From: Pirellulales bacterium
GTDB taxonomy: Bacteria > Planctomycetota > Planctomycetia > Pirellulales > UBA1268
Direction of reading: 5' to 3'
Length of the DNA stretch: 52,208 nucleotides
Assembly (NCBI GenBank): GCA_032117045.1
Contig: JAUMAF010000120.1
Location: forward strand, 1 to 52,208
Below are positions 1 to 52,208 of the stretch, piece by piece. Position 1 is the stretch's first letter. Each line of letters opens with the position of its first letter. The translations under genes and the position numbers were made by a program. Under the pieces are notes generated by a model. That model had not been told where the DNA came from and did not search any database. It was given only the letters and a program-made list of their open reading frames with translations.

Positions 1-359
<359 letters not shown>

Positions 360-649
360 AAAGAGAGGTCGGCCCAGTCAGCGGGCGGTCCACGGGCCGG
401 GTGACCTGCCCCCTTAACTCGTCGGCCGTAATTGCTTGCCGGCGTGCGCTTTATGGCGAGTTAGGACGAGAGTGAATGCCCTTGGGGCACCTTAACGTTA
501 ACTCTGGCCGGCTGTCTCGCGAGAATCTTCACGGCCACGAATCAATGATTGGGCCGTAATCTCGTCAGGTTCCCGAGGCGTGTTTGCCTCGCCTTGGTTG
601 ATCGCCCTACAGTTCTGCCGTTACCCCCCCGATTCTTAGGAGATCAACC

Positions 650-1087
650 ATGTTGGCAACCGAAACGTCCCCTGACATCATCGAAACAGCCGTGAAAGCG
701 GGCGGATTCAAGACCCTCGCGACTGCCCTTGGAGCCGCTGACCTCGTCGACACGCTCAAGGGAGTCGGCCCGTTCACAGTCTTCGCACCGACCGATGCGG
801 CATTCGAAAAACTGCCTGCGGGAACATGCGAAACCCTGCTAAAGCCGGAAAACAAGGACAAGCTCAAGGCCATCCTCCTGCTTCACGTCGTGCCCGGCTG
901 CGTCATGGCGGCGGACGTTGTGAAACTCAAGGAAGCCAAGACCGCCGGCGGATGTACCGTGAAGATCTCTACGGATGGTGGGGTGAAGGTGGGCACTGCC
1001 AAGGGCATGTCCAACGTCACCAAGACCGACATCAAGACCAGCAATGGCGTCATCCACGTGATCGACGCCGTGATCCTGCCTGAGTGA
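650..1087 (+). CDS. Fasciclin (FAS1) domain protein
   Basis: [23 protein letters not shown] and [13 protein letters not shown] are hallmark FAS1 motifs. AGGAG lies upstream of the ATG. Confidence 0.85.
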
Positions 1088-1117
1088 TCTGCAGGTTTCC
1101 CAGACTCCTTGCTTTGG

Positions 1118-1153
1118 CACCCCGTGCGTTTCGCCGTGCGGGGTGTCTTTTTT
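1118..1153 (+). terminator. Rho-independent terminator after the fasciclin gene
   Basis: 11-bp stem CACCCCGTGCG / CGTGCGGGGTG (two G-U pairs), 6-nt loop, then TCTTTTTT, 31 nt after the stop codon. Confidence 0.6.
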
Positions 1154-1615
1154 ATGCGCTGATGCTGAGCCCGCCTTCTTTCATTGGAGGACAGCCCGGG
1201 GACAAAGATATCAATGGCCAAATCCAACCCACCCGCACCGCCCCCTTCCATCCCCACACTCACCTCCCACCCGCACAGCTCGTTGGGGTACCGACCCCCG
1301 GCCCCGGAGTCGCGTCGCCCCTGTCCGCTCGGTTCGGTTACGCCTCACCAAACGGACAGGGGCGATCCCTTGGCAGGTCTACCCTGGAGATAGAAACTGG
1401 CTCCATTGATGGGGGCAAGTCAGACGTCGTCACCGGTGAGGGGAAGGCGGCGGCTCAAACCCTGCCCGGTGCCGCTCCGGCGAGTGTGCACATTTGTGTG
1501 CAGTCAAAAGCCGCCGCCACCAGCAGTGACTCGCACGAATCACGACAACGCGGCCGAAAGCACGTGATCGTGCGAAATGATGCGAATCGCTGCGGTCCGA
1601 AAGAAACTGCAATAG

Positions 1616-1689
1616 TGGGCGGCGAGGGACTCGAACCCCCAACCCCCTCGGTGTAAACGAGGTGCTCTGACCAATTGAGCTAGCCGCCC
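1616..1689 (-). tRNA. tRNA-Val (anticodon UAC)
   Basis: The reverse complement folds by hand into a 74-nt cloverleaf. Acceptor GGGCGGC/GCCGCCC, D arm GCUC/GAGC, anticodon arm CCUCG-UUUACAC-CGAGG, 5-nt variable loop, T arm GGGGG-UUCGAGU-CCCUC, discriminator A. CCA is not encoded. Confidence 0.9.
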
Positions 1690-1849
1690 GATTCCAAGCC
1701 ATCCCCGGCCTTGTGCCGCTTGGCCGGCGGAGGGCAACGCCAAGGGGTGCCTCCGCCAGCGGCATCGCATCCAGAGACGCTGGGCAGGAGTCTATCCGAT
1801 CGCAGCCCCGGGACGACGAACAATTCGCCTGTCCAGGCCCGATGCCGTG

Positions 1850-1952
1850 AGGCGCACCCGGCCCGAGCCCGGACCCAAGCACGGCAGCCCGCGGCCTCAC
1901 GGCCGGTCGGCATTCAGGGGTCGGCACTCAGCGCGGAACTGCCCACGCCCCG
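1850..1952 (-). repeat. Degenerate, inverted member of the REP/composite element family, arranged right-arm IR, REP hairpin, left-arm remnant
   Basis: 1887..1911 is the exact reverse complement of the REP core GCCGACCGGCCGTGAGGCCGCGGGC. 1925..1952 matches the reverse complement of IR-right plus the TCGCTGA linker of the composite elements. It lies between tRNA-Val and the aspS stop. Confidence 0.5.
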
Positions 1953-1974
1953 AGCCAACCGAAGGCGTCGCGCG

Positions 1975-3828
1975 TCAGACCGGCTTCGGTGGGACAACGG
2001 TGCGGATGCCGAGTTCGACGAGCTGCTTCGTCTCCACCGACGAGGGAGCGCCCGTCATCAGATCGCTCGCCTTTTGCGTCTTCGGAAAGGCGATCACGTC
2101 GCGGATGCTGTCGAGCTTGCCGAAGAGCATCACCCAGCGGTCGATGCCCAGGGCGATGCCGCCGTGGGGCGGGGCACCGCTCCGCAGGGCGTCGAGCAGG
2201 AATCCGAACCGCTCGCGGGCAACCTCCGGCGTGATTCCCAGCAGCTTGAAGACCTTCTCCTGCGTGGCCCCGTCGTGGATTCGGATCGTGCCACCGCCGG
2301 CTTCCGAGCCGTTGATCACGAGATCGTAGGCCACGGCACGACAGGCCGCGGGGTCCGACTCGAGGATCTCGATGTCGGTCGGCCGTGGCGCCGTGAACGG
2401 ATGATGCATCGACGCCCAGCCGCCGCTCTCCGTGTCGGGGGCAAACATCGGGAAGTCGACGACCCACGAGAAGTGCATCGCATCGGCGGCGTAGAGGCCA
2501 AGCGACGCGCCCAGCCGCTTCCGCAGCATGTGGAGCGACTTGCACGTGACGTCGAAGGAATCGGCCACGATGAGCGCGAGGTCGCCCGCCTCGCAGCCGA
2601 GTTTGTTCTTGAGGGCATCGCCCACGCCGGTGAGATTTTTGGCTACGGGGCCCGACCATGACCCATCGGCCTCGACCTTGAGCCAGACGAGCCCCTTGGC
2701 GCCGCCGTCAACCGCCACGGCCGTGAGCTCGTCGAGATCCTTGCGGGAAAACTTCGCCGCCGCCCCGGGCACGCGGATGCCGCGGATCCGGCCCCCGCTC
2801 TCGACAGCGCCGCGGAAGACGCGGAAGTCGCTCTCGCCCGCGATGGCGGTGAGATCGACGATCTCGAGCCCGAACCGCAGATCGGGGGCGTCGTGGCCAA
2901 ACCGCTCCATGCACTCGTCCCACGTGAGCCGCGGCAGCGGCAGGGGCACATCGAGACCGAGGATCTCGCGGGCGGTCCGCTTGACGAGCCCCTCGATCAC
3001 GCCGATCACGTCGTCGGCCTCGACGAACGACATCTCGACGTCGAGCTGCGTGAACTCGGGCTGCCGGTCGGCGCGAAGATCCTCGTCGCGGAAGCACTTC
3101 GCAACCTGCACGTAGCGGTCGAAGCCCGCCATCATCAAGAGCTGTTTGTAGAGCTGTGGTGACTGCGGCAGCGCGAAGAATGCGCCGTGATCGAGCCGGC
3201 TCGGCACGAGGTAGTCGCGGGCCCCTTCGGGGGTGCTGCGGCCGAGCATCGGCGTCTCGACGTCGATGAAGCCGAGTTCGTCGAAGTGATCGCGCATGAT
3301 CTTCACGATCCGGCTCCGCAGAAACATGTTGTCCTGCATGGCGGGCCGGCGGAGATCGAGCCAGCGATGCTTGAGCCGGACTTCTTCGCCGGGGAGCTCC
3401 GAGGCCCCCGGCTGGAAGACCGGCGTCTCGGCCTCGTTGAGCACCTCGAGTTCACGGCACACGACTTCGATCTCGCCGGTGGCGAGCTTGGGATTGGTAG
3501 TGCCGGTGGGCCGGCCACCCACGCTGCCGCACGCCCGGATCACCCACTCGGGCCGCACGGCCCGTGCCGCGGCGATGACCGTCGGCGGGCTGTCGGGGCC
3601 GACCACGACCTGGGTGCGTCCCCAGCGATCGCGGAGATCGATGAAGATCACTCCCTTGTGGTCGCGAACACGATCGACCCAGCCGCAGAGGCTGGCCTCC
3701 GTGCCGAGGTGGCTGGAGCGAAGTTCACCGCAGGTGTGGGTTCGAAGCACGGGAAGCACCTTTCCGCGAAGCCCGGTCCCGCCGGCTCCCGCGGGCGGCC
3801 CAGGGCCTCGAGCACTGGGAGCGAGCAC
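1975..3828 (-). CDS. aspS: Aspartyl-tRNA synthetase
   Basis: LRTHTCGELR N-terminus, FRDEDLRADRQPEFTQLD (class II motif 2 region), GGIALGIDR. The true start may be the GTG at 3750 (MLRTHTCGEL, GGAAAGG upstream). Confidence 0.93.
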   Translation of the reverse strand: MLAPSARGPGPPAGAGGTGLRGKVLPVLRTHTCGELRSSHLGTEASLCGWVDRVRDHKGVIFIDLRDRWGRTQVVVGPDSPPTVIAAARAVRPEWVIRACGSVGGRPTGTTNPKLATGEIEVVCRELEVLNEAETPVFQPGASELPGEEVRLKHRWLDLRRPAMQDNMFLRSRIVKIMRDHFDELGFIDVETPMLGRSTPEGARDYLVPSRLDHGAFFALPQSPQLYKQLLMMAGFDRYVQVAKCFRDEDLRADRQPEFTQLDVEMSFVEADDVIGVIEGLVKRTAREILGLDVPLPLPRLTWDECMERFGHDAPDLRFGLEIVDLTAIAGESDFRVFRGAVESGGRIRGIRVPGAAAKFSRKDLDELTAVAVDGGAKGLVWLKVEADGSWSGPVAKNLTGVGDALKNKLGCEAGDLALIVADSFDVTCKSLHMLRKRLGASLGLYAADAMHFSWVVDFPMFAPDTESGGWASMHHPFTAPRPTDIEILESDPAACRAVAYDLVINGSEAGGGTIRIHDGATQEKVFKLLGITPEVARERFGFLLDALRSGAPPHGGIALGIDRWVMLFGKLDSIRDVIAFPKTQKASDLMTGAPSSVETKQLVELGIRTVVPPKPV

Positions 3829-4031
3829 TAGGAATCGGATGAAAACGCCGAAACGATGAGGAGCGAGATGGTGAGCAAGATCGCGATCACCAACAGCGGA
3901 ATCGCCCCCCAGTAGACGAGAAGCGGGGCGGACGTGCCGAGCGATCCGCCGGCAAACAGCGCCGTCATCGACAGGATCACGAACAGAAGGGCCGTGGCAA
4001 GCGACGACCAGGCGAGCACTTTGGGGAGCAT
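3828..4031 (-). CDS. Small hydrophobic protein with two predicted TM helices
   Basis: 67-aa ORF, strongly hydrophobic, wedged between the dcd stop (4041) and the aspS ORF start. No recognisable family. Confidence 0.4.
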   Translation of the reverse strand: MLPKVLAWSSLATALLFVILSMTALFAGGSLGTSAPLLVYWGAIPLLVIAILLTISLLIVSAFSSDS

Positions 4032-4040
4032 GAGCGGAAT

Positions 4041-4655
4041 CTACCTTGCCACCCGCGGGGCTGCCAGCGCTGCCGCCCGCGCCGCCACGGCATCGCCGCC
4101 GAACTCGAGTTCCATCTGCTGGGCATCGTCGCCCTCATGGGCCAGCTCGCGAAACAGCATGCTCGGCTGGATGTCACGGTTGTGCTGGTATTTCTCGCTG
4201 GAATACTCGGTGATGTCGCCGTGGATCTGGTGGAAGAAGATCTGGCAGATCGGCACGCCCGGGTAGATTTTCACCGGCTGCACCGCAAACATCTCCAGCG
4301 TCCAGTAGCCGCAGAAGCCAACGTCGCCGAAGCCCGCCGTGACGTGCACGAACAGCCCGAGGCGGCCGATGGAGCTGCGACCCTCGATCATCGGCACGAG
4401 GTTGTGCGTCTCGGTCCGCTCGACGGTGCGGCCGAGGTAGAGTTGGTTGGGCGTGAGCACGAGGCCCTCCGCCGGGATCGAGATCCGCTCCACGCGGTTG
4501 CTCTTCCGCATGTCGAGCACGACCTCCTCGTAGACGAGCAGTTCGTCATGCAGCGACAGGTTGTAGCTGTTGGGATTCAGCCGGTTCTCATCGAACGGCT
4601 CGATGAGAATGTTGCAGCCGATCTGCTGCCGGATCTCGTTGCCGGAAAGGATCAT
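4041..4655 (-). CDS. dcd: dCTP deaminase
   Basis: MILSGNEIRQQI...IEPFDENRLNPNSYNLSL and GFGDVGFCGYWTLE are typical of Dcd. It has a short C-terminal extension. Confidence 0.9.
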   Translation of the reverse strand: MILSGNEIRQQIGCNILIEPFDENRLNPNSYNLSLHDELLVYEEVVLDMRKSNRVERISIPAEGLVLTPNQLYLGRTVERTETHNLVPMIEGRSSIGRLGLFVHVTAGFGDVGFCGYWTLEMFAVQPVKIYPGVPICQIFFHQIHGDITEYSSEKYQHNRDIQPSMLFRELAHEGDDAQQMELEFGGDAVAARAAALAAPRVAR

Positions 4656-4774
4656 GAATGGCTCCCGTACGGTGGCGGAGGAGAGGCGGCACGATCCGGA
4701 CGAATGACGCGGGAGGAGAGTCTATGCCGAAGCCCGTCCTCCTGCCCATGGGGCGGCATGATCGGACGGGGAAG

Positions 4775-5506
4775 TCACCGCCCCGGCTTCGGTCGGGGAG
4801 CCTTCAGGCCCACCCGCGGGCAGAGATCGGCGAGCGGACATTCCTCGCAGCGTGCCGTGCGGGCGGTGCAGATCGTGCGGCCGTGCTCGATGAGGGTATG
4901 GCTGAACGCGATCCAGTGGCGCTCGGGCACGACGCGGACGAGATCCCGCTCGGCACGAACCGCGTCGGCGTGCCTGGTGAGGCCGAGCCGTCGCGTAATT
5001 CGCCCCACATGGGTGTCGACCACGACGCCCGAGGCGATCCCAAACGCCGATCCCATTACCACGTTGGCCGTCTTGCGGCCCACCCCCGGCAGCCGCACGA
5101 GTTCCTCGAGTGTCCGCGGCACTTCGCCGGCATGGCGGGCGACGAGGGCCTGACAGCAGCCCAGAATGCTCTTGGCCTTGGCACGGAAGAATCCCGTGCT
5201 CCGAATCACCGATTCCAGGTCCTGGGGGCGGGCCTCGGCGAGCGAGCCCGCATCAGGCCAGCGGGCAAAGAGGCCGGGCGTCACGGCGTTGACGCGTTTG
5301 TCGGTGCATTGGGCCGAGAGAATCGTCGCCACCAGCAACTGAAAGGGTGAGTCGAAGTCGAGCGAGCAGGCGGCCTGCGGATAGGCTCCGGCCAGCCGCT
5401 CGGCGATGGCGGCAGCACGCTCCCGGCGGGCCAGGACGGTTTCTCGGCCGCGGCCGGCACCGGTCGGCCTTGACTGACCCGTCCGGTCCGGGGTGCTACG
5501 ATTCAT
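4775..5506 (-). CDS. nth: Endonuclease III
   Basis: LLVATILSAQCTDKRVN, HhH-GPD segment LPGVGRKTANVV, C-terminal 4Fe-4S cluster CX6CX2CX5C. Confidence 0.9.
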   Translation of the reverse strand: MNRSTPDRTGQSRPTGAGRGRETVLARRERAAAIAERLAGAYPQAACSLDFDSPFQLLVATILSAQCTDKRVNAVTPGLFARWPDAGSLAEARPQDLESVIRSTGFFRAKAKSILGCCQALVARHAGEVPRTLEELVRLPGVGRKTANVVMGSAFGIASGVVVDTHVGRITRRLGLTRHADAVRAERDLVRVVPERHWIAFSHTLIEHGRTICTARTARCEECPLADLCPRVGLKAPRPKPGR

Positions 5507-5573
5507 GAAGTTTCCCGTCTGGGCGGCTCGCGGACGGACTGCGGGGAAACAACCCAGAGGAGGCGGGCTGCGG

Positions 5574-5978
5574 ATGACGACGGATGCCGACGACTACGAG
5601 CCCCTGTACCTCGCGGGCATCGAGAAGTTCAACGAGTGCGATTATTACGAAAGCCACGAGATTTGGGAGGAACTCTGGACGGAATACCGCGGCGCATCGC
5701 GGAAGTTCTACCAGGGGCTGATCCAGGCGGCCGTGGCGCTCTACCATTTTGGAAATGGCAACATCCGCGGCGCCCGAAAACTGCATGGCAGCGTGCATGG
5801 CTACCTCGAGGCCTACGCCCCACATCATCTGGGGCTTGATGTGAACGCATTTCTGAAGGACTTCGACACCTGCCTGGCCGACGTCGCCGCGAGCACCGAG
5901 GCTTTTCCCGAGATTCAACTCGACCCCGACCTGCTTCCCGAGATTCACCTCGATCCGCCCCCCGCTTCGCCAGTCTGA
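5574..5978 (+). CDS. DUF309-family protein
   Basis: G(I)EKFNECDYYESHEIWEELW...YQGLIQAAVALYHFGNGN matches the DUF309 signature. The ATG at 5574 is preceded by AGAGGAGG. The longer ORF from 5493 overlaps the nth start. Confidence 0.75.
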   Translation: MTTDADDYEPLYLAGIEKFNECDYYESHEIWEELWTEYRGASRKFYQGLIQAAVALYHFGNGNIRGARKLHGSVHGYLEAYAPHHLGLDVNAFLKDFDTCLADVAASTEAFPEIQLDPDLLPEIHLDPPPASPV

Positions 5979-6026
5979 CCAGTCCTTTCAACCGCAACCC
6001 GCAGCCCGCCCTCCCGAGCGACCGCC

Positions 6027-6719
6027 ATGTCCGACGAGCCACTCGCCTTCTCCCCCGACCAGTTCTCGGGACGCGCGCGGCTCTTCCCGTTGCCGAACCT
6101 CGTGATGTTCCCGCATGTCATGCAGGCGCTGCACATCTTCGAGCCGCGGTATCGGGCGATGTTCGAGGAGGCGATCGAAGACGACCGGCTGATCGCGCTG
6201 GGGTCACTCGCCCCGGGATGGGAAGACAACTACGACGGCCGGCCGCCGCTGCGACCGCAGGCCTGCCTCTGCCGGATCGCCACCCACCAGCGGACCGATG
6301 AAGGCACCTACAACGTGCTCGTGCTCGGTGTGCGGAGGCTGCGACTGGATCGTGAGCTGCCCCCCAAGAAGCTGTTTCGCGTGGTCGAGTCGGCGATCAT
6401 GGACGATTTCGAGCCGGCCGAAGCGGCCCCCGGTGCGGCGGCGGGCCTGCAGCGGCAGTTGCTCGATGCGTTCAAGCGATCGATGCCCCAGGTGCCCAAC
6501 GCCTACGAGCAGCTCGACGAACTCCTGGGCAGCCAGATCACCCTGGGAATGCTCACCGACATCGTGGCCTACACCATCGACCTCGACTTCGACATGAAAC
6601 TCCGCCTGCTCGCCGAATGCGACATCTTCGAGCGGGCGCGGCTCCTCCTCGAAGCCGTCGCCTCACGGCCCCCCGTCGGGAGCGGCCGGACCTTCCCCCC
6701 CGATTTCAGCGTCAACTGA
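6027..6719 (+). CDS. LON N-terminal (substrate-binding) domain-only protein
   Basis: LFPLPNLVMFPHVMQALHIFEPRYRAMF is the canonical LON N-domain start. No AAA or protease domain follows. Confidence 0.8.
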   Translation: MSDEPLAFSPDQFSGRARLFPLPNLVMFPHVMQALHIFEPRYRAMFEEAIEDDRLIALGSLAPGWEDNYDGRPPLRPQACLCRIATHQRTDEGTYNVLVLGVRRLRLDRELPPKKLFRVVESAIMDDFEPAEAAPGAAAGLQRQLLDAFKRSMPQVPNAYEQLDELLGSQITLGMLTDIVAYTIDLDFDMKLRLLAECDIFERARLLLEAVASRPPVGSGRTFPPDFSVN

Positions 6720-6800
6720 GGATGGGCGCTTGGGCAAGCCCAACGCCGTGAGGCGTGGGACCGGGGCTGCGATGCGAAGCCTTCTTGCTACAGTGATGCC

Positions 6801-7385
6801 ATGAGTTCCCACCACCAGGTCGATCATGCCCGCATCGAGCGGGCCGTTCGCGAGATTCTCGCCGCCGTCGGGGAGGATCCCGATCGGGAGGGCCTCCTCG
6901 AGACGCCCGCCCGCGTGGCCCGGATGTATGCCGAGATGTTCAGCGGACTCGGGCAGGATCCCCGCATCCACCTCACGAAAGCCTTCAGCGAGAAGTATGA
7001 CGAGATCGTGCTCGTCCGCGACATCGCCTTCAACAGCGTCTGCGAGCACCATCTGCTGCCCTTCATGGGCCATGCCCACATCGGTTACATGCCCGACGGC
7101 CGTGTTCTGGGCCTCAGCAAACTGGCCCGGGTCGTCGAGGCCGTGTCACACCGGCCGCAGGTGCAGGAACGGATGACCGAGCAGATCGCCGATCTCCTCG
7201 AACACGACCTGGGCGCGAAGGGCGTGGCGGTCGTCGTGGAGGCGACCCACACCTGCATGACGATCCGCGGCGTGAGAAAGCCCGGCAGCGTCTGCGTGAC
7301 CTCGGCGATGAAGGGGGTGTTCCGCGCGAATGTCTCGAGTCGGGCCGAGGTAATGTCGCTCATCTACGGCAGCCGCAGGCAGTGA
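6801..7385 (+). CDS. folE: GTP cyclohydrolase I
   Basis: [10 protein letters not shown]..., [26 protein letters not shown]. Confidence 0.95.
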
Positions 7386-7422
7386 CCGTGACGGTTCAGC
7401 ATACGGACGCGGAGGCCGGCGC

Positions 7423-8142
7423 ATGAGGCTGCTCGTCGACTTTCTCTGTCGATTCGGCTGGGGCATGTCGATCGCACTGGCCATCACGCCTGCGGCGCTC
7501 GTGCCTGCCGGATTCTTTCGGGTGAATCTGTTGGTGGTGCTGGGACTGGCGAGTGTGGCCGCCTTTCTCGCCTTTCGGGAGGTGCCAGGCCTCGCCTGGA
7601 TGCTGGCGGGAAGTGCCGCGGTGGTGTCGTGGATCGGGAGCATCGCCTGGTTTGCCGAACGCACACGACCAGGGATGACGCTCTGCCGCATCGCGGCGGT
7701 CTTGCTCGCGGCGGCCACCGTGCTCGTGCAGGATGGGCCGGGGGCCGTGGCGGCGGGCGAGGCACTCGTGTCGGGGCTCGTGGTCGGGCTGACCGTCCAC
7801 GCCATGCTGCTGGGCCACTGGTATCTCAATGCGCCGGGCATGAGCGTCGACGCCCTCAAGCGGATGATCGACTGGGCGTTGGCCGCCTGGGCCCTGCGAT
7901 TGGCCCTCGCCCTCGCAGCCGTGGCGTTCGAGCCGGCGGGCCTGCGGATGACAGGCGGCACGGCGTCGGCCCTGGTGTCGTTGCGGTGGCTGGCAGGGCT
8001 CGTGGGCCTGCCGGTGCTGCTGATCATGAGCCGGAAAACGCTCGACATTCCCAACACGCAGAGCGCGACGGGTATCCTGTATGTCGCTTGCTTGGCCGCG
8101 ATTCTCGGTGAACTCACGGCACAACTCCTCCGGGCCGTCTGA
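7423..8142 (+). CDS. Polytopic integral membrane protein, unknown function
   Basis: About 6-7 hydrophobic segments, GGAGG 8 nt upstream, LLGHWYLN motif. No family recognised. Confidence 0.6.
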   Translation: MRLLVDFLCRFGWGMSIALAITPAALVPAGFFRVNLLVVLGLASVAAFLAFREVPGLAWMLAGSAAVVSWIGSIAWFAERTRPGMTLCRIAAVLLAAATVLVQDGPGAVAAGEALVSGLVVGLTVHAMLLGHWYLNAPGMSVDALKRMIDWALAAWALRLALALAAVAFEPAGLRMTGGTASALVSLRWLAGLVGLPVLLIMSRKTLDIPNTQSATGILYVACLAAILGELTAQLLRAV

Positions 8143-8146
8143 ATCC

Positions 8147-8677
8147 ATGCGCATCACCTACGCCTGCCCGGCCTGCGAGGCCACCGTGGCGGCCGAAAAC
8201 GCCGAGTCTCGGACCACCCTTGTTTGTCCAAGGTGTGGTGGCGTGGTGGAGGTGCCCGCCGACGCCGTCGCCTGGACGGGCCCGGGAGGTGAGCCGGCCG
8301 CGGCAGGCTCAGGAACGGCCCGGCTGCGGCGGTGCATGGTCTGTCCGGGCACCGAACTCTTCTCGCGGAAGGACTTTCCGCAGCGGCTCGGCGTAGGCAT
8401 CGTGGTCGCTGGCCTTGCCGCAAGCTGCGTAACCTGGGCCTGGCGGCTGCTCGTGCCCACCTTCGCGATTCTCTTCGGAACCGCGCTCGTCGACGTCGTG
8501 CTGTACTTCATCATGCCCGAGTGCCTGACGTGCTATCGATGCAGCGCGCGGTATCGCGGTGCCGAGGGGGCGTTTGGAAGCTTCGATCTCGAGACCCACG
8601 AGAAGCACCGCCAGCAGCGGATTCGCCTCGGTCAGGCTGCCCCCTCAGGCGGTCCTCCCGCATCCCCGGTCGCCTGA
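8147..8677 (+). CDS. Zinc-ribbon membrane protein, unknown function
   Basis: CPAC...CPRC N-terminal ribbon, CMVCPG...CLTCYRC second Cys cluster flanking two TM helices. The ATG at 8147 is 5 nt after the upstream stop. The longer ORF from 8081 would overlap that gene. Confidence 0.6.
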   Translation: MRITYACPACEATVAAENAESRTTLVCPRCGGVVEVPADAVAWTGPGGEPAAAGSGTARLRRCMVCPGTELFSRKDFPQRLGVGIVVAGLAASCVTWAWRLLVPTFAILFGTALVDVVLYFIMPECLTCYRCSARYRGAEGAFGSFDLETHEKHRQQRIRLGQAAPSGGPPASPVA

Positions 8678-8698
8678 CCCCCGCCGGCGGAGTGCCGC

Positions 8699-11689
8699 AT
8701 GGATCTCGAGCGGAAGCGAATCGAGGAGGATCTCCGGGGCGTCGTCTCCGGAGACGTGATCTGCGACGACGTCGGCAGGTCGCTCTACGCGACCGACGGC
8801 AGCCTGTTCGAGGTCTGGCCGTTGGCAGTGGTGCGGCCCCGGTCTGCCGAAGATGTCGCTGCAACCATCCGGTGGGCCGCGGAACGAAACGTACCCGTCC
8901 ACGCCCGCGGGGCGGGCACCAGCCTGGCCGGCAGTCCGCTGGGACCGGGCATCGTGCTCGACTGCTCGCGATTCATGCGCCGCATCGTCGAGACGGCCGA
9001 GGACACGGTGCGGGTGCAACCCGGAGTGGTCGCCGCCCAACTGGAGGAACATCTCGCGCGGCGACGTCGGATGTTCGGGCTCGATCCAGCCAACGCCGTG
9101 GCGACCACGATCGGCGGGATGATCGGTCGAGACTCGTCCGGTAGCCGGTTTCTCAGGCACGGGGCCGTCCGCGGCCGGATCGTGTCGGTGGAGGCGGTGC
9201 TGGCCGACGGAGCGATCGTGGAGATCTCGGCCGTGCCCGTGACGGGCGAGGCGCCGGAAGGCGACCGTGTGGCTGCGCTGGCGGCGGGCACGAAGGCGAT
9301 CCTCACGGGCGCCCGAGACGTCATCACGCGCTTCCAGCCGTCGTCGCGTGCCACCCACGGCGGCCTGCGGCTGCACGACCTCGATCACGACGGGCTGATC
9401 GACCTGCCCCGGCTGCTCTGCGGCGCAGAGGGCACGCTCGGGGTGATCACGGCGGCCACGCTGCGGACGCTTCCCGCCGACGAGGTGATCGCGGTCGGGC
9501 TGCTCCTGTTTGACTCCATCGAGGGCGCCGCCGAGACGGCGATCCGGCTGCTGTCCCTGCAGCCGAGCGCCTGCGACCTCTTTGATCGCCGGCACCTCGC
9601 GCTGGCCCGGGGCACGAAGCCTTCCTTCGATCTTTTGATCCCCGCCATCGCCGAGGCCGGCCTGCTGGTGGAGTTCACCAGCGACGAGCCGGCGGCCTGC
9701 AACGAGCGGCTGGATCAGGCCATGGCCCTCGTGCAGCGTGGCCGGTCGAGTTGCATCGACATTCGGCGAGCGGAGGATGCGTTTGACGCGGCGTTTTTCT
9801 GGGAGCTCTCCCGAAACAACGTCTCGACGCTGCAGGGCGTGCGGGCTGAGATGCGTCCTGTGCCGTTTGTCGAAGATGTCGTCGTGCCGCCCCCCGCGCT
9901 GCCCGATTTCTTGCGGCGGCTGCAGGAGGTGCTCAAGCAGTGCCAGGCGACGGCCATGCTCTTCGGCCATGCCGGCCAGGGGCAGTTGCATCTGCGGCCG
10001 CACGCGGATCCCCGCAAGCCCGGCGAGCGCGAGCGGCTGGAGGCTCTCGCCGCCGCGGTCTACGAGGAGGTCGTCGCCTGTGGCGGCACGATCGGCGGCG
10101 AGCAGGGGCTGGGCCTGTCGCGAACACCGTTTTTCCACCGGATGTTTCCGGAGCTGACGGCGGTCTTCGGCGAGGTCAAGCGGCTGTTCGATCCGACGGG
10201 CATTCTCAATCCGGGACGCATCGCCCCGGCTGGCGACGGTGCGTCGGGAGCCGATGCATGGGCGGCTTTTCGTCCGTCGCTCGCACCCTCTGTGGCCATG
10301 GAGACCGACTCGTTGCCGGGCGATCCCCCGCCCCCCGTCGTGCCGCTGCCGGTGCTCTCATGGTCGCAGGCCAGACTCGCGGTCGAGACGGATGCCTGCA
10401 ACGGCTGCGGGGCCTGCCGAAGCCTCACGACGACGACCCGGACCTGCCCCCGATATCGCGAGAATCCGCGGGAAGAGGCCTCTCCGCGGGCCAAGGCCAA
10501 CGTGATTGGCGGCCTGTTGTCGGGCCGGCTCGACCCGCGGTCGCTGTCATCCGAGGCGGTGCGGAGCCTGTCCGACACCTGCTTCAACTGCCATCAATGC
10601 CGCATCGACTGCGCCGCAGGCATCGACGTGCCGGCGATGGTGATGGAGCTCAAGGCCGCGCATCATGCCGCCAACAGCATCGATCTCGGGCAGTGGCTCT
10701 TGTCCCGTGTCGACACGCTCTCCGCCGCTGCCGGCAGGATCAGTCCGCTGGCCAACTGGGCGATCGCCAATCCCCAGGCCCGCTGGATTCTCGAGAAGAC
10801 GCTCGGCATCGCCCGGGGTCGCAAGCTGCCGCCATTCACCGGCAGGCAGTTCATGAAGTGGGCGAACCGTCGCGGCATCACGCGACCCAGCCGCCGCAGC
10901 GGTCCGCGAGTGCTTTATTTTCTCGACACCTATGCGCGGTGGCATGATCCGCTGCTCGCGCAGGCATTCGTGGGCGTGTTGGAGAGAAACGGTATCGGCG
11001 TGTTTGTCGATCCGCGGCAGACGGCGTCGGGCATGCCGCTGGTGTCGGAAGGGGATCTCGACGGGGCGCGTCGTCTTGCCCGTCGCAACGTCCGCGTGCT
11101 CGCGGAGGCGGTGCGGCTCGGCTACCGAATCGTGTGCACCGAGCCATCGACCGTCACCTGCATCACGCACGACTACCCGCTGCTGCTCGACGACGAGGAA
11201 CTGCCGAGGGTGGCCGCGGCCACCTGCGATGCGATGACCTATCTCTGGGAACTGCATCGAGAGGGAAAGCTGCGGCTCGACTTCCGGCCGGTGCCGTCGC
11301 GGGTGCTCTACCACGCGCCGTGCCACTCCCGAATCGCGGGGGCAGTAACGCCGGCCGAGCATCTTCTGCGGCTGATTCCGGGGCTCGTGGTGGAGCCGGC
11401 CGATCGGGGCTGCTCGGGCATGGCGGGCACGTTTGGCCTCTCCCGCGAGCACTACCGCACGAGCCTCCGCGTGGGCTTGGGGCTCGTGTCGGCGATGCGG
11501 GGCGGCGGTGTCGAGGCGGGCGCTACCGAGTGCAGCGCCTGCCGGATACAAATGGAGCAGGGCACCACGAAGCCTGCGGTGCATCCCGTGAAGGTGCTCG
11601 CGAAGGCCTATGGGCTTCTCGAAGGAGCCGCACCGCACGGTCTCGATGGCCTGCTGTCGTCCACGAGCGGTCGGCTCACGACCACCTGA
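8699..11689 (+). CDS. Large FAD-linked oxidase fused to 4Fe-4S ferredoxin and CCG (GlcF/HdrD-like) domains, YdiJ-like 2-hydroxyacid dehydrogenase architecture
   Basis: N-terminal FAD_binding_4 pattern (RPRSAEDV...VHARGAGTSLAG), mid CNGCGACRS and CFNCHQCRIDC clusters, C-terminal CCG-type Cys motifs (APCHS, CSGMAGTFG). At 996 aa it resembles E. coli YdiJ in length and order. Confidence 0.85.
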   Translation: MDLERKRIEEDLRGVVSGDVICDDVGRSLYATDGSLFEVWPLAVVRPRSAEDVAATIRWAAERNVPVHARGAGTSLAGSPLGPGIVLDCSRFMRRIVETAEDTVRVQPGVVAAQLEEHLARRRRMFGLDPANAVATTIGGMIGRDSSGSRFLRHGAVRGRIVSVEAVLADGAIVEISAVPVTGEAPEGDRVAALAAGTKAILTGARDVITRFQPSSRATHGGLRLHDLDHDGLIDLPRLLCGAEGTLGVITAATLRTLPADEVIAVGLLLFDSIEGAAETAIRLLSLQPSACDLFDRRHLALARGTKPSFDLLIPAIAEAGLLVEFTSDEPAACNERLDQAMALVQRGRSSCIDIRRAEDAFDAAFFWELSRNNVSTLQGVRAEMRPVPFVEDVVVPPPALPDFLRRLQEVLKQCQATAMLFGHAGQGQLHLRPHADPRKPGERERLEALAAAVYEEVVACGGTIGGEQGLGLSRTPFFHRMFPELTAVFGEVKRLFDPTGILNPGRIAPAGDGASGADAWAAFRPSLAPSVAMETDSLPGDPPPPVVPLPVLSWSQARLAVETDACNGCGACRSLTTTTRTCPRYRENPREEASPRAKANVIGGLLSGRLDPRSLSSEAVRSLSDTCFNCHQCRIDCAAGIDVPAMVMELKAAHHAANSIDLGQWLLSRVDTLSAAAGRISPLANWAIANPQARWILEKTLGIARGRKLPPFTGRQFMKWANRRGITRPSRRSGPRVLYFLDTYARWHDPLLAQAFVGVLERNGIGVFVDPRQTASGMPLVSEGDLDGARRLARRNVRVLAEAVRLGYRIVCTEPSTVTCITHDYPLLLDDEELPRVAAATCDAMTYLWELHREGKLRLDFRPVPSRVLYHAPCHSRIAGAVTPAEHLLRLIPGLVVEPADRGCSGMAGTFGLSREHYRTSLRVGLGLVSAMRGGGVEAGATECSACRIQMEQGTTKPAVHPVKVLAKAYGLLEGAAPHGLDGLLSSTSGRLTTT

Positions 11690-11721
11690 TTGCTCCGGCC
11701 CGACGCCGGGGGCTGGAAGCG

Positions 11722-11994
11722 ATGCACTCCCACGATCACGCCTGCGACCACGCGAAACTCAGGATCGCCGTGTTTGCCGGGATGGCGGAGGTCATCGGCG
11801 GTCGGCATCTCGAGCTGCCCTGGGCCGGCGGCACCGTGGCCGACGCCCGGCGGCTCGTTGCCGGCAGCCACCCGGCAGTGGCCGGGCTGCTCGCCCGCAG
11901 CGCCTTCGCCCTGGGCAACCGCTACGTGGGTGACGACGCCCCGCTCGCCGCCGGCGACGATGTGGCGATCATCCCTCCGGTGAGCGGAGGCTGA
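11722..11994 (+). CDS. moaD: Molybdopterin synthase sulfur-carrier subunit MoaD (ThiS/MoaD fold)
   Basis: Ends in ...IPPVSGG (C-terminal Gly-Gly) and lies immediately upstream of moaE. It has an N-terminal His/Cys/Asp-rich tag MHSHDHACDH. Confidence 0.8.
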   Translation: MHSHDHACDHAKLRIAVFAGMAEVIGGRHLELPWAGGTVADARRLVAGSHPAVAGLLARSAFALGNRYVGDDAPLAAGDDVAIIPPVSGG

Positions 11995-11995
11995 C

Positions 11996-12475
11996 ATGCC
12001 GATCAATCGCGACGAGGCTTTTGACAGGGAGGCGAGTGGTGTTGCCATGGTTCACGGGCCGATCGACACCGTGCGACTACTCGCCGCGGTGGGAGACGCA
12101 GCCGCAGGAGGCAACGTGCTCTTCGTGGGAACGGTCCGCGGCGTCACCGCCGGCGCGGTCACGCGATCGCTGACCTACGATGCCCATGAACCGCTGGCGG
12201 TCGCCACGCTTGCCACGCTGCGTCGGGAGGCGATCGAGCGCTTCGGTCTGACGGCCTGCGCGATCGTGCATCGGCTGGGTCCGGTGGCGGTCGGTGAGGC
12301 GGGAGTGGCGATCGCCGCGAGTGGTCCGCATCGTCGCCAAGCGTTTGCCGCGACGGAGTGGCTCCTGGAGCGACTCAAGCAGGACGTGCCCATCTGGAAG
12401 TGCGAGGAACGCGGCGACGGGGGCCGGGAGTGGGCGCATCCGACGACGGCCCCGCGGCCCGGAGTGGCGCCATGA
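11996..12475 (+). CDS. moaE: Molybdopterin synthase catalytic subunit MoaE
   Basis: GNVLFVGTVRG, HRRQAFAATEWLLERLKQDVPIWK. Starts 2 nt after the moaD stop. Confidence 0.85.
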   Translation: MPINRDEAFDREASGVAMVHGPIDTVRLLAAVGDAAAGGNVLFVGTVRGVTAGAVTRSLTYDAHEPLAVATLATLRREAIERFGLTACAIVHRLGPVAVGEAGVAIAASGPHRRQAFAATEWLLERLKQDVPIWKCEERGDGGREWAHPTTAPRPGVAP

Positions 12476-13470
12476 TCCGGGCCGGCACGCTCATCGACGG
12501 CTTCGGCAGAGTCCACACCGACCTGCGGATCAGCGTCACCGATCGATGCAACCTGCGGTGCACCTACTGCATGCCGCTGGAGGTGGCGTTTAAACCACGC
12601 GACGAGCTGCTCACCTACGAGGAGATCACCCGCGTGGCCCGCGTGGCTGCCGGTCTGGGCGTGCGGACGATCCGGCTTACGGGTGGCGAGCCGCTGCTTC
12701 GCCGCGACCTCACCGAACTCGTGCGACAGCTCGTGGCGGTCCCCGGCATCGACGAGGTGGCGGCCACGACCAACGGCCTGCTGCTGGCCGAACTGGCCGG
12801 ACCGCTCGCCCAAGCAGGACTGGCCCGGCTCAACGTGAGCCTCGACAGCCTCAGGGAGGACGTGTTCGAGCGCATCGCCCGACGCACCGGGCTCGATCGC
12901 GTGCTTGCCGGATTGGCTGCAGCGCGGCGGGCCGGGTTTCGTGAGATCCGCATCAATGCCGTGTCGATGAAAGGACTGACGGAGGACGAGATCGTGCCGC
13001 TGGCCCGATTCTGTCGTGCGGAGGGATTCCACCTGCGGTTCATCGAGTTTATGCCGCTCGATGCGGAGGAGGGCTGGGAGAAGTCGCAGGTGCTCGCGGG
13101 CGCGGAGGTGCGGGAGATTCTCGAGCGGGAGGTCGGGCCGCTGGTGGAGGAGCCATCGGGCGACATGGGGCAGCCGGCCGTTGACTTCGCCTGGGCCGAT
13201 GGTGCCGGCCGGGTGGGCTTCATCAACCCCGTCACGCAGGCCTTCTGCGACCGCTGCGACCGGCTGCGACTCACCGCCGACGGCCAGTTTCGTAACTGTC
13301 TGTTTTCGACCGTTGAGTGGGACATTCGTCGCCTGCTGCGGGAGGGATGCGACGATGCCACGGTCGCAACGCTTCTGCGCGAGTGTGTGGCGGCGAAGCG
13401 GGCAGCCCACGGCATCGACACAGACTCCTTCGTGCGGCCGGCTCGCGCGATGTACCAGATCGGGGGCTGA
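12472..13470 (+). CDS. moaA: GTP 3',8-cyclase MoaA (radical SAM)
   Basis: LRISVTDRCNLRCTYCMP radical-SAM cluster, LTGGEPLLR, C-terminal FCDRCDRLRLTADG second cluster. ATGA overlap with the moaE stop. Confidence 0.9.
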   Translation: MIRAGTLIDGFGRVHTDLRISVTDRCNLRCTYCMPLEVAFKPRDELLTYEEITRVARVAAGLGVRTIRLTGGEPLLRRDLTELVRQLVAVPGIDEVAATTNGLLLAELAGPLAQAGLARLNVSLDSLREDVFERIARRTGLDRVLAGLAAARRAGFREIRINAVSMKGLTEDEIVPLARFCRAEGFHLRFIEFMPLDAEEGWEKSQVLAGAEVREILEREVGPLVEEPSGDMGQPAVDFAWADGAGRVGFINPVTQAFCDRCDRLRLTADGQFRNCLFSTVEWDIRRLLREGCDDATVATLLRECVAAKRAAHGIDTDSFVRPARAMYQIGG

Positions 13471-13472
13471 GG

Positions 13473-14627
13473 ATGACCGCAGAGCCGAGCCCAGCGCGGC
13501 GGTATCTCGACAACGCGGCCACCTCATGGCCGAAGCCCGAGACGGTGCTGGCCGCGTGGAACGATGCGGCCCACCGCGTGGGCGCGACGGCCGGCCGTGC
13601 GGCGTACCACGCGGCGGTCGAGGCCGACGCCATTCGCGAGCGGGCGCGAGGGGCGGCGGCGCGGCTGCTCGGCGGTGTCGATCCCGGCCGCGTGGCGTTG
13701 CCGGCCGGCTGCACTCTGGCCCTCAATATGGCGATCCACGGCCTCCTGCGGCCCGGCGACCACGTGATCGCGACCGCCGCCGACCACAACGCCACCCTCC
13801 GACCGCTTCACTGGCTGGAACGTCGCGGCATCATCGCCCTCTCGATCGTGCCCTGCGATAGCGGCGGCCACGTCGATCCGGGGGCCATCCGCGCCGCCTG
13901 GCGGCCCGCAACGCGACTGGTGACGGTGAGTCATGCGTCAAACGTCACCGGCGCCGTGCAGAACGTGTCGGCCATCGCCGCCATCGCCCATGATCGGGGC
14001 GGGCTTCTGCTGCTCGACGCCGCCCAGTCGCTCGGCCAGATCGTCTGCGACCTGCCTGGCTTCGGGGCAGACGTGGTCGCGGCGCCGGCCCACAAATGGC
14101 TCCTCGGCAGCGGCGGTGCCGCGGTGCTCTGGGTGCGAGAAGGACTCGAGCCGGAGCCGCTCCTGCAAGGCGGCACGGGATCGCTCAGCGACTCGCTCGA
14201 GATGCCCGAGCGGTTCGTCGATCGGATGGAAGCCGGCACTCCCGACGTGCCGGCGCTGGCGGCGCTTGCGGCGGCCGTCGCCTGGATCGAGGAGCGAACC
14301 GTGGCCGAGGTCGGCCGCTCGTGTCGGAATCATGCGGCGGCCTGCGGCCAGGGCCTCCGCCGGATGCCCGGGGTGCGGGTGATCGCGGCGGAGGATGGCC
14401 CGCCGATTGTGAGTTTCACGGTCGAGGGCTATGCTCCCGCGGAGATCGCCCTGTTGCTCGAGCAGATCGCGGGCGTGCAGGTGCGGGCGGGTCACCACTG
14501 CGCCGCCCTCGTGCACGACCGTCTCGGCACCAGAGACGGCGGCACGGTCCGCGCGAGCTTCGGCCCGTTCACCGCACCGGACGACGTCGACGCCCTCGTC
14601 GCAGCCGTTGGAACGATCGTCGGTTGA
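13473..14627 (+). CDS. Class V aminotransferase / cysteine desulfurase-like PLP enzyme
   Basis: YLDNAATSWP start, SHASNVTG, AAPAHKWL (PLP-Lys region). The ATG is 3 nt after the moaA stop. Confidence 0.85.
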   Translation: MTAEPSPARRYLDNAATSWPKPETVLAAWNDAAHRVGATAGRAAYHAAVEADAIRERARGAAARLLGGVDPGRVALPAGCTLALNMAIHGLLRPGDHVIATAADHNATLRPLHWLERRGIIALSIVPCDSGGHVDPGAIRAAWRPATRLVTVSHASNVTGAVQNVSAIAAIAHDRGGLLLLDAAQSLGQIVCDLPGFGADVVAAPAHKWLLGSGGAAVLWVREGLEPEPLLQGGTGSLSDSLEMPERFVDRMEAGTPDVPALAALAAAVAWIEERTVAEVGRSCRNHAAACGQGLRRMPGVRVIAAEDGPPIVSFTVEGYAPAEIALLLEQIAGVQVRAGHHCAALVHDRLGTRDGGTVRASFGPFTAPDDVDALVAAVGTIVG

Positions 14628-14666
14628 GGCTCGTTGGAACTGGTTCGAATCACGGAGGAAAGCAGC

Positions 14667-15092
14667 ATGGCCGGTATCCCCAAGGATGTCTGGTACGCGG
14701 GCGGCTTGCGGTTCGAGTGCACGCAGTGCGGCGACTGCTGCTCCGGGGCCGAGGGCTATGTCTGGGTGAACCAGGCGGAGATCGACGCCATGGCGGCCCG
14801 CACGAGCATGACCCCGGCCGACTTCGAGGCGGCGTTCGTGAAGCGGGTGGGCGTGCGACGGTCGCTCAAGGAGCGTTCCAACGGCGACTGCGTGCTCCTC
14901 GACGTGACGACGCGGAAGTGCACCGCCTACGAGGACCGACCGCGGCAGTGCCGCACCTGGCCCTTCTGGGATTCAAATCTCTCGAGCCCGGCGGCCTGGG
15001 CCGAGGCGGCTGAGGCCTGCCCCGGCTGCGACAAGGGGAATCTCGTGCCCCTCGAACGCATCGTCGAGCAGGCCTCGAAGATCCGAATCTGA
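14667..15092 (+). CDS. YkgJ-family (CxxCxxCC) cysteine-cluster protein
   Basis: CTQCGDCCSG plus CTAYEDRPRQCRTWPFW. GGAGGA lies 8 nt upstream of the ATG at 14667. Confidence 0.75.
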   Translation: MAGIPKDVWYAGGLRFECTQCGDCCSGAEGYVWVNQAEIDAMAARTSMTPADFEAAFVKRVGVRRSLKERSNGDCVLLDVTTRKCTAYEDRPRQCRTWPFWDSNLSSPAAWAEAAEACPGCDKGNLVPLERIVEQASKIRI

Positions 15093-15112
15093 CGGGGCCC
15101 CCCTCTGCGGCG

Positions 15113-15165
15113 TTCGTGCCCGTGCAAGCCGACCGGCCGTGAGGCCGCGGGCCATTGCGGATCAC
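15113..15165 (+). repeat. REP-like intergenic palindromic element, the best-preserved solo copy
   Basis: TTCGTGCCCGTGCAAGCCGACCGGCCGTGAGGCCGCGGGCCATTGCGGATCAC. Core hairpin CGGCC-GTGA-GGCCG flanked by GCCCG/CGGGC. Nearly identical to 19010..19062. It sits between convergent genes. Confidence 0.65.
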
Positions 15166-15181
15166 TTCATCACACGGCTCG

Positions 15182-15400
15182 TCAGAGAATGCCGCCGTGG
15201 GTTCGCCAGGGCGTCATGTGCGACGGCTGATCCAGAAACCAGATTCGCTCCCATTCGTCGGTGATGGCCCGCAGATCTTCCGAGGTGTAGATCAACTGCT
15301 GGGCGCGGCGAACCGGGTCGCCTGAGTACATCGGGATGAGGCAGCCCGTGCTCGTCGCCAGCAGCGCCGCAGCACACACCATCCAGACAGCCTTCCTCAT
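15182..15400 (-). CDS. Small lipoprotein
   Basis: MRKAVWMVCAAALLATSTGC is a signal peptide with a lipobox. AGGAGGA lies 7 nt upstream of the ATG at 15400. Confidence 0.55.
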   Translation of the reverse strand: MRKAVWMVCAAALLATSTGCLIPMYSGDPVRRAQQLIYTSEDLRAITDEWERIWFLDQPSHMTPWRTHGGIL

Positions 15401-15604
15401 CGCATGGTCCTCCTGACCCTCGTTTGAATCATCCCTGATTCGGATCGCCTGCCGCCGGATCACACGAGGATCTGCCCTTCACGAGGGCGGATGTACCCGA
15501 TCAGTTCCAGCGGTGCGATAGTGACTCGTATCTGCCTGCCGACCTTCCAGCCCCGTGGCTGCCTCTGTCTCACCGCGTTTACCCCGTTCTGCCCACCTTC
15601 CGCC

Positions 15605-15952
15605 TCATCCCTGAGCCGGCTGGTCGGCTTCACCTGCCTCCGTCGTGTTCGTCGCTGGTGGCTCGGCGGGGGGGACATAATCCCTGACCCGTGCCTCCAT
15701 CTCCTTGCCCGGCTTGAACGTGACCACGCTCTTCGCCTGCACCGGCACTCGTTCGCCCGTCCGCGGGTTGCGTGCCACCCGCGCTTCTCGTCGTTTGATC
15801 TGAAAGACGCCGAAGTTTCGCAGTTCGATCCGACCCTCGCGAACGAGCGCCTCGATGAGAGCGTCGAACGTCCGCTGCACCAGTTCCTTCGTGCGAAGCT
15901 GGGGAAGATCGATCTGTTCGGCGATCGTCCGGACGATGTCTTTCTTGGTCAC
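15605..15952 (-). CDS. HU/IHF-family DNA-binding protein
   Basis: MTKKDIV..., [32 protein letters not shown] (beta-arm with RNP.TGE). Acidic/Pro-rich C-terminal tail. Confidence 0.9.
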
Positions 15953-16036
15953 GGCTCAGACGCTCCGGCCGCGGCACCATGCCCCTGCGCCCAAAGCAGA
16001 CGGAGGGGAGCGGAAACGGGGAGGGAATTCGTCCGA

Positions 16037-16065
16037 AGCCTATGGCTGACAAGCACTAATGTCAA
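16037..16065 (-). promoter_or_regulatory. Candidate sigma70-type promoter for the HU/IHF gene
   Basis: The minus strand reads TTGACA, 17 nt, TAGGCT, about 80 nt upstream of the ATG at 15952. Pattern match only. Confidence 0.3.
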
Positions 16066-16305
16066 CCGGCGGCCACCGTGGCTCACCGGCACAGGAGTCC
16101 TTGGTCTCCCTTGGTATCGGCGGCATAACCGGCAAACTTGACAGAACCGGAGGATTCGCCGAGCCGGTCCCGGACAGGGGGACTTTTCCGGCTTCGGCAC
16201 CGCTGGCCGGGGCAGGCCGGCGAGCCTTGGGGCTCTGGGAAAACCCACTACACTCGACCACGATCCTCCGGCCCCCTCGTGGCGCTCTCCCCGTTGTCCG
16301 TCTCC

Positions 16306-17298
16306 ATGTCGCATTCCGTCGGGCCACTCTCCCCGCCCCGTCCCGACCTCGCGGTGACGCTCGGCAGGCTGCGGCTGCCCAATCCGATCCTCGTGGCCTC
16401 AGGAACGTTTGGCTACGGTCGTGAAATGGCCGGCCTCGTCGATCTTCGGCGACTCGGCGGCATCGTTCCCAAGACGATCACGCCGGCACCCCGGAAGGGA
16501 AACATTCCCTGGCGGACCGTCGAGACGGCCTCTGGGCTGCTCAACTCGATCGGCCTCGACAACGACGGCGTCGATGCCTTTCTCGCCAAGCAACTGCCGT
16601 GGCTGCTCGGCTGCGGCGCTCCCGTGATCGTCAGCATCGCGGCCGCGACGCAGGACGAGTTCGTGGCGCTCGCCCGCCGCCTCGACAGCGTGAACGGCAT
16701 CGCCGCGGTCGAGCTCAATATCTCCTGCCCCAACGTGAGCCACGGCGTCGACATGGGGAGCGATCCCGAGATGTGCCGCCGCGTGGTGGCTGGCGTGCGG
16801 CAGGCGACAGCGCTCCCGGTGCTCGCCAAGCTCACCCCCAACGTCACCGACATCGTCGCGGTGGCCCGCGGCGCCCGCGACGGCGGGGCCGATGCCGTGA
16901 CGGTGATCAACACCTGCCAGGGGATGGCGGTCGATTGGCGACGTCGCCGACCGATGCTCGGCAACGTGATCGGCGGCCTCAGCGGGCCGGCGATCAAGCC
17001 GATCGCCCTGCGGTGCGTTCACCAGATCCGCAGGGCCGTCGACATCCCGATCATCGGCGTCGGCGGCATCATGACGATCGACGACTGCATGGAGTTTTTC
17101 GTCACCGGCGCGTCGGCCGTGCAGATCGGCACCGCCTCCTTCGCGGAGCCGGTCGCCTCCGAGCGGCTGCTCGACGAACTCCCGGCGGCCGTGGCCGAAC
17201 TCGGCGCGGCCAGCCTCGCCGCACTCGTCGGCACGCTCCAGCTGCCGACCACCGCCGCCAGCCAACCCCCTCCAGCGAGTCCCGCTCATGGCACCTGA
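16306..17298 (+). CDS. pyrD: Dihydroorotate dehydrogenase (class 1-type catalytic subunit)
   Basis: [39 protein letters not shown]. The upstream part of ORF 16138.. is Pro/Arg-rich filler. Confidence 0.9.
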
Positions 17299-18349
17299 CA
17301 CGCCTCCTCGACCGACGCGGGCCCTCTCCGGCATCCAGCCCACGGGCCGCTTCCATTGGGGCAACTATTTCGGCGCCATCCGCCAATACATCGACCTCCA
17401 GCCGGCGATGCCGGGGAGCCTCGGCCAGGGGGCGGCAGACGAGGCCTACTACTTCATCGCCGATTTGCATGCGCTGACGACGGTCCGCGACCCGGAGCGG
17501 CTGCGGTCGCTCGTGCATGCCGCGGCCCTCGACCTGGTGGCGCTGGGGCTCGATCCCGAGCGGGCCGTGCTCTACGTGCAGTCGGACGTGCCGGAGGTGA
17601 CGGAGCTCACCTGGCTGCTGATGACCGTCACCCCGATGGGGCTGCTGGAACGGTGCCATGCCTACAAAGACAAAAAGACCCGCGGGCTGCCGGCCGATGC
17701 GGGCCTGTTCACCTATCCGGTGCTGATGGCCGCCGACATCCTCGCCTACGACGCCACCGTGGTGCCGGTGGGGGAAGATCAGGTCCAGCACATCGAGGTC
17801 TGCCGCGACCTGGCCGGCGCCTTCAACCATCTCTATGGCGACGTCTTCACGCTGCCGAAGGCACGGCTCGTCGAGGGGGGCGCCAAGGTGCCCGGCACCG
17901 ATGGGCAGAAGATGAGCAAGAGCTACGAGAACACGATCGAGGTCTTCGAGGGGCCCTCTCTTCAGAAAAAGAAGATCATGCGGATCACGACCGATTCCCG
18001 CCCCATGGAGCAGCCCAAGGATCCGGAGGGCGACCACCTTTTCGAACTCTTCACGCTCTTCGCACCCGAAGCCGACCGGCTGACGATGGCCGAACTCTAC
18101 CGCCGCGGTGGCTTCGGCTACGGCGAAGTCAAGAAGGCGCTCGCCGAGGCGGCGACGGCCTTCTTTGCCGATGCGCGGGCGCGGCGTGCCGCGCTCGAAG
18201 CCGACCCCGGCCGCATCGATGCGATTCTGGCGGCCGGCGCCGCCCGGGCCCGGGCCAAGGCGGGCGAGGTGCTCGCCCGGGCGAAGCGGGCCTGCGGACT
18301 CGCCCGCGGTCCGATGATCGCCACCGCGCCGGCGGGGAGGCGATCGTGA
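17288..18349 (+). CDS. trpS: Tryptophanyl-tRNA synthetase
   Basis: [18 protein letters not shown] (HIGH-like region), KMSKS present. Overlaps the pyrD end by 11 nt. Confidence 0.95.
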
Positions 18350-18765
18350 ACGTCCTCGGGATCGGCACCGACATCACGGAGTGTCTGCGGATCGCGCAGA
18401 TGATCGAGCGGCACGGCGAACTCTTCGTCGGCCGCGTCTACACGCCTGCCGAGATCGAGTATTGCCGGGCCCGAAAGATGGCCACGCAGCACTTCGCAGG
18501 CCGCTGGGCGGCGAAGGAAGCGGTGCTCAAGGCCTTGGGCACGGGCTGGCGGCGGGGCATCAGTTGGCGCGACGTCGAGATTCTGAACGGCGCCGGAGGC
18601 CGGCCCCAGGCGTTTCTCAAGGGGGGCACCCAGGAAATCGCCGAGAAGATGGGGATCAACGGCATCCTCGTGAGCATCTCCCACTGCCGATCGCATGCCA
18701 CCGCCTTCGCCGTGGCGCTCGACGAGATGCCAGGGACGTTCGCCACCGACATGCCGTGGCTGTGA
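18346..18765 (+). CDS. acpS: Holo-ACP synthase
   Basis: [10 protein letters not shown]..., [19 protein letters not shown] start in a GTGA overlap with the trpS stop. Confidence 0.9.
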
Positions 18766-18779
18766 CGAATGGCGGCTCG

Positions 18780-19062
18780 TGCCCGTGACAGCCGGCCGTG
18801 AGGCCGCGGGCTGCCCTGGTGCGCGGCTCGGGGCTGCCCGTGCCCCGTCGCCGGACGTTCGGGGGGCTTGGGGCTGCCCGTGCCCCGGAGCCGGACGTTC
18901 GTTTCGCCCATCCTGGGCTTCACTCACTCGGATGCCGCCGGCGCTTCGGCATCCTGCCTCCGCTTGGCGTCATACGCCGGCTCCGGGGCACGGGCAGCCC
19001 CTCGCTGAGTTCATGCCCGTGAAAGCCGACTGGCCGTGAGGCCGCCGGCCATTGCGGCTCAT
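18780..19062 (+). repeat. Composite palindromic intergenic element, copy A: REP, duplicated left IR arm, about 118-nt conserved core, right IR arm, REP
   Basis: REP 18780..18811. IR-left GGGGCTGCCCGTGCCCCG at 18830..18847 and 18870..18887. Perfect complement CGGGGCACGGGCAGCCCC at 18984..19001. Inner hairpins at 18930..18954 and 18966..18978. REP 19010..19062. 18891..19008 matches 39087..39204 with about 4 mismatches by eye. Confidence 0.75.
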
Positions 19063-19099
19063 TCCTTGCAACCGTCGCGCGCGGCTCGGAGAAGCCGGA

Positions 19100-21883
19100 T
19101 CAGCCTTCAAACTTCTGCAACTCGGCGATGCCACCGGGGAGCGTGAGCTGCGCGAGAGGAGTGCCTTCCGGAACGGGCGTCACTCCGTCGCGGCGAGTGA
19201 GAGCGAGCCGCGTCTGGTTGCCGAGCAGGGCGTCGAGTTGCGACTTCAACTCCTTCTGCTTCGGCTCTGCGAGTTTGCCGAAGGCCTCGCGGCCCCGGCA
19301 CTTCGGGAAGGCACGGCAGCCGAGCCAGGGCCCACGCTTGCCGTCGCGGAGATTCATGAGATCGCCGCACTTCGGGCAGGCGATGTCGGTGACCAGCGGC
19401 GGCGGTGACGGAAACTTCAGGTTTCCCTTGCGATCGAGGTTGAGGATGAACGGCGGCGGCTCGGCGGCCGCGGCCTCCTTCGCCTTCTTGCCCTTCGGCT
19501 TCACCGGCCGAGGCTTGTCCTCGACCAGGAAATCGCCGAACCGTCCGGTCCGCTTCACCATCGGCACGCCGGCTGGCGAGAGCAGGTCGATCTGCTCCGG
19601 CAGCAGCGGCCGCCGCTGGCGGTCGACCGGCATCGCATAGGTGCAGGCCGGCACCTCTTTCGGCTTCACGACCCGCTTCGACTTCTTGCCCTTGGCGGTC
19701 AGGGCCGGCTCCGGCGGCTCCACGACGACCTTCTCGTTGTAGCCGCTGCAGGAGAGAAACTCCCCCTTGCCGCCGAGCCGGTAATCGAGCCGGCGGCCGC
19801 ACTCCGGGCAGGCATAGGGTGAGGGATCCGACTTCGCCTTTTCGTGCGGCTCGTCCATCGCGGTGTCGAGCTTCGGGGCGAGTTCGTCGTGGAACTCGTG
19901 GAGCATGTCGGTCCACTTCTTGGTGCCCTGCGCCACCTGGTCGAGTTCCCGCTCGATCTCCCGCGTGTAGCCGATCTCGATGAACTGGTTCTCGAAGCCC
20001 CGCTTGAGGAAGCCGGTCACCGCCTCGCCGATGGCCGTGGCGTGAAACCGTCGGTCCTGCTGGACGACGTAGCCGCGGTTCTCGATCACGTTGATGATGC
20101 TGGCGTAGGTGGAGGGGCGACCGATGCCCTCCTCCTCCATCTTTTTGACGAGCGTGGCCTCGGTGTAGCGAGGCGGAGGCGCCTGGAACTTCTGCCGCGG
20201 CTCGATGTCAAAGGGAGCGAGCTGCGTGCCCTTGTCGAAATCGGGGAGCACCTGGTCGCCGTCGTCCTTGGGCGTGCCGCTGATGCGATAGAAGCCGTCG
20301 AAGCGAAGCACCCGGCCGTTGGTCTTGAAGACGGCGCCGGTGTCGCGGTCGCTCCGGCGCATGCGAACGCTCGTTGAATCCCACTCGGCATCGGTCGACT
20401 GGGAGGCCACGAAGCACTGCCAGATCAGTCGGTAGAGCTTGAGCTGCTCGTCACTGAGGGCGGAGGCGATGAGGTCGGGCTCGCGGGCCGCGTCGGTCGG
20501 CCGGATGGCTTCGTGGGCCTCCTGAGCGCTCTCGTTGGAACTCGAATACGACCGCGGCTTCTCGGGAACATACGCGTCGCCATGCCGCTTCTGCAGGTAG
20601 CCGCGGGCCATCTCGATCGCCTCGCGGGAGAGGTTTGTCGAGTCGGTTCGCATGTAGGTGATCAGGCCCACCCGGCCCTCGTCGGGCAGGTCGATGCCCT
20701 CGTAGAGCTGCTGGGCGATCCGCATGGTGCGGTCGGTCGACATGCCGAGCCGGCTGCTCGCGGCCTGCTGAAGCGTGCTGGTGATGAACGGGGGATAGGG
20801 CCTGGAACGCGTCCGGGTCACATCAATCGATTCGACCGTGTACCGCGTCTTCGGGTCAGGCCGGCCCGTGATGCGGACGGTGTTTTGACCGCGGCCCTTG
20901 GCCGATGCGTCGAGCTCCCGCACGACCGCGATGTCGATCAGGCCTGCGGCCTCGGCGGCGGTGCGAACGGCAGCCGAGAGATCGGCGGTCGACGTGTTTT
21001 CCGCCTCGACCTTGAATGGCTTGCCCCCGACCTCGACCAGATCGCAGGCGAGCGATCGGTGATCGGCGAGCCAGGCCATCCGCTCCCGCACCAGCGGCGG
21101 CCGGCCGCGTTCGTCGCGACGGGCCATGAACGCACTCCATTCCGCATGCAGCGCCGCGGAGGCATCGACGTCGAATGTCATCGACGACGTGATCTCCCAC
21201 GACTCCGCCGGAGTGAAGGCGCGGATCTCCAGTTCCCTGTCGACCACGATCCGGGTCGCCACACTCTGCACGCGGCCGGCGCTCAGCCCGCCCGCCACCT
21301 TTTTCCAGAGGATGGGCGAGACCTGATAGCCCACGATCCGGTCGACGATCCGCCGGGCCTGCTGGGCCTCGACGCGGGGCATGTTGATCGCCCGCGGCGA
21401 CTGGAATGCCTTCAGGATCTCCGACTTCGTGATCGCGTCGAACGTCACCCGTTTGGCCCGCAGGGGATCGACGTCGAGCACCTGGGTGAGATGCCAGGCG
21501 ATGGCCTCGCCTTCCCGATCCAAGTCGGTGGCGAACCAGATCTCGCTGGCGGCCTTGGCGAGCTTCCGCAGTTCCGCGACCTTCTTCTTCTTGTCGTCGT
21601 CGATTTCGTAGGTCGGAGCGAAGTCGTGGTCGAGATCGACACCCGGCACCGGCTGTTTTTCTCCCTTGGGTGACTTGCTGGGGAGATCACGGATGTGGCC
21701 GATCGAGGCCTCCACCACGAAGCCTGGGCCCAGATATTTCCCGATGGTCTTCGATTTGGCGGGGCTTTCGACGATCACCAGTTGGTAATCGCCCTTCGCG
21801 GCGGAGGTGGCTCGTGGGCTCTCCGACCGCGTGGAACCGCCGCCCCGCCTGGGAGCCGCTCGCTTCGACGTCTTCTTTGCCAT
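19100..21883 (-). CDS. topA: DNA topoisomerase I with C-terminal Zn-ribbon repeats
   Basis: Toprim start LVIVESPAKSKTIGKYLG, catalytic region ITYMRTDS, several CPxCG/CxxC fingers at the C-terminus. Start taken at MAKKTSKR (21883). Confidence 0.95.
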   Translation of the reverse strand: MAKKTSKRAAPRRGGGSTRSESPRATSAAKGDYQLVIVESPAKSKTIGKYLGPGFVVEASIGHIRDLPSKSPKGEKQPVPGVDLDHDFAPTYEIDDDKKKKVAELRKLAKAASEIWFATDLDREGEAIAWHLTQVLDVDPLRAKRVTFDAITKSEILKAFQSPRAINMPRVEAQQARRIVDRIVGYQVSPILWKKVAGGLSAGRVQSVATRIVVDRELEIRAFTPAESWEITSSMTFDVDASAALHAEWSAFMARRDERGRPPLVRERMAWLADHRSLACDLVEVGGKPFKVEAENTSTADLSAAVRTAAEAAGLIDIAVVRELDASAKGRGQNTVRITGRPDPKTRYTVESIDVTRTRSRPYPPFITSTLQQAASSRLGMSTDRTMRIAQQLYEGIDLPDEGRVGLITYMRTDSTNLSREAIEMARGYLQKRHGDAYVPEKPRSYSSSNESAQEAHEAIRPTDAAREPDLIASALSDEQLKLYRLIWQCFVASQSTDAEWDSTSVRMRRSDRDTGAVFKTNGRVLRFDGFYRISGTPKDDGDQVLPDFDKGTQLAPFDIEPRQKFQAPPPRYTEATLVKKMEEEGIGRPSTYASIINVIENRGYVVQQDRRFHATAIGEAVTGFLKRGFENQFIEIGYTREIERELDQVAQGTKKWTDMLHEFHDELAPKLDTAMDEPHEKAKSDPSPYACPECGRRLDYRLGGKGEFLSCSGYNEKVVVEPPEPALTAKGKKSKRVVKPKEVPACTYAMPVDRQRRPLLPEQIDLLSPAGVPMVKRTGRFGDFLVEDKPRPVKPKGKKAKEAAAAEPPPFILNLDRKGNLKFPSPPPLVTDIACPKCGDLMNLRDGKRGPWLGCRAFPKCRGREAFGKLAEPKQKELKSQLDALLGNQTRLALTRRDGVTPVPEGTPLAQLTLPGGIAELQKFEG

Positions 21884-22117
21884 GGTTCGCGGAGTCTGGG
21901 GCGTTGGTGGGGAGGGTCTGAGGGGGACGCGTGGCTGCTGAACGTGAATCACGGATGGGGCGTGGCAGGGACATCGGGATTGGCGCCGACCGGCCCTGCG
22001 CTACAATCTTCGACCTGCCCCGGCCGGAACCGCGGCACGTCAGCGTTACCCTCCGCGATCTTTCCTTGTCAAGTCTCGGCGGTTTCGCCGTCGGGCCAAC
22101 AGCCTACAGGCGGTGCC

Positions 22118-24229
22118 ATGGCCGGCTCATTCGGAATTTTTCGGCAATACGAGAAGGCTGCCCTCGCCGCCCTGGCGATCATGGCGATGCTCGCCTTCTT
22201 CGTGCTGCCTCCGTTCCTGCAAATGAGCGGCGGCGCCGGTGGGCCCGACCCCATGGTGGTGACGTGGAAGGGGGGCGGCCTTCGGGAAAGCGGCCTCCAG
22301 CGGGCCGTGATCATGCGGAAGGTCATGAACCAGTTCCTGGTCGAGACCATGGCAGCGGCGGGCCAGGATCCGTCGCGGATGCGGCTGGCCGACGACGAAA
22401 AGGACGTGGTCGACACGATCCTGCTGGCCAAGGAGGCCGAGGCGAACGGCGTTGTCGTGAGCAACTCGGCGATCAACCAGTTTCTCGCCGAATGGACCAA
22501 TGATCTGGTTCGTCCCGACCAGTTCGACGATATCGTGGCCCGGATTGGCGGCCGGATGGGCATCTCCCAGGAAGACGTCTTCGAAGCCCTGCGAACGGTG
22601 CTGATGGCCCGTCGCATGGAGACACTGCTCCTCGGCGGCATCGGCTTCGAGGGAACGCCTCCGGGCTGGCGCTGGGACTACTTCCGACGGCTCGAGCAGG
22701 GGGCGACGGTCGAGGCTGTGCCGGTCGTGGTCGAGACGTTTGTCGACAAACTCCCGGAGCCGTCCGAGGCGGTGCTGCGGGCGTTTTACGACCGCTACAG
22801 GGACGATCTTCCCGAAGCCCGGAGCGCCGACCCCGGCTTCCGTCAGCCGCACCGTGCCCGCTACGACTTCCTCGTCGCCAAGGCCGGCGTGTTTCGCGAG
22901 GAAGAGGAGAAGAAGATCACGGACGAGCAGATCAAGGCCTTCTATGACGATCGCAAGGCGGCACTCTACAAGACCAAGCCCGAGGAGAAGGCGACGCCTG
23001 AGAAGCCGGCCGAAGACTCCTCCGATTCGAAGCCCGATTCCACGCCGGAGGCAGGCAGAGAACCCGAGAAAAAGGAGGGCGCGGCGACGCCGCGTCTGCC
23101 CGTTCGTCAGGTGGCCTTCAAGCAGCCGGCGGGTGCTGCGGCGGAGACGGCGGCCACGAAGGACGTCACAAACGGTCAAAAGGTCGCCGAAACGGATGCT
23201 GCCAGAAAAGATGGCGAGAAAGATGGCGAGAAAGAGGCCGCAGCCGGCGCCGAGGGTGAGTTTGAGCCGCTCGACAAGGTGAAGGACGATGTTCGCAAGC
23301 GGCTGGCCGACGAGGCCATCGAAAAGCGGATCACGGCGATTTTTGATGCCGTGAAAACCGACGTGGCCAAGTACGGCGAGTCGCTCGCCCTCTGGCAGGT
23401 GGCGGGGGATGGTGCCGGTCCCGCGCCCGCGGCGCCCGACGTTCAGAAAATCGCCGGGATCCAGGGGCTCGAAGGGGGACGATCGGACCTCGTCAACGCC
23501 TCGCAGGCGTTTGCCGCGGGGGGCATCGGTGGCAGTTTCGAGTTCGTGACGTCGCGCGAACTCGGGGTGCGGCAGCAGCGGTGGATCGATGGGATTTTTG
23601 GCCCGTCCGCGGCCATGCTCCAGCCGGTGACCTCCCGCGACATCGACGGCAACCGCTACATCTCCTGGAAGACGGAAGACCAGCCGGAGTTCACCCCCTC
23701 GTTTCAGTCATCCCGAGACGACGTGCTGCGGGCCTGGCGAATCGTCGAGGCGCGGCCGCTGGCCCAGAAGGCGGCCGAGGAACTGGCCGCCGAGGTCACG
23801 TCGGGCGGCAAGACGCTCGAGGCTGTGGCCGCGGCTCGCGGCGGTCTCGAGGTCGCGAAGGTCGGCCCGTTTACCTGGCTGAACCGGGGCACGGCCCCGT
23901 TTGGTGCCGCTCCGGTGCTCTCGCAGCCGGAAGGCCTGGCGATGCCTGGCGAGGAGACGATGCGGGCAGTCTTCGCCCTGGAGCCGGGCCAGGCAATCGC
24001 CGTCTTCAACGAGCCCAAGACCATCTGCTACTGCGTTCGGCTCACGGCTTTGGAGCCGAGCGAGGATCAGCTCAAGGAGTTGTTCCTCGCCTCGTCAACC
24101 GACCCACGGCGTCTGGCAGCGGTGGCCGAGGACGACACGCGCGAGGTCTATGATCGCTGGCTGAAGGCGATCGAGGCCCGCCACGCGGTGGCCTGGAAGC
24201 GCGAGCCCCGCGGACCCGAAATGCGGTAG
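22118..24229 (+). CDS. Membrane-anchored periplasmic chaperone-like protein (PpiD/SurA N-domain-like) with an acidic low-complexity insert
   Basis: N-terminal TM anchor (AALAALAIMAMLAFFVLPP), long soluble region, K/E/P-rich segment. The functional call is weak. The upstream part of ORF 21695.. is antisense to topA. Confidence 0.55.
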   Translation: MAGSFGIFRQYEKAALAALAIMAMLAFFVLPPFLQMSGGAGGPDPMVVTWKGGGLRESGLQRAVIMRKVMNQFLVETMAAAGQDPSRMRLADDEKDVVDTILLAKEAEANGVVVSNSAINQFLAEWTNDLVRPDQFDDIVARIGGRMGISQEDVFEALRTVLMARRMETLLLGGIGFEGTPPGWRWDYFRRLEQGATVEAVPVVVETFVDKLPEPSEAVLRAFYDRYRDDLPEARSADPGFRQPHRARYDFLVAKAGVFREEEEKKITDEQIKAFYDDRKAALYKTKPEEKATPEKPAEDSSDSKPDSTPEAGREPEKKEGAATPRLPVRQVAFKQPAGAAAETAATKDVTNGQKVAETDAARKDGEKDGEKEAAAGAEGEFEPLDKVKDDVRKRLADEAIEKRITAIFDAVKTDVAKYGESLALWQVAGDGAGPAPAAPDVQKIAGIQGLEGGRSDLVNASQAFAAGGIGGSFEFVTSRELGVRQQRWIDGIFGPSAAMLQPVTSRDIDGNRYISWKTEDQPEFTPSFQSSRDDVLRAWRIVEARPLAQKAAEELAAEVTSGGKTLEAVAAARGGLEVAKVGPFTWLNRGTAPFGAAPVLSQPEGLAMPGEETMRAVFALEPGQAIAVFNEPKTICYCVRLTALEPSEDQLKELFLASSTDPRRLAAVAEDDTREVYDRWLKAIEARHAVAWKREPRGPEMR

Positions 24230-24250
24230 TGGTTGTGCGGGGGGCTCCGG

Positions 24251-26134
24251 TCAACGGCGGGGCTTGAGCACGACCGTGGCCAGCGGGGGCAGCGTGAGCG
24301 TGAGCGAGTGGTCGCGGCCGTGGTGCGGATGCGGCGTCGTGGCGATCGCCCCCGCGTTGCCGAGGTTGCCCCCGCCGTACCAGGTCGAGTCGCTGTTGAA
24401 GACCTCATCGTAGACGCCGCCGTGCGGCACACCCAGTCGATAGCCCTCGCGGGGCACCGGCGTGAAGTTGCAGCACGTGATCACGAAATCAGCGGGATCG
24501 TTCGCCTTGCGGATGAAGGCCAGCACGCTGTCCTGCCAGTTGTGGCAGTCGATCCACTCGAAGCCCCGGCCGTCGAAGTCGAGTTCGTGGAGTGCGGGTT
24601 CGCGGCGGATCAGGGCATTGAGATCGGCGACCGACCTCGAGAGGCCCCGGTGCTTCTCCCACTGAACGAGGTGCCACTGCAGGCTCTCGTCGAAGTTCCA
24701 TTCGTTCCATTGGCCGAACTCGCCCCCCATGAAGAGCAGCTTCTTGCCAGGATGGCACCACATGTAGGCATACAGGAGCCGAAGGTTGGCGAACTTTTGC
24801 CAGTCGTCGCCCGGCATCTGGCCGATCATCGAACCCTTGCCGTGCACCACCTCGTCATGCGACAGCGGCAGCACGAAGTTTTCATGAAAGGCGTAGATCA
24901 GGCTGAAGGTGAGCTCGTCCTGATGAAACTTGCGGTGAACGGGGTCGTGCCGCATGTACTGCAGCGTGTCGTTCATCCAGCCCATGTTCCACTTGAGGCT
25001 GAAGCCGAGGCCGCCGACGTAGGTGGGCCGCGACACGCCGGGCCAGGCGGTCGATTCCTCGGCGATGGTCAGCGTGCCGGGATACTGCTCGTGCACCTGC
25101 ACGTTGAACGTCTTGAGGAACTCGATGGCCTCGAGGTTTTCGCGGCCGCCGAAGCAGTTCGGCTCCCACTCCCCTTCCTTGCGGCTGTAGTCGAGATAGA
25201 GCATCGACGCCACCGCATCGACCCGGAGACCGTCGACGTGGTAGCGGTCGAGCCAGAAGAGCGCGCTCGAGATCAGGTAGTTGGCGACCTCGTGCCGCCC
25301 GTAGTTGAAGATCAGCGTGCCCCAGTCGGGGTGCTCGCCCTTCCGGGGATCCTCATGCTCGTAGAGTGCCGTGCCGTCGAAGCGTCGGAGCCCGTGGCCA
25401 TCCTTGGGGAAGTGGGCCGGCACCCAGTCGATGATCACCCCGACCCCGGCGCGGTGGAGCGCGTCGATCAGCGACATCAGCGCCTGCGGTGGGCCGAAGC
25501 GGCTCGTCGCCGCAAACAGGCCGATCGTCTGGTAGCCCCAGCTGGCCGAGAGCGGATGCTCCGTCGGTGGGAGCAGCTCGACATGGGTAAATCCCATCTC
25601 GACCACGTAGGGCACCAGTTCCCGCTCGAGGTCGGCATAGGAGAGCCAGCGGTGAGGGTCGTCGCCCGGTCGCCGCCAGCTGCCCAGATGGAGCTCGTAG
25701 ATGCTCATCGGCGCCGAGAGGGCGTTGCGGCTGGCACGGGTCGCCATCCAGTCGCCGTCCTGCCACTGGAAGGCGGCGAGATCGATCACCTGCGAGGCGG
25801 TCCGCGGCGGCACCTCCGCCCCGAAGCCATAGGGATCGGTCCGATCGCTGTGACCGACCTCCTCGTACACGCGATACTTGTACATCGTGCCGGCGGCGAG
25901 CCCGGGTACGAACAACTCCCATACCCCCGACGGAATTCGCTTCTGCAGCCGGTGTGCCGAGCCATTCCAGCCGTTGAAATCACCGACCACGGAGACGGCC
26001 TCGGCATTCGGCGCCCAGACGGCGAAGTTCACGCCTCGGACGCCATCGTGGGTCTCGAGCTGGGCCCCGAGCTTCTCATAGCTCCTCCAGTGACGGCCCT
26101 CGCCAAAGAGATGAAGGTCGAAGTCGGTGAGCAT
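24251..26134 (-). CDS. glgB: 1,4-alpha-glucan branching enzyme
   Basis: [52 protein letters not shown]. Confidence 0.95.
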
Positions 26135-26272
26135 GGAGTGGCTTGACGTGGCGGCGCGGGGGAAGACCGTACAATCGTGCCACACGGCAGGGCTTCACGC
26201 GGCAGCCGGAATCTGAATCGGTGGCCGGCATGGTGTCGGCCATGACGAATGCACCGGCGGAGGCAGGCCACG

Positions 26273-26920
26273 ATGGGCTATGAGCGGTTCGGAGCGGTGG
26301 AACGCGAGATCTCGGTCGGCGGCACGTCGCTGACGTTGTGGCTGCCCCCGGATCTCGATGCGCTCATCGACGTCGAGGCCTTCGAGCGGGACGAGCGGAT
26401 CCCCTACTGGGCCAACGTCTGGGAATCGGCGATCGTCCTCGCCGAGGAACTGATGGCTCTGGATGGCACGGGGCAACGCCTTCTCGAACTCGGCTGCGGC
26501 CTCGCCCTGCCGGCCATCGTGGCCCGGCGCCGCGGTTTCGACGTGGTGGCGAGCGACTACGAGGAAGACGCCCTCGAAGGCGTGCGGTTCAACGCCGCCT
26601 GCAATGCCGCCGAGGGCCTTAAAACCCTCCTCCTCGACTGGCGGCGGCTTCCCGATGACCTCCCCACGTTCGATCTCGTCGTGGCCGCCGACGTGCTCTA
26701 CGAACCACACCATGCCGAGGCCCTTGCGACCGTGGTGGCCCGCACGCTCGCCCCGCACGGCGTGGCGCTGATCACCGACCCCGGCCGTGCCCGGGCCGTC
26801 AACTTCGAGCCTGCGATTCGCGCCGTCGGGCTGGGCGTGGTCAGGCAGCAGGCTCGTCGTCCCCAGGGCTTCACGTCTGGCCCGGCGATCGACATCTACC
26901 GCGTGACGCACCCAGCCTGA
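26273..26920 (+). CDS. Class I SAM-dependent methyltransferase (lysine-methyltransferase-like, Methyltransf_16 pattern)
   Basis: YWANVWESAIVLAE...LLELGCGLALPAIVAARRG...VVASDY...VVAADVLYE. The ATG at 26273 has GGAGG 9 nt upstream. Alternative ATG at 26249. Confidence 0.8.
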   Translation: MGYERFGAVEREISVGGTSLTLWLPPDLDALIDVEAFERDERIPYWANVWESAIVLAEELMALDGTGQRLLELGCGLALPAIVARRRGFDVVASDYEEDALEGVRFNAACNAAEGLKTLLLDWRRLPDDLPTFDLVVAADVLYEPHHAEALATVVARTLAPHGVALITDPGRARAVNFEPAIRAVGLGVVRQQARRPQGFTSGPAIDIYRVTHPA

Positions 26921-26997
26921 GGAGCCGAGGGTGGCACGCACTCCCCCGATGTCACCAAGGAGTCGCGGAACTGGCCAAGCCGGGCCACAATGATGGG

Positions 26998-28104
26998 ATG
27001 CGGACTTCCTCTCCCCCCGGAACAGCATGGCTGAGGCGGCGGACCACGGCACTCGTCGTGTCCGTGGCGACGCTGACGGTCTGCGGACCGCCCCCCGCGA
27101 TGGCGTTCGACGTGCAGTTCTCGATCGTGGATCCGGGCGGACAGTTCGATGCGAACGAACGGACCATCCTCGACGCGGCGCTGGTGCGTGTCGAACGGAT
27201 GTGGGAGACGGTGATTACGGGCTATCAGCAGAACATCAGCGTCGGCGGGATTCCGATCAGCGTCTCTCCGACGACTTCGGGCCTGGCCTCGGCGAGCTAC
27301 TCGGGCACCACGCTCCAGGGAGGCTTCACGATCTCGACGGGGGGCTTCATTAACATCAACGTCAACGAGATCGAGAATTTCGCCAACTGGCAGGGGGCCG
27401 GCGCCAACGGCCGCAACTACATCGACGAACTGTTGGCGCACGAGGTGGGCCACGTGCTCGGCGTGGGAACGCTCTGGGTCGGCAACGGCGTGTACGCCAC
27501 GAACACGTTTCACTACACCGGCACGTACGGGCTGGCGGCGTATCAGGCCGAGTTTCACCAGGCCATCGCGTTTATTCCCGTTGAAAATGCCGGCAATCCA
27601 GGCACACCGAACGCGCACTGGGATCAGCTGATGCGAAGCAGTTCTCAAGAAGGAAATCCCAGCGATCCCTGGAGCCTCGATCCCCGCGTCGGCGTGGTCG
27701 ATCAGGATGGTCGCGATCGTGGGCTCGAGCTGATGACGGGTGCCATCGATCCCGACTACGGCGAGCCGTTTCTGTCGCGCTTTACCGTGGAGTCGATGCG
27801 GGATCTCGGGTATACGGTCGCGAGGTTCGAAGACTTCAACGGCGACGGGGCAGTCGATCTGCTCGACCGCTCGATCCTGCTGGCCAACATGGGCGCCACA
27901 GGCCTGGAGATCGACAGCATCGCGTTTGGCGACGCGAACCGCGATCGGCTGATTACCGCGGCGGATATGGCCCTGTGGGAAACTGCGGCAGGGGTGCCGG
28001 AGCCGGGATCGCTCGCGTTGGTAGGCGTCGTCATCGTGGGCTTGGCCCGTTCATGGATCGGGTCAAGCCACCGTGCCACATCGCCCCCCGCGGCCCCCGG
28101 GTGA
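26998..28104 (+). CDS. Secreted HExxH zinc metalloprotease with two dockerin-type Ca-binding repeats and a PEP-CTERM sorting signal
   Basis: Signal peptide (RRRTTALVVSVATLTVC...AMA), LLAHEVGHVLG, FNGDGAVDLLD and GDANRDRLITAADM dockerin repeats, VPEPGSLALVGVVIVGLARS PEP-CTERM motif. Confidence 0.75.
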   Translation: MRTSSPPGTAWLRRRTTALVVSVATLTVCGPPPAMAFDVQFSIVDPGGQFDANERTILDAALVRVERMWETVITGYQQNISVGGIPISVSPTTSGLASASYSGTTLQGGFTISTGGFININVNEIENFANWQGAGANGRNYIDELLAHEVGHVLGVGTLWVGNGVYATNTFHYTGTYGLAAYQAEFHQAIAFIPVENAGNPGTPNAHWDQLMRSSSQEGNPSDPWSLDPRVGVVDQDGRDRGLELMTGAIDPDYGEPFLSRFTVESMRDLGYTVARFEDFNGDGAVDLLDRSILLANMGATGLEIDSIAFGDANRDRLITAADMALWETAAGVPEPGSLALVGVVIVGLARSWIGSSHRATSPPAAPG

Positions 28105-28172
28105 CGGTGCACCCGAGGGCTGCGGGTCGGACGAATGAATCCGCACAGGCCAGGCAATCAGAGGCCCGCCGA

Positions 28173-28919
28173 TCAGGCGACCAGCTTCATGGCGGGCTGC
28201 TCGCCCGTGATGCCGACCACGAACTCCTCGAAAATCTTCACATCGAGGGCCGAGGCCGTCTCCGCCTCGGGGTGGAACTGCACGCCAATGGCCGTCCAGT
28301 TCTCCACGATGCTCTCGATGGCCTCGACCACGCCGTCCGGGGCGCGGGCCGTGACCCGAAAACTTGATGCGACGTCGTCGATCGCCATGTGGTGCATGCT
28401 GTTGACACGAATTTCGCCGTCACCATACACCCGCTCCATCGCCGAGCCCGGTTCGACGACCAGGGCATGCCGGTGGGCGAGATCGGTCGGATCCTTGTGG
28501 GGAATCGCCTTGGGAAGATCCTCGGGAATGTGCAGGAACAGCGTGCCCCCCTCGGTGATGTTGAGCAGCTGCATGCCGCTGCCGATGGCGAGCACCGGCA
28601 TGTGTCGGGCACAGAGGTGCTTGGCGAGCATACGGTCGAAGTCCTCGCGGCGGGTATCCATGGGCCGCACGGCCGGATGGGGCATGTAGCCGTCCCGCCT
28701 GGGATCCAGATCGGCCCCACCCACCATCACCACGCCGTCGAGCAGGTCAAGCAGGCGGATCACGTCATCCTCGTCTTCCAGCGGCGGCAGGATCACCGGA
28801 ATGCCACCGGAGGCCGTGATCCCGTCGTAGTAGCCGGCGGCGACGAACGAGAGCGCGGCATGTTCCTTGCGGGTTGAGCGATAGTCCGTATTGATGCCGA
28901 TAAGGGGTTTGGCTGCCAT
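28173..28919 (-). CDS. Class I glutamine amidotransferase, peptidase C26 / gamma-glutamyl hydrolase (PuuD-like) family
   Basis: GGADLDP, AIGSGMQLLN (a Ser sits where the nucleophile Cys is usual), VQFHPE. GGAGGA lies 10 nt upstream of the ATG at 28919. The 645-aa ORF extension is antisense to miaA. Confidence 0.85.
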   Translation of the reverse strand: MAAKPLIGINTDYRSTRKEHAALSFVAAGYYDGITASGGIPVILPPLEDEDDVIRLLDLLDGVVMVGGADLDPRRDGYMPHPAVRPMDTRREDFDRMLAKHLCARHMPVLAIGSGMQLLNITEGGTLFLHIPEDLPKAIPHKDPTDLAHRHALVVEPGSAMERVYGDGEIRVNSMHHMAIDDVASSFRVTARAPDGVVEAIESIVENWTAIGVQFHPEAETASALDVKIFEEFVVGITGEQPAMKLVA

Positions 28920-28993
28920 GAGAAAGCGATCCTCCGTGAGAAACGAACCGGCTTCCATGCCGGATTGCGGGCGAACGTATCGGTCGCCAGACC

Positions 28994-29015
28994 AATCGCA
29001 AGGAAATTTGCGATT
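28994..29015. promoter_or_regulatory. AT-rich perfect inverted repeat AATCGCAA-N6-TTGCGATT upstream of the amidotransferase gene
   Basis: Read directly. It is an unusually AT-rich dyad in a GC-rich genome, 75-96 nt upstream of the ATG at 28919. Confidence 0.3.
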
Positions 29016-29050
29016 TTGTGGTGAGGCCAGGGCCGCCACCACAACATCCG

Positions 29051-29075
29051 GTGCTAGCACGCCGCGTGCTAGCAT
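29051..29075. promoter_or_regulatory. Twin 10-bp palindromes GTGCTAGCAC-N5-GTGCTAGCAT, a candidate operator
   Basis: Read directly. Centre-to-centre spacing is 15 bp. It lies 132-156 nt upstream of the amidotransferase ATG and downstream of the miaA stop. Confidence 0.3.
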
Positions 29076-29122
29076 CCGCGAAAGGCCGAATCTCGGGGCT
29101 GGGGTGGGTTTCCGGGGCGGTG

Positions 29123-29204
29123 TTCGTGCCCGACCGGCCGTAAGACCGCGGGCTGCCCTGCGTTTGGTTCTGGGCCACCGACCGGCCGCGGGAGACTCCG
29201 GGCC
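29123..29204 (+). repeat. Degenerate REP-family copies
   Basis: TTCGTGCCCGACCGGCCGTAAGACCGCGGGCTGCCCTG resembles REP plus the post-REP linker of copy A, with a 10-nt deletion and a GTAA loop. A second GACCGGCCGCGGG remnant lies at about 29180..29192. Confidence 0.4.
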
Positions 29205-30211
29205 TAGGCGGCGATCCAGATGGCGTTTTTGAAGCTGCGGAGCCAGGTGAGCTGCCGCTTCGCGAGTTGACGCGTTCGGCGCTGCGTGCGGGCGATGGCT
29301 TCGGAGCGATCGATGCGGCCCTCCAGAAGGTCGATGGCTTCGGTGTAGCCCGCGGCTTGGCGGGCGGTTGGGCCGATGCCGCCGGGCTGCGCCAGGGCTG
29401 CCCTGGTCTCCTCGACGAGCCCCTCCGCAAACATCCGCTCGACGCGGCGGTCGATCCGGTCGTTGAGAACGGCCCTTGGCCGATCGACGATCATCAGCCG
29501 AGGCTCGAAGATGGGGTGCGGAACGGCGGAAAACGCAGCGGAGAGCGGCTGGCCTGTCGTGATCGCGACTTCCAGGGCACGAATAATCCGCTTCGCGTCG
29601 CGAGGATGAATTCGCGCGGCCGATGCCGGATCCACTGCGAAAAGCCGACGATGAAGCGACTCCGGGCCGTCGGCAGCCACCTCCGCCGCCAGCCGGTCGC
29701 GAAGGCCCGGTTCGGCCGCCGGCAGCAAGGCCAGACCGTCCCGCAGCGCCCGGAGGTAAAGAGGAGTGCCGCCCACGAACAACACCCGGCGGCCCCGGTT
29801 TCGACACGCCGCCACGGCCCGCGCTGCGTCGTCGAGCCAGCGGGCGATGCTGTAGGTTTCCGCGGCCGCAGCGACGTCCACGAGATGGTGCGGCACGCGG
29901 GCACGCTGCTCGGCCGTCGGCTTGGCCGTGCCCACGTCGAGCCCCCGATACACGGCCATGGAATCGACGCTCACGATCTCCGCCCCGAGCCAGAGCGCCA
30001 TCTCCACGGCCAAGGCCGACTTGCCCGAGGCCGTGGGACCCGACAAAAACCAGCAATCTTCCCCCAGCGGCGGGCCAGGATGACGACCGCCCGCTTTCGC
30101 CGCAGGCCATGCTAGAGTTGGAGACCCCAAAGATGGATGCTGGGCAGCATCCGGCCCTTCGGCGGGGAAAGCCTTCGGAGTCGGCGGAAATCGTGGCGGA
30201 TTCTCGAGCAT
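29204..30211 (-). CDS. miaA: tRNA dimethylallyltransferase
   Basis: GPTASGKSALAVEMA...IVSVDSMAVYRGLDVGTAKPT. The only in-frame ATG (30211) gives an unusually long N-terminus and overlaps the hisE ORF head-to-head, so the start is uncertain. Confidence 0.85.
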   Translation of the reverse strand: MLENPPRFPPTPKAFPAEGPDAAQHPSLGSPTLAWPAAKAGGRHPGPPLGEDCWFLSGPTASGKSALAVEMALWLGAEIVSVDSMAVYRGLDVGTAKPTAEQRARVPHHLVDVAAAAETYSIARWLDDAARAVAACRNRGRRVLFVGGTPLYLRALRDGLALLPAAEPGLRDRLAAEVAADGPESLHRRLFAVDPASAARIHPRDAKRIIRALEVAITTGQPLSAAFSAVPHPIFEPRLMIVDRPRAVLNDRIDRRVERMFAEGLVEETRAALAQPGGIGPTARQAAGYTEAIDLLEGRIDRSEAIARTQRRTRQLAKRQLTWLRSFKNAIWIAA

Positions 30212-30561
30212 CGACGCGACGCTGCGGGGAGGTTTTGGAGACCCTGGAGGGCGTGATCGCCTCCCGGAAGAACGATCCCTCGTCCCGATCCTACACCACC
30301 ACGCTCCTGGCGGGCGGGCCGACGAAAGCCGGCGCGAAGGTCAGCGAAGAGGCCGGTGAGCTCGTCGAGGCGGCCTGCGGCGAAACCGACGACCGCGTCG
30401 TCTCCGAGGCGGCCGACCTCGTCTATCACATGCTCGTCCTGCTCGCCTGCCGCGATGTGCCCCTCGCACGCGTCGAGGACGAGTTGGCCCGACGCTTCGG
30501 TGTTTCCGGACTCGACGAGAAGGCGTCGCGCACGACGGGCGGACAAGGAGCATCGACATGA
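30193..30561 (+). CDS. hisE: Phosphoribosyl-ATP pyrophosphatase
   Basis: SYTTTLLAGG...KVSEEAGELVEA...EAADLVYHMLVLL. The stop overlaps the hisG ATG (ATGA). Start ambiguous: in-frame GTG at 30193, ATG at 30133 or 30109. Confidence 0.75.
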   Translation: MADSRASTRRCGEVLETLEGVIASRKNDPSSRSYTTTLLAGGPTKAGAKVSEEAGELVEAACGETDDRVVSEAADLVYHMLVLLACRDVPLARVEDELARRFGVSGLDEKASRTTGGQGAST

Positions 30562-31427
30562 GCGACGACCACCAGGAACGGCTTCTCCGCATCGGGATCC
30601 CCAGCAAAGGCCGATTGGCCGAACTCTCGGCACAACTCCTGGCTGACGCCGGCCTCTCCTTCCGGCGGACGGATCGCAGTCTCTTCGCCCGCTGCAAGGA
30701 CATGCCCGTCGAGGTGACGTTTCTCCGCACCGACGACATTCCCGTGCTCACCGCCGAGGGGGCGATCGATCTGGGCATCACCGGTGCCGATCTCGTCGCG
30801 GAGAGCGGTGCCGAGGTCGTTCACCGCCTCGACCTCGGAGTGGGCACCTGCCGACTCGCCCTCTGCGTGCCCGACGACGCGGCCATCGCCGATGCCCGTC
30901 ATCTGGCCGGCCGCCGCGTGGCCACCAGCTTTCCGCGGATCACCCGTCAATGGCTCGCCGACCGCGGCGTCGAGGCCCATTTCGTGGAACTCTCCGGCAG
31001 CGTCGAGGTGATGATCGCCCTGGGCGTCGCCGATGCGATCGTCGACCTCGTGGAGACCGGCAGCACGCTGGCGGCCAATCGCCTCCGCGTGCTCGATGAG
31101 ATCGGCCGCTACGAGACCGTGCTCGTGCAGCATCCATCGCTCCGTGATGTCGCCCTCGCCGATCGGATCGTCCGCCGCCTCGAGGGCATCGTCATCGCGA
31201 GGAGCTGGTCGCTCCTCGAATACAACGTGCCCCGGGTCCGGCTCGCGGAAGCGGAGGCGATCACCCCCGGCTTCAACTCGCCTACGGTGATGGCCCTGGA
31301 AGACGCGGCCTGGTGCGCGGTGCGGGCCATGGTGAAGCGGAGCGACGTGCATGCCGTCATGGAGCGGCTGGAGGCCATCGGCGCGTCGGCTGTCATCGAG
31401 ACGCGGATCGGCAACTGCCGTCTGTAG
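30558..31427 (+). CDS. hisG: ATP phosphoribosyltransferase (long form)
   Basis: LRIGIPSKGRL, DLGITGADL, DLVETGSTL, C-terminal regulatory domain. Confidence 0.9.
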   Translation: MSDDHQERLLRIGIPSKGRLAELSAQLLADAGLSFRRTDRSLFARCKDMPVEVTFLRTDDIPVLTAEGAIDLGITGADLVAESGAEVVHRLDLGVGTCRLALCVPDDAAIADARHLAGRRVATSFPRITRQWLADRGVEAHFVELSGSVEVMIALGVADAIVDLVETGSTLAANRLRVLDEIGRYETVLVQHPSLRDVALADRIVRRLEGIVIARSWSLLEYNVPRVRLAEAEAITPGFNSPTVMALEDAAWCAVRAMVKRSDVHAVMERLEAIGASAVIETRIGNCRL

Positions 31428-31460
31428 AAGGACTGGGCCGCAGGACGTCGTGCCGCGAGA

Positions 31461-32744
31461 TCAGTCGTCCAGCGTGCCGGCGATGCTCCTGCCGGCGCGG
31501 AGCGTGGCCAGAATGCGGGTCGAGGGATCGAGGACGGCGTCGTGCGGATCGCGATGAACCGCCGTCGGTCGGAGGATGACGAGATCGGCGGGACGACCAG
31601 GGGCGAGGATCCCCGACTGGCGTTCGAAGCCGAGGGCCCAGCCGCTCTCGATCGTGGCCATGCGGAGTGACTCCGCGGGCGAACAGATGCCGGCGGCGAC
31701 GAGCGTGCGGCACTCGGCAAGCAGCGAAAGATCGGGATTTGAGCCGCGGCTGTCGGTGCCGATCGCCACGCGGACGCCCGCCTCGCGGAAGACCGCCACC
31801 GGAGGCAGCACGCCTGAGATCGCCCACGTGGTCCGCGGGCAGACGGCCACGCAGAGCCGATCACGATGCCTGGCCAGCCGCGCGATCGCGACAGGATCAC
31901 GGCCGAGATGGGTGCCATGCACGACGATTCCGCGGTGTGCCTTGGCGAGTCGTGAAATCCAGTCGGCTGCGGAGAGCAGGGGCGGAGGGCTCGCGGCATT
32001 CCAGACGCCAAACCCCTCGAGCAGGCTGCGAAAGGGGCCGCTGCCGGAAGCCACCAGTTCCTCTTCGGCCTGGCTTTCCGCGAGATGCATGGCGACGGGC
32101 AGTCGGCGACGCGCGGCCTCCCGAATGACCGCCGTGCCGAGCGGCGCCGCCACCGAGTAGGGTGCGTGCGGCGACAGCCCCACCGCCAGGCCCCGCGTGG
32201 CCAAGCGATCCACGTCGCGGACCGCCGCGGCGAGGGCGGCCGCCCCGGCAGCCGGCGACAGACCCAGGGCCTCGCGGAAGACACGAACCCGTGGACCGTG
32301 CGAAGACCCCTCGATGGTGGCCGTGGTCGCGATCTCACCAAGGGCCGTCACTCCGGCAGCGGCACTCTAGGCAAGGCCACGACGAATCGCAGCCGCCACC
32401 GAGTCAGGGCCCTCGCCGCTCGCCGGCCGCTCGCGGCGGAGCCGCACCACGCGGCCGATCCAGCCAGGAAGACCGTCCGTCGAGTCGAGTGGCTCGGTTC
32501 GGTCCGAGAACTCGAGATGCGTGTGGGCGTTGACGAGCCCCGGCATGACGACCGCGTCACCGATATCGAGCACGCGATGCGAGCCGCCGGTGGCCGATGG
32601 CCGGCCGCGTCCGCCGGCTCCTGATCCCAGACCGACGATCCGGCCACGACGGAACGTCAGCCATCCGTTCTCGATGACCGCTCCGTCCATCGGCAGGAGA
32701 TGCCGGCAGCGGATCGTGATGGTGCGGCCACCGCGAGTCGTCAC
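31461..32744 (-). pseudogene. Amidohydrolase-superfamily deaminase (chlorohydrolase/MTA-SAH-deaminase-like, candidate aminofutalosine deaminase) interrupted by one in-frame TAG
   Basis: ORFs 32367..32744 (HxH metal motif NAHTHLEFS) and 31461..32351 (HLAES, VVHGTH, IGTDS) are in the same frame. They are separated only by a TAG at 32367..32369 plus 5 codons. GTGA overlap with the upstream mqnC-like stop. Confidence 0.7.
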
Positions 32745-33949
32745 GGGAGGGTCGACGCTGCTGACCAGGAAGGCTCGATGATCGGCAGTCCGCCCTGTGG
32801 CCGTGCCCGCTCAGGAAGGATCGGTGCGGCGGGATCCTCCTCGAACAGTTCGTAAAACACGTTTCGCCGCCGCGGAATCCAGCCCAGTTCGGAAATCGCC
32901 GCCTTCATCTCCTTGAGCGTCAGATGATGCACCGTGCCCGCCGCACTGACGACGTTCTCTTCCATCATCAGGCTGCCCATGTCGTTGGCCCCGAACAGCA
33001 GGGCAAGCTGGCCGATTTCCCGCCCCTGGGTGACCCAACTCGACTGGATGTTGGCGAAGTTGTCGAGATACAACCGTGAGACGGCCTGCGTCTTCAGGTA
33101 TTCGAAGGCGCCGGCGGGAGGGATGTCGTCCATCTCGGTGTTACCGGGCTGAAACGACCAGCAGATGAAGGCTGTGAAGCCACCGGTCTCGTCCTGAAGT
33201 TCCCGCAGCCGCTCGAGGTGCTCGACCCGCTCGGCGAGTGTCTCGATGTGGCCGAACATCATCGTCGCCGTGCTGCGGCCGCCAAGGCGGTGCCAGCGTC
33301 GATGCACCTCCAGCCAGTCGTCGGTCAGCACCTTGCCACGGGTCATCGCGGCGCGGACCCGATCGACGAGGATTTCACCGCCGCCGCCCGGCAGGGACCC
33401 GAGCCCGGCGCGGGCGAGCCGCTCCAGCACCTCGTCGAGCGGCCGCTTCGAGACCTTCGTGAAGTGGTGGATCTCGGGTGGCGAAAACCCGTGGATATTG
33501 ACCTGCGGGAAGTGCCGCTTGATGTCCCGGAGCAGATCTTCATACCACTCGAGCGTGAGCGTCGGGTGCAGGCCCCCCTGCATGAGAATCTGATCACCCC
33601 CGACCGACACCATCTCCTCGATCTTGCCGAGAATCACCTCGCGATCGAGCACGTAGCCTTCGGGATGCTTGGGACCTCGGTAAAAGGCACAGAAGTCGCA
33701 GACCGCGGTGCAGACGTTTGTGTAGTTGATGTTGCGGTCAATGTTGTAGGTGCGGAAGGGCTCCGGATGGAGTCGCCGCGTGATCGTGTCGGCGGCCCGA
33801 CCGATGGCCGCAAGATCGTGGGATTCGAGCAGACGGACCGCGTTGTCGGCCGACAACCTTCCACCGGCGAGGACTTCGTCGAGAATGGCGGCACTGGAGT
33901 CCGGGGAGATCACGACGCTTTTCCAGGAAGGACGATATCCGACGGCCAC
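32741..33949 (-). CDS. mqnC: Radical SAM menaquinone (futalosine pathway) enzyme, MqnC/MqnE family
   Basis: NIDRNINYTNVCTAVCDFCAFYR radical-SAM cluster typical of MqnC/MqnE/CofH, adjacent to mqnA. I cannot separate MqnC from MqnE by eye. The start may be a GTG near 33919. Confidence 0.8.
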   Translation of the reverse strand: MAVGYRPSWKSVVISPDSSAAILDEVLAGGRLSADNAVRLLESHDLAAIGRAADTITRRLHPEPFRTYNIDRNINYTNVCTAVCDFCAFYRGPKHPEGYVLDREVILGKIEEMVSVGGDQILMQGGLHPTLTLEWYEDLLRDIKRHFPQVNIHGFSPPEIHHFTKVSKRPLDEVLERLARAGLGSLPGGGGEILVDRVRAAMTRGKVLTDDWLEVHRRWHRLGGRSTATMMFGHIETLAERVEHLERLRELQDETGGFTAFICWSFQPGNTEMDDIPPAGAFEYLKTQAVSRLYLDNFANIQSSWVTQGREIGQLALLFGANDMGSLMMEENVVSAAGTVHHLTLKEMKAAISELGWIPRRRNVFYELFEEDPAAPILPERARPQGGLPIIEPSWSAASTLP

Positions 33950-34797
33950 TTGCCCGCGGTTCCGCCTACGGTCACCGTGCCACGGGCCACTCGCAGGCGC
34001 TCGTTGGACGGTGCCAGACCGAGCCCGGCTGCGTGCCGCTGGAAGAGCGTCAACGCCTCGTGCTCGCGATGGCCCAGATGATAATGGAGATTATCACGCA
34101 AATAGCCCAGGCACTGCGGCACCGTGAGGCCGTGGCCACCGGCTTCGGCCGCCGCGATGGCCGCCAGATTCGCCAGTCCTGAATCCCTGGCTCGGGCGAG
34201 CAGCGGCGCGAGGGAATCGACGTCGACGCCGTCGCGGGCCGCCCAGACGGCGAAGACGAATGGCAGGCCGGTCCACCGACACCACTCGTCGCCAAGATCC
34301 CAGACCAGCTGGAACGAGCCGGCGTCGCGACCGGCCGATCCGCGAGAATCCAGAGCGCGATCACCGATCAACAGCACGGCATCCGCCTGCGTGTCGGCGA
34401 GGCCCGCCCCGATCGGCAGCGACTCCACCTCCGGGAAGACACCATGCCGCTCCGCCAGCAGCACGCGGGCGAGCGCGGCGCTCGTTCGCGAACCCACATC
34501 CACGGCCAGCGTCGCGACGCTACCGGGAGATGTCCGAAAAAAGATCTTCACGCTCATGACGGGCCCGCGGCAGCCGATGCAGGCATCGGAGATCACCCGA
34601 TACCCTCCCCGGAAGACCTCTACCGACGGAATCAGGGCCACGTCCAGCGATCCGCTGGCGAGGCGGTCGGCCAGCCTGCTGGGAAGGTCGTACGAAACCT
34701 CCACCCCTGTCGCAGCCAGCCCGTGCACGAGGGGCCGCGTGTTGAGGTATTGAACGGCGCCGACCCGGAGCCCGGCCTCGAAAGACCGGGGAAACAT
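33910..34797 (-). CDS. mqnA: Chorismate dehydratase MqnA (futalosine pathway)
   Basis: LRVGAVQYLNTRPLVHGL N-terminus and periplasmic-binding-protein-like fold pattern, next to the mqnC-like gene. Confidence 0.8.
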   Translation of the reverse strand: MFPRSFEAGLRVGAVQYLNTRPLVHGLAATGVEVSYDLPSRLADRLASGSLDVALIPSVEVFRGGYRVISDACIGCRGPVMSVKIFFRTSPGSVATLAVDVGSRTSAALARVLLAERHGVFPEVESLPIGAGLADTQADAVLLIGDRALDSRGSAGRDAGSFQLVWDLGDEWCRWTGLPFVFAVWAARDGVDVDSLAPLLARARDSGLANLAAIAAAEAGGHGLTVPQCLGYLRDNLHYHLGHREHEALTLFQRHAAGLGLAPSNERLRVARGTVTVGGTAGKWPSDIVLPGKAS

Positions 34798-34953
34798 GCT
34801 GGATCGCTTGTGGGAGGGGTGATGAATCATGGTTTGAGTCGGTTCGCACGGATTTTTGACGGCTGCTCGCCTTCAGAGCAACCGCATTTCTCGGCTCACG
34901 CTAACGGCACGCAGGTATCCCCCCATGAGGGCCGTCCCCTTGGGTGAGAAGGG

Positions 34954-36726
34954 CTATGCTTCGAGCCGGCGGAAGGCCCGCAGACCGAGTCCCAGCGGGA
35001 CAAACGTCGCTGCCAGGCCCAGAGCGACCACCAGCACCAGACTGATGAAACTTCCCCAGGGGCCGCCTGCCCAGGCGAGAATCCCCTGCGGGGCGATGTA
35101 GGTCGGGCCGAAGGCCCTCGACACGATGAACAGGTGGGTTGGCACCGCGGCCAGCACCACCACCGCCATGATGAAGAGCGAGCTTAGGACGAGACTCAGG
35201 GTACCGCCGAACCCGGACGAGATCTTCGACGGCGACGACTCGCGGAGGTCGGGCATCCGGGCCCCGAGGCCCACGGCGATGCCGGAAAGTCCCATGCAGA
35301 GCATGACGCAACAGATTTCGTGCTGACCGATCAGCCTCCAGGACATCCCGAGCATGGAGTCGCTCAGGAACACCAGGCTGCAACAGGGGATCAGGCCGCC
35401 GACACAAGAGAACAGAAACTTCGACCAGACGATCTGATCGCGATGCACGGGAAGCAGGCCGAGGATCCAAAACCGCCGACCCTCCAGACTGATCATCGGG
35501 TAGACGAACCGGGTCGTGAACGTGGAGAGGATCAGCCCCACCACCGCCAGATTCAGATAGCCGATCATCGAGGCATAGGCGTTGTTGTAGTTGAAGGAAC
35601 GGAGGTTGAAGAAATACAGCCCGAGCAGCCCGAAGAAGATCACGAACTGAGACCACTGCGAGATGTCTCGGCGGAACAACTGGAGGTCTTTCACGAGAAG
35701 GAGCCGCAGGGGCCGTCCGGCGGCGAAACCCGCATGGCCGAGGGTGCGGTCGAACCAGCCCAGCGGACGGCGTCGTCGCCGGGCGGGCACTTCTCCGGCG
35801 AGTTGGCTGTAGCCCCGGCGGTAGGCGACCCGGGCGAGCCAGCCGGCCGCGAACTGCAGCAGGATCGCGTGGGCGATGAGCAGCGCCAGAAACTTCAGGG
35901 CTTCCCCGAATCCCGGCGCCGACACGCTGCCGTCGCGTTCCGTCCTCGCGGCCTCGATCAGACCGCTCGACAACCACCAGCTGGGAAACAACTTCTGCTC
36001 GGTCACCGCCAGCCTGGCGAAGGTCCGCTCAAACCAGGCCGCCGACATCGCGTCGATGCGTGATTGAGAAAACATCGACCAGCCGAGCCAGATCGCCACG
36101 ATGCAGACGATGCCGACGCCGATCGAAAGGGCATGCACCCGCAGCCGGGGCATCCAGGCCACCAGCAGCATGCAGCAGATGCTGCCGATCGCGGCCGGAA
36201 TGAAGACGAACGAGATCATGAAGGGCAGCAGGAGCACGAAGTAGTGCCAGGCGGAATGCCGCACCATCCCGTAGGCGGCGAGCATCGGGCTGCCGAGAAG
36301 GACGAAACCCCAGCTCGAGAACCACATCGCTTCGCGAAACTTGTGGGCCAGGATCGTCTCCGGCCGGGCCGGCAGCGTGAGCAGGAGCTTCGCCTCCGTG
36401 GAGCAATACATGCCGCTGTAGACGAGGATGCCGGTCGAAAACACGAGCATCACCATCAGCGAAGAGAAGAAGGCGTTGAAGAGCAGCGAGATCACTTCCG
36501 CGTGCAGGGCGTCGAGAAAGGAAAAAGCTTCGAGAAACAGCCCGTAGAGGGCGGCCCAGAACAGTCCGCTCAGCAGCACGACAAGCGAGAGCCTGAGCCG
36601 GGAGTCCACGAACATCGAGCGGATCGTCTCCCACGCCAGCGTGGCTCGCAGCCGCATGAAGAGCCGCCCTTCCGCCTCGAACGAGAGCAGCCGCACCGCG
36701 TCGGGGGTCGCCGGTCGGCCCGTCAT
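34954..36726 (-). CDS. Large polytopic ABC-exporter permease-like membrane protein
   Basis: About 12 or more hydrophobic segments over 590 aa. The ATG overlaps the stop of the ABC ATPase gene. Confidence 0.7.
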   Translation of the reverse strand: MTGRPATPDAVRLLSFEAEGRLFMRLRATLAWETIRSMFVDSRLRLSLVVLLSGLFWAALYGLFLEAFSFLDALHAEVISLLFNAFFSSLMVMLVFSTGILVYSGMYCSTEAKLLLTLPARPETILAHKFREAMWFSSWGFVLLGSPMLAAYGMVRHSAWHYFVLLLPFMISFVFIPAAIGSICCMLLVAWMPRLRVHALSIGVGIVCIVAIWLGWSMFSQSRIDAMSAAWFERTFARLAVTEQKLFPSWWLSSGLIEAARTERDGSVSAPGFGEALKFLALLIAHAILLQFAAGWLARVAYRRGYSQLAGEVPARRRRRPLGWFDRTLGHAGFAAGRPLRLLLVKDLQLFRRDISQWSQFVIFFGLLGLYFFNLRSFNYNNAYASMIGYLNLAVVGLILSTFTTRFVYPMISLEGRRFWILGLLPVHRDQIVWSKFLFSCVGGLIPCCSLVFLSDSMLGMSWRLIGQHEICCVMLCMGLSGIAVGLGARMPDLRESSPSKISSGFGGTLSLVLSSLFIMAVVVLAAVPTHLFIVSRAFGPTYIAPQGILAWAGGPWGSFISLVLVVALGLAATFVPLGLGLRAFRRLEA

Positions 36727-37460
36727 GAGGCGGGGCCGCGGGGCGACGTGAGTTCGAGGTAGAGATGCTCGAGTGTCGTCGTCTCGAGGGCCATCTGGTC
36801 GCGGAGTTCGGCGACCGTGCCCAGGAAGCGGAGCTGCCCGCGGACCATGATGCCCACGCGGTCGGCCATTTCCTCGGCCATGGCCAGCGTATGGGTCGAC
36901 ATGAAGACCGTCATGCCCTCGCGGGTGCGGGCGGCGAGCAGATCCTTCACGATCCGCACACTTCGCGGATCGAGCCCCACCATCGGCTCGTCCAGCACCA
37001 GCACCTCGGGGTCGTGGAGCAGCGACGCTGCAAACACGAGTCTCTGCTTCATGCCGAGCGAATAGCTTTCCGAGAGATCGTCGGCAAACTCTCCCAGCTC
37101 AAAGTGCTCGATCTCGCGGTCGATCCGCCCGCCCGCATGGCGGCGGGGCATGCCGAACATGTCGGCGATGAACCAGAGAAACTCCCGGCCGGTGAGCTTG
37201 TCGTAGAGGCACGGCTCGTCCGGCACGTAGCCCAGATGCAGGTGGGCGGCCCGCGAATCCTTGACGAGGTCGTGGCCACACACCCGCACGGCACCGCGCG
37301 AAGGATGGAGCAGCCCGACGAGCATGCGGATCGTGGTCGTCTTCCCGGCCCCGTTGGGACCGAGCAGGGCGAACAGTTCGCCTCGTGGAATCGCCAGCGT
37401 CAGGTCTGAGACCGCGGTCTTCGGGCCGTAGGTGCGCGTGACATGGTCGAACTCGATCAT
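36723..37460 (-). CDS. ABC transporter ATP-binding protein (ABC-2/DrrA-like)
   Basis: Walker A GPNGAGKTT, signature YSLGMKQRL, Walker B LVLDEP. Confidence 0.9.
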   Translation of the reverse strand: MIEFDHVTRTYGPKTAVSDLTLAIPRGELFALLGPNGAGKTTTIRMLVGLLHPSRGAVRVCGHDLVKDSRAAHLHLGYVPDEPCLYDKLTGREFLWFIADMFGMPRRHAGGRIDREIEHFELGEFADDLSESYSLGMKQRLVFAASLLHDPEVLVLDEPMVGLDPRSVRIVKDLLAARTREGMTVFMSTHTLAMAEEMADRVGIMVRGQLRFLGTVAELRDQMALETTTLEHLYLELTSPRGPAS

Positions 37461-38392
37461 GGTGCCACCTTTTTCTGGAGGTCGGGAGTTCGGGAGGCGG
37501 CGAGAGGGCCCTTTCCCTCAGGGGGCGACTCGGCCAGCCACGCAGCCGTCTCGTCGGACCGCCGCAGGAAGGCCATCTTGGCGCCGAGAATGGCTGCTTC
37601 CTGTTTGAGGACGCGGCCCGTGAGATCGACCCAGAGGCGGCACCGTGGGTCGCGATGGCTCGACGGATCTTCGTGATAGGAGACGACGTGGACCCGCACG
37701 AGCCCGTCTTCCCAATAGAGCGCTTCTTCGGGTCCCACCTCGGCATGCAGGATCTCGATGGGCGACTGGCCTGGACGGAGCGGACTGTAGATCGGAACGG
37801 TCCAGCGGCGACCTTCGTATAAGCCAGGGAGCGTCGCCTGTGGCGAGAGTTCGTCGCCGATCATGATGTGGGTGGGCAGATGGCGGCTCGTCTCATACTG
37901 CATCCCTCCAGCCTCGATCTCGATCGACACCTTCCCGTCGTCGACGACTCCCTTGAGGACGACCTGATCGGTCGCACCCGGAAGGACGACCCGCGATGTG
38001 AAGGACCGCAGTTGGCCGGCGGCGTCGATATCGAGCCGGCCGCGAGCGTCGAAGTCAGCCGCCTGCTGATGAACCACGCGGCGCACGAGCAATCCGGCCC
38101 AGCCCGGCAGCATGTCGTCGAGCGGCAGTTTCTCGAAGTGCAGTTGGCTGTCGACGATGAGTCCGCCCTCGTTCGTGCGCCGCGACGTGGCCAGTGCCCA
38201 GCCGATGGGACGCTCGTTCCACTGCACCGACCATGCCACCGGAATCAGCCGATGCCCGGCGGCGTAGAGCGCCTGCTGACCGGGCGGCGATCCGGGGTTG
38301 AACGAGGGCAAGATCTTCGTGACGACGAGCCACCCGCTGGTGACGAGCCAAAACCCGACGACGATGGGCGTCAACAGCGGTCGCTGCAGCAT
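37457..38392 (-). CDS. N-terminally membrane-anchored protein of unknown function, first gene of the ABC operon
   Basis: One N-terminal TM helix (LLTPIVVGFWLVTSGWLVV) and a beta-rich soluble domain. The stop overlaps the ATPase ATG. No family recognised. Confidence 0.6.
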   Translation of the reverse strand: MLQRPLLTPIVVGFWLVTSGWLVVTKILPSFNPGSPPGQQALYAAGHRLIPVAWSVQWNERPIGWALATSRRTNEGGLIVDSQLHFEKLPLDDMLPGWAGLLVRRVVHQQAADFDARGRLDIDAAGQLRSFTSRVVLPGATDQVVLKGVVDDGKVSIEIEAGGMQYETSRHLPTHIMIGDELSPQATLPGLYEGRRWTVPIYSPLRPGQSPIEILHAEVGPEEALYWEDGLVRVHVVSYHEDPSSHRDPRCRLWVDLTGRVLKQEAAILGAKMAFLRRSDETAAWLAESPPEGKGPLAASRTPDLQKKVAP

Positions 38393-38638
38393 GGCAGTGG
38401 CACCCTCCGGATCAACGCCCCCGGAATCAATCCCGGGTAGCCGATCCGACGCATTCCCTCATCGAAAACTCACGGTTTTGATTGTAGCCGTGGAAGGTGG
38501 CCGCGAATATGCTTTGGATCTAGAAGCGATGGAGAGGGGCGTTTTTCCGCATCGTCGCTGGGCTCACCGCGGCGATTGTCGGACCGGGCGCAAACGCCTA
38601 CACTCTTGAGAAGGCGTGAGTTTTGGGGAGGACGACAG

Positions 38639-38983
38639 ATGATGTCGAATACGCACATGAGGCAGCGAGATAACCAACGAGACGACGTTCCTTCCGCTGA
38701 AGTCCGGACTCATCAGGTCTATTTCCATCAGGGATGCCCCGTCTGCGGTCGGCGGCTGGAAATCAACGTCAGCCTGCTGGGCAAACGGGTGTTTTGCCAG
38801 CATTGTGGCGGCGGCTTCGTGGCCATGGATGCGTCGATGCAGTCGGCGCCCGCCGATCCACGGCAGACTGGTCGAACTGGAAAAGTGGATGAACTCCTGG
38901 AGCGGGCGGCCTTTCTCCTCGAGCAGGCGGGGTCGGAATCCGGATCGCGTCACGAAGCGACCACGCCGACCGCTACCCGTTAG
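38639..38983 (+). CDS. Small zinc-ribbon protein
   Basis: CPVCGRRL...CQHCGG ribbon. GGGGAGG lies 8 nt upstream of the ATG at 38639. The ORF-track start at 38576 is a TTG. Confidence 0.55.
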   Translation: MMSNTHMRQRDNQRDDVPSAEVRTHQVYFHQGCPVCGRRLEINVSLLGKRVFCQHCGGGFVAMDASMQSAPADPRQTGRTGKVDELLERAAFLLEQAGSESGSRHEATTPTATR

Positions 38984-39001
38984 TGTTCTTTTGGTCGACG
39001 T

Positions 39002-39250
39002 GGCTCGGGGCTGTCCGTGCAAGCCGACGGGCCGTGAGGCCGCGGGCAGGACTGGTGCGCGGCTCGTGGCTGCCCATGCCTCGTCGCCGGACGTTCGTTG
39101 CCCCCATCCTGGGCTTCACTCACTCGGATGCCGCCGGCGCTTCGGCATCCTGCCTGCGCTTGGCGTCATACGCCGGCTTCGGGGCACGGGCAGCCCCTCG
39201 CTGACGTCAGGCCGTGCAAGCCGATCGGCCGTGAGGCCACGGGCTGCTGG
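39002..39250 (+). repeat. Composite palindromic intergenic element, copy B: REP, left IR arm (degenerate), conserved core, right IR arm, REP
   Basis: REP 39014..39047, IR-left GTGGCTGCCCATGCCTCG 39066..39083, core 39087..39179, IR-right CGGGGCACGGGCAGCCCC 39180..39197, REP 39210..39244. Same strand orientation as copy A. Confidence 0.75.
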
Positions 39251-39254
39251 CCCG

Positions 39255-39306
39255 CTGGTTTCTGGCTAGCCGGTTTTTGGCCAGCCGGTTTTTGGCCAGC
39301 CCGGTT
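39255..39306. repeat. 15-bp tandem repeat (CCGGTTTTTGGCCAG), about 3.4 copies, overlapping the aroA 3' end
   Basis: Units at 39255..39269 (degenerate, contains the aroA stop), 39270..39284 and 39285..39299 (identical), and a partial fourth. They translate on the minus strand as GWPKTGWPKTG-stop. Confidence 0.85.
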
Positions 39307-40603
39307 CGAACTGCGCGAGACTGCCCAGCCGGCTCCAGTAGCCTGGAAATGTCTTGCCGACGCAGCCAGGATCTTGAATTGCGACCCCAGGCACCACAAG
39401 TCCAGCGAGCGCGAGGCTCATCGCCATGCGATGGTCGTCGTAGGTTCGCAGGCTCGCAGCTGCGAGCGGTGCCGGGGAGATCGTCAGGCCGTCGGCATGT
39501 TCCGTCGCGTCGGCCTGCAGGGTGCGGAGTTCGCGGACGAGGTCACCGATCCGATCGGTCTCCTTGTCACGAATGTGGGCGACGTTACGGATCGTGGTCG
39601 GCGTGTCGGCGAAGAGGGCCACGACGGCCAGCGTCGGCACCGTGTCGCTGATTGCGTTCATATCGATGTCGATGCCGCGGGATGCACGGCCGGTGACGGT
39701 GACGGAATTGCCGGCGCCGGAGGCATCGCCCTCGTCCCAGTGCACGGTGCATCCCATCCGCTCGAGGGCATCGCAGAATGCCACGTCGCCCTGCATGCTG
39801 CGCCGAGACAGACCCTCGACCGTGACCGATCCGCCGGTGATGGCGGCCGCCGCGAAGAAGTAGCTCGCGGCTGAGGCATCCGGCTCGATGTCATACTCGC
39901 GTCCCTCGTAGCCGCCTGCCGGGATGTGCCAGGTGCGATCTCCCACGACGTCGCACCGACCGCCGAAGCTTGCCATCACCCGGCGGGTCATCTCCAGATA
40001 AGGCAGCGAGACGAGGGTGCCGATGAACTCGAGCGTCATGCCCTGCTCGGTGCAGGGGGCTGCGAGCGCCAGTCCGCTGGCGAACTGGCTCGAGGTGCTG
40101 CCGCGGATCGACGCGGTGCCGCCGGCGAGTCCGTGCGAGCGGATCGTCACGGGCGGGCATCCGCCTGGACTGCCGGCCTCCGCGTCGATGCCGAGCTCAC
40201 GGAGCGCGGCCAGGAGATCACCGATCGGCCGCTGCCGCATACGGGCGGTGCCGTCGAGATGATACGTGCCACGGCCGAGCCCGCAGACGGCGGCGAGAAA
40301 CCGCATCGTGGTGCCGCTGGCGGCACAGTCGAGTGTCGCCTCCGCCGCCGGGATCACGCCACCGACACCCTCCACAGTCACGGTAGCGGCTTCCCAATCG
40401 GCCTGGAGTGGCACCCCGAGGGCCGCGAGGGCGGCCGCCATGATCCGCGTATCCTGGCTGTCGAGCATGCCGGTCAGCCGACTCGTGCCGCGGGCCAGCG
40501 CCGCGCAGACGAAGGCGCGGTTGCTGATGCTCTTCGAACCCGGAGGACGGATGCGGCCCGTGACCGGCGCCGGGCAGGCGGGGATGACGAGATGGTCAGC
40601 CAT
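39266..40603 (-). CDS. aroA: 3-phosphoshikimate 1-carboxyvinyltransferase (EPSP synthase)
   Basis: PGSKSISNRAFVCAALA, LDSQDT, DHRMAMS. Confidence 0.95.
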   Translation of the reverse strand: MADHLVIPACPAPVTGRIRPPGSKSISNRAFVCAALARGTSRLTGMLDSQDTRIMAAALAALGVPLQADWEAATVTVEGVGGVIPAAEATLDCAASGTTMRFLAAVCGLGRGTYHLDGTARMRQRPIGDLLAALRELGIDAEAGSPGGCPPVTIRSHGLAGGTASIRGSTSSQFASGLALAAPCTEQGMTLEFIGTLVSLPYLEMTRRVMASFGGRCDVVGDRTWHIPAGGYEGREYDIEPDASAASYFFAAAAITGGSVTVEGLSRRSMQGDVAFCDALERMGCTVHWDEGDASGAGNSVTVTGRASRGIDIDMNAISDTVPTLAVVALFADTPTTIRNVAHIRDKETDRIGDLVRELRTLQADATEHADGLTISPAPLAAASLRTYDDHRMAMSLALAGLVVPGVAIQDPGCVGKTFPGYWSRLGSLAQFEPGWPKTGWPKTG

Positions 40604-40767
40604 GATCAGCCATGGGAAGATGCGGAGAAAACGCCAAGGATACGTCTGGAAAAGCGGGTGGTTGCAGCCGCAGCCGGGGCGGAGGAAAACGGTCGCTCTG
40701 CACGCAAGGGTAGGTCACCGCATGGCCGCGGTCCATGGCCCTTGGCCGGCGCCGGTTTCCAACCTTC

Positions 40768-42006
40768 ATGCACTTCACGCCACCGCTATTCCCGGGCACC
40801 GCAGCCCCGACGCCCTACGACTTCGTGGCGCCGTCCAGTATCGCCTTCGGACCGGGGCGAGTTCGGGAGCTCGGCAGTGTGGCCGCACGGCTCGGCGATG
40901 TCGCCTGGCTCGTCGCCGGCACGCGGGGCCTGGCCGGCTGTGGCGGCGAGGCGGGCGTGGGCGGTCTCTGTGCCGAGGCGGGGCTCCGCCTGATGCGGAT
41001 CGCCATGGTTACGGGCGAGCCGACGGTCGATGACGTCGTCTCCGCGCTTCGGGGCTTGCCGGATCGTGGTGGCCGCTCCCCTGTGATCGTGGCGATCGGG
41101 GGCGGTGCGGCAATCGATCTCGCCAAGGCCATCGCCGCCTTGGCAACCAACATGAATCCCAGCGCGAATCCCAGCGCGACCGATCTCGACCAGGAAGTGA
41201 CCGATCACCTCGAGGGCGTGGGTCGGGGCCTCTCGATCCGGGTGGCCCCCTTGCCGGTCGTGGCCGTGCCGACCACCGCCGGCACTGGTGCCGAAGCGAC
41301 CCGAAATGCGGTCATTTCATGCCCGCGTCGCCGATTCAAGAAGAGCATGCGGAGCCCGCTGATGGTGCCCCGTGCCGCGATCGTCGACCCGGTCCTGACG
41401 GTGGCCTGTGAGCGAAAGGTGACGGTCGCATCCGGCCTCGACTGCATCACGCAACTCGTTGAATCATTCGTGTGCCGTTTCGGCGCGGCATTGCCCCGGG
41501 CGCTGGTCCTCGACGCGCTGCCGCGTGCAATCGCGGCGCTGCCGCGCGTGCTCTCCGATCCAGCCGACATCGACGCCCGGGCCGCCATGAGTCATGCCGC
41601 ACTCGTCTCGGGGCTGGCACTCACGAACTCTGGTCTGGGGATGGCGCACGGCGTCGCGGCGGCGCTCGGCATCGAGTGCGGCACTCCGCACGGGGTCGCG
41701 TGTGCGGTCATGCTGCCGGTGGCCGTCAGCGTGAATCGAGCCGCCTGTCGCGACGACTTCGCCGCGCTCGAGCGGGCCATCGACCACGACGCGTCTGCCA
41801 GCCCCGACGAAGCAGCCGATGCGTTTGTCATGCGGATCGAAGCCCTGTGCGCCGCGTCGGGGGCGCCGCGTCGGCTCTCGGAGGTGGGCCTGGACCGCGG
41901 CCGGCTCCGCTGGCTGGCGGAGCATTCGGGCGGCGCCAGCATGCGGGGCAATCCGATCGAGCTCGATCCCGAGGCCCTGTTGGCGATCGTGGATCGTGCC
42001 TATTGA
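40768..42006 (+). CDS. Iron-containing (group III) alcohol dehydrogenase family protein
   Basis: IGGGAAIDLAKA, VAVPTTAGTGAE, His-rich metal-site region (HAALVSG...GMAHGVA...HG). Start taken at MHFTPP (40768). Confidence 0.85.
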   Translation: MHFTPPLFPGTAAPTPYDFVAPSSIAFGPGRVRELGSVAARLGDVAWLVAGTRGLAGCGGEAGVGGLCAEAGLRLMRIAMVTGEPTVDDVVSALRGLPDRGGRSPVIVAIGGGAAIDLAKAIAALATNMNPSANPSATDLDQEVTDHLEGVGRGLSIRVAPLPVVAVPTTAGTGAEATRNAVISCPRRRFKKSMRSPLMVPRAAIVDPVLTVACERKVTVASGLDCITQLVESFVCRFGAALPRALVLDALPRAIAALPRVLSDPADIDARAAMSHAALVSGLALTNSGLGMAHGVAAALGIECGTPHGVACAVMLPVAVSVNRAACRDDFAALERAIDHDASASPDEAADAFVMRIEALCAASGAPRRLSEVGLDRGRLRWLAEHSGGASMRGNPIELDPEALLAIVDRAY

Positions 42007-42022
42007 GCGAAGCTGGAGCGGT

Positions 42023-42484
42023 TCAGTCGTCGACGCTGGCCAGAATCGGATCGTCGAGCAGAGGAAGGATCGATGCGGTGGCGGGCTCGCCGGCGAGGGC
42101 GGTCTCCCATTCGTCACAAACGGCTGGCAGGCTTGGCTTCTCGTCGAGAAGCAGCTGCACACCGAGAAGGATGTGGTTGGCGGCGCGGCCGTCGGCGTCG
42201 AACCACTGCCGGAGGATGGCTCGTTCGAAGGCCTTCGGCATGCTCGCCCGCGGACCGCGGTGGATCCGACCGGCCTCCTTGTAGGCATATGTCTCAGGAC
42301 CGATTTCGACGACCGAGATCATGCGGTCGACCTCGCCCCTCTGCGGGGCCGGGGCGGAGGCACACGTGCCGGCGGCGATGACGGTGGGATCTGTCTCACC
42401 GGGGGACACGCCGAGCACGGCATGGGCCGAGACGAGATCGACCGCCGGAATTCCGAGCCACTCACGGCAGGGGTCGAAGGACAT
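42023..42484 (-). CDS. Hypothetical protein with a planctomycete-type WLGIP N-terminal motif
   Basis: DPCREWLGIPA...VLGVSPGETDPTVIAAG resembles the J-like WLGI N-termini common in Planctomycetota. The rest is unrecognised. Confidence 0.45.
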   Translation of the reverse strand: MSFDPCREWLGIPAVDLVSAHAVLGVSPGETDPTVIAAGTCASAPAPQRGEVDRMISVVEIGPETYAYKEAGRIHRGPRASMPKAFERAILRQWFDADGRAANHILLGVQLLLDEKPSLPAVCDEWETALAGEPATASILPLLDDPILASVDD

Positions 42485-42573
42485 GAGTCATGCGGTGAAG
42501 GAGTACGGGAGGGATGCGGAAGCCCATCGACTCGGACATCATCCCTCGCACCCCGTGAGAGCCTAGCAGATGC

Positions 42574-44868
42574 TCACTCGAGCCGTCGCCAGACCGTCAT
42601 CTCGGCGATCGTGTACTGATGCTTGCGGGCCGTCTCCCGGATGACGAACGGCAGGTCCTGCCTGTGAACGAGTGAAAACGTGCCGGCGACCGCCCGCGCC
42701 ATCCCGTCGAACGTCGCCAGCGGCTCGCCATGCTCCCGCCGGCCTCCAAGCCACTTCGACTTCTGCGTGTATTCCTCGAGCCAGGTGTAGGGTGACGTGA
42801 TCACCAGCAGACCGCCGGGCCGGATCCGCGAGGCGATGGCGTCGAGAAACAACGCAGGTTCATAGAGTCGATCGATCAGATTTCCGGCGAAGACGAGGTC
42901 GTAGTCGGTGTAGTTCGCCTTCAGATTGCAGGCATCGCCCTGCATGAAGAGGACCCGGTCTCCAACGGCGGTAAGACCGACTCGATCGAGCGACACCGCC
43001 CGCCCCGCAGTGAGTTCGCCCTCGGTGGGAACCTCATAGAGCACCTCGTCTCCCCGCTGGAGCCGCACTCCCGCCTGGATGAAGCGAGCCGAGAAGTCGA
43101 TGGCATCGACGTGGGCGAAAAAGCGTGCAAACTCGAAGGCCGAGCGGCCCACCGAGCAGCCGATGTCGAGGCAGCGTTGTCGGCGGTCGGCCGGCACGTG
43201 GGGCATCGTGGCCTCCACGCAGGCCTTGGGGAAGTTCGGCACGCCAAGCCGCGTGGCCGTCGTGGCGACAGAAACGCCGCCGGAAGCTTCGTCGGATTTG
43301 CCGGAAGCGGCGTCACAATAGTGGAAGTCGAGGTATTGCGTGACGAGTTGATCCGTCTCGTAAAGCCGCGAGCCGGCCGTCAGCGCCTCGTTGCCCGGCT
43401 CCTCGATGATCGTGCGGAAGCCCGCATGCTGAAAGAAATGCCGACGGAACGCGTAGCGGGCGCTGGCCAACGCCTCGTTGCCCGTCGCAATCCATGAGCC
43501 TCCTTTGATGAGGTTGTGCCGACCGTCGAACGTGGGCACCGAAAAATCGTCGTAGAGTGGATGCACCTCGAAGCCCTTGAACGGCATGATCGGGGTCCGC
43601 GTCCACTGCCAGACGTTGCCCACGATGTCGCAGAACTCGCCCTGAGGAAAGGCGTCGACCGGGCAGCTGGAAGCACCGTGCTCGAGATTGATGTTGCCCG
43701 GCGCCGTCGTCCAGGTCGGTTGGTCGCCCGGCACCGTGTCGCGGAGCACCTGCCAGTGGGCCTCCGTCGGCAGGAGCACGTTTTCGCCCGATGTCGCTGC
43801 GAGCCACGCGCAGTATGCCTGCGCCTCGAGGCAGTTGACCTCGACCGGCCAGTTCAGGGGAAGCGGGATCTCGTCGAGCAGATTTCGCTGAAGGAAAGCC
43901 TCGTTCCGCCGCACCCAAAATTTCGGATGTTCGGCCCGCGTGTAGTGCAGCCAGCCCCGGCCTTCCTCGGTCCACCACTGTTCGTCACGATATCCGCCGG
44001 CGGCCACGAACTCCATGAACTCGGCGTTCGAGACGAGCCTCCTGCCGGCCCGAAAGGCGGGCAGCGTCACCTGCTCGACGCCGTATTCGTTGTCCCAGCC
44101 GTAGGTGCGGTCGTCCGATCGCTTGCCGAGGTGCACCGATGTTGCCGCCACCGGCAGCCACTCGTTGGGAGGCGACGCACCGCTCGTCGAGCAGGCTCGC
44201 CAGAGACGCCGCTCGTCCGCGGTCAGTTCAGTGCCGTGCCGGAGTTCTTCGAGCGGCATCTGCCGCATGATCACGCTCGACGTTTCGAGGTGGATTCGCT
44301 CGTGCTCGATGCCCATCAGGATCAGCCACGCGGGAGAGTTCCAGCGAATGGGCAACTCCAGCGGCATCGTCTGAATGAACTGATCGACGAGCTCTCGCAT
44401 GGCCGCCCGATAGCGGCGAACCTCCGCCACCGAAGGCCAGTCGTAGTGGGCGGTGTTGAGATCATCCCACGACATCTCATCGACGCCCACCGCCATCATC
44501 GACTCGAGCGAGGGATCGAGCCGTTCGGGGATGTAGCGACCGGCTGTTAGTTTGTTGAGATAAAAGACGGCCGGATGGGCGAAGTAGAAGATCAGCGGAT
44601 GGCGAAGCGGCTCGTGCCGCACGTAATACGATGCCTCGTCCTTGATGAGGTCGAAGAGCCGTTCGTAGATCTCGCAGGTCTGGTGGAAGTACCGCCGGAG
44701 TTCGGCCCGCTTCGCGGCCACCGGGTCGCTCGCATCCGGGGCCGCGTCGAGGAGCGGGGTGCGGGTGGGCGTCAGCGGCCTGGAGAGATCCGAGAACCGA
44801 GCGATATCCGAGGGCTGGCCCGCGACGTGGGCTGGGGCCCCCTTGCCCGAAGGAGCGGTCGGCTGCAT
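42574..44868 (-). CDS. ovoA: 5-histidylcysteine sulfoxide synthase / methyltransferase OvoA (ovothiol biosynthesis)
   Basis: DinB-like N-domain (YFHQTCEIYERLF...HPLIFYFAHPAVFYLNK), FGE-sulfatase domain (GNVWQWT), C-terminal SAM methyltransferase (CLDIGCSVGRSAFEFA). Start at MQPTAPSG (44868), 26 nt after the upstream stop. Confidence 0.85.
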   Translation of the reverse strand: MQPTAPSGKGAPAHVAGQPSDIARFSDLSRPLTPTRTPLLDAAPDASDPVAAKRAELRRYFHQTCEIYERLFDLIKDEASYYVRHEPLRHPLIFYFAHPAVFYLNKLTAGRYIPERLDPSLESMMAVGVDEMSWDDLNTAHYDWPSVAEVRRYRAAMRELVDQFIQTMPLELPIRWNSPAWLILMGIEHERIHLETSSVIMRQMPLEELRHGTELTADERRLWRACSTSGASPPNEWLPVAATSVHLGKRSDDRTYGWDNEYGVEQVTLPAFRAGRRLVSNAEFMEFVAAGGYRDEQWWTEEGRGWLHYTRAEHPKFWVRRNEAFLQRNLLDEIPLPLNWPVEVNCLEAQAYCAWLAATSGENVLLPTEAHWQVLRDTVPGDQPTWTTAPGNINLEHGASSCPVDAFPQGEFCDIVGNVWQWTRTPIMPFKGFEVHPLYDDFSVPTFDGRHNLIKGGSWIATGNEALASARYAFRRHFFQHAGFRTIIEEPGNEALTAGSRLYETDQLVTQYLDFHYCDAASGKSDEASGGVSVATTATRLGVPNFPKACVEATMPHVPADRRQRCLDIGCSVGRSAFEFARFFAHVDAIDFSARFIQAGVRLQRGDEVLYEVPTEGELTAGRAVSLDRVGLTAVGDRVLFMQGDACNLKANYTDYDLVFAGNLIDRLYEPALFLDAIASRIRPGGLLVITSPYTWLEEYTQKSKWLGGRREHGEPLATFDGMARAVAGTFSLVHRQDLPFVIRETARKHQYTIAEMTVWRRLE

Positions 44869-44893
44869 GGGGTAATCCGCGAAGTGTCGAGAC

Positions 44894-45922
44894 TTACGAG
44901 TCCGTAACTTTAGCACCACTTCGGAGGCCGGCCACCAACGGTGCTGGGATCGCCGACGAGGCCCCGAGCAGCGATCCGACAACCGCCCCGCGGTGGCAGT
45001 TGTCGCCGCCGCACCGGGCATTCGCAAAGACACCGGCGGCGAAGTCGCCCGCATGCCGGTAGGCCAGCGCGAGCGACGCCGGAAAGGCCTCGTCGATGTA
45101 GCAGGCCGAACTGAGGGTGCCTCCCACCAGTTGCCGATCGGAAAGCCCCTCCCAGCCGCGGAGCTTGGCCGCGGAAATCCAGTCGCGGCCATGCTCGAGA
45201 ATCGCCTCCCGCAGCGCGGCCGCCGATTCGTCCGCCGTGGGCGTGGTCGCCTCGGGCCGTGGGATCACGTCAACCAGGATTCGCACCAGCGAGTCGGCCG
45301 CCGCCAGCACGTCGTCGTCCTTGTGTGTCAGGTTCACGTGGAGGCGGACGATCCGCCGCAGGTCGGGGTGCCGGGCACCGACCGCGGCGACGAGCGCCGG
45401 CACGGGAACGAGGCCGCCGATATGCACGTCACGGACGCCGCTGTTGATCGGCTTGCGGCCTGCCGCGAGGTTCGTGAAGAAGTGTCGGTGGTACTCCTCC
45501 AGATACGTGTCTCGATGCCGATCGGGCTCGAGCATGAAGGCGACATAATGCTCGAGCCACCGCTCCGGATCGTAGTCGCGATCACGGCGGACGAGTGCGA
45601 AGAGTTCGACCGCCAGCTGCGAGTTGAGCGTGTTCTCACCCGCTGCCAGAAACTGGTGGTAATGCACGCCGCGTTTGCCCCAGTCTGCCGCCCGTTCACG
45701 GAGGATGTCGAAGGCCGGCGACGGCGGTGTCCAACTCGACCGCCAGAGAATGCTGTCGGGATGCGGGCTCTGCGGAGCGAGATAGCCGGTGATCGAGCCG
45801 TAGTCGCGTTCGAGCGCCCGCTGGTCGTAATACCAATGGACGGGCATGGCCACGGCGTCGGCGACGAGCGCCCCCATGAACGCAGAGCGGGCGGCATCGA
45901 GGAGGGGAAGAGGAGCGGTCAT
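44894..45922 (-). CDS. ADP-ribosylglycohydrolase-family protein, atypical
   Basis: GALVADAVAMPVHWYY N-terminal motif and C-terminal GGDNCHRGAVVGSLLGA align to the ARH-family GDAlG.P.E and GGDTDT.aai.Gal.Ga motifs. ATGA overlap with the upstream ABC ATPase stop. Confidence 0.8.
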   Translation of the reverse strand: MTAPLPLLDAARSAFMGALVADAVAMPVHWYYDQRALERDYGSITGYLAPQSPHPDSILWRSSWTPPSPAFDILRERAADWGKRGVHYHQFLAAGENTLNSQLAVELFALVRRDRDYDPERWLEHYVAFMLEPDRHRDTYLEEYHRHFFTNLAAGRKPINSGVRDVHIGGLVPVPALVAAVGARHPDLRRIVRLHVNLTHKDDDVLAAADSLVRILVDVIPRPEATTPTADESAAALREAILEHGRDWISAAKLRGWEGLSDRQLVGGTLSSACYIDEAFPASLALAYRHAGDFAAGVFANARCGGDNCHRGAVVGSLLGASSAIPAPLVAGLRSGAKVTDS

Positions 45923-46671
45923 GCGTGAAGCGTCCGTCGGAGAAACTCACGAATCCGTGAGTCGGTGGTCTGGTCAAGAAAAGCGGCGGTGGTGCCGTGG
46001 GCCGTGACGCGGCCGTCGGCGATGAAGGCGATTTCGTCGGCCACGCGGCGGGCGAAGCCCATCTCGTGCGTCACGAGCACGAACTGGGTGCCACCGAGCT
46101 TGAGTTCGGCGATCATCTCGAGCACCTCGGCGGTCATCTCGGGGTCGAGGGCCGAGGTGGGCTCGTCGAGAAACAACCGCCGGGGCCGCACGACAAGCGC
46201 CCTCAAGATCGCGATCCGCTGCTTCTGCCCACCGGAGAGCTCTGCGGGCCGCTTGTGGGCATGCGGTGTGAGGCCGAACCGTTCGAGCGGCTCGCGAACC
46301 CGCTCGCGGGCCTCGTGCTCCGTGAGGCCGTGGACGTGCACGAGCGGCAGCAGGAGGTTCTGCAGGCCGGTGAGGTGCGGAAACAGGTTGTAAGCCTGAA
46401 AGACTGTGCCGACGGTACGGCGATAGCCGCGGAGCGCGGCCTCGTCGCGGGGCAGCGGGGCGCCGTCGAAGGCAACGCTCCCGGACACCGGCACGTCGAG
46501 GCCGGCCAGGATTCGGAGGAGCGTCGACTTGCCGCCGCCGGAAGGGCCGATGAGCACGAGGGCCTGGATATCGCCGGTGACGAGGTCCAGCCCGTCGAGC
46601 ACGGTGGCTGCCTGTCGCGATCCGCGGGGGCCGTCGAACCGCTGCACGAGTCCATGGATTGAGAGCTTCAT
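45919..46671 (-). CDS. Polar amino-acid ABC transporter ATP-binding protein
   Basis: GPSGGGKSTLLR, LSGGQKQRIAILRAL, LFLDEPTSALD. The ATG at 46671 overlaps the permease stop. The 452-aa ORF extension is frame-shadow. Confidence 0.9.
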   Translation of the reverse strand: MKLSIHGLVQRFDGPRGSRQAATVLDGLDLVTGDIQALVLIGPSGGGKSTLLRILAGLDVPVSGSVAFDGAPLPRDEAALRGYRRTVGTVFQAYNLFPHLTGLQNLLLPLVHVHGLTEHEARERVREPLERFGLTPHAHKRPAELSGGQKQRIAILRALVVRPRRLFLDEPTSALDPEMTAEVLEMIAELKLGGTQFVLVTHEMGFARRVADEIAFIADGRVTAHGTTAAFLDQTTDSRIREFLRRTLHA

Positions 46672-47411
46672 GCGGCCTCGTAGCGGAACCGGCGCTCGAG
46701 CCAGCGGGAGAGCGCCGAGAGCGGCAGGGTCACGGCGAGGTAGCCGGCGGCCAGCGGGAGGTAGCTCTCGAGCGTGGAGTAGGTGGCGGAGTTGACGTTG
46801 CGGGCGTTGAAGGTGAACTCCGCGATCGAGATCACGGAGAGGAGTGACGAATCCTTGACGAGCGACACGAGCTGGCCGGCCACGGAGGGCAGCACGATCC
46901 GCACCGCCTGCGGCAGCACCACGAGCCGGAGCATCTGCCAGGGGGTGAGGCCGATGGCCCGGCCGCTGTCGAGCTGGGCCTTCGGGATCGCGTCGAGGCC
47001 GCCGCGAAAAATCTCGGCCATGTAGGCGCCGCTGAACAACGACAGCACGAGGACGCCGACCAGATAGCGGTGGTCCGTGCCGACCCGCAGAGCCGCGGCG
47101 ATCACGTACCAGCCGATGAGCAGCTGCACGAGCAACGGCGTGCCGCGAATGAGCTCCACGTAGACGCGGGCGGCGGCCTGCACGAGCACGATGGGCGAGC
47201 GGAGCATCAGGGCGGCCACGACACCGATCAGGCTGCTGGTGACGAGAGCCGCGATGCTCAGCGCCAGCGTCGTCCACCAGCCCTGCCAGAACGCCGCACG
47301 GTATTCCCAGACGATGCCCCAGTTCCAGTTCATGTCGAGGCTGGCGAAGGCCAGCGCACCGCCGCCAGCAAGCACAGCGAGCACGATCAGAGAGGCGAGC
47401 CAGCGGGGCAT
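46668..47411 (-). CDS. Polar amino-acid ABC transporter permease (HisM/GlnP type)
   Basis: ELIRGTPLLVQL..., EIFRGGLDAIPKAQLDSGRAIGLT (EAA loop). Confidence 0.9.
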   Translation of the reverse strand: MPRWLASLIVLAVLAGGGALAFASLDMNWNWGIVWEYRAAFWQGWWTTLALSIAALVTSSLIGVVAALMLRSPIVLVQAAARVYVELIRGTPLLVQLLIGWYVIAAALRVGTDHRYLVGVLVLSLFSGAYMAEIFRGGLDAIPKAQLDSGRAIGLTPWQMLRLVVLPQAVRIVLPSVAGQLVSLVKDSSLLSVISIAEFTFNARNVNSATYSTLESYLPLAAGYLAVTLPLSALSRWLERRFRYEAA

Positions 47412-47427
47412 GGGTGCGGCTTCCGCG

Positions 47428-48231
47428 CTAGAAATAAAAGGGGATGGCATGCGCTTTGAAATACGCCTTCTGCTCGGCGAGGAACTCGTCGCCGAGCCGC
47501 TCGAAGCCCCCCTCCGCCCGAAACGTCTCCAGAAACGCATTGACCTGGCGGCGGAGTTCATCGTTGCCCTGCCGCAGACCCACCGCCCACGACTCCGCAC
47601 GAAAGGGCTGCAACGCGGCCCGCGTCTTCTGCGGATGCCGCCGGTGGTTCGTGTAGACCGACATCGAGTCGTAAATGAAGGCGTCGGCGCGGCCTTGCAG
47701 CACCTCCAGCACGGCCGAGGCCTCGGTGTCGAGCACGAGCACCTTTGCCTTCGTCAGCGATGAGGCCGCCCACTGCTGGCCGGTGGTTCCCTGCTTGACT
47801 GCCACGACGCGGCCTGCGACGTCGAGATCGGCGGCCGTCTGCACGGGCGACGCTGTCGCGATCAGGAGGGCCAGGCCCGTCTTCAGGTAGGGCTCGGAGA
47901 AGGCGATCGACTTTGCCCGCTCAGGCGTCGCGGTCATCGACGAGATTACGCAGTCGACGCCCCGCGATTTGAGCGCGGGAATGAGCCCGTCGAAGGCGAT
48001 GTTTTCGATCACGACGGGGCGGCCGAGGTGCCTGCCCAGGGCCTCGGCGAGCCGCACGCTCACGCCCGCCGGTCGGCCTTGCGGGTCGGTCATCTCGAAG
48101 GGCGGATAGGAGAGCTCCATGCCCACCCGCAGGGGTTCGGTGGCCCATGCCATCCCGGCCAGCGCCGTCCACAGGGCCATTCCACCCACGAGTCCTGCGA
48201 GCCATCGACACGGTTGTTGAATCGCCGACAT
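47428..48231 (-). CDS. Polar amino-acid ABC transporter substrate-binding protein (family 3)
   Basis: Signal peptide, then LRVGMELSYPPFEMTD..., DGLIPALKSRGVDCVISSMTATPERAK. Confidence 0.9.
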   Translation of the reverse strand: MSAIQQPCRWLAGLVGGMALWTALAGMAWATEPLRVGMELSYPPFEMTDPQGRPAGVSVRLAEALGRHLGRPVVIENIAFDGLIPALKSRGVDCVISSMTATPERAKSIAFSEPYLKTGLALLIATASPVQTAADLDVAGRVVAVKQGTTGQQWAASSLTKAKVLVLDTEASAVLEVLQGRADAFIYDSMSVYTNHRRHPQKTRAALQPFRAESWAVGLRQGNDELRRQVNAFLETFRAEGGFERLGDEFLAEQKAYFKAHAIPFYF

Positions 48232-48384
48232 GGGGTCTGCTCCTGACTCAGAACGTAGCCTGCCCGCTGTCGGCCGTCCACGGCTGAAGGGCGAGCCGCA
48301 CCACCGCCGGGCTGGACCTCATGCGTAGAGTTCCGCGGCGCGTGGTCCGGTCGGCGATCGGTGGCAGAGGCGAGGTGGTGAGGT

Positions 48385-49830
48385 ATGGGCATCACAGGTC
48401 GACTGATGTCGGCGGCCGTGGTGGCCGTCGCCTTGGCTCCGGCGGCGTTGCCGGCCGACCGCGAGGCCCGTTGCGTGGTCGTCGACGTCTTCGTGCGAAG
48501 CGCTGACGAAACCACCACCGACGTACTCGCCTGCGTCGAGCGTTTTGCGGCGAGACGCCCGGGCGTGAGCGTCGTTGCCCGATTCGTCGATACGGTGCCC
48601 GAAGACCAGGTGGCCGTCGTGGCGCTGGCGTCGAAGCACGGCTTCGACGCCAATGAACTGCCGGTGGTGCAGGCGTGCGACTCGGTTATTCATGGCGTCC
48701 GGGATCCGGCGGCGGTGGTGGCCCGCGTCATGGTGGCGCTGCAGGTGGAGGTCTTCGTGCGGCAGGGATGCAGACGCTGCGCCGCGGCGAAGGCCTGGCT
48801 TCCGACGCTTCAGGCCAGGTACCCCGGCTTCGACATCGTCATGTGTGACATCGCCGCCGACAGCGGTGGCCGCCAGGCTCTGGCGGAACTCGTGCGGCGG
48901 CATCGTACCGCCGCCGCCAGCGTGCCGGTCTTTTATGCATGCAACCGGCTCGTGGTCGGATTTGACGATCCTGCGACATCAGGTCCGAGGGTCGAGCAGG
49001 TGTTGCGTGCGTGGACGAGGGACTGCCGGGTGCCGGTGGGCCTCGAGACCGAAGGCGTGGGCGATGCCTCCGAGCACCTTCCCGACGAGACGATCGACGT
49101 GCCGTGGCTTGGGAGGCTCGACCCTGGCCGTTTGGGCATGCCGCTGTTCACACTCGCCATCGGTCTCGTCGATGGCTTCAATCCGTGTGCGATGTGGGTG
49201 CTGCTGCTGCTCCTTTCGATCCTCGTCAATCTCCGGAGCCGCTGGCGCATCCTGGCCGTGGCGGGAACATTCGTGCTCGTGAGCGGCGCAGCCTACTTCG
49301 CCTTCATGGCCGCCTGGCTCAACGTGTTCGAGTGGGTCGGGATGCTGCGTCCGGTTCAGGTCGTGCTCGGCTTCTCTGCAGTGGCCATCGGCATGGTGCA
49401 CGTCAAGGACTGGTTCGTTCCCGACCGCGGCCCCTCGCTCTCGATTCCGCAGGCCGCAAAGCCGGGCATTTATGCCCGCATCCGCACGATCGTGAACGCT
49501 GAGAATCTGCCGGCGGCCGTGGGCGGGGCGTTGGTGCTCGCGGTCCTCGTCAACGTCGTGGAGTTGCTCTGCACCGCAGGACTGCCGGCGCTCTACACGG
49601 GCATCCTGACCCAGCGGGGCTATTCCGCGGCTGTCCGCTATGGCTACCTTGGCCTCTACATCGCGGCCTACATGTTCGACGACGCCCTGATGGTCGCGGT
49701 GGTAACGGCCACCCTTGGTCGCTGCAAACTTCAGGAGTCGGGAGGCCGGTGGCTGAAGCTCACCAGTGGCCTGGTGATTCTGGCGCTCGGACTCACGATG
49801 CTGCTACGGCCGGAGTGGCTGGAGGCGTGA
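48385..49830 (+). CDS. Periplasmic tandem glutaredoxin/thioredoxin-fold domains fused to a CcdA/DsbD-like multi-pass membrane domain
   Basis: Signal peptide. First fold lacks CxxC (VVVDVFVRSADE). Second has VEVFVRQGCRRCAAAKAWL. The membrane part has LVDGFNPCAMWVLLLLL and ELLCTAGLPALY. Confidence 0.7.
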   Translation: MGITGRLMSAAVVAVALAPAALPADREARCVVVDVFVRSADETTTDVLACVERFAARRPGVSVVARFVDTVPEDQVAVVALASKHGFDANELPVVQACDSVIHGVRDPAAVVARVMVALQVEVFVRQGCRRCAAAKAWLPTLQARYPGFDIVMCDIAADSGGRQALAELVRRHRTAAASVPVFYACNRLVVGFDDPATSGPRVEQVLRAWTRDCRVPVGLETEGVGDASEHLPDETIDVPWLGRLDPGRLGMPLFTLAIGLVDGFNPCAMWVLLLLLSILVNLRSRWRILAVAGTFVLVSGAAYFAFMAAWLNVFEWVGMLRPVQVVLGFSAVAIGMVHVKDWFVPDRGPSLSIPQAAKPGIYARIRTIVNAENLPAAVGGALVLAVLVNVVELLCTAGLPALYTGILTQRGYSAAVRYGYLGLYIAAYMFDDALMVAVVTATLGRCKLQESGGRWLKLTSGLVILALGLTMLLRPEWLEA

Positions 49831-49836
49831 GGTCGC

Positions 49837-50589
49837 TCAGCCGCGCCGGCCGGGACTCAAGCCCAGCTGTTTTCGCCGCTCCTCGACCGCGCGGCGGTAT
49901 TCCGACTGCCGGGCCCGTTGCTCGGGGGTGGAGTGGTCAAGCCGCTGCTTGCTGCGTTCGTTGCGGCTCTCCTCCGTGCTGTTCCGTCGACCACCACCGC
50001 CACCCGGCGGGCCACCGCCACCGGGCCTTCCACCAGCCCCACCCGGACCGCCCTGGCCTCCTGGCGGTCCGCCGCGGTTGCCCTCGTTCGAGGCCTGTCG
50101 CGCTTGATCCCGGCGAGCTCGTTCGGCCTCCCATGCCTTGCGTCGATCCTCATCGGCCTTGATGCGTCGATCGAGTTCGACCTGCCGCTGCGCTGGCGGA
50201 AGAGCGAAGTAGGAACCCATTTCGGCCCGCTCGCGAGCCTCGAAGAGCCGCCCCATCTGCTGCCCCGCCTGCTCGCGGTACTCCTGCGGAACATCCCGCA
50301 TCTTCTCCATCACGGCTCCAAATCCCGGACCAGACTCAAACGGCACCTCGCCCCGCGCGACGCGATCGAGTTCGGCGACCTGCTGATCGACCAACTGACG
50401 CACCTCAGCGACTGGCCTGGGCGTGGAAAAAAAGCCGAGGAACCAGAGAACGAGCAGCGTGATCAAGGCGAGCGCGACGATCACTGCCGCGGCACGCATC
50501 CAGAAGCGGCCGCTCGCCCCCTCGCTGCTGCGTTGGGCCGCCAGGGCCGCCACCGTCCGCCGCCTGTCAGACATTGGTGCCGTCGCCAT
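49837..50589 (-). CDS. Membrane-anchored hypothetical protein with a charged coiled region and a Gly/Pro-rich tract
   Basis: The ATG at 50589 has GGGAGGA 5 nt upstream. One TM helix (AAAVIVALALITLLVLWFLGFF) and a GGPPGGQGGPGGAGGRPGGGGPPGGGGG tract. Confidence 0.5.
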   Translation of the reverse strand: MATAPMSDRRRTVAALAAQRSSEGASGRFWMRAAAVIVALALITLLVLWFLGFFSTPRPVAEVRQLVDQQVAELDRVARGEVPFESGPGFGAVMEKMRDVPQEYREQAGQQMGRLFEARERAEMGSYFALPPAQRQVELDRRIKADEDRRKAWEAERARRDQARQASNEGNRGGPPGGQGGPGGAGGRPGGGGPPGGGGGRRNSTEESRNERSKQRLDHSTPEQRARQSEYRRAVEERRKQLGLSPGRRG

Positions 50590-50703
50590 GATTTCCTCCC
50601 GGGAACGGATCCCAAGATACCTCCTCGAGATCGACCGCGCAGACCATCTCCGTGGGTCCTTCAACGGCCGGCAGGCTGGAAGGTTGCGGGGACTGGCGCC
50701 CCG

Positions 50704-52059
50704 TCAAAGCCCGCAAAAACACGCGTCGAGCACATCCAGCAGGAACTCGGCGTCGGCCTCCGTGAGGCACATCGGGGGCTTGATCCGCAGGACATTCCCG
50801 TGGAGCCCCCCCTTGCCGATCAGGAGCCCGAGATCACGGCTGGCCTCGAAGACCCGCATGCAGGCCTCCTTGGCCGGTTCCTTGGTGCCGCGGTCCTTCA
50901 CCAGTTCGATGCCGAGCATCAGGCCTAGGCCCCGGACGTCGCCGATCACGTCGTGCTTCCGCGCCAGGGCCTCGAATCCCGCCTTGAGTTTGCCGCCGAC
51001 ACGGTCCGCGTTGGCCTGGATGCCGTCCTCGTCGATCACCTGAAGCACCGCCCGGCCCTGTGTGCAGGTGACGGGATTGCCGCCGAACGTGTTGAAGTGG
51101 ATGCGCGACGTGAGGGCCTGCGCGATCTCGGGGGTGGTCACGACGGCGGCGAGCGCCGCCCCGTTGCCGATGCCCTTGGCCATCGTGACGATGTCCGGGA
51201 TCACGCCCTGCGTCTCGAAGCCCCAGAAGTGGGAGCCCGTTCGCCCGAAGCCCGACTGCACCTCGTCGGCGATGCACAGGCCGCCCGCGGCGCGGACATG
51301 CTCGTAGGCCGCCTTCAGATAGCCGTCGGGATAGACCACCGCGCCGCCGACCCCCTGGATCGATTCGGCGATGAAGGCCGCCACCTTGCCCGGCGTGCCG
51401 AACTCGATCAGGTTTTTCAGGTCGGCGGCATACTTCACGCCGGCCCCTGGATCGTCGTAGCCATAGGGTCCGCGAAGCCGGTCGGGAAAGAGCGCGTGGT
51501 GCACGCCGAAGCTGTGCGGCACGTTGAACTTCCAGGTGTGGTGGCTCGTGAGCCCCATCGTCTGCATGCTGCCGCCGTGGTAGCCGTTGCGGAGCGCGAG
51601 CACGTCGAAGGAGCCGGTGAAAGCCCGGGCCATCAGGATCGCGAGGTCGTTCGCCTCCGAGCCCGAATTGACGAAGTAGCAGACCTTGAGGTTGCCGGGC
51701 ATCCGGGCGGCGAGGTCCCGGGCGTATTCGGCGATGCACGGGTTGAGGTAGATCGTGGTCGTGTGCTGCAGGATCTCGTTCTGCCGGTTGACGGCGGCCA
51801 CGATCTTCGGATGGCAATGCCCCACGCTCACCGTCACGATCCCGCCAAAGCCGTCGAGATAACGGCGGCCCGTCTCGTCGTAGAGATACTGCATGTGCCC
51901 CTCGACGATCATCAGGGGCTTCGCGTAGTAGGTGAAGATCGTCGGGTTGACGAACTGCTTGCGGAGCGCGATCACCTCGTCCTTCGACGGGCCCGCATAC
52001 GGCCGGGGCCGATGGCCGCAGGGCGGAAGCGTGGGAACGGCAGGGGCAGCGGTGGCCAT
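50704..52059 (-). CDS. Class III (omega) aminotransferase, AGXT2-like
   Basis: [35 protein letters not shown] (PLP-Lys). Start at MATAAP (52059). Confidence 0.9.
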
Positions 52060-52073
52060 GGCGAAAGCCCTCT

Positions 52074-52208
52074 CTAGCGATGGGGAAAAAGCGGCCGCAG
52101 CAGACAATAGAGCACGAAGCCCAACGCGAAGCCGGTAAACCAGGCGTAGTGGTAACTCGCCACCAGCCATCCGGGAAATGCCGATTCGGCGGCCGCCCCG
52201 ATGCGGAC
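52074..52208 (-). CDS. 3' end of a membrane transporter-like gene. The 5' end lies outside the window.
   Basis: The minus-strand frame is open from the window edge: [44 protein letters not shown]-stop, with TAG at 52074..52076. The hydrophobic C-terminal helix is reminiscent of NCS1-type permeases. Not in the ORF track (short and partial). Confidence 0.35.

Follow-up and report, generated by a model that had tools for sequence, protein, structure and literature searches.

Two intergenic gaps of the 52,208-nt stretch of Pirellulales DNA analyzed here (the window) are filled by nearly the same composite palindromic sequence, which raises the question of what this sequence is, on which strand it acts and what keeps it so similar. 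From the letters alone, the sequence-only reading had described at 18780-19062 and 39002-39250 two composites built of arms, hairpins and linkers, and had considered either a MITE with 18-nt terminal inverted repeats or a structured RNA or bidirectional terminator module. Re-checking of the coordinates placed both composites where they had been described, in a common orientation and each between convergent genes.

Two copies of a structured repeat

Copy A occupies the 334-nt gap between acpS and topA, and copy B lies between the gene of a small CPVC...CQHC protein and aroA. The 118-nt cores (18891-19008 vs 39087-39204) differ at exactly four positions (18904, 18906, 18960, and 18983), in agreement with the estimate of about four made by eye, and the model-defined 150-nt units of the two copies differ at 14. 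The covariance model recognizes exactly two full copies in the window, with scores of 138.6 and 131 bits (E ~1e-28 to 1e-30), and a chance origin of the two-copy match is excluded. The arms had been called perfect complements, which is true of copy A, where a perfect 25-nt inverted repeat is present (18870-18894 / 18977-19001), but not of copy B, whose left arm GTGGCTGCCCATGCCTCG shows three mismatches with the right arm. The TCGCTGA linker and the REP hairpins were found on both sides. That the element is non-coding was also borne out, as its arms covary and the reading frames differ; a short ORF at the element was rejected on these grounds. The features are the following, with the parts of copy A named after the fold described below.

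Frame of 17356..18765, stop at 18763-18765: acpS (PF01648)
18781..18811, unstranded: acpS-side REP hairpin of copy A, GCCCG...GGCC-GTGA-GGCC...CGGGC
18830..18861, minus strand: extra 3'-terminal module CGAACGUCCGGCGACGGGGCACGGGCAGCCCC, a tandem duplication of the copy A left-arm module at 40-nt spacing
18862..19011, minus strand: copy A, structured repeat of ~150 nt (R1 138.6 bits, E 4e-30; plus strand 36.7 bits)
18867..18897, minus strand: copy A, P1 3' strand CGUCCGGCUCCGGGGCACGGGCAGCCCCAAGC, which has a single bulged U (model and covariation)
18898..18926, minus strand: copy A, hairpin P3, tip GCCC-AGGAU-GGGC, GGA at 18911-18913
18927..18931, minus strand: copy A, linker CCGAG joining P2 to P3 at the junction, 93-100% conserved
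18932..18973, minus strand: copy A, hairpin P2 (AUGACGCC...GGCGGCAU), tip GGCA-GGA-UGCC, GGA loop at 18952-18954
18974, minus strand: copy A, unpaired U between P1 and P2, a U in 98/98 covering copies
18975..19005, minus strand: copy A, 5' strand of P1, pairing with 18867-18897, tandem G.A sites GCGAGGGG and CGGAGCCGG
19015..19049, unstranded: topA-side REP hairpin of copy A, oriented like the acpS-side REP
19100..21952, minus strand: topA (PF01131, Toprim, Zn_ribbon_Top1)
Ending at 38983: gene of the small CPVC...CQHC protein, partner of aroA at the copy B gap
39013..39047, unstranded: REP hairpin of copy B facing the Zn-ribbon gene
39058..39207, minus strand: copy B, structured repeat (R1 131 bits; plus strand 28.4 bits)
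39210..39244, unstranded: REP hairpin of copy B facing aroA
39266..40603, minus strand: aroA (PF00275)

Read from 19011 to 18862, copy A lies ~90 nt downstream of the topA stop codon and in topA sense; copy B is likewise in sense with aroA, ~60 nt downstream of its stop. Several P1 pairs of copy B are broken and appear as non-standard pairs in the model alignment.

Fold, strand and covariation

The conserved fold proved to be a three-way junction on the minus strand, opposite to the strand implied by the sequence-only reading. It consists of a closing stem P1 and two hairpins, P2 and P3, joined by the fixed linkers U and CCGAG. Of the three internal hairpins first proposed, GCCCA-TCC-TGGGC is kept across copies, while GGATGCCG/CGGCATCC and GGCGT/ACGCC are single-sequence folds of the window copies that are not conserved in the family, and covariation replaces them by another hairpin with the tip GGCA-TCC-TGCC. 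P1 comprises ~27 pairs, a single bulged U and two sites of tandem G.A/A.G, and its columns covary among the 106 copies found by the covariance model. P2 is a long irregular hairpin with the tip GSCA-(U)GGA-UGSC, and its fold is common to all 45 distinct interiors; its tip pair is C-G in 61 copies and G-C in 36, and its base pair occurs as G-C, U-A, and C-G. P3, which adjoins P1 without a linker, reads from base to tip U-A, tandem G.A/A.G, G-C, U-R, a 3x3 loop and GCCC-AGGAU-GGGC. Its base pair is U-A in 91 copies, C-G in five and U.G in three, the next varying pair is U-A in 45, U.G in 40 and C-G in 20, and the tip pair flips from C-G (88) to G-C (13). At one locus (L083), Watson-Crick pairs fully substitute the internal loop of P3.

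Conservation of the CCGAG linker (93-100%) holds also in copies that were not picked by the search 20-mer, and a divergent subfamily has GCAGA at the junction instead. The P2 loop is (U)GGA in ~90/106 copies and the P3 loop AGGAU in 89 and UGGAG in seven; GGA is 95-100% conserved in both loops above stems that flip from G-C to C-G. The outer arms of ~20 bp vary by subfamily yet stay complementary (GGGGCTGCCCGTGCCCCG, GGGGTTACCCCGTACCGTC, and TTCGGGCTCCCCATATCCCG, each matched by a partner of its own), and the interior is 90-100% conserved while the arms show compensatory changes.

In the model alignment, 93.8% of cells are paired, compared with 86.7% in shuffles and 33-40% in slid controls. 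Changes on both sides were present in 29/49 pairs (0/500 shuffles), with all three helices represented, although these counts overstate the number of independent events because many copies share a few genomes by descent and the alignment was fitted to the model. The qualitative result, namely that one core occurs with different sets of arms and with tip pairs that flip, is independent of this inflation. That the element is structured, as had been suspected from two copies, is supported by covariation.

The strand was indicated by several measures. The alignment-wide RNAalifold consensus was -54.7 on the minus strand vs -26.0 on the plus strand, and G.U cells outnumbered A.C cells on the minus strand (212 vs 53). 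The minus strand was the more stable one in 80/81 copies (mean -86.5 vs -74.0 kcal/mol), and the R1 scores of copies A and B were 138.6/131 bits on it vs 36.7/28.4 bits on the plus strand. Finally, tandem GA/GA alternates with the Watson-Crick combinations UC/GA and GA/UC, never with UC/UC. Three further structural candidates were rejected: a K-turn at the base of P3, where covariation supports a pair between positions 89 and 117; a pseudoknot between loop and junction (GGAU with AUCC), for which there was no consistent covariation; and an integron attC site, of which the R'/R'' boxes are absent.

Family, insertion polymorphism and context

A search of one-genome-per-species data with the 20-mer core GGGCTTCACTCACTCGGATG matched at least 80 contigs in at least eight MAGs. 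Among the matches listed, all belonged to Planctomycetia/Pirellulales MAGs except two contigs in MAGs labelled Kuenenia and Actinomyces, and many matches sit at contig ends. A 2.2-kb Logan contig that matched the aroA protein also ends inside the repeat. A profile search of 0.54 Mb of fetched sequence gave 128 matches, 43 of them without the exact 20-mer, which argues that the conservation is not merely an effect of ascertainment, and the covariance model found 106 copies in the same 0.54 Mb. The two window copies are therefore not a private pair. The element is a member of a large family of ~150-nt non-coding repeats in the intergenic gaps of a freshwater Pirellulales clade.

The family also includes incomplete and compound forms. 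Partial copies mostly consist of the 3'-terminal module of ~40 nt, which often stands in tandem beside a full copy, and also solo at many loci. Some elements carry a nested hairpin of ~35 nt within P2 or P3, and head-to-head doublets recur in which a divergent and a main-type element lie 10-130 nt apart.

At the gathering threshold, Rfam 15 returned a tRNA alone, and at E-values up to 10 two subfamilies gave only chance-level matches to miRNA, snoRNA, and sRNA models, which agrees with the initial impression that no described family was involved. Viral contigs, plasmids, and phages contained no match to the element. For planctomycete repeats and non-coding RNAs, the literature search found only a general REP survey (PMC3733652), in which REPs are documented in Planctomycetes. 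Overall, the first description of a repeated, structured, and uncatalogued sequence stands, and the identity as a MITE with terminal inverted repeats, the fold and the strand had to be revised.

The flanking REP hairpins were considered separately. Their motif GGCCGTGAGGCC occurs six times exactly in the window, and ten times when one mismatch is allowed (1.25 expected by chance), with solo REPs near 1893, 15135, and 29134. The arrangement REP-linker-core-linker-REP recurs in the window and in many JBPCTA copies, other MAGs carry other modules, and the REP types differ among lineages, one being GTAG-tagged; elsewhere the core has no REPs or only one. The REP hairpins are independent, lineage-specific modules that accumulate in shared gaps, forming a BIME-like mosaic with the core.

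Relatives of the window's topA allowed the orthologous topA/acpS gap to be read in other genomes, where it was found either empty or filled:

L082, topA 95% identity: gap of 19 nt, repeat absent
L083, topA 88% identity: gap of 348 nt, element in the window orientation, 103 bits
L084, topA 88% identity: gap of 197 nt, only other REP-like repeats
L085, topA 87% identity: gap of 67 nt, repeat absent
L086, topA 83% identity: genes overlap, no gap
L087, topA 83% identity: gap of 326 nt, element in the opposite orientation, 89 bits, 15 nt past the topA stop

In L046, whose flanks are 92% identical, an orthologue of copy B is present; the differences between the two include a P2 tip pair exchanged on both sides. 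Near 42.3 kb, the window and L046 also differ by ~790 bp, a coding indel unrelated to the element. Downstream of the gene that ends at 15092, a REP and an arm remnant are all that the window contains, and a full element stands behind the orthologue of this gene in the more distant MAG L008 (73.5% identity). No target-site duplication was detected in 81 full-length copies at any offset (k = 3-8), the sole recurrent matches lying inside the element's own ends. The best reading of these data is that the element is mobile and non-autonomous, and under selection for its single-strand fold.

Gene neighbourhoods were examined with calls from a GC3-based heuristic. In 53/69 cases a convergent gene points with its 3' end towards that of the structured strand, usually within ~50 nt, and the upstream gene is co-directional with the structured strand in only 32/56. 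For the 40 copies with both neighbours called, the arrangements were as follows:

17 copies: neighbours co-directional, element antisense
14 copies: neighbours convergent
7 copies: neighbours co-directional, element in sense
2 copies: neighbours divergent

The element showed neither a conserved upstream motif nor a sigma-70-like site, and no terminator U-tract follows the stem on either strand. The head-to-head doublets, together with the missing upstream motif, speak against a separate RNA gene at each copy. Local GC skew was not associated with orientation (39 positive, 49 negative, p = 0.34), a comparison confounded by gene orientation. No gene or transposase was recurrently linked to the copies; their neighbours were unrelated or were common paralogues (histidine kinases, SRP54/FtsY, DUF1559).

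Candidate explanations and related repeats

We favor, with moderate confidence, a non-autonomous element that is copied through a single-stranded intermediate whose fold is recognized in trans. Copying to new sites would proceed through single-stranded DNA or, less likely, RNA, and a trans-acting enzyme would recognize the fold of this intermediate together with the fixed junction and loop bases, so that only lineages keeping the fold would go on spreading. Selection of this kind on spreading lineages would account for the covarying arms, the fixed core and the decay of single copies such as B. The weak and mixed agreement with the direction of transcription, the two orientations at one gap, the inverted doublets and the decay of single copies speak against a maintained RNA gene and fit a fold that is needed for propagation, which is why a single-stranded intermediate and a trans-acting enzyme are preferred. 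The intermediate, the enzyme and any effect at the RNA level, whether as terminator or stabilizer, are what we infer from these patterns; read-through RNA of topA and aroA, for example, would end in a structure of -80 to -100 kcal/mol and might thereby meet a barrier at its 3' end. Within ~0.6 Mb around the 106 copies neither a mobilizing enzyme nor an autonomous parent was identified, and no target motif or exact boundary of insertion emerged. DNA and RNA intermediates cannot be told apart by sequence, because G.T/G.U pairs and tandem G.A are tolerated in both. What counts against the single-stranded mobile element is that a functional RNA, either a ribozyme or a protein-binding site, would be expected to have features such as the invariant U, the CCGAG linker and the pair of GGA loops, and that both window copies are in sense with their upstream gene.

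The main competitor is an RNA module useful to the host, which we regard as possible, if rather unlikely. In such a module the three-way junction in the 3'-UTR would stabilize or terminate the transcript, and the CA(N)GGAUG loops would recruit or titrate a protein such as CsrA. In its favor are the sense orientation of both window copies relative to topA and aroA, the high stability of the closing stem (-99 to -100 kcal/mol), and the 95-100% conservation of GGA in both loops above stems that flip. The SELEX consensus of CsrA is RUACARGGAUGU, and the loops CAGGAUG and CA(A/G)GGAUG fit it as candidate sites. A CsrA homologue (MLVLTRK...RLGFEA...IHRREV) is encoded in a closely related MAG (L026, 1883..2170), although one csrA gene in ~0.5 Mb sampled is not significant, and no homologue was found within the 52-kb window. 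Several observations speak against a host RNA, however. A co-directional upstream gene is present in only 32/56 cases, 17/40 copies are antisense between co-directional genes vs 7/40 in sense, and the two members of a head-to-head doublet can never both be transcribed in sense. Relatives carry the element in opposite orientations at one gap, a relative with a 95%-identical topA has this gap empty, and copy B is decaying. Each unit, moreover, offers only two GGA sites and lacks a promoter. The likeness to CsrB/RsmZ extends to GGA in short hairpin loops closed by CA...UG; in those RNAs, however, 7-22 sites are borne on a discrete sRNA, whereas here two per unit are dispersed in both orientations.

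An ordinary MITE, in which a cut-and-paste transposase would recognize terminal inverted repeats of 18-25 nt and the interior would be a passenger, was one of the two identities first proposed and is now disfavored as improbable. The perfect 25-nt inverted arms of copy A agree with it, as do the small size, the non-coding nature, the copy number and the presence/absence polymorphism. Flanking direct repeats, however, are missing at 81 copies, and at least three arm sequences share a common core in one MAG. Variable, covarying arms around a conserved interior are the reverse of what a MITE recognized by its terminal repeats would show. In addition, the similarity between copies extends past the arms into linkers and REPs, the strand asymmetry is unexpected for a double-stranded recognition site, and no transposase-bearing parent was seen in ~0.6 Mb around the 106 copies.

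The geometry of the junction also recalls a self-cleaving ribozyme, and a variant of the hammerhead type carried on the mobile repeat and predicted to cleave just 3' of the invariant U that separates P1 from P2, was considered and judged very improbable. The topology is that of type III, with P1 as stem III, P2 as stem I, and P3 as stem II, and the linkers of 1, 8, and 3 nt are near-equal to the 1, 7, and 3 nt of the hammerhead. Position 17 (U), C3, G5, and A6 match its core, the tandem G8.A13 and A9.G12 pairs lie beside G10.1-C11.1, and the trio G12-A13-A14 is present. A GAA precedes the closing stem, and the base at the would-be cleavage site is unpaired and not G. The GA/GA beside a G-C pair occurs in 104/105 copies, with A at the third position in 91% and G in some. 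The core, however, reads C-C-G-A-G-U-G-A, where the hammerhead has C3-U4-G5-A6-N7-G8-A9, and three deviations occur jointly: position 4 is C in 100% of copies instead of U, an extra G follows A6, and the 15.1-16.1 pair is C-G (96%) instead of A-U. Each of these (U4C, an insertion after A6 and 15.1-16.1 exchanges) has been found singly in natural hammerheads of low activity (PMC3088659). Further against the hammerhead, A14 is replaced by G in some copies, covarying with position 7, the junction of the divergent subfamily is GCAGA, and no Rfam hammerhead model matched two subfamilies at E-values up to 10. The Y-GA-R tandem motif also occurs twice in P1, which makes it a building block of the element and not a ribozyme signature. 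On present sequence comparisons the element should not be filed as a hammerhead. That the family might constitute a new hammerhead-related self-cleaving class, a bacterial counterpart of the eukaryotic retrozymes that would be borne by a non-autonomous mobile element at over 100 copies per genome and cleave behind the junction U, is a prospect we consider highly doubtful.

Dispersed intergenic repeats such as REP, BIME, ERIC, and MITE sequences are mainly known from Proteobacteria and are usually simple hairpins. The present family has a branched fold supported by covariation and fixed junction and loop bases, is abundant in an uncultured freshwater planctomycete clade and is absent from Rfam. 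Many copies lie at contig ends, so the element breaks short-read assemblies, and it marks recent insertions among close relatives. It also brings up testable ideas, namely mobilization by recognition of a single strand, a possible hammerhead-like variant, and putative CsrA-type sites in 3' UTRs genome-wide; even the plain reading yields a seed alignment for a new RNA or repeat family.

Returning to the single-stranded mobile element, its closest behavior among bacterial interspersed intergenic repeats is that of the ERIC and BIME elements. ERIC sequences (enterobacterial repetitive intergenic consensus, also IRU) are imperfect palindromes of ~127 bp, described as a single long hairpin, which are intergenic, multi-copy, non-coding, and highly conserved across genera. 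Variants with extra sequence at internal sites exist, and the long foldback may in certain settings act through RNA; ERIC is not known to have a transposase or a target duplication. The element shares with ERIC the multi-copy, intergenic, non-coding foldback, the lack of target duplication, and the internally inserted variants, but differs from it in sequence and phylum, and by its three-way junction, fixed junction and loop bases, and covarying arms. Like the PATEs derived from IS200/IS605 elements, it shows no target duplication, like-oriented hairpins at both ends (REP-core-REP in this lineage) and a strand-specific single-strand fold; in contrast to these, tnpA/tnpB were not found nearby, and other lineages have the core with a single REP or none. 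With REP and BIME sequences, which are associated with RAYT transposases, it has in common its place between short REP hairpins, in gaps at the 3' ends of genes. The size of a REP/BIME unit, a palindrome of 20-40 nt, is matched by the GGCCGTGAGGCC hairpins and not by the 150-nt branched core, and whereas the REPs of REPINs are inverted, the two REPs around each window copy are direct.

Window features and genes near the elements

Within the window, Rfam matches only a tRNA gene, which scores 68.6 bits. At 39262-39305, GGCCAGCCGGTTTTT is repeated in tandem for about 2.5 units, and this short repeat overlaps the final codons of aroA. Comparison of window positions 42329-42370 with the 92%-identical relative (L046, 3256-4083) showed that ~790 bp of the latter are missing from the window inside a minus-strand coding region; this difference reflects an indel within a gene rather than a repeat. 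Concerning the related loci, L001 and L045 come from MAGs labelled Candidatus Kuenenia stuttgartiensis and Actinomyces, respectively, and both bear typical main-type elements with Pirellulales-like flanks. Their contigs are probably binning contaminants in these MAGs. In L026, three paralogous genes (MKSQGEIEAAVCD...) adjoin a CsrA homologue that lies ~500 nt from an element. In L088, an IS3-type ORF is established after topA in the place of acpS, and synteny is therefore broken in that relative.

Window 1616-1689 (-), tRNA gene
L026 1883-2170 (-), CsrA homologue of 95 aa with a Gly/Asn/Asp-rich tail
L088 5519-5899, IS3-type HTH_Tnp_1 ORF

Solo REP hairpins and element arms

Three solo hairpins of the same type as the REPs flanking copies A and B were located in the window, two of them preceded by an apparent leftover arm.

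1879-1956 (-), solo REP preceded by putative arm remnant GGCTCGGGGCGTGGGCAGTTCCGCGCTGAG at 1956->1927
15093-15164 (+), solo REP preceded by putative arm remnant CGGGGCCCCCCTCTGCGGCGTTCG at 15093-15116
29100-29161 (+), solo REP

Such remnants are as expected if a deletion between short GGGGC repeats removed the hairpin interior. Additionally, in the window lineage the arm TGCCCGTGCCCCGTCGCCGGACG (18870-18887) is similar to the first half of the REP TGCCCGTGCAAGCCGACCGGCCG (19013-19035), a resemblance that hints at sequence exchange between arms and REPs.

Tandem modules, nested hairpins and doublets

Full copies can be accompanied by tandem repeats of a ~40-nt 3'-terminal module (CGAACGUCCGGC plus arm), with up to three additional units in L043. 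These may have originated by slippage, from a subfamily moving with an extra unit, or as 5'-truncated copies. Some elements harbor a second, very small repeat nested within P2 or the tip of P3; it is a hairpin of ~35 nt (CGGGCACCGATCCGCC-GNAG-GCGGATTGGTCG). Finally, head-to-head doublets combine a main-type element with one of a divergent subfamily, which harbors the junction GCAGA and a long perfect P3, the two being separated by 10-130 nt.

Tandem module beside a full copy: window 18830-18861; also L043, L056, L058, L060, L062, L064 and L074
Elements with the nested hairpin: L022 742-918; L030 4681-4857; L053 4302-4466; L005 4739-4916
Head-to-head doublets: L001 257-588; L006 1810-2118; L031 5814-6090; L048 7004-7311; L051 2037-2463; L079 121-427

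The doublets of the element recall REP doublets (REPINs).

Follow-up and report, generated by a model that had tools for sequence, protein, structure and literature searches.

Positions 42574 to 48231 of the window (the whole 52,208-nucleotide stretch of DNA that was analysed) hold five tightly packed genes, all on the minus strand, for an ABC importer, a protein with the ADP-ribosylglycohydrolase (ARH) fold and OvoA. These genes and the features around them, in the direction of transcription, are:

48232..48384, no strand assigned: divergent intergenic region of 153 nt between the start of the SBP gene and an opposite gene for a thioredoxin-fold/CcdA-like protein (sequence read)
47428..48231, minus strand: family-3 periplasmic substrate-binding protein (SBP) with a signal-like N-terminus, 267 aa (PF00497, E 1e-32)
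46668..47411, minus strand: ABC importer permease, 247 aa (PF00528 and TIGR01726, the HEQRo 3-TM domain)
45919..46671, minus strand: ABC importer ATPase, 250 aa (PF00005)
44894..45922, minus strand: protein with the ARH fold and a remodelled metal site, from a small and distinct subfamily, 342 aa (PF03747, 128 bits)
42574..44868, minus strand: predicted bifunctional OvoA, 764 aa (TIGR04344, 635 bits, and TIGR04345, 293 bits)
43408..44721, minus strand: N-terminal 5-histidylcysteine sulfoxide synthase domain of OvoA (DinB_2 and FGE-sulfatase; profile matches)
42583..43362, minus strand: C-terminal 5-thiohistidine Nπ-methyltransferase domain of OvoA (TIGR04345)
42023..42484, minus strand: ORF of 153 aa that matches no family, 89 nt past the end of ovoA and in the same orientation

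The five ORFs and their overlaps or tiny gaps, as given in a preliminary description of the locus, were confirmed by reading the junctions. The TAG stop of the SBP gene is followed after 16 nt by the ATG of the permease gene. ATGA overlaps join the permease to the ATPase (common letters GCATGAAG) and the ATPase to the ARH gene (common letters GCATGACC). The last junction was described as a distance of 26 nt; the close packing is real, but the spacer between the TAA stop of the ARH gene and the ATG of ovoA at 44868 is 25 nt, and 26 is reached by including the A of the ATG. The longest OvoA ORF begins at 45192, a start that gives an overlap of ~300 nt with the ARH gene, and the related sequences support 44868 as the likely start.

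In a set of 80 related loci, where gene starts were set by a heuristic and junction counts are therefore approximate, the ATPase-ARH junction overlaps in 39 of 77 cases (exactly 4 nt in 35), the ARH-OvoA junction overlaps or is no longer than 30 nt in 61 of 71, and the SBP-permease gap is loose (more than 100 nt in 33 of 45). This gene packing exceeds chance, and the five genes are predicted to be co-transcribed. The operon promoter probably lies in the region 48232..48384, judged from position only; a scan of this region for the sigma-70 consensus found no site. Whether the 153-aa ORF belongs to the operon is uncertain – tblastn places equivalents likewise in many, not all, related loci (34–84% identity), there is no Pfam match, and tblastn finds it absent from the methyltransferase-only loci described below.

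Both defining domains of OvoA score above their cut-offs: TIGR04344 at 634.8 bits against 400 (residues 50–487) and TIGR04345 at 292.9 bits against 170 (residues 503–762), with matches to Pfam DinB_2 and FGE-sulfatase as well. No PatB/MalY-type lyase lies next to ovoA within the window region, as had been noted before. There is one elsewhere in the same genome, at 16532–17644 of contig C145 (TIGR04350 PatB/MalY-type C-S lyase, 393.7 bits against a cut-off of 340), and because this unlinked enzyme is a candidate OvoB, the puzzle of the missing OvoB would have an ordinary answer. Lyases of this type do not co-vary with the synthase half of OvoA, being found in 25 of 32 genomes of methyltransferase-only genera.

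The first three genes have the components of a polar amino-acid ABC importer: an SBP_bac_3 protein, a BPD_transp_1 permease with the HEQRo 3-TM domain (TIGR01726, 74 bits against a cut-off of 42) and an ABC ATPase. The SBP falls under the cut-off of every named NCBIfam equivalog (cystine, GlnH, ArtI/J, HisJ, LAO). Among the NCBIfam models the LAO subfamily scores highest (138 bits against 256), ahead of the cystine-binding model (122 against 312), and HisJ gives 72 against 459. Its best sequence matches in the PDB are arginine/glutamine-type binding proteins. No other stand-alone SBP_bac_3 gene occurs in the genome (87% complete), which makes this its only family-3 importer; the system might therefore serve amino-acid uptake in general and be retained for that function alone.

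The ARH-like protein matches PF03747 (128 bits against a cut-off of 26) and no NCBIfam model. An AlphaFold2 model (pLDDT 95) has the all-helical ARH fold, with a Foldseek probability of 1.00 to 1t5j, 2woe and 3g9d and target-normalised TM-scores of 0.75 to MJ1187 (1t5j) and 0.74–0.75 to DraG (query-normalised, 0.64–0.67). Sequence identity to the DraG / ARH1-3 / MJ1187 family is only 14–21%. In a profile alignment with DraG, E28 becomes H29, the TDD motif T-L-N and the GGDADT motif GGDNCH, so that the DraG ligands E28, D60, D61, D243, D245 and T246 correspond to H29, L, N97, D307, C309 and H310. One of the six ligands of the binuclear Mg/Mn site is therefore kept and five are replaced (E to H, D to L, D to N, D to C, T to H). 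The signature residues of the subfamily are essentially invariant, most being present in 80 of 80 family loci (including H29 and C309; D22, N97 and H310 in 79), and H87, H89, D138, R146 and R311 are new invariant residues. The protein is most likely a metal-dependent hydrolase. An identity as a canonical ADP-ribosylhydrolase was rejected, given the five replaced metal ligands and the lack of an ADP-ribosyltransferase partner near the gene.

With 1423 representatives at E<=1e-3 the subfamily is small; its members come from Desulfobacterota, Geobacteraceae, green algae, a choanoflagellate and amoebae. Desulfobacterota members (40–47% identity) are in unrelated contexts, and a member from another family (38–44% identity) adjoins an amino-acid permease.

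The operon is real and is inherited within one planctomycete family of uncultured, aquatic organisms (176 genomes, 12 genera). The ARH gene is present in 161 of the 176 genomes and in 81 of the 83 of high quality, and an OvoA match is present in 159, covering all 12 genera. Twelve of the 15 ARH-negative genomes are OvoA-negative too; 11 of these are incomplete assemblies (51–86%), the twelfth has 88% completeness and 5% contamination, and such joint absence is the pattern expected from one missing contig. The SBP, ARH and OvoA are all absent from 23 sampled genomes from the rest of the order (3) and class (20), each 99–100% complete, which argues that the block was acquired as a unit.

The linkage proposed in the preliminary description thus extends well beyond this genome, the ABC-ARH-OvoA order being conserved in 12 genera and ~160 of 176 genomes, but it does not extend outside the family, to which it is specific. 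None of 12 sampled OvoA-bearing planctomycetes of other families has the operon arrangement, and 11 of them lack any ARH of this subfamily. In the remaining one (G331), ARH and OvoA are on separate contigs, and family-3 binding proteins in this group are likewise on contigs other than that of OvoA. Split OvoA loci in Kiloniella and another bacterium adjoin neither an ARH gene nor an ABC operon. A published gene survey covering 5 kb around every such synthase does not list ARH (PMC13674229), and a literature search found no paper describing the operon or these partners of OvoA. Within the family, part of the conservation is plain synteny, since the flanking aroA and Fe-ADH genes are syntenic across most loci as well.

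Not all parts of the operon are equally fixed. Three genomes (G491, G499, G540) have SBP-permease-ATPase-OvoA with no ARH gene, and in two (G498, G541) ARH is on another contig; one relocated copy lies between a DASS-family transporter and another methyltransferase. The ARH gene is dispensable or movable. The importer and the OvoA-type Nπ-methyltransferase are never separated; the synthase half can be dispensed with and ARH is seldom missing, so the conserved core is the importer plus the methyltransferase.

The optional nature of the synthase half is seen in three genera, g294, g298 and g299, which comprise 28 genomes, one of them a 5-contig assembly. Here SBP-permease-ATPase-ARH is followed by a stand-alone TIGR04345 methyltransferase of 252–270 aa (254–274 bits, above the cut-off). 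No OvoA N-terminal domain above cut-off was found in 10 of these methyltransferase-only genomes, nor any EgtB or SenA in 5 others, 92–95% complete; the matches to synthase searches were FGE-domain fragments only. All five genes in these lineages are under strong purifying selection (dN/dS 0.03–0.17), and every ARH signature residue is kept. The five-gene block is also found amid quite different flanking genes (loci L097–L100), which argues that it is kept as a unit and not through synteny alone. A single origin of the methyltransferase-only state is not rejected (p-AU 0.23), so it may have come from one event, either by loss of the synthase half in these lineages or by its later gain elsewhere. 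Elsewhere, orphan stand-alone methyltransferases occur with neither importer nor ARH.

We tentatively propose, at somewhat short of an even chance, that the operon is an ovothiol supply module with two inputs, thiohistidine uptake or salvage and de novo synthesis. The importer would take up a ready-made amino acid of the thiohistidine type from the surrounding water, perhaps 5-thiohistidine, perhaps a conjugate or oxidised derivative released by algae and animals that produce ovothiol. The ARH-fold protein would free or repair the imported or oxidised substrate ahead of methylation, and the methyltransferase would turn this precursor into ovothiol A. In the source genome and nine of the twelve genera, the synthase domain of OvoA would also make the precursor de novo, with the unlinked PatB/MalY-type lyase acting as OvoB. 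The uptake or salvage input is suggested because the genera lacking the synthase half of OvoA keep the importer, ARH and methyltransferase under purifying selection. Two ARH genes outside the operon that have a transporter gene as neighbour also count in favour of the proposal, and a stand-alone methyltransferase has a precedent in OvsM, described below. Bacteria do import a thiohistidine, as the ergothioneine importer EgtUV shows, though EgtUV is of the OpuC/glycine-betaine type and unrelated to family-3 importers. We know of no importer for ovothiol or 5-thiohistidine. The possibility of one is raised only as speculation in PMC8433421.

The substrate supply favoured by the preliminary description, in which the importer would feed OvoA with histidine, with cysteine or cystine, or with both, ARH being an unconnected passenger, has some evidence behind it. 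Histidine and cysteine are the substrates of OvoA, the cystine-binding and HisJ models both match the SBP, and the ABC and OvoA genes are adjacent even where ARH is missing. However, the equivalog scores are far under their cut-offs, the OvoA operons sampled elsewhere have no such importer, and the three genera that have no domain consuming both histidine and cysteine keep the importer, ARH and methyltransferase at dN/dS of 0.03–0.17, which makes this explanation unlikely. The alternative of an accessory or salvage module fits these data better. ARH itself may still be hitch-hiking, as it is lost or relocated in five genomes where the ABC-OvoA pair is unbroken. That all the genes are neighbours merely by descent, sharing a transcript for no functional reason, would explain the conserved order of aroA and Fe-ADH, the confinement to one family and the absence of ARH from the published co-occurrence list (PMC13674229). 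It is hard to reconcile with four-nucleotide overlaps that persist across genera, a block retained with different flanks, the absence of all three components from the 23 other genomes of the order and class, and selection on a methyltransferase whose synthase half is gone, and we regard it as very improbable.

A different possibility is that the genes have no common substrate and belong to a shared photo-oxidative (singlet-oxygen) stress regulon, with ARH acting on some other damaged metabolite or protein adduct and being co-expressed with ovothiol production only because the two protect from one and the same stress. The ARH subfamily, though small, is widespread from Desulfobacterota to amoebae. 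One member adjoins a cluster of amine-oxidase, DUF1365 and cyclopropane-fatty-acid (CFA)-synthase genes that looks like the RSP1091-1087 operon, part of the singlet-oxygen core regulon of Rhodobacter sigma-E, and another adjoins a gene for a SOUL protein. The Rhodobacter core regulon is described in PMC3546557, and the SAK1-dependent singlet-oxygen-induced genes of Chlamydomonas include an 'ADP-ribosylglycohydrolase' (Cre01.g016150), an FGE-sulfatase-domain enzyme, SOUL and CFA synthase (PMC4067076, Table 5). Cre01.g016150 is a candidate member of the ARH subfamily, and the ability of ARH to leave the operon while the ABC-OvoA pair stays together is also consistent with a regulon. Only two of three sampled distant contexts fit, however; the 4-nt overlap of ARH with the ATPase stop, seen at 35 of 77 loci, is closer than membership of a regulon would require, and ARH remains between the importer and the methyltransferase in new genomic contexts. 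Stress co-regulation is a rather unlikely explanation.

Several known systems resemble parts of the operon. The importer shares a family-3 SBP, a 3-TM-domain permease, an ATPase and type-I importer order with HisJQMP, ArtPIQMJ, GlnHPQ and the cystine importer TcyJLN, but belongs to none of these named equivalogs. The ARH protein has the fold of DraG, ARH1-3 and MJ1187 (PF03747) and differs from them in its metal site and in its low identity. The methyltransferases of g294, g298 and g299 resemble OvsM of the ovoselenol pathway, a stand-alone Nπ-methyltransferase acting on a 5-chalcogen-histidine, which methylates 5-selenohistidine and not histidine (PMC11030361). OvsM is encoded with the synthase OvsA and the selenosugar genes senB/C, whereas the methyltransferase-only planctomycetes, in searches that found no OvoA, EgtB or SenA-type synthase above cut-off, have the importer and ARH instead. 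The ovothiol A pathway of Erwinia tasmaniensis consists of OvoA and the PLP-dependent lyase OvoB, and the OvoA domains and a lyase candidate are likewise present here. The differences are that the lyase is unlinked, that ovoA closes an importer operon and is separated from the importer genes by one for an ARH-fold protein, and that some relatives have the methyltransferase half only.

The preliminary description placed five coupled genes on the minus strand, and all five ORFs are present:

47428–48231, minus strand: family-3 substrate-binding protein (SBP), PF00497
46668–47411, minus strand: permease, PF00528 and the TIGR01726 3-TM domain
45919–46671, minus strand: ABC ATPase of the five-gene operon
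44894–45922, minus strand: ADP-ribosylglycohydrolase-fold protein (ARH), 342 aa, PF03747; no NCBIfam model matched
42574–44868, minus strand: OvoA, 764 aa; N-terminal synthase half TIGR04344 (635 bits, cut-off 400) and C-terminal 5-thiohistidine Nπ-methyltransferase half TIGR04345 (293 bits, cut-off 170)

The junctions are borne out as well – reading from the SBP gene to ovoA, 16 nt separate the first two genes, the next two junctions are ATGA overlaps, and 25 nt precede ovoA. The G+C content of the window is ~67%, and the best protein matches, wherever a source was named, carry planctomycete labels (e.g. Pirellulales, Planctomycetia). Upstream of the operon is a 153-nt divergent region, followed by an opposite-strand gene (48385–49830, plus strand) whose 481-aa product matches glutaredoxin weakly and was previously read as thioredoxin-fold and CcdA/DsbD-like. 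Homologues of this product (62–75% identity) are found upstream of the operon in five related loci (L002, L013, L065, L091 and L096), and the association is not general. Following the operon are a 153-aa ORF, a convergently oriented Fe-ADH gene and aroA. The 153-aa ORF (42023–42484, minus strand), 89 nt from ovoA, has no family match; it is kept at the same position in many loci of the family (34–84% identity), and none was found in methyltransferase-only loci, in which the synthase half of OvoA is missing. An 8-bp inverted repeat with a long loop and no T-run (GAGGGATG ... CATCCCTC, 42513–42556, minus strand) directly follows the ovoA stop, and could be the transcript end or meaningless. A promoter and terminator scan of the operon gave no signal above shuffled background.

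Using the ARH protein as a query against the genome collection, 80 loci were found, nearly all in planctomycete MAGs from lakes and oceans. The order SBP-permease-ATPase-ARH-OvoA is kept in almost all of them. The ATPase and ARH genes overlap in 39 of 77 loci, and the ARH and OvoA genes overlap or are at most 30 nt apart in 61 of 71; the SBP gene is more loosely attached than these two pairs. Some of the MAG records (L006, L015–L017, L023, L026, L063, L074 and others) are titled 'Candidatus Kuenenia' or 'Chitinophaga' yet carry the operon – these labels look wrong, because the ARH sequences of these records fall within the tree of the family.

Within the window's family (176 genomes, 12 genera), 161 genomes encode ARH, including 81 of the 83 high-quality ones, and 159 have an OvoA match; both proteins are represented in each genus. 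An even sample of the phylum comprised 401 genomes. None of ARH, SBP or OvoA was found in the 23 of these from the rest of the order (3) and class (20), all 99–100% complete. OvoA was found in 12 genomes of other families, 11 of which had no ARH of the window's subfamily; in the remaining one (G331), ARH and OvoA are on separate contigs. Where a family-3 SBP was matched in these genomes, it was on a different contig from OvoA. Because the 23 genomes sampled outside the family in its order and class lack the parts, and the 12 OvoA-bearing genomes of other families lack the arrangement, the block is a family-level acquisition, not a general property of ovoA. The contexts of OvoA and ARH sampled outside the family rule out linkage as a general property of either. 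A published survey that tabulates the genes lying up to 5 kb from every such synthase in NCBI has no ARH entry (PMC13674229), and the literature searched contained no description of the five-gene arrangement and no paper on ovothiol and ADP-ribosylglycohydrolase together. In a Kiloniella locus (L085, 5337–8744), OvoA is split into synthase and methyltransferase genes, with a divergent PALP-family PLP enzyme adjoining and AsnC, LysE and family-3 binding protein genes downstream; this binding protein is unrelated in sequence to the SBP of the operon and was rejected as its counterpart.

In the window's own genus, ARH is missing from three genomes that keep the order SBP-permease-ATPase-OvoA, one of them with a transposase in the gap. 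In two further genomes ARH is on another contig. The adjacency of importer and OvoA is intact in all five, and the invariant pair is thus the importer and the methyltransferase, with ARH a usual but movable third member. The transposase, of the DDE type, lies between the ATPase gene and ovoA at L094 (5418–6212). ARH-less genomes also have a conserved ORF of 184–185 aa between permease and ATPase (L091, 6840–7394; L094, 3581–4138), which overlaps the permease stop and has no family match. At L014 (912–4704), a relocated ARH gene has a DASS-family transporter (Na/sulfate-citrate type) on one side and a methyltransferase on the other – another transporter-ARH-methyltransferase trio, of different families. 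The L014 methyltransferase was rejected as a TIGR04345 member, being a generic class-I enzyme.

In 28 genomes from three genera (g294, g298 and g299), ARH is followed by a gene for a clean stand-alone methyltransferase of 252–270 aa, corresponding to OvoA residues ~490–764 and above the TIGR04345 cut-off. No match to the OvoA N-terminal half above 42 bits was found in 10 of these methyltransferase-only genomes, and no EgtB-type or SenA-type synthase over the cut-off in five others (92–95% complete), which gave FGE-domain fragments only. The SBP, permease, ATPase, ARH and methyltransferase of these lineages have dN/dS of 0.03–0.17, equal to or below the full-length clade, and the ARH signature residues are all intact. 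In the ARH tree the methyltransferase-only lineages form two groups on long stems (0.36–0.72 substitutions per site, despite every signature residue being kept). A single origin of the methyltransferase-only state was not rejected (p-AU 0.23), which leaves no basis for claiming that the synthase half was lost several times independently; adding loci L097 and L099 gave no resolution.

OvoB, the PLP-dependent lyase, had been described as not adjacent, correctly: no lyase is present near ovoA. A PatB/MalY-type C-S lyase above the cut-off is encoded elsewhere in the same genome (contig C145, 16532–17644), and 149 of the 176 family genomes have one, methyltransferase-only genera included. The C145 lyase is a plausible candidate for OvoB, though its presence is independent of the synthase half; no co-loss of the two was seen. 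Substitution for OvoB was rejected as the main role of ARH, which has a dN/dS of ~0.05 in synthase-less genera, and the PatB-type lyase is present in the genome.

The importer had been proposed to supply histidine and cysteine to OvoA, with a salvage or accessory module, or hitch-hiking, as the other options. This interpretation holds in part: the operon arrangement is real, but plain substrate supply fails to explain why the importer, ARH and methyltransferase are retained, coupled and constrained in genera with no consumer of histidine plus cysteine, and it is unlikely. Because the methyltransferase needs 5-thiohistidine and no synthase was found in the methyltransferase-only genomes searched, the adjacent importer is its simplest source; the methyltransferase of the related ovoselenol system does not accept histidine (PMC11030361). 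Since synthase-less genomes keep a 5-thiohistidine methyltransferase beside the importer, we tentatively favour, short of calling it probable, an operon that would take up and salvage a thiohistidine-type amino acid, and to which the window's genome (G000) adds de novo synthesis, with ARH freeing or repairing the substrate. The family-3 ABC importer would bring in a conjugate or an oxidation product of thiohistidine from the environment; ARH, with its Mg/Mn site rebuilt with His, Cys and Asn, would hydrolyse or repair the imported compound in a new reaction; and the OvoA-type methyltransferase would complete ovothiol A. That this is the first bacterial uptake-salvage route of the 5-thiohistidine type, with a dedicated importer, a new ARH reaction and a methyltransferase finishing ovothiol A, is doubtful.

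Several observations are caveats to salvage. The importer of the operon is the only family-3 importer in G000, with no second one found. ARH can be lost, and the genes related to it in other organisms resemble general oxidative-stress genes. The main rival, in which two separate antioxidant functions are co-regulated, is somewhat unlikely. The neighbouring aroA and Fe-ADH genes are syntenic too. Mere synteny is very unlikely: at L097–L100 the five-gene methyltransferase-only block has entirely different flanking genes, so more than local synteny holds it together.

Ovothiol is among the strongest natural thiol antioxidants, and its genetics are known only as far as OvoA and OvoB, with no known transporter or salvage route. 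The family is a natural experiment – genera with or without the synthase half, a few ARH-less genomes, and a constant importer and methyltransferase – and the long-standing question of bacterial acquisition of thiohistidines besides ergothioneine from the surroundings is now testable on three proteins. If the salvage reading is true, planctomycetes unable to form the C-S bond could still make ovothiol. If it is wrong, the location of ovoA in abundant lake and ocean bacteria is still established, and 'ADP-ribosylglycohydrolase' is still a misleading name for its neighbour.

The ARH subfamily is compact and well conserved, with a rebuilt catalytic metal site, and has members among bacteria, green algae and protists. 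It is small: a search of 1.84 billion proteins at E≤1e-3 gave 1423 representatives. The AlphaFold2 model (pLDDT 95) aligns with MJ1187 and with DraG (target-normalised TM-score ~0.75, identity 14–21%); the sequence alone had no match in the PDB, and a profile was required to reach DraG. In the profile alignment, five of the six DraG metal-site positions are replaced (E28 by H29, D60 by L, D61 by N97, D245 by C309 and T246 by H310), while H87, H89, D138, R146 and R311 are new, near-invariant residues. Annotation of the protein as an ADP-ribosylhydrolase is to be avoided. A search for Rosetta-stone fusions of the subfamily turned up nothing beyond ARH domains in tandem or extensions that carry no annotation. 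A second PF03747 gene in the genome (G000:C91:1904–2860, plus strand, 120 bits) is outside the subfamily and was missed by the ARH query at E≤1e-20.

Members with 40–47% identity are found in Desulfobacterota, Geobacteraceae, green algae, a choanoflagellate and amoebae. Three bacterial contexts of distant members were sampled and contained no OvoA or ABC genes; one distant member neighbours a SOUL protein and another a universal stress protein. A list of SAK1-dependent singlet-oxygen genes in Chlamydomonas includes a gene annotated as 'ADP-ribosylglycohydrolase' (Cre01.g016150), with an FGE-sulfatase-domain enzyme on the following line and SOUL and CFA synthase genes next to both (PMC4067076). 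No Chlamydomonas member was among the 20 representatives of the subfamily examined. At the third sampled bacterial locus (L090, 7001–12148), a 46%-identical member adjoins genes for an amine oxidase, DUF1365 and two cyclopropane-fatty-acid synthases. This gene set is presumably akin to RSP1091-1087, a singlet-oxygen operon of sigma-E. In Rhodobacter, that operon and CFA synthase both belong to the core of the singlet-oxygen regulon governed by sigma-E (PMC3546557).
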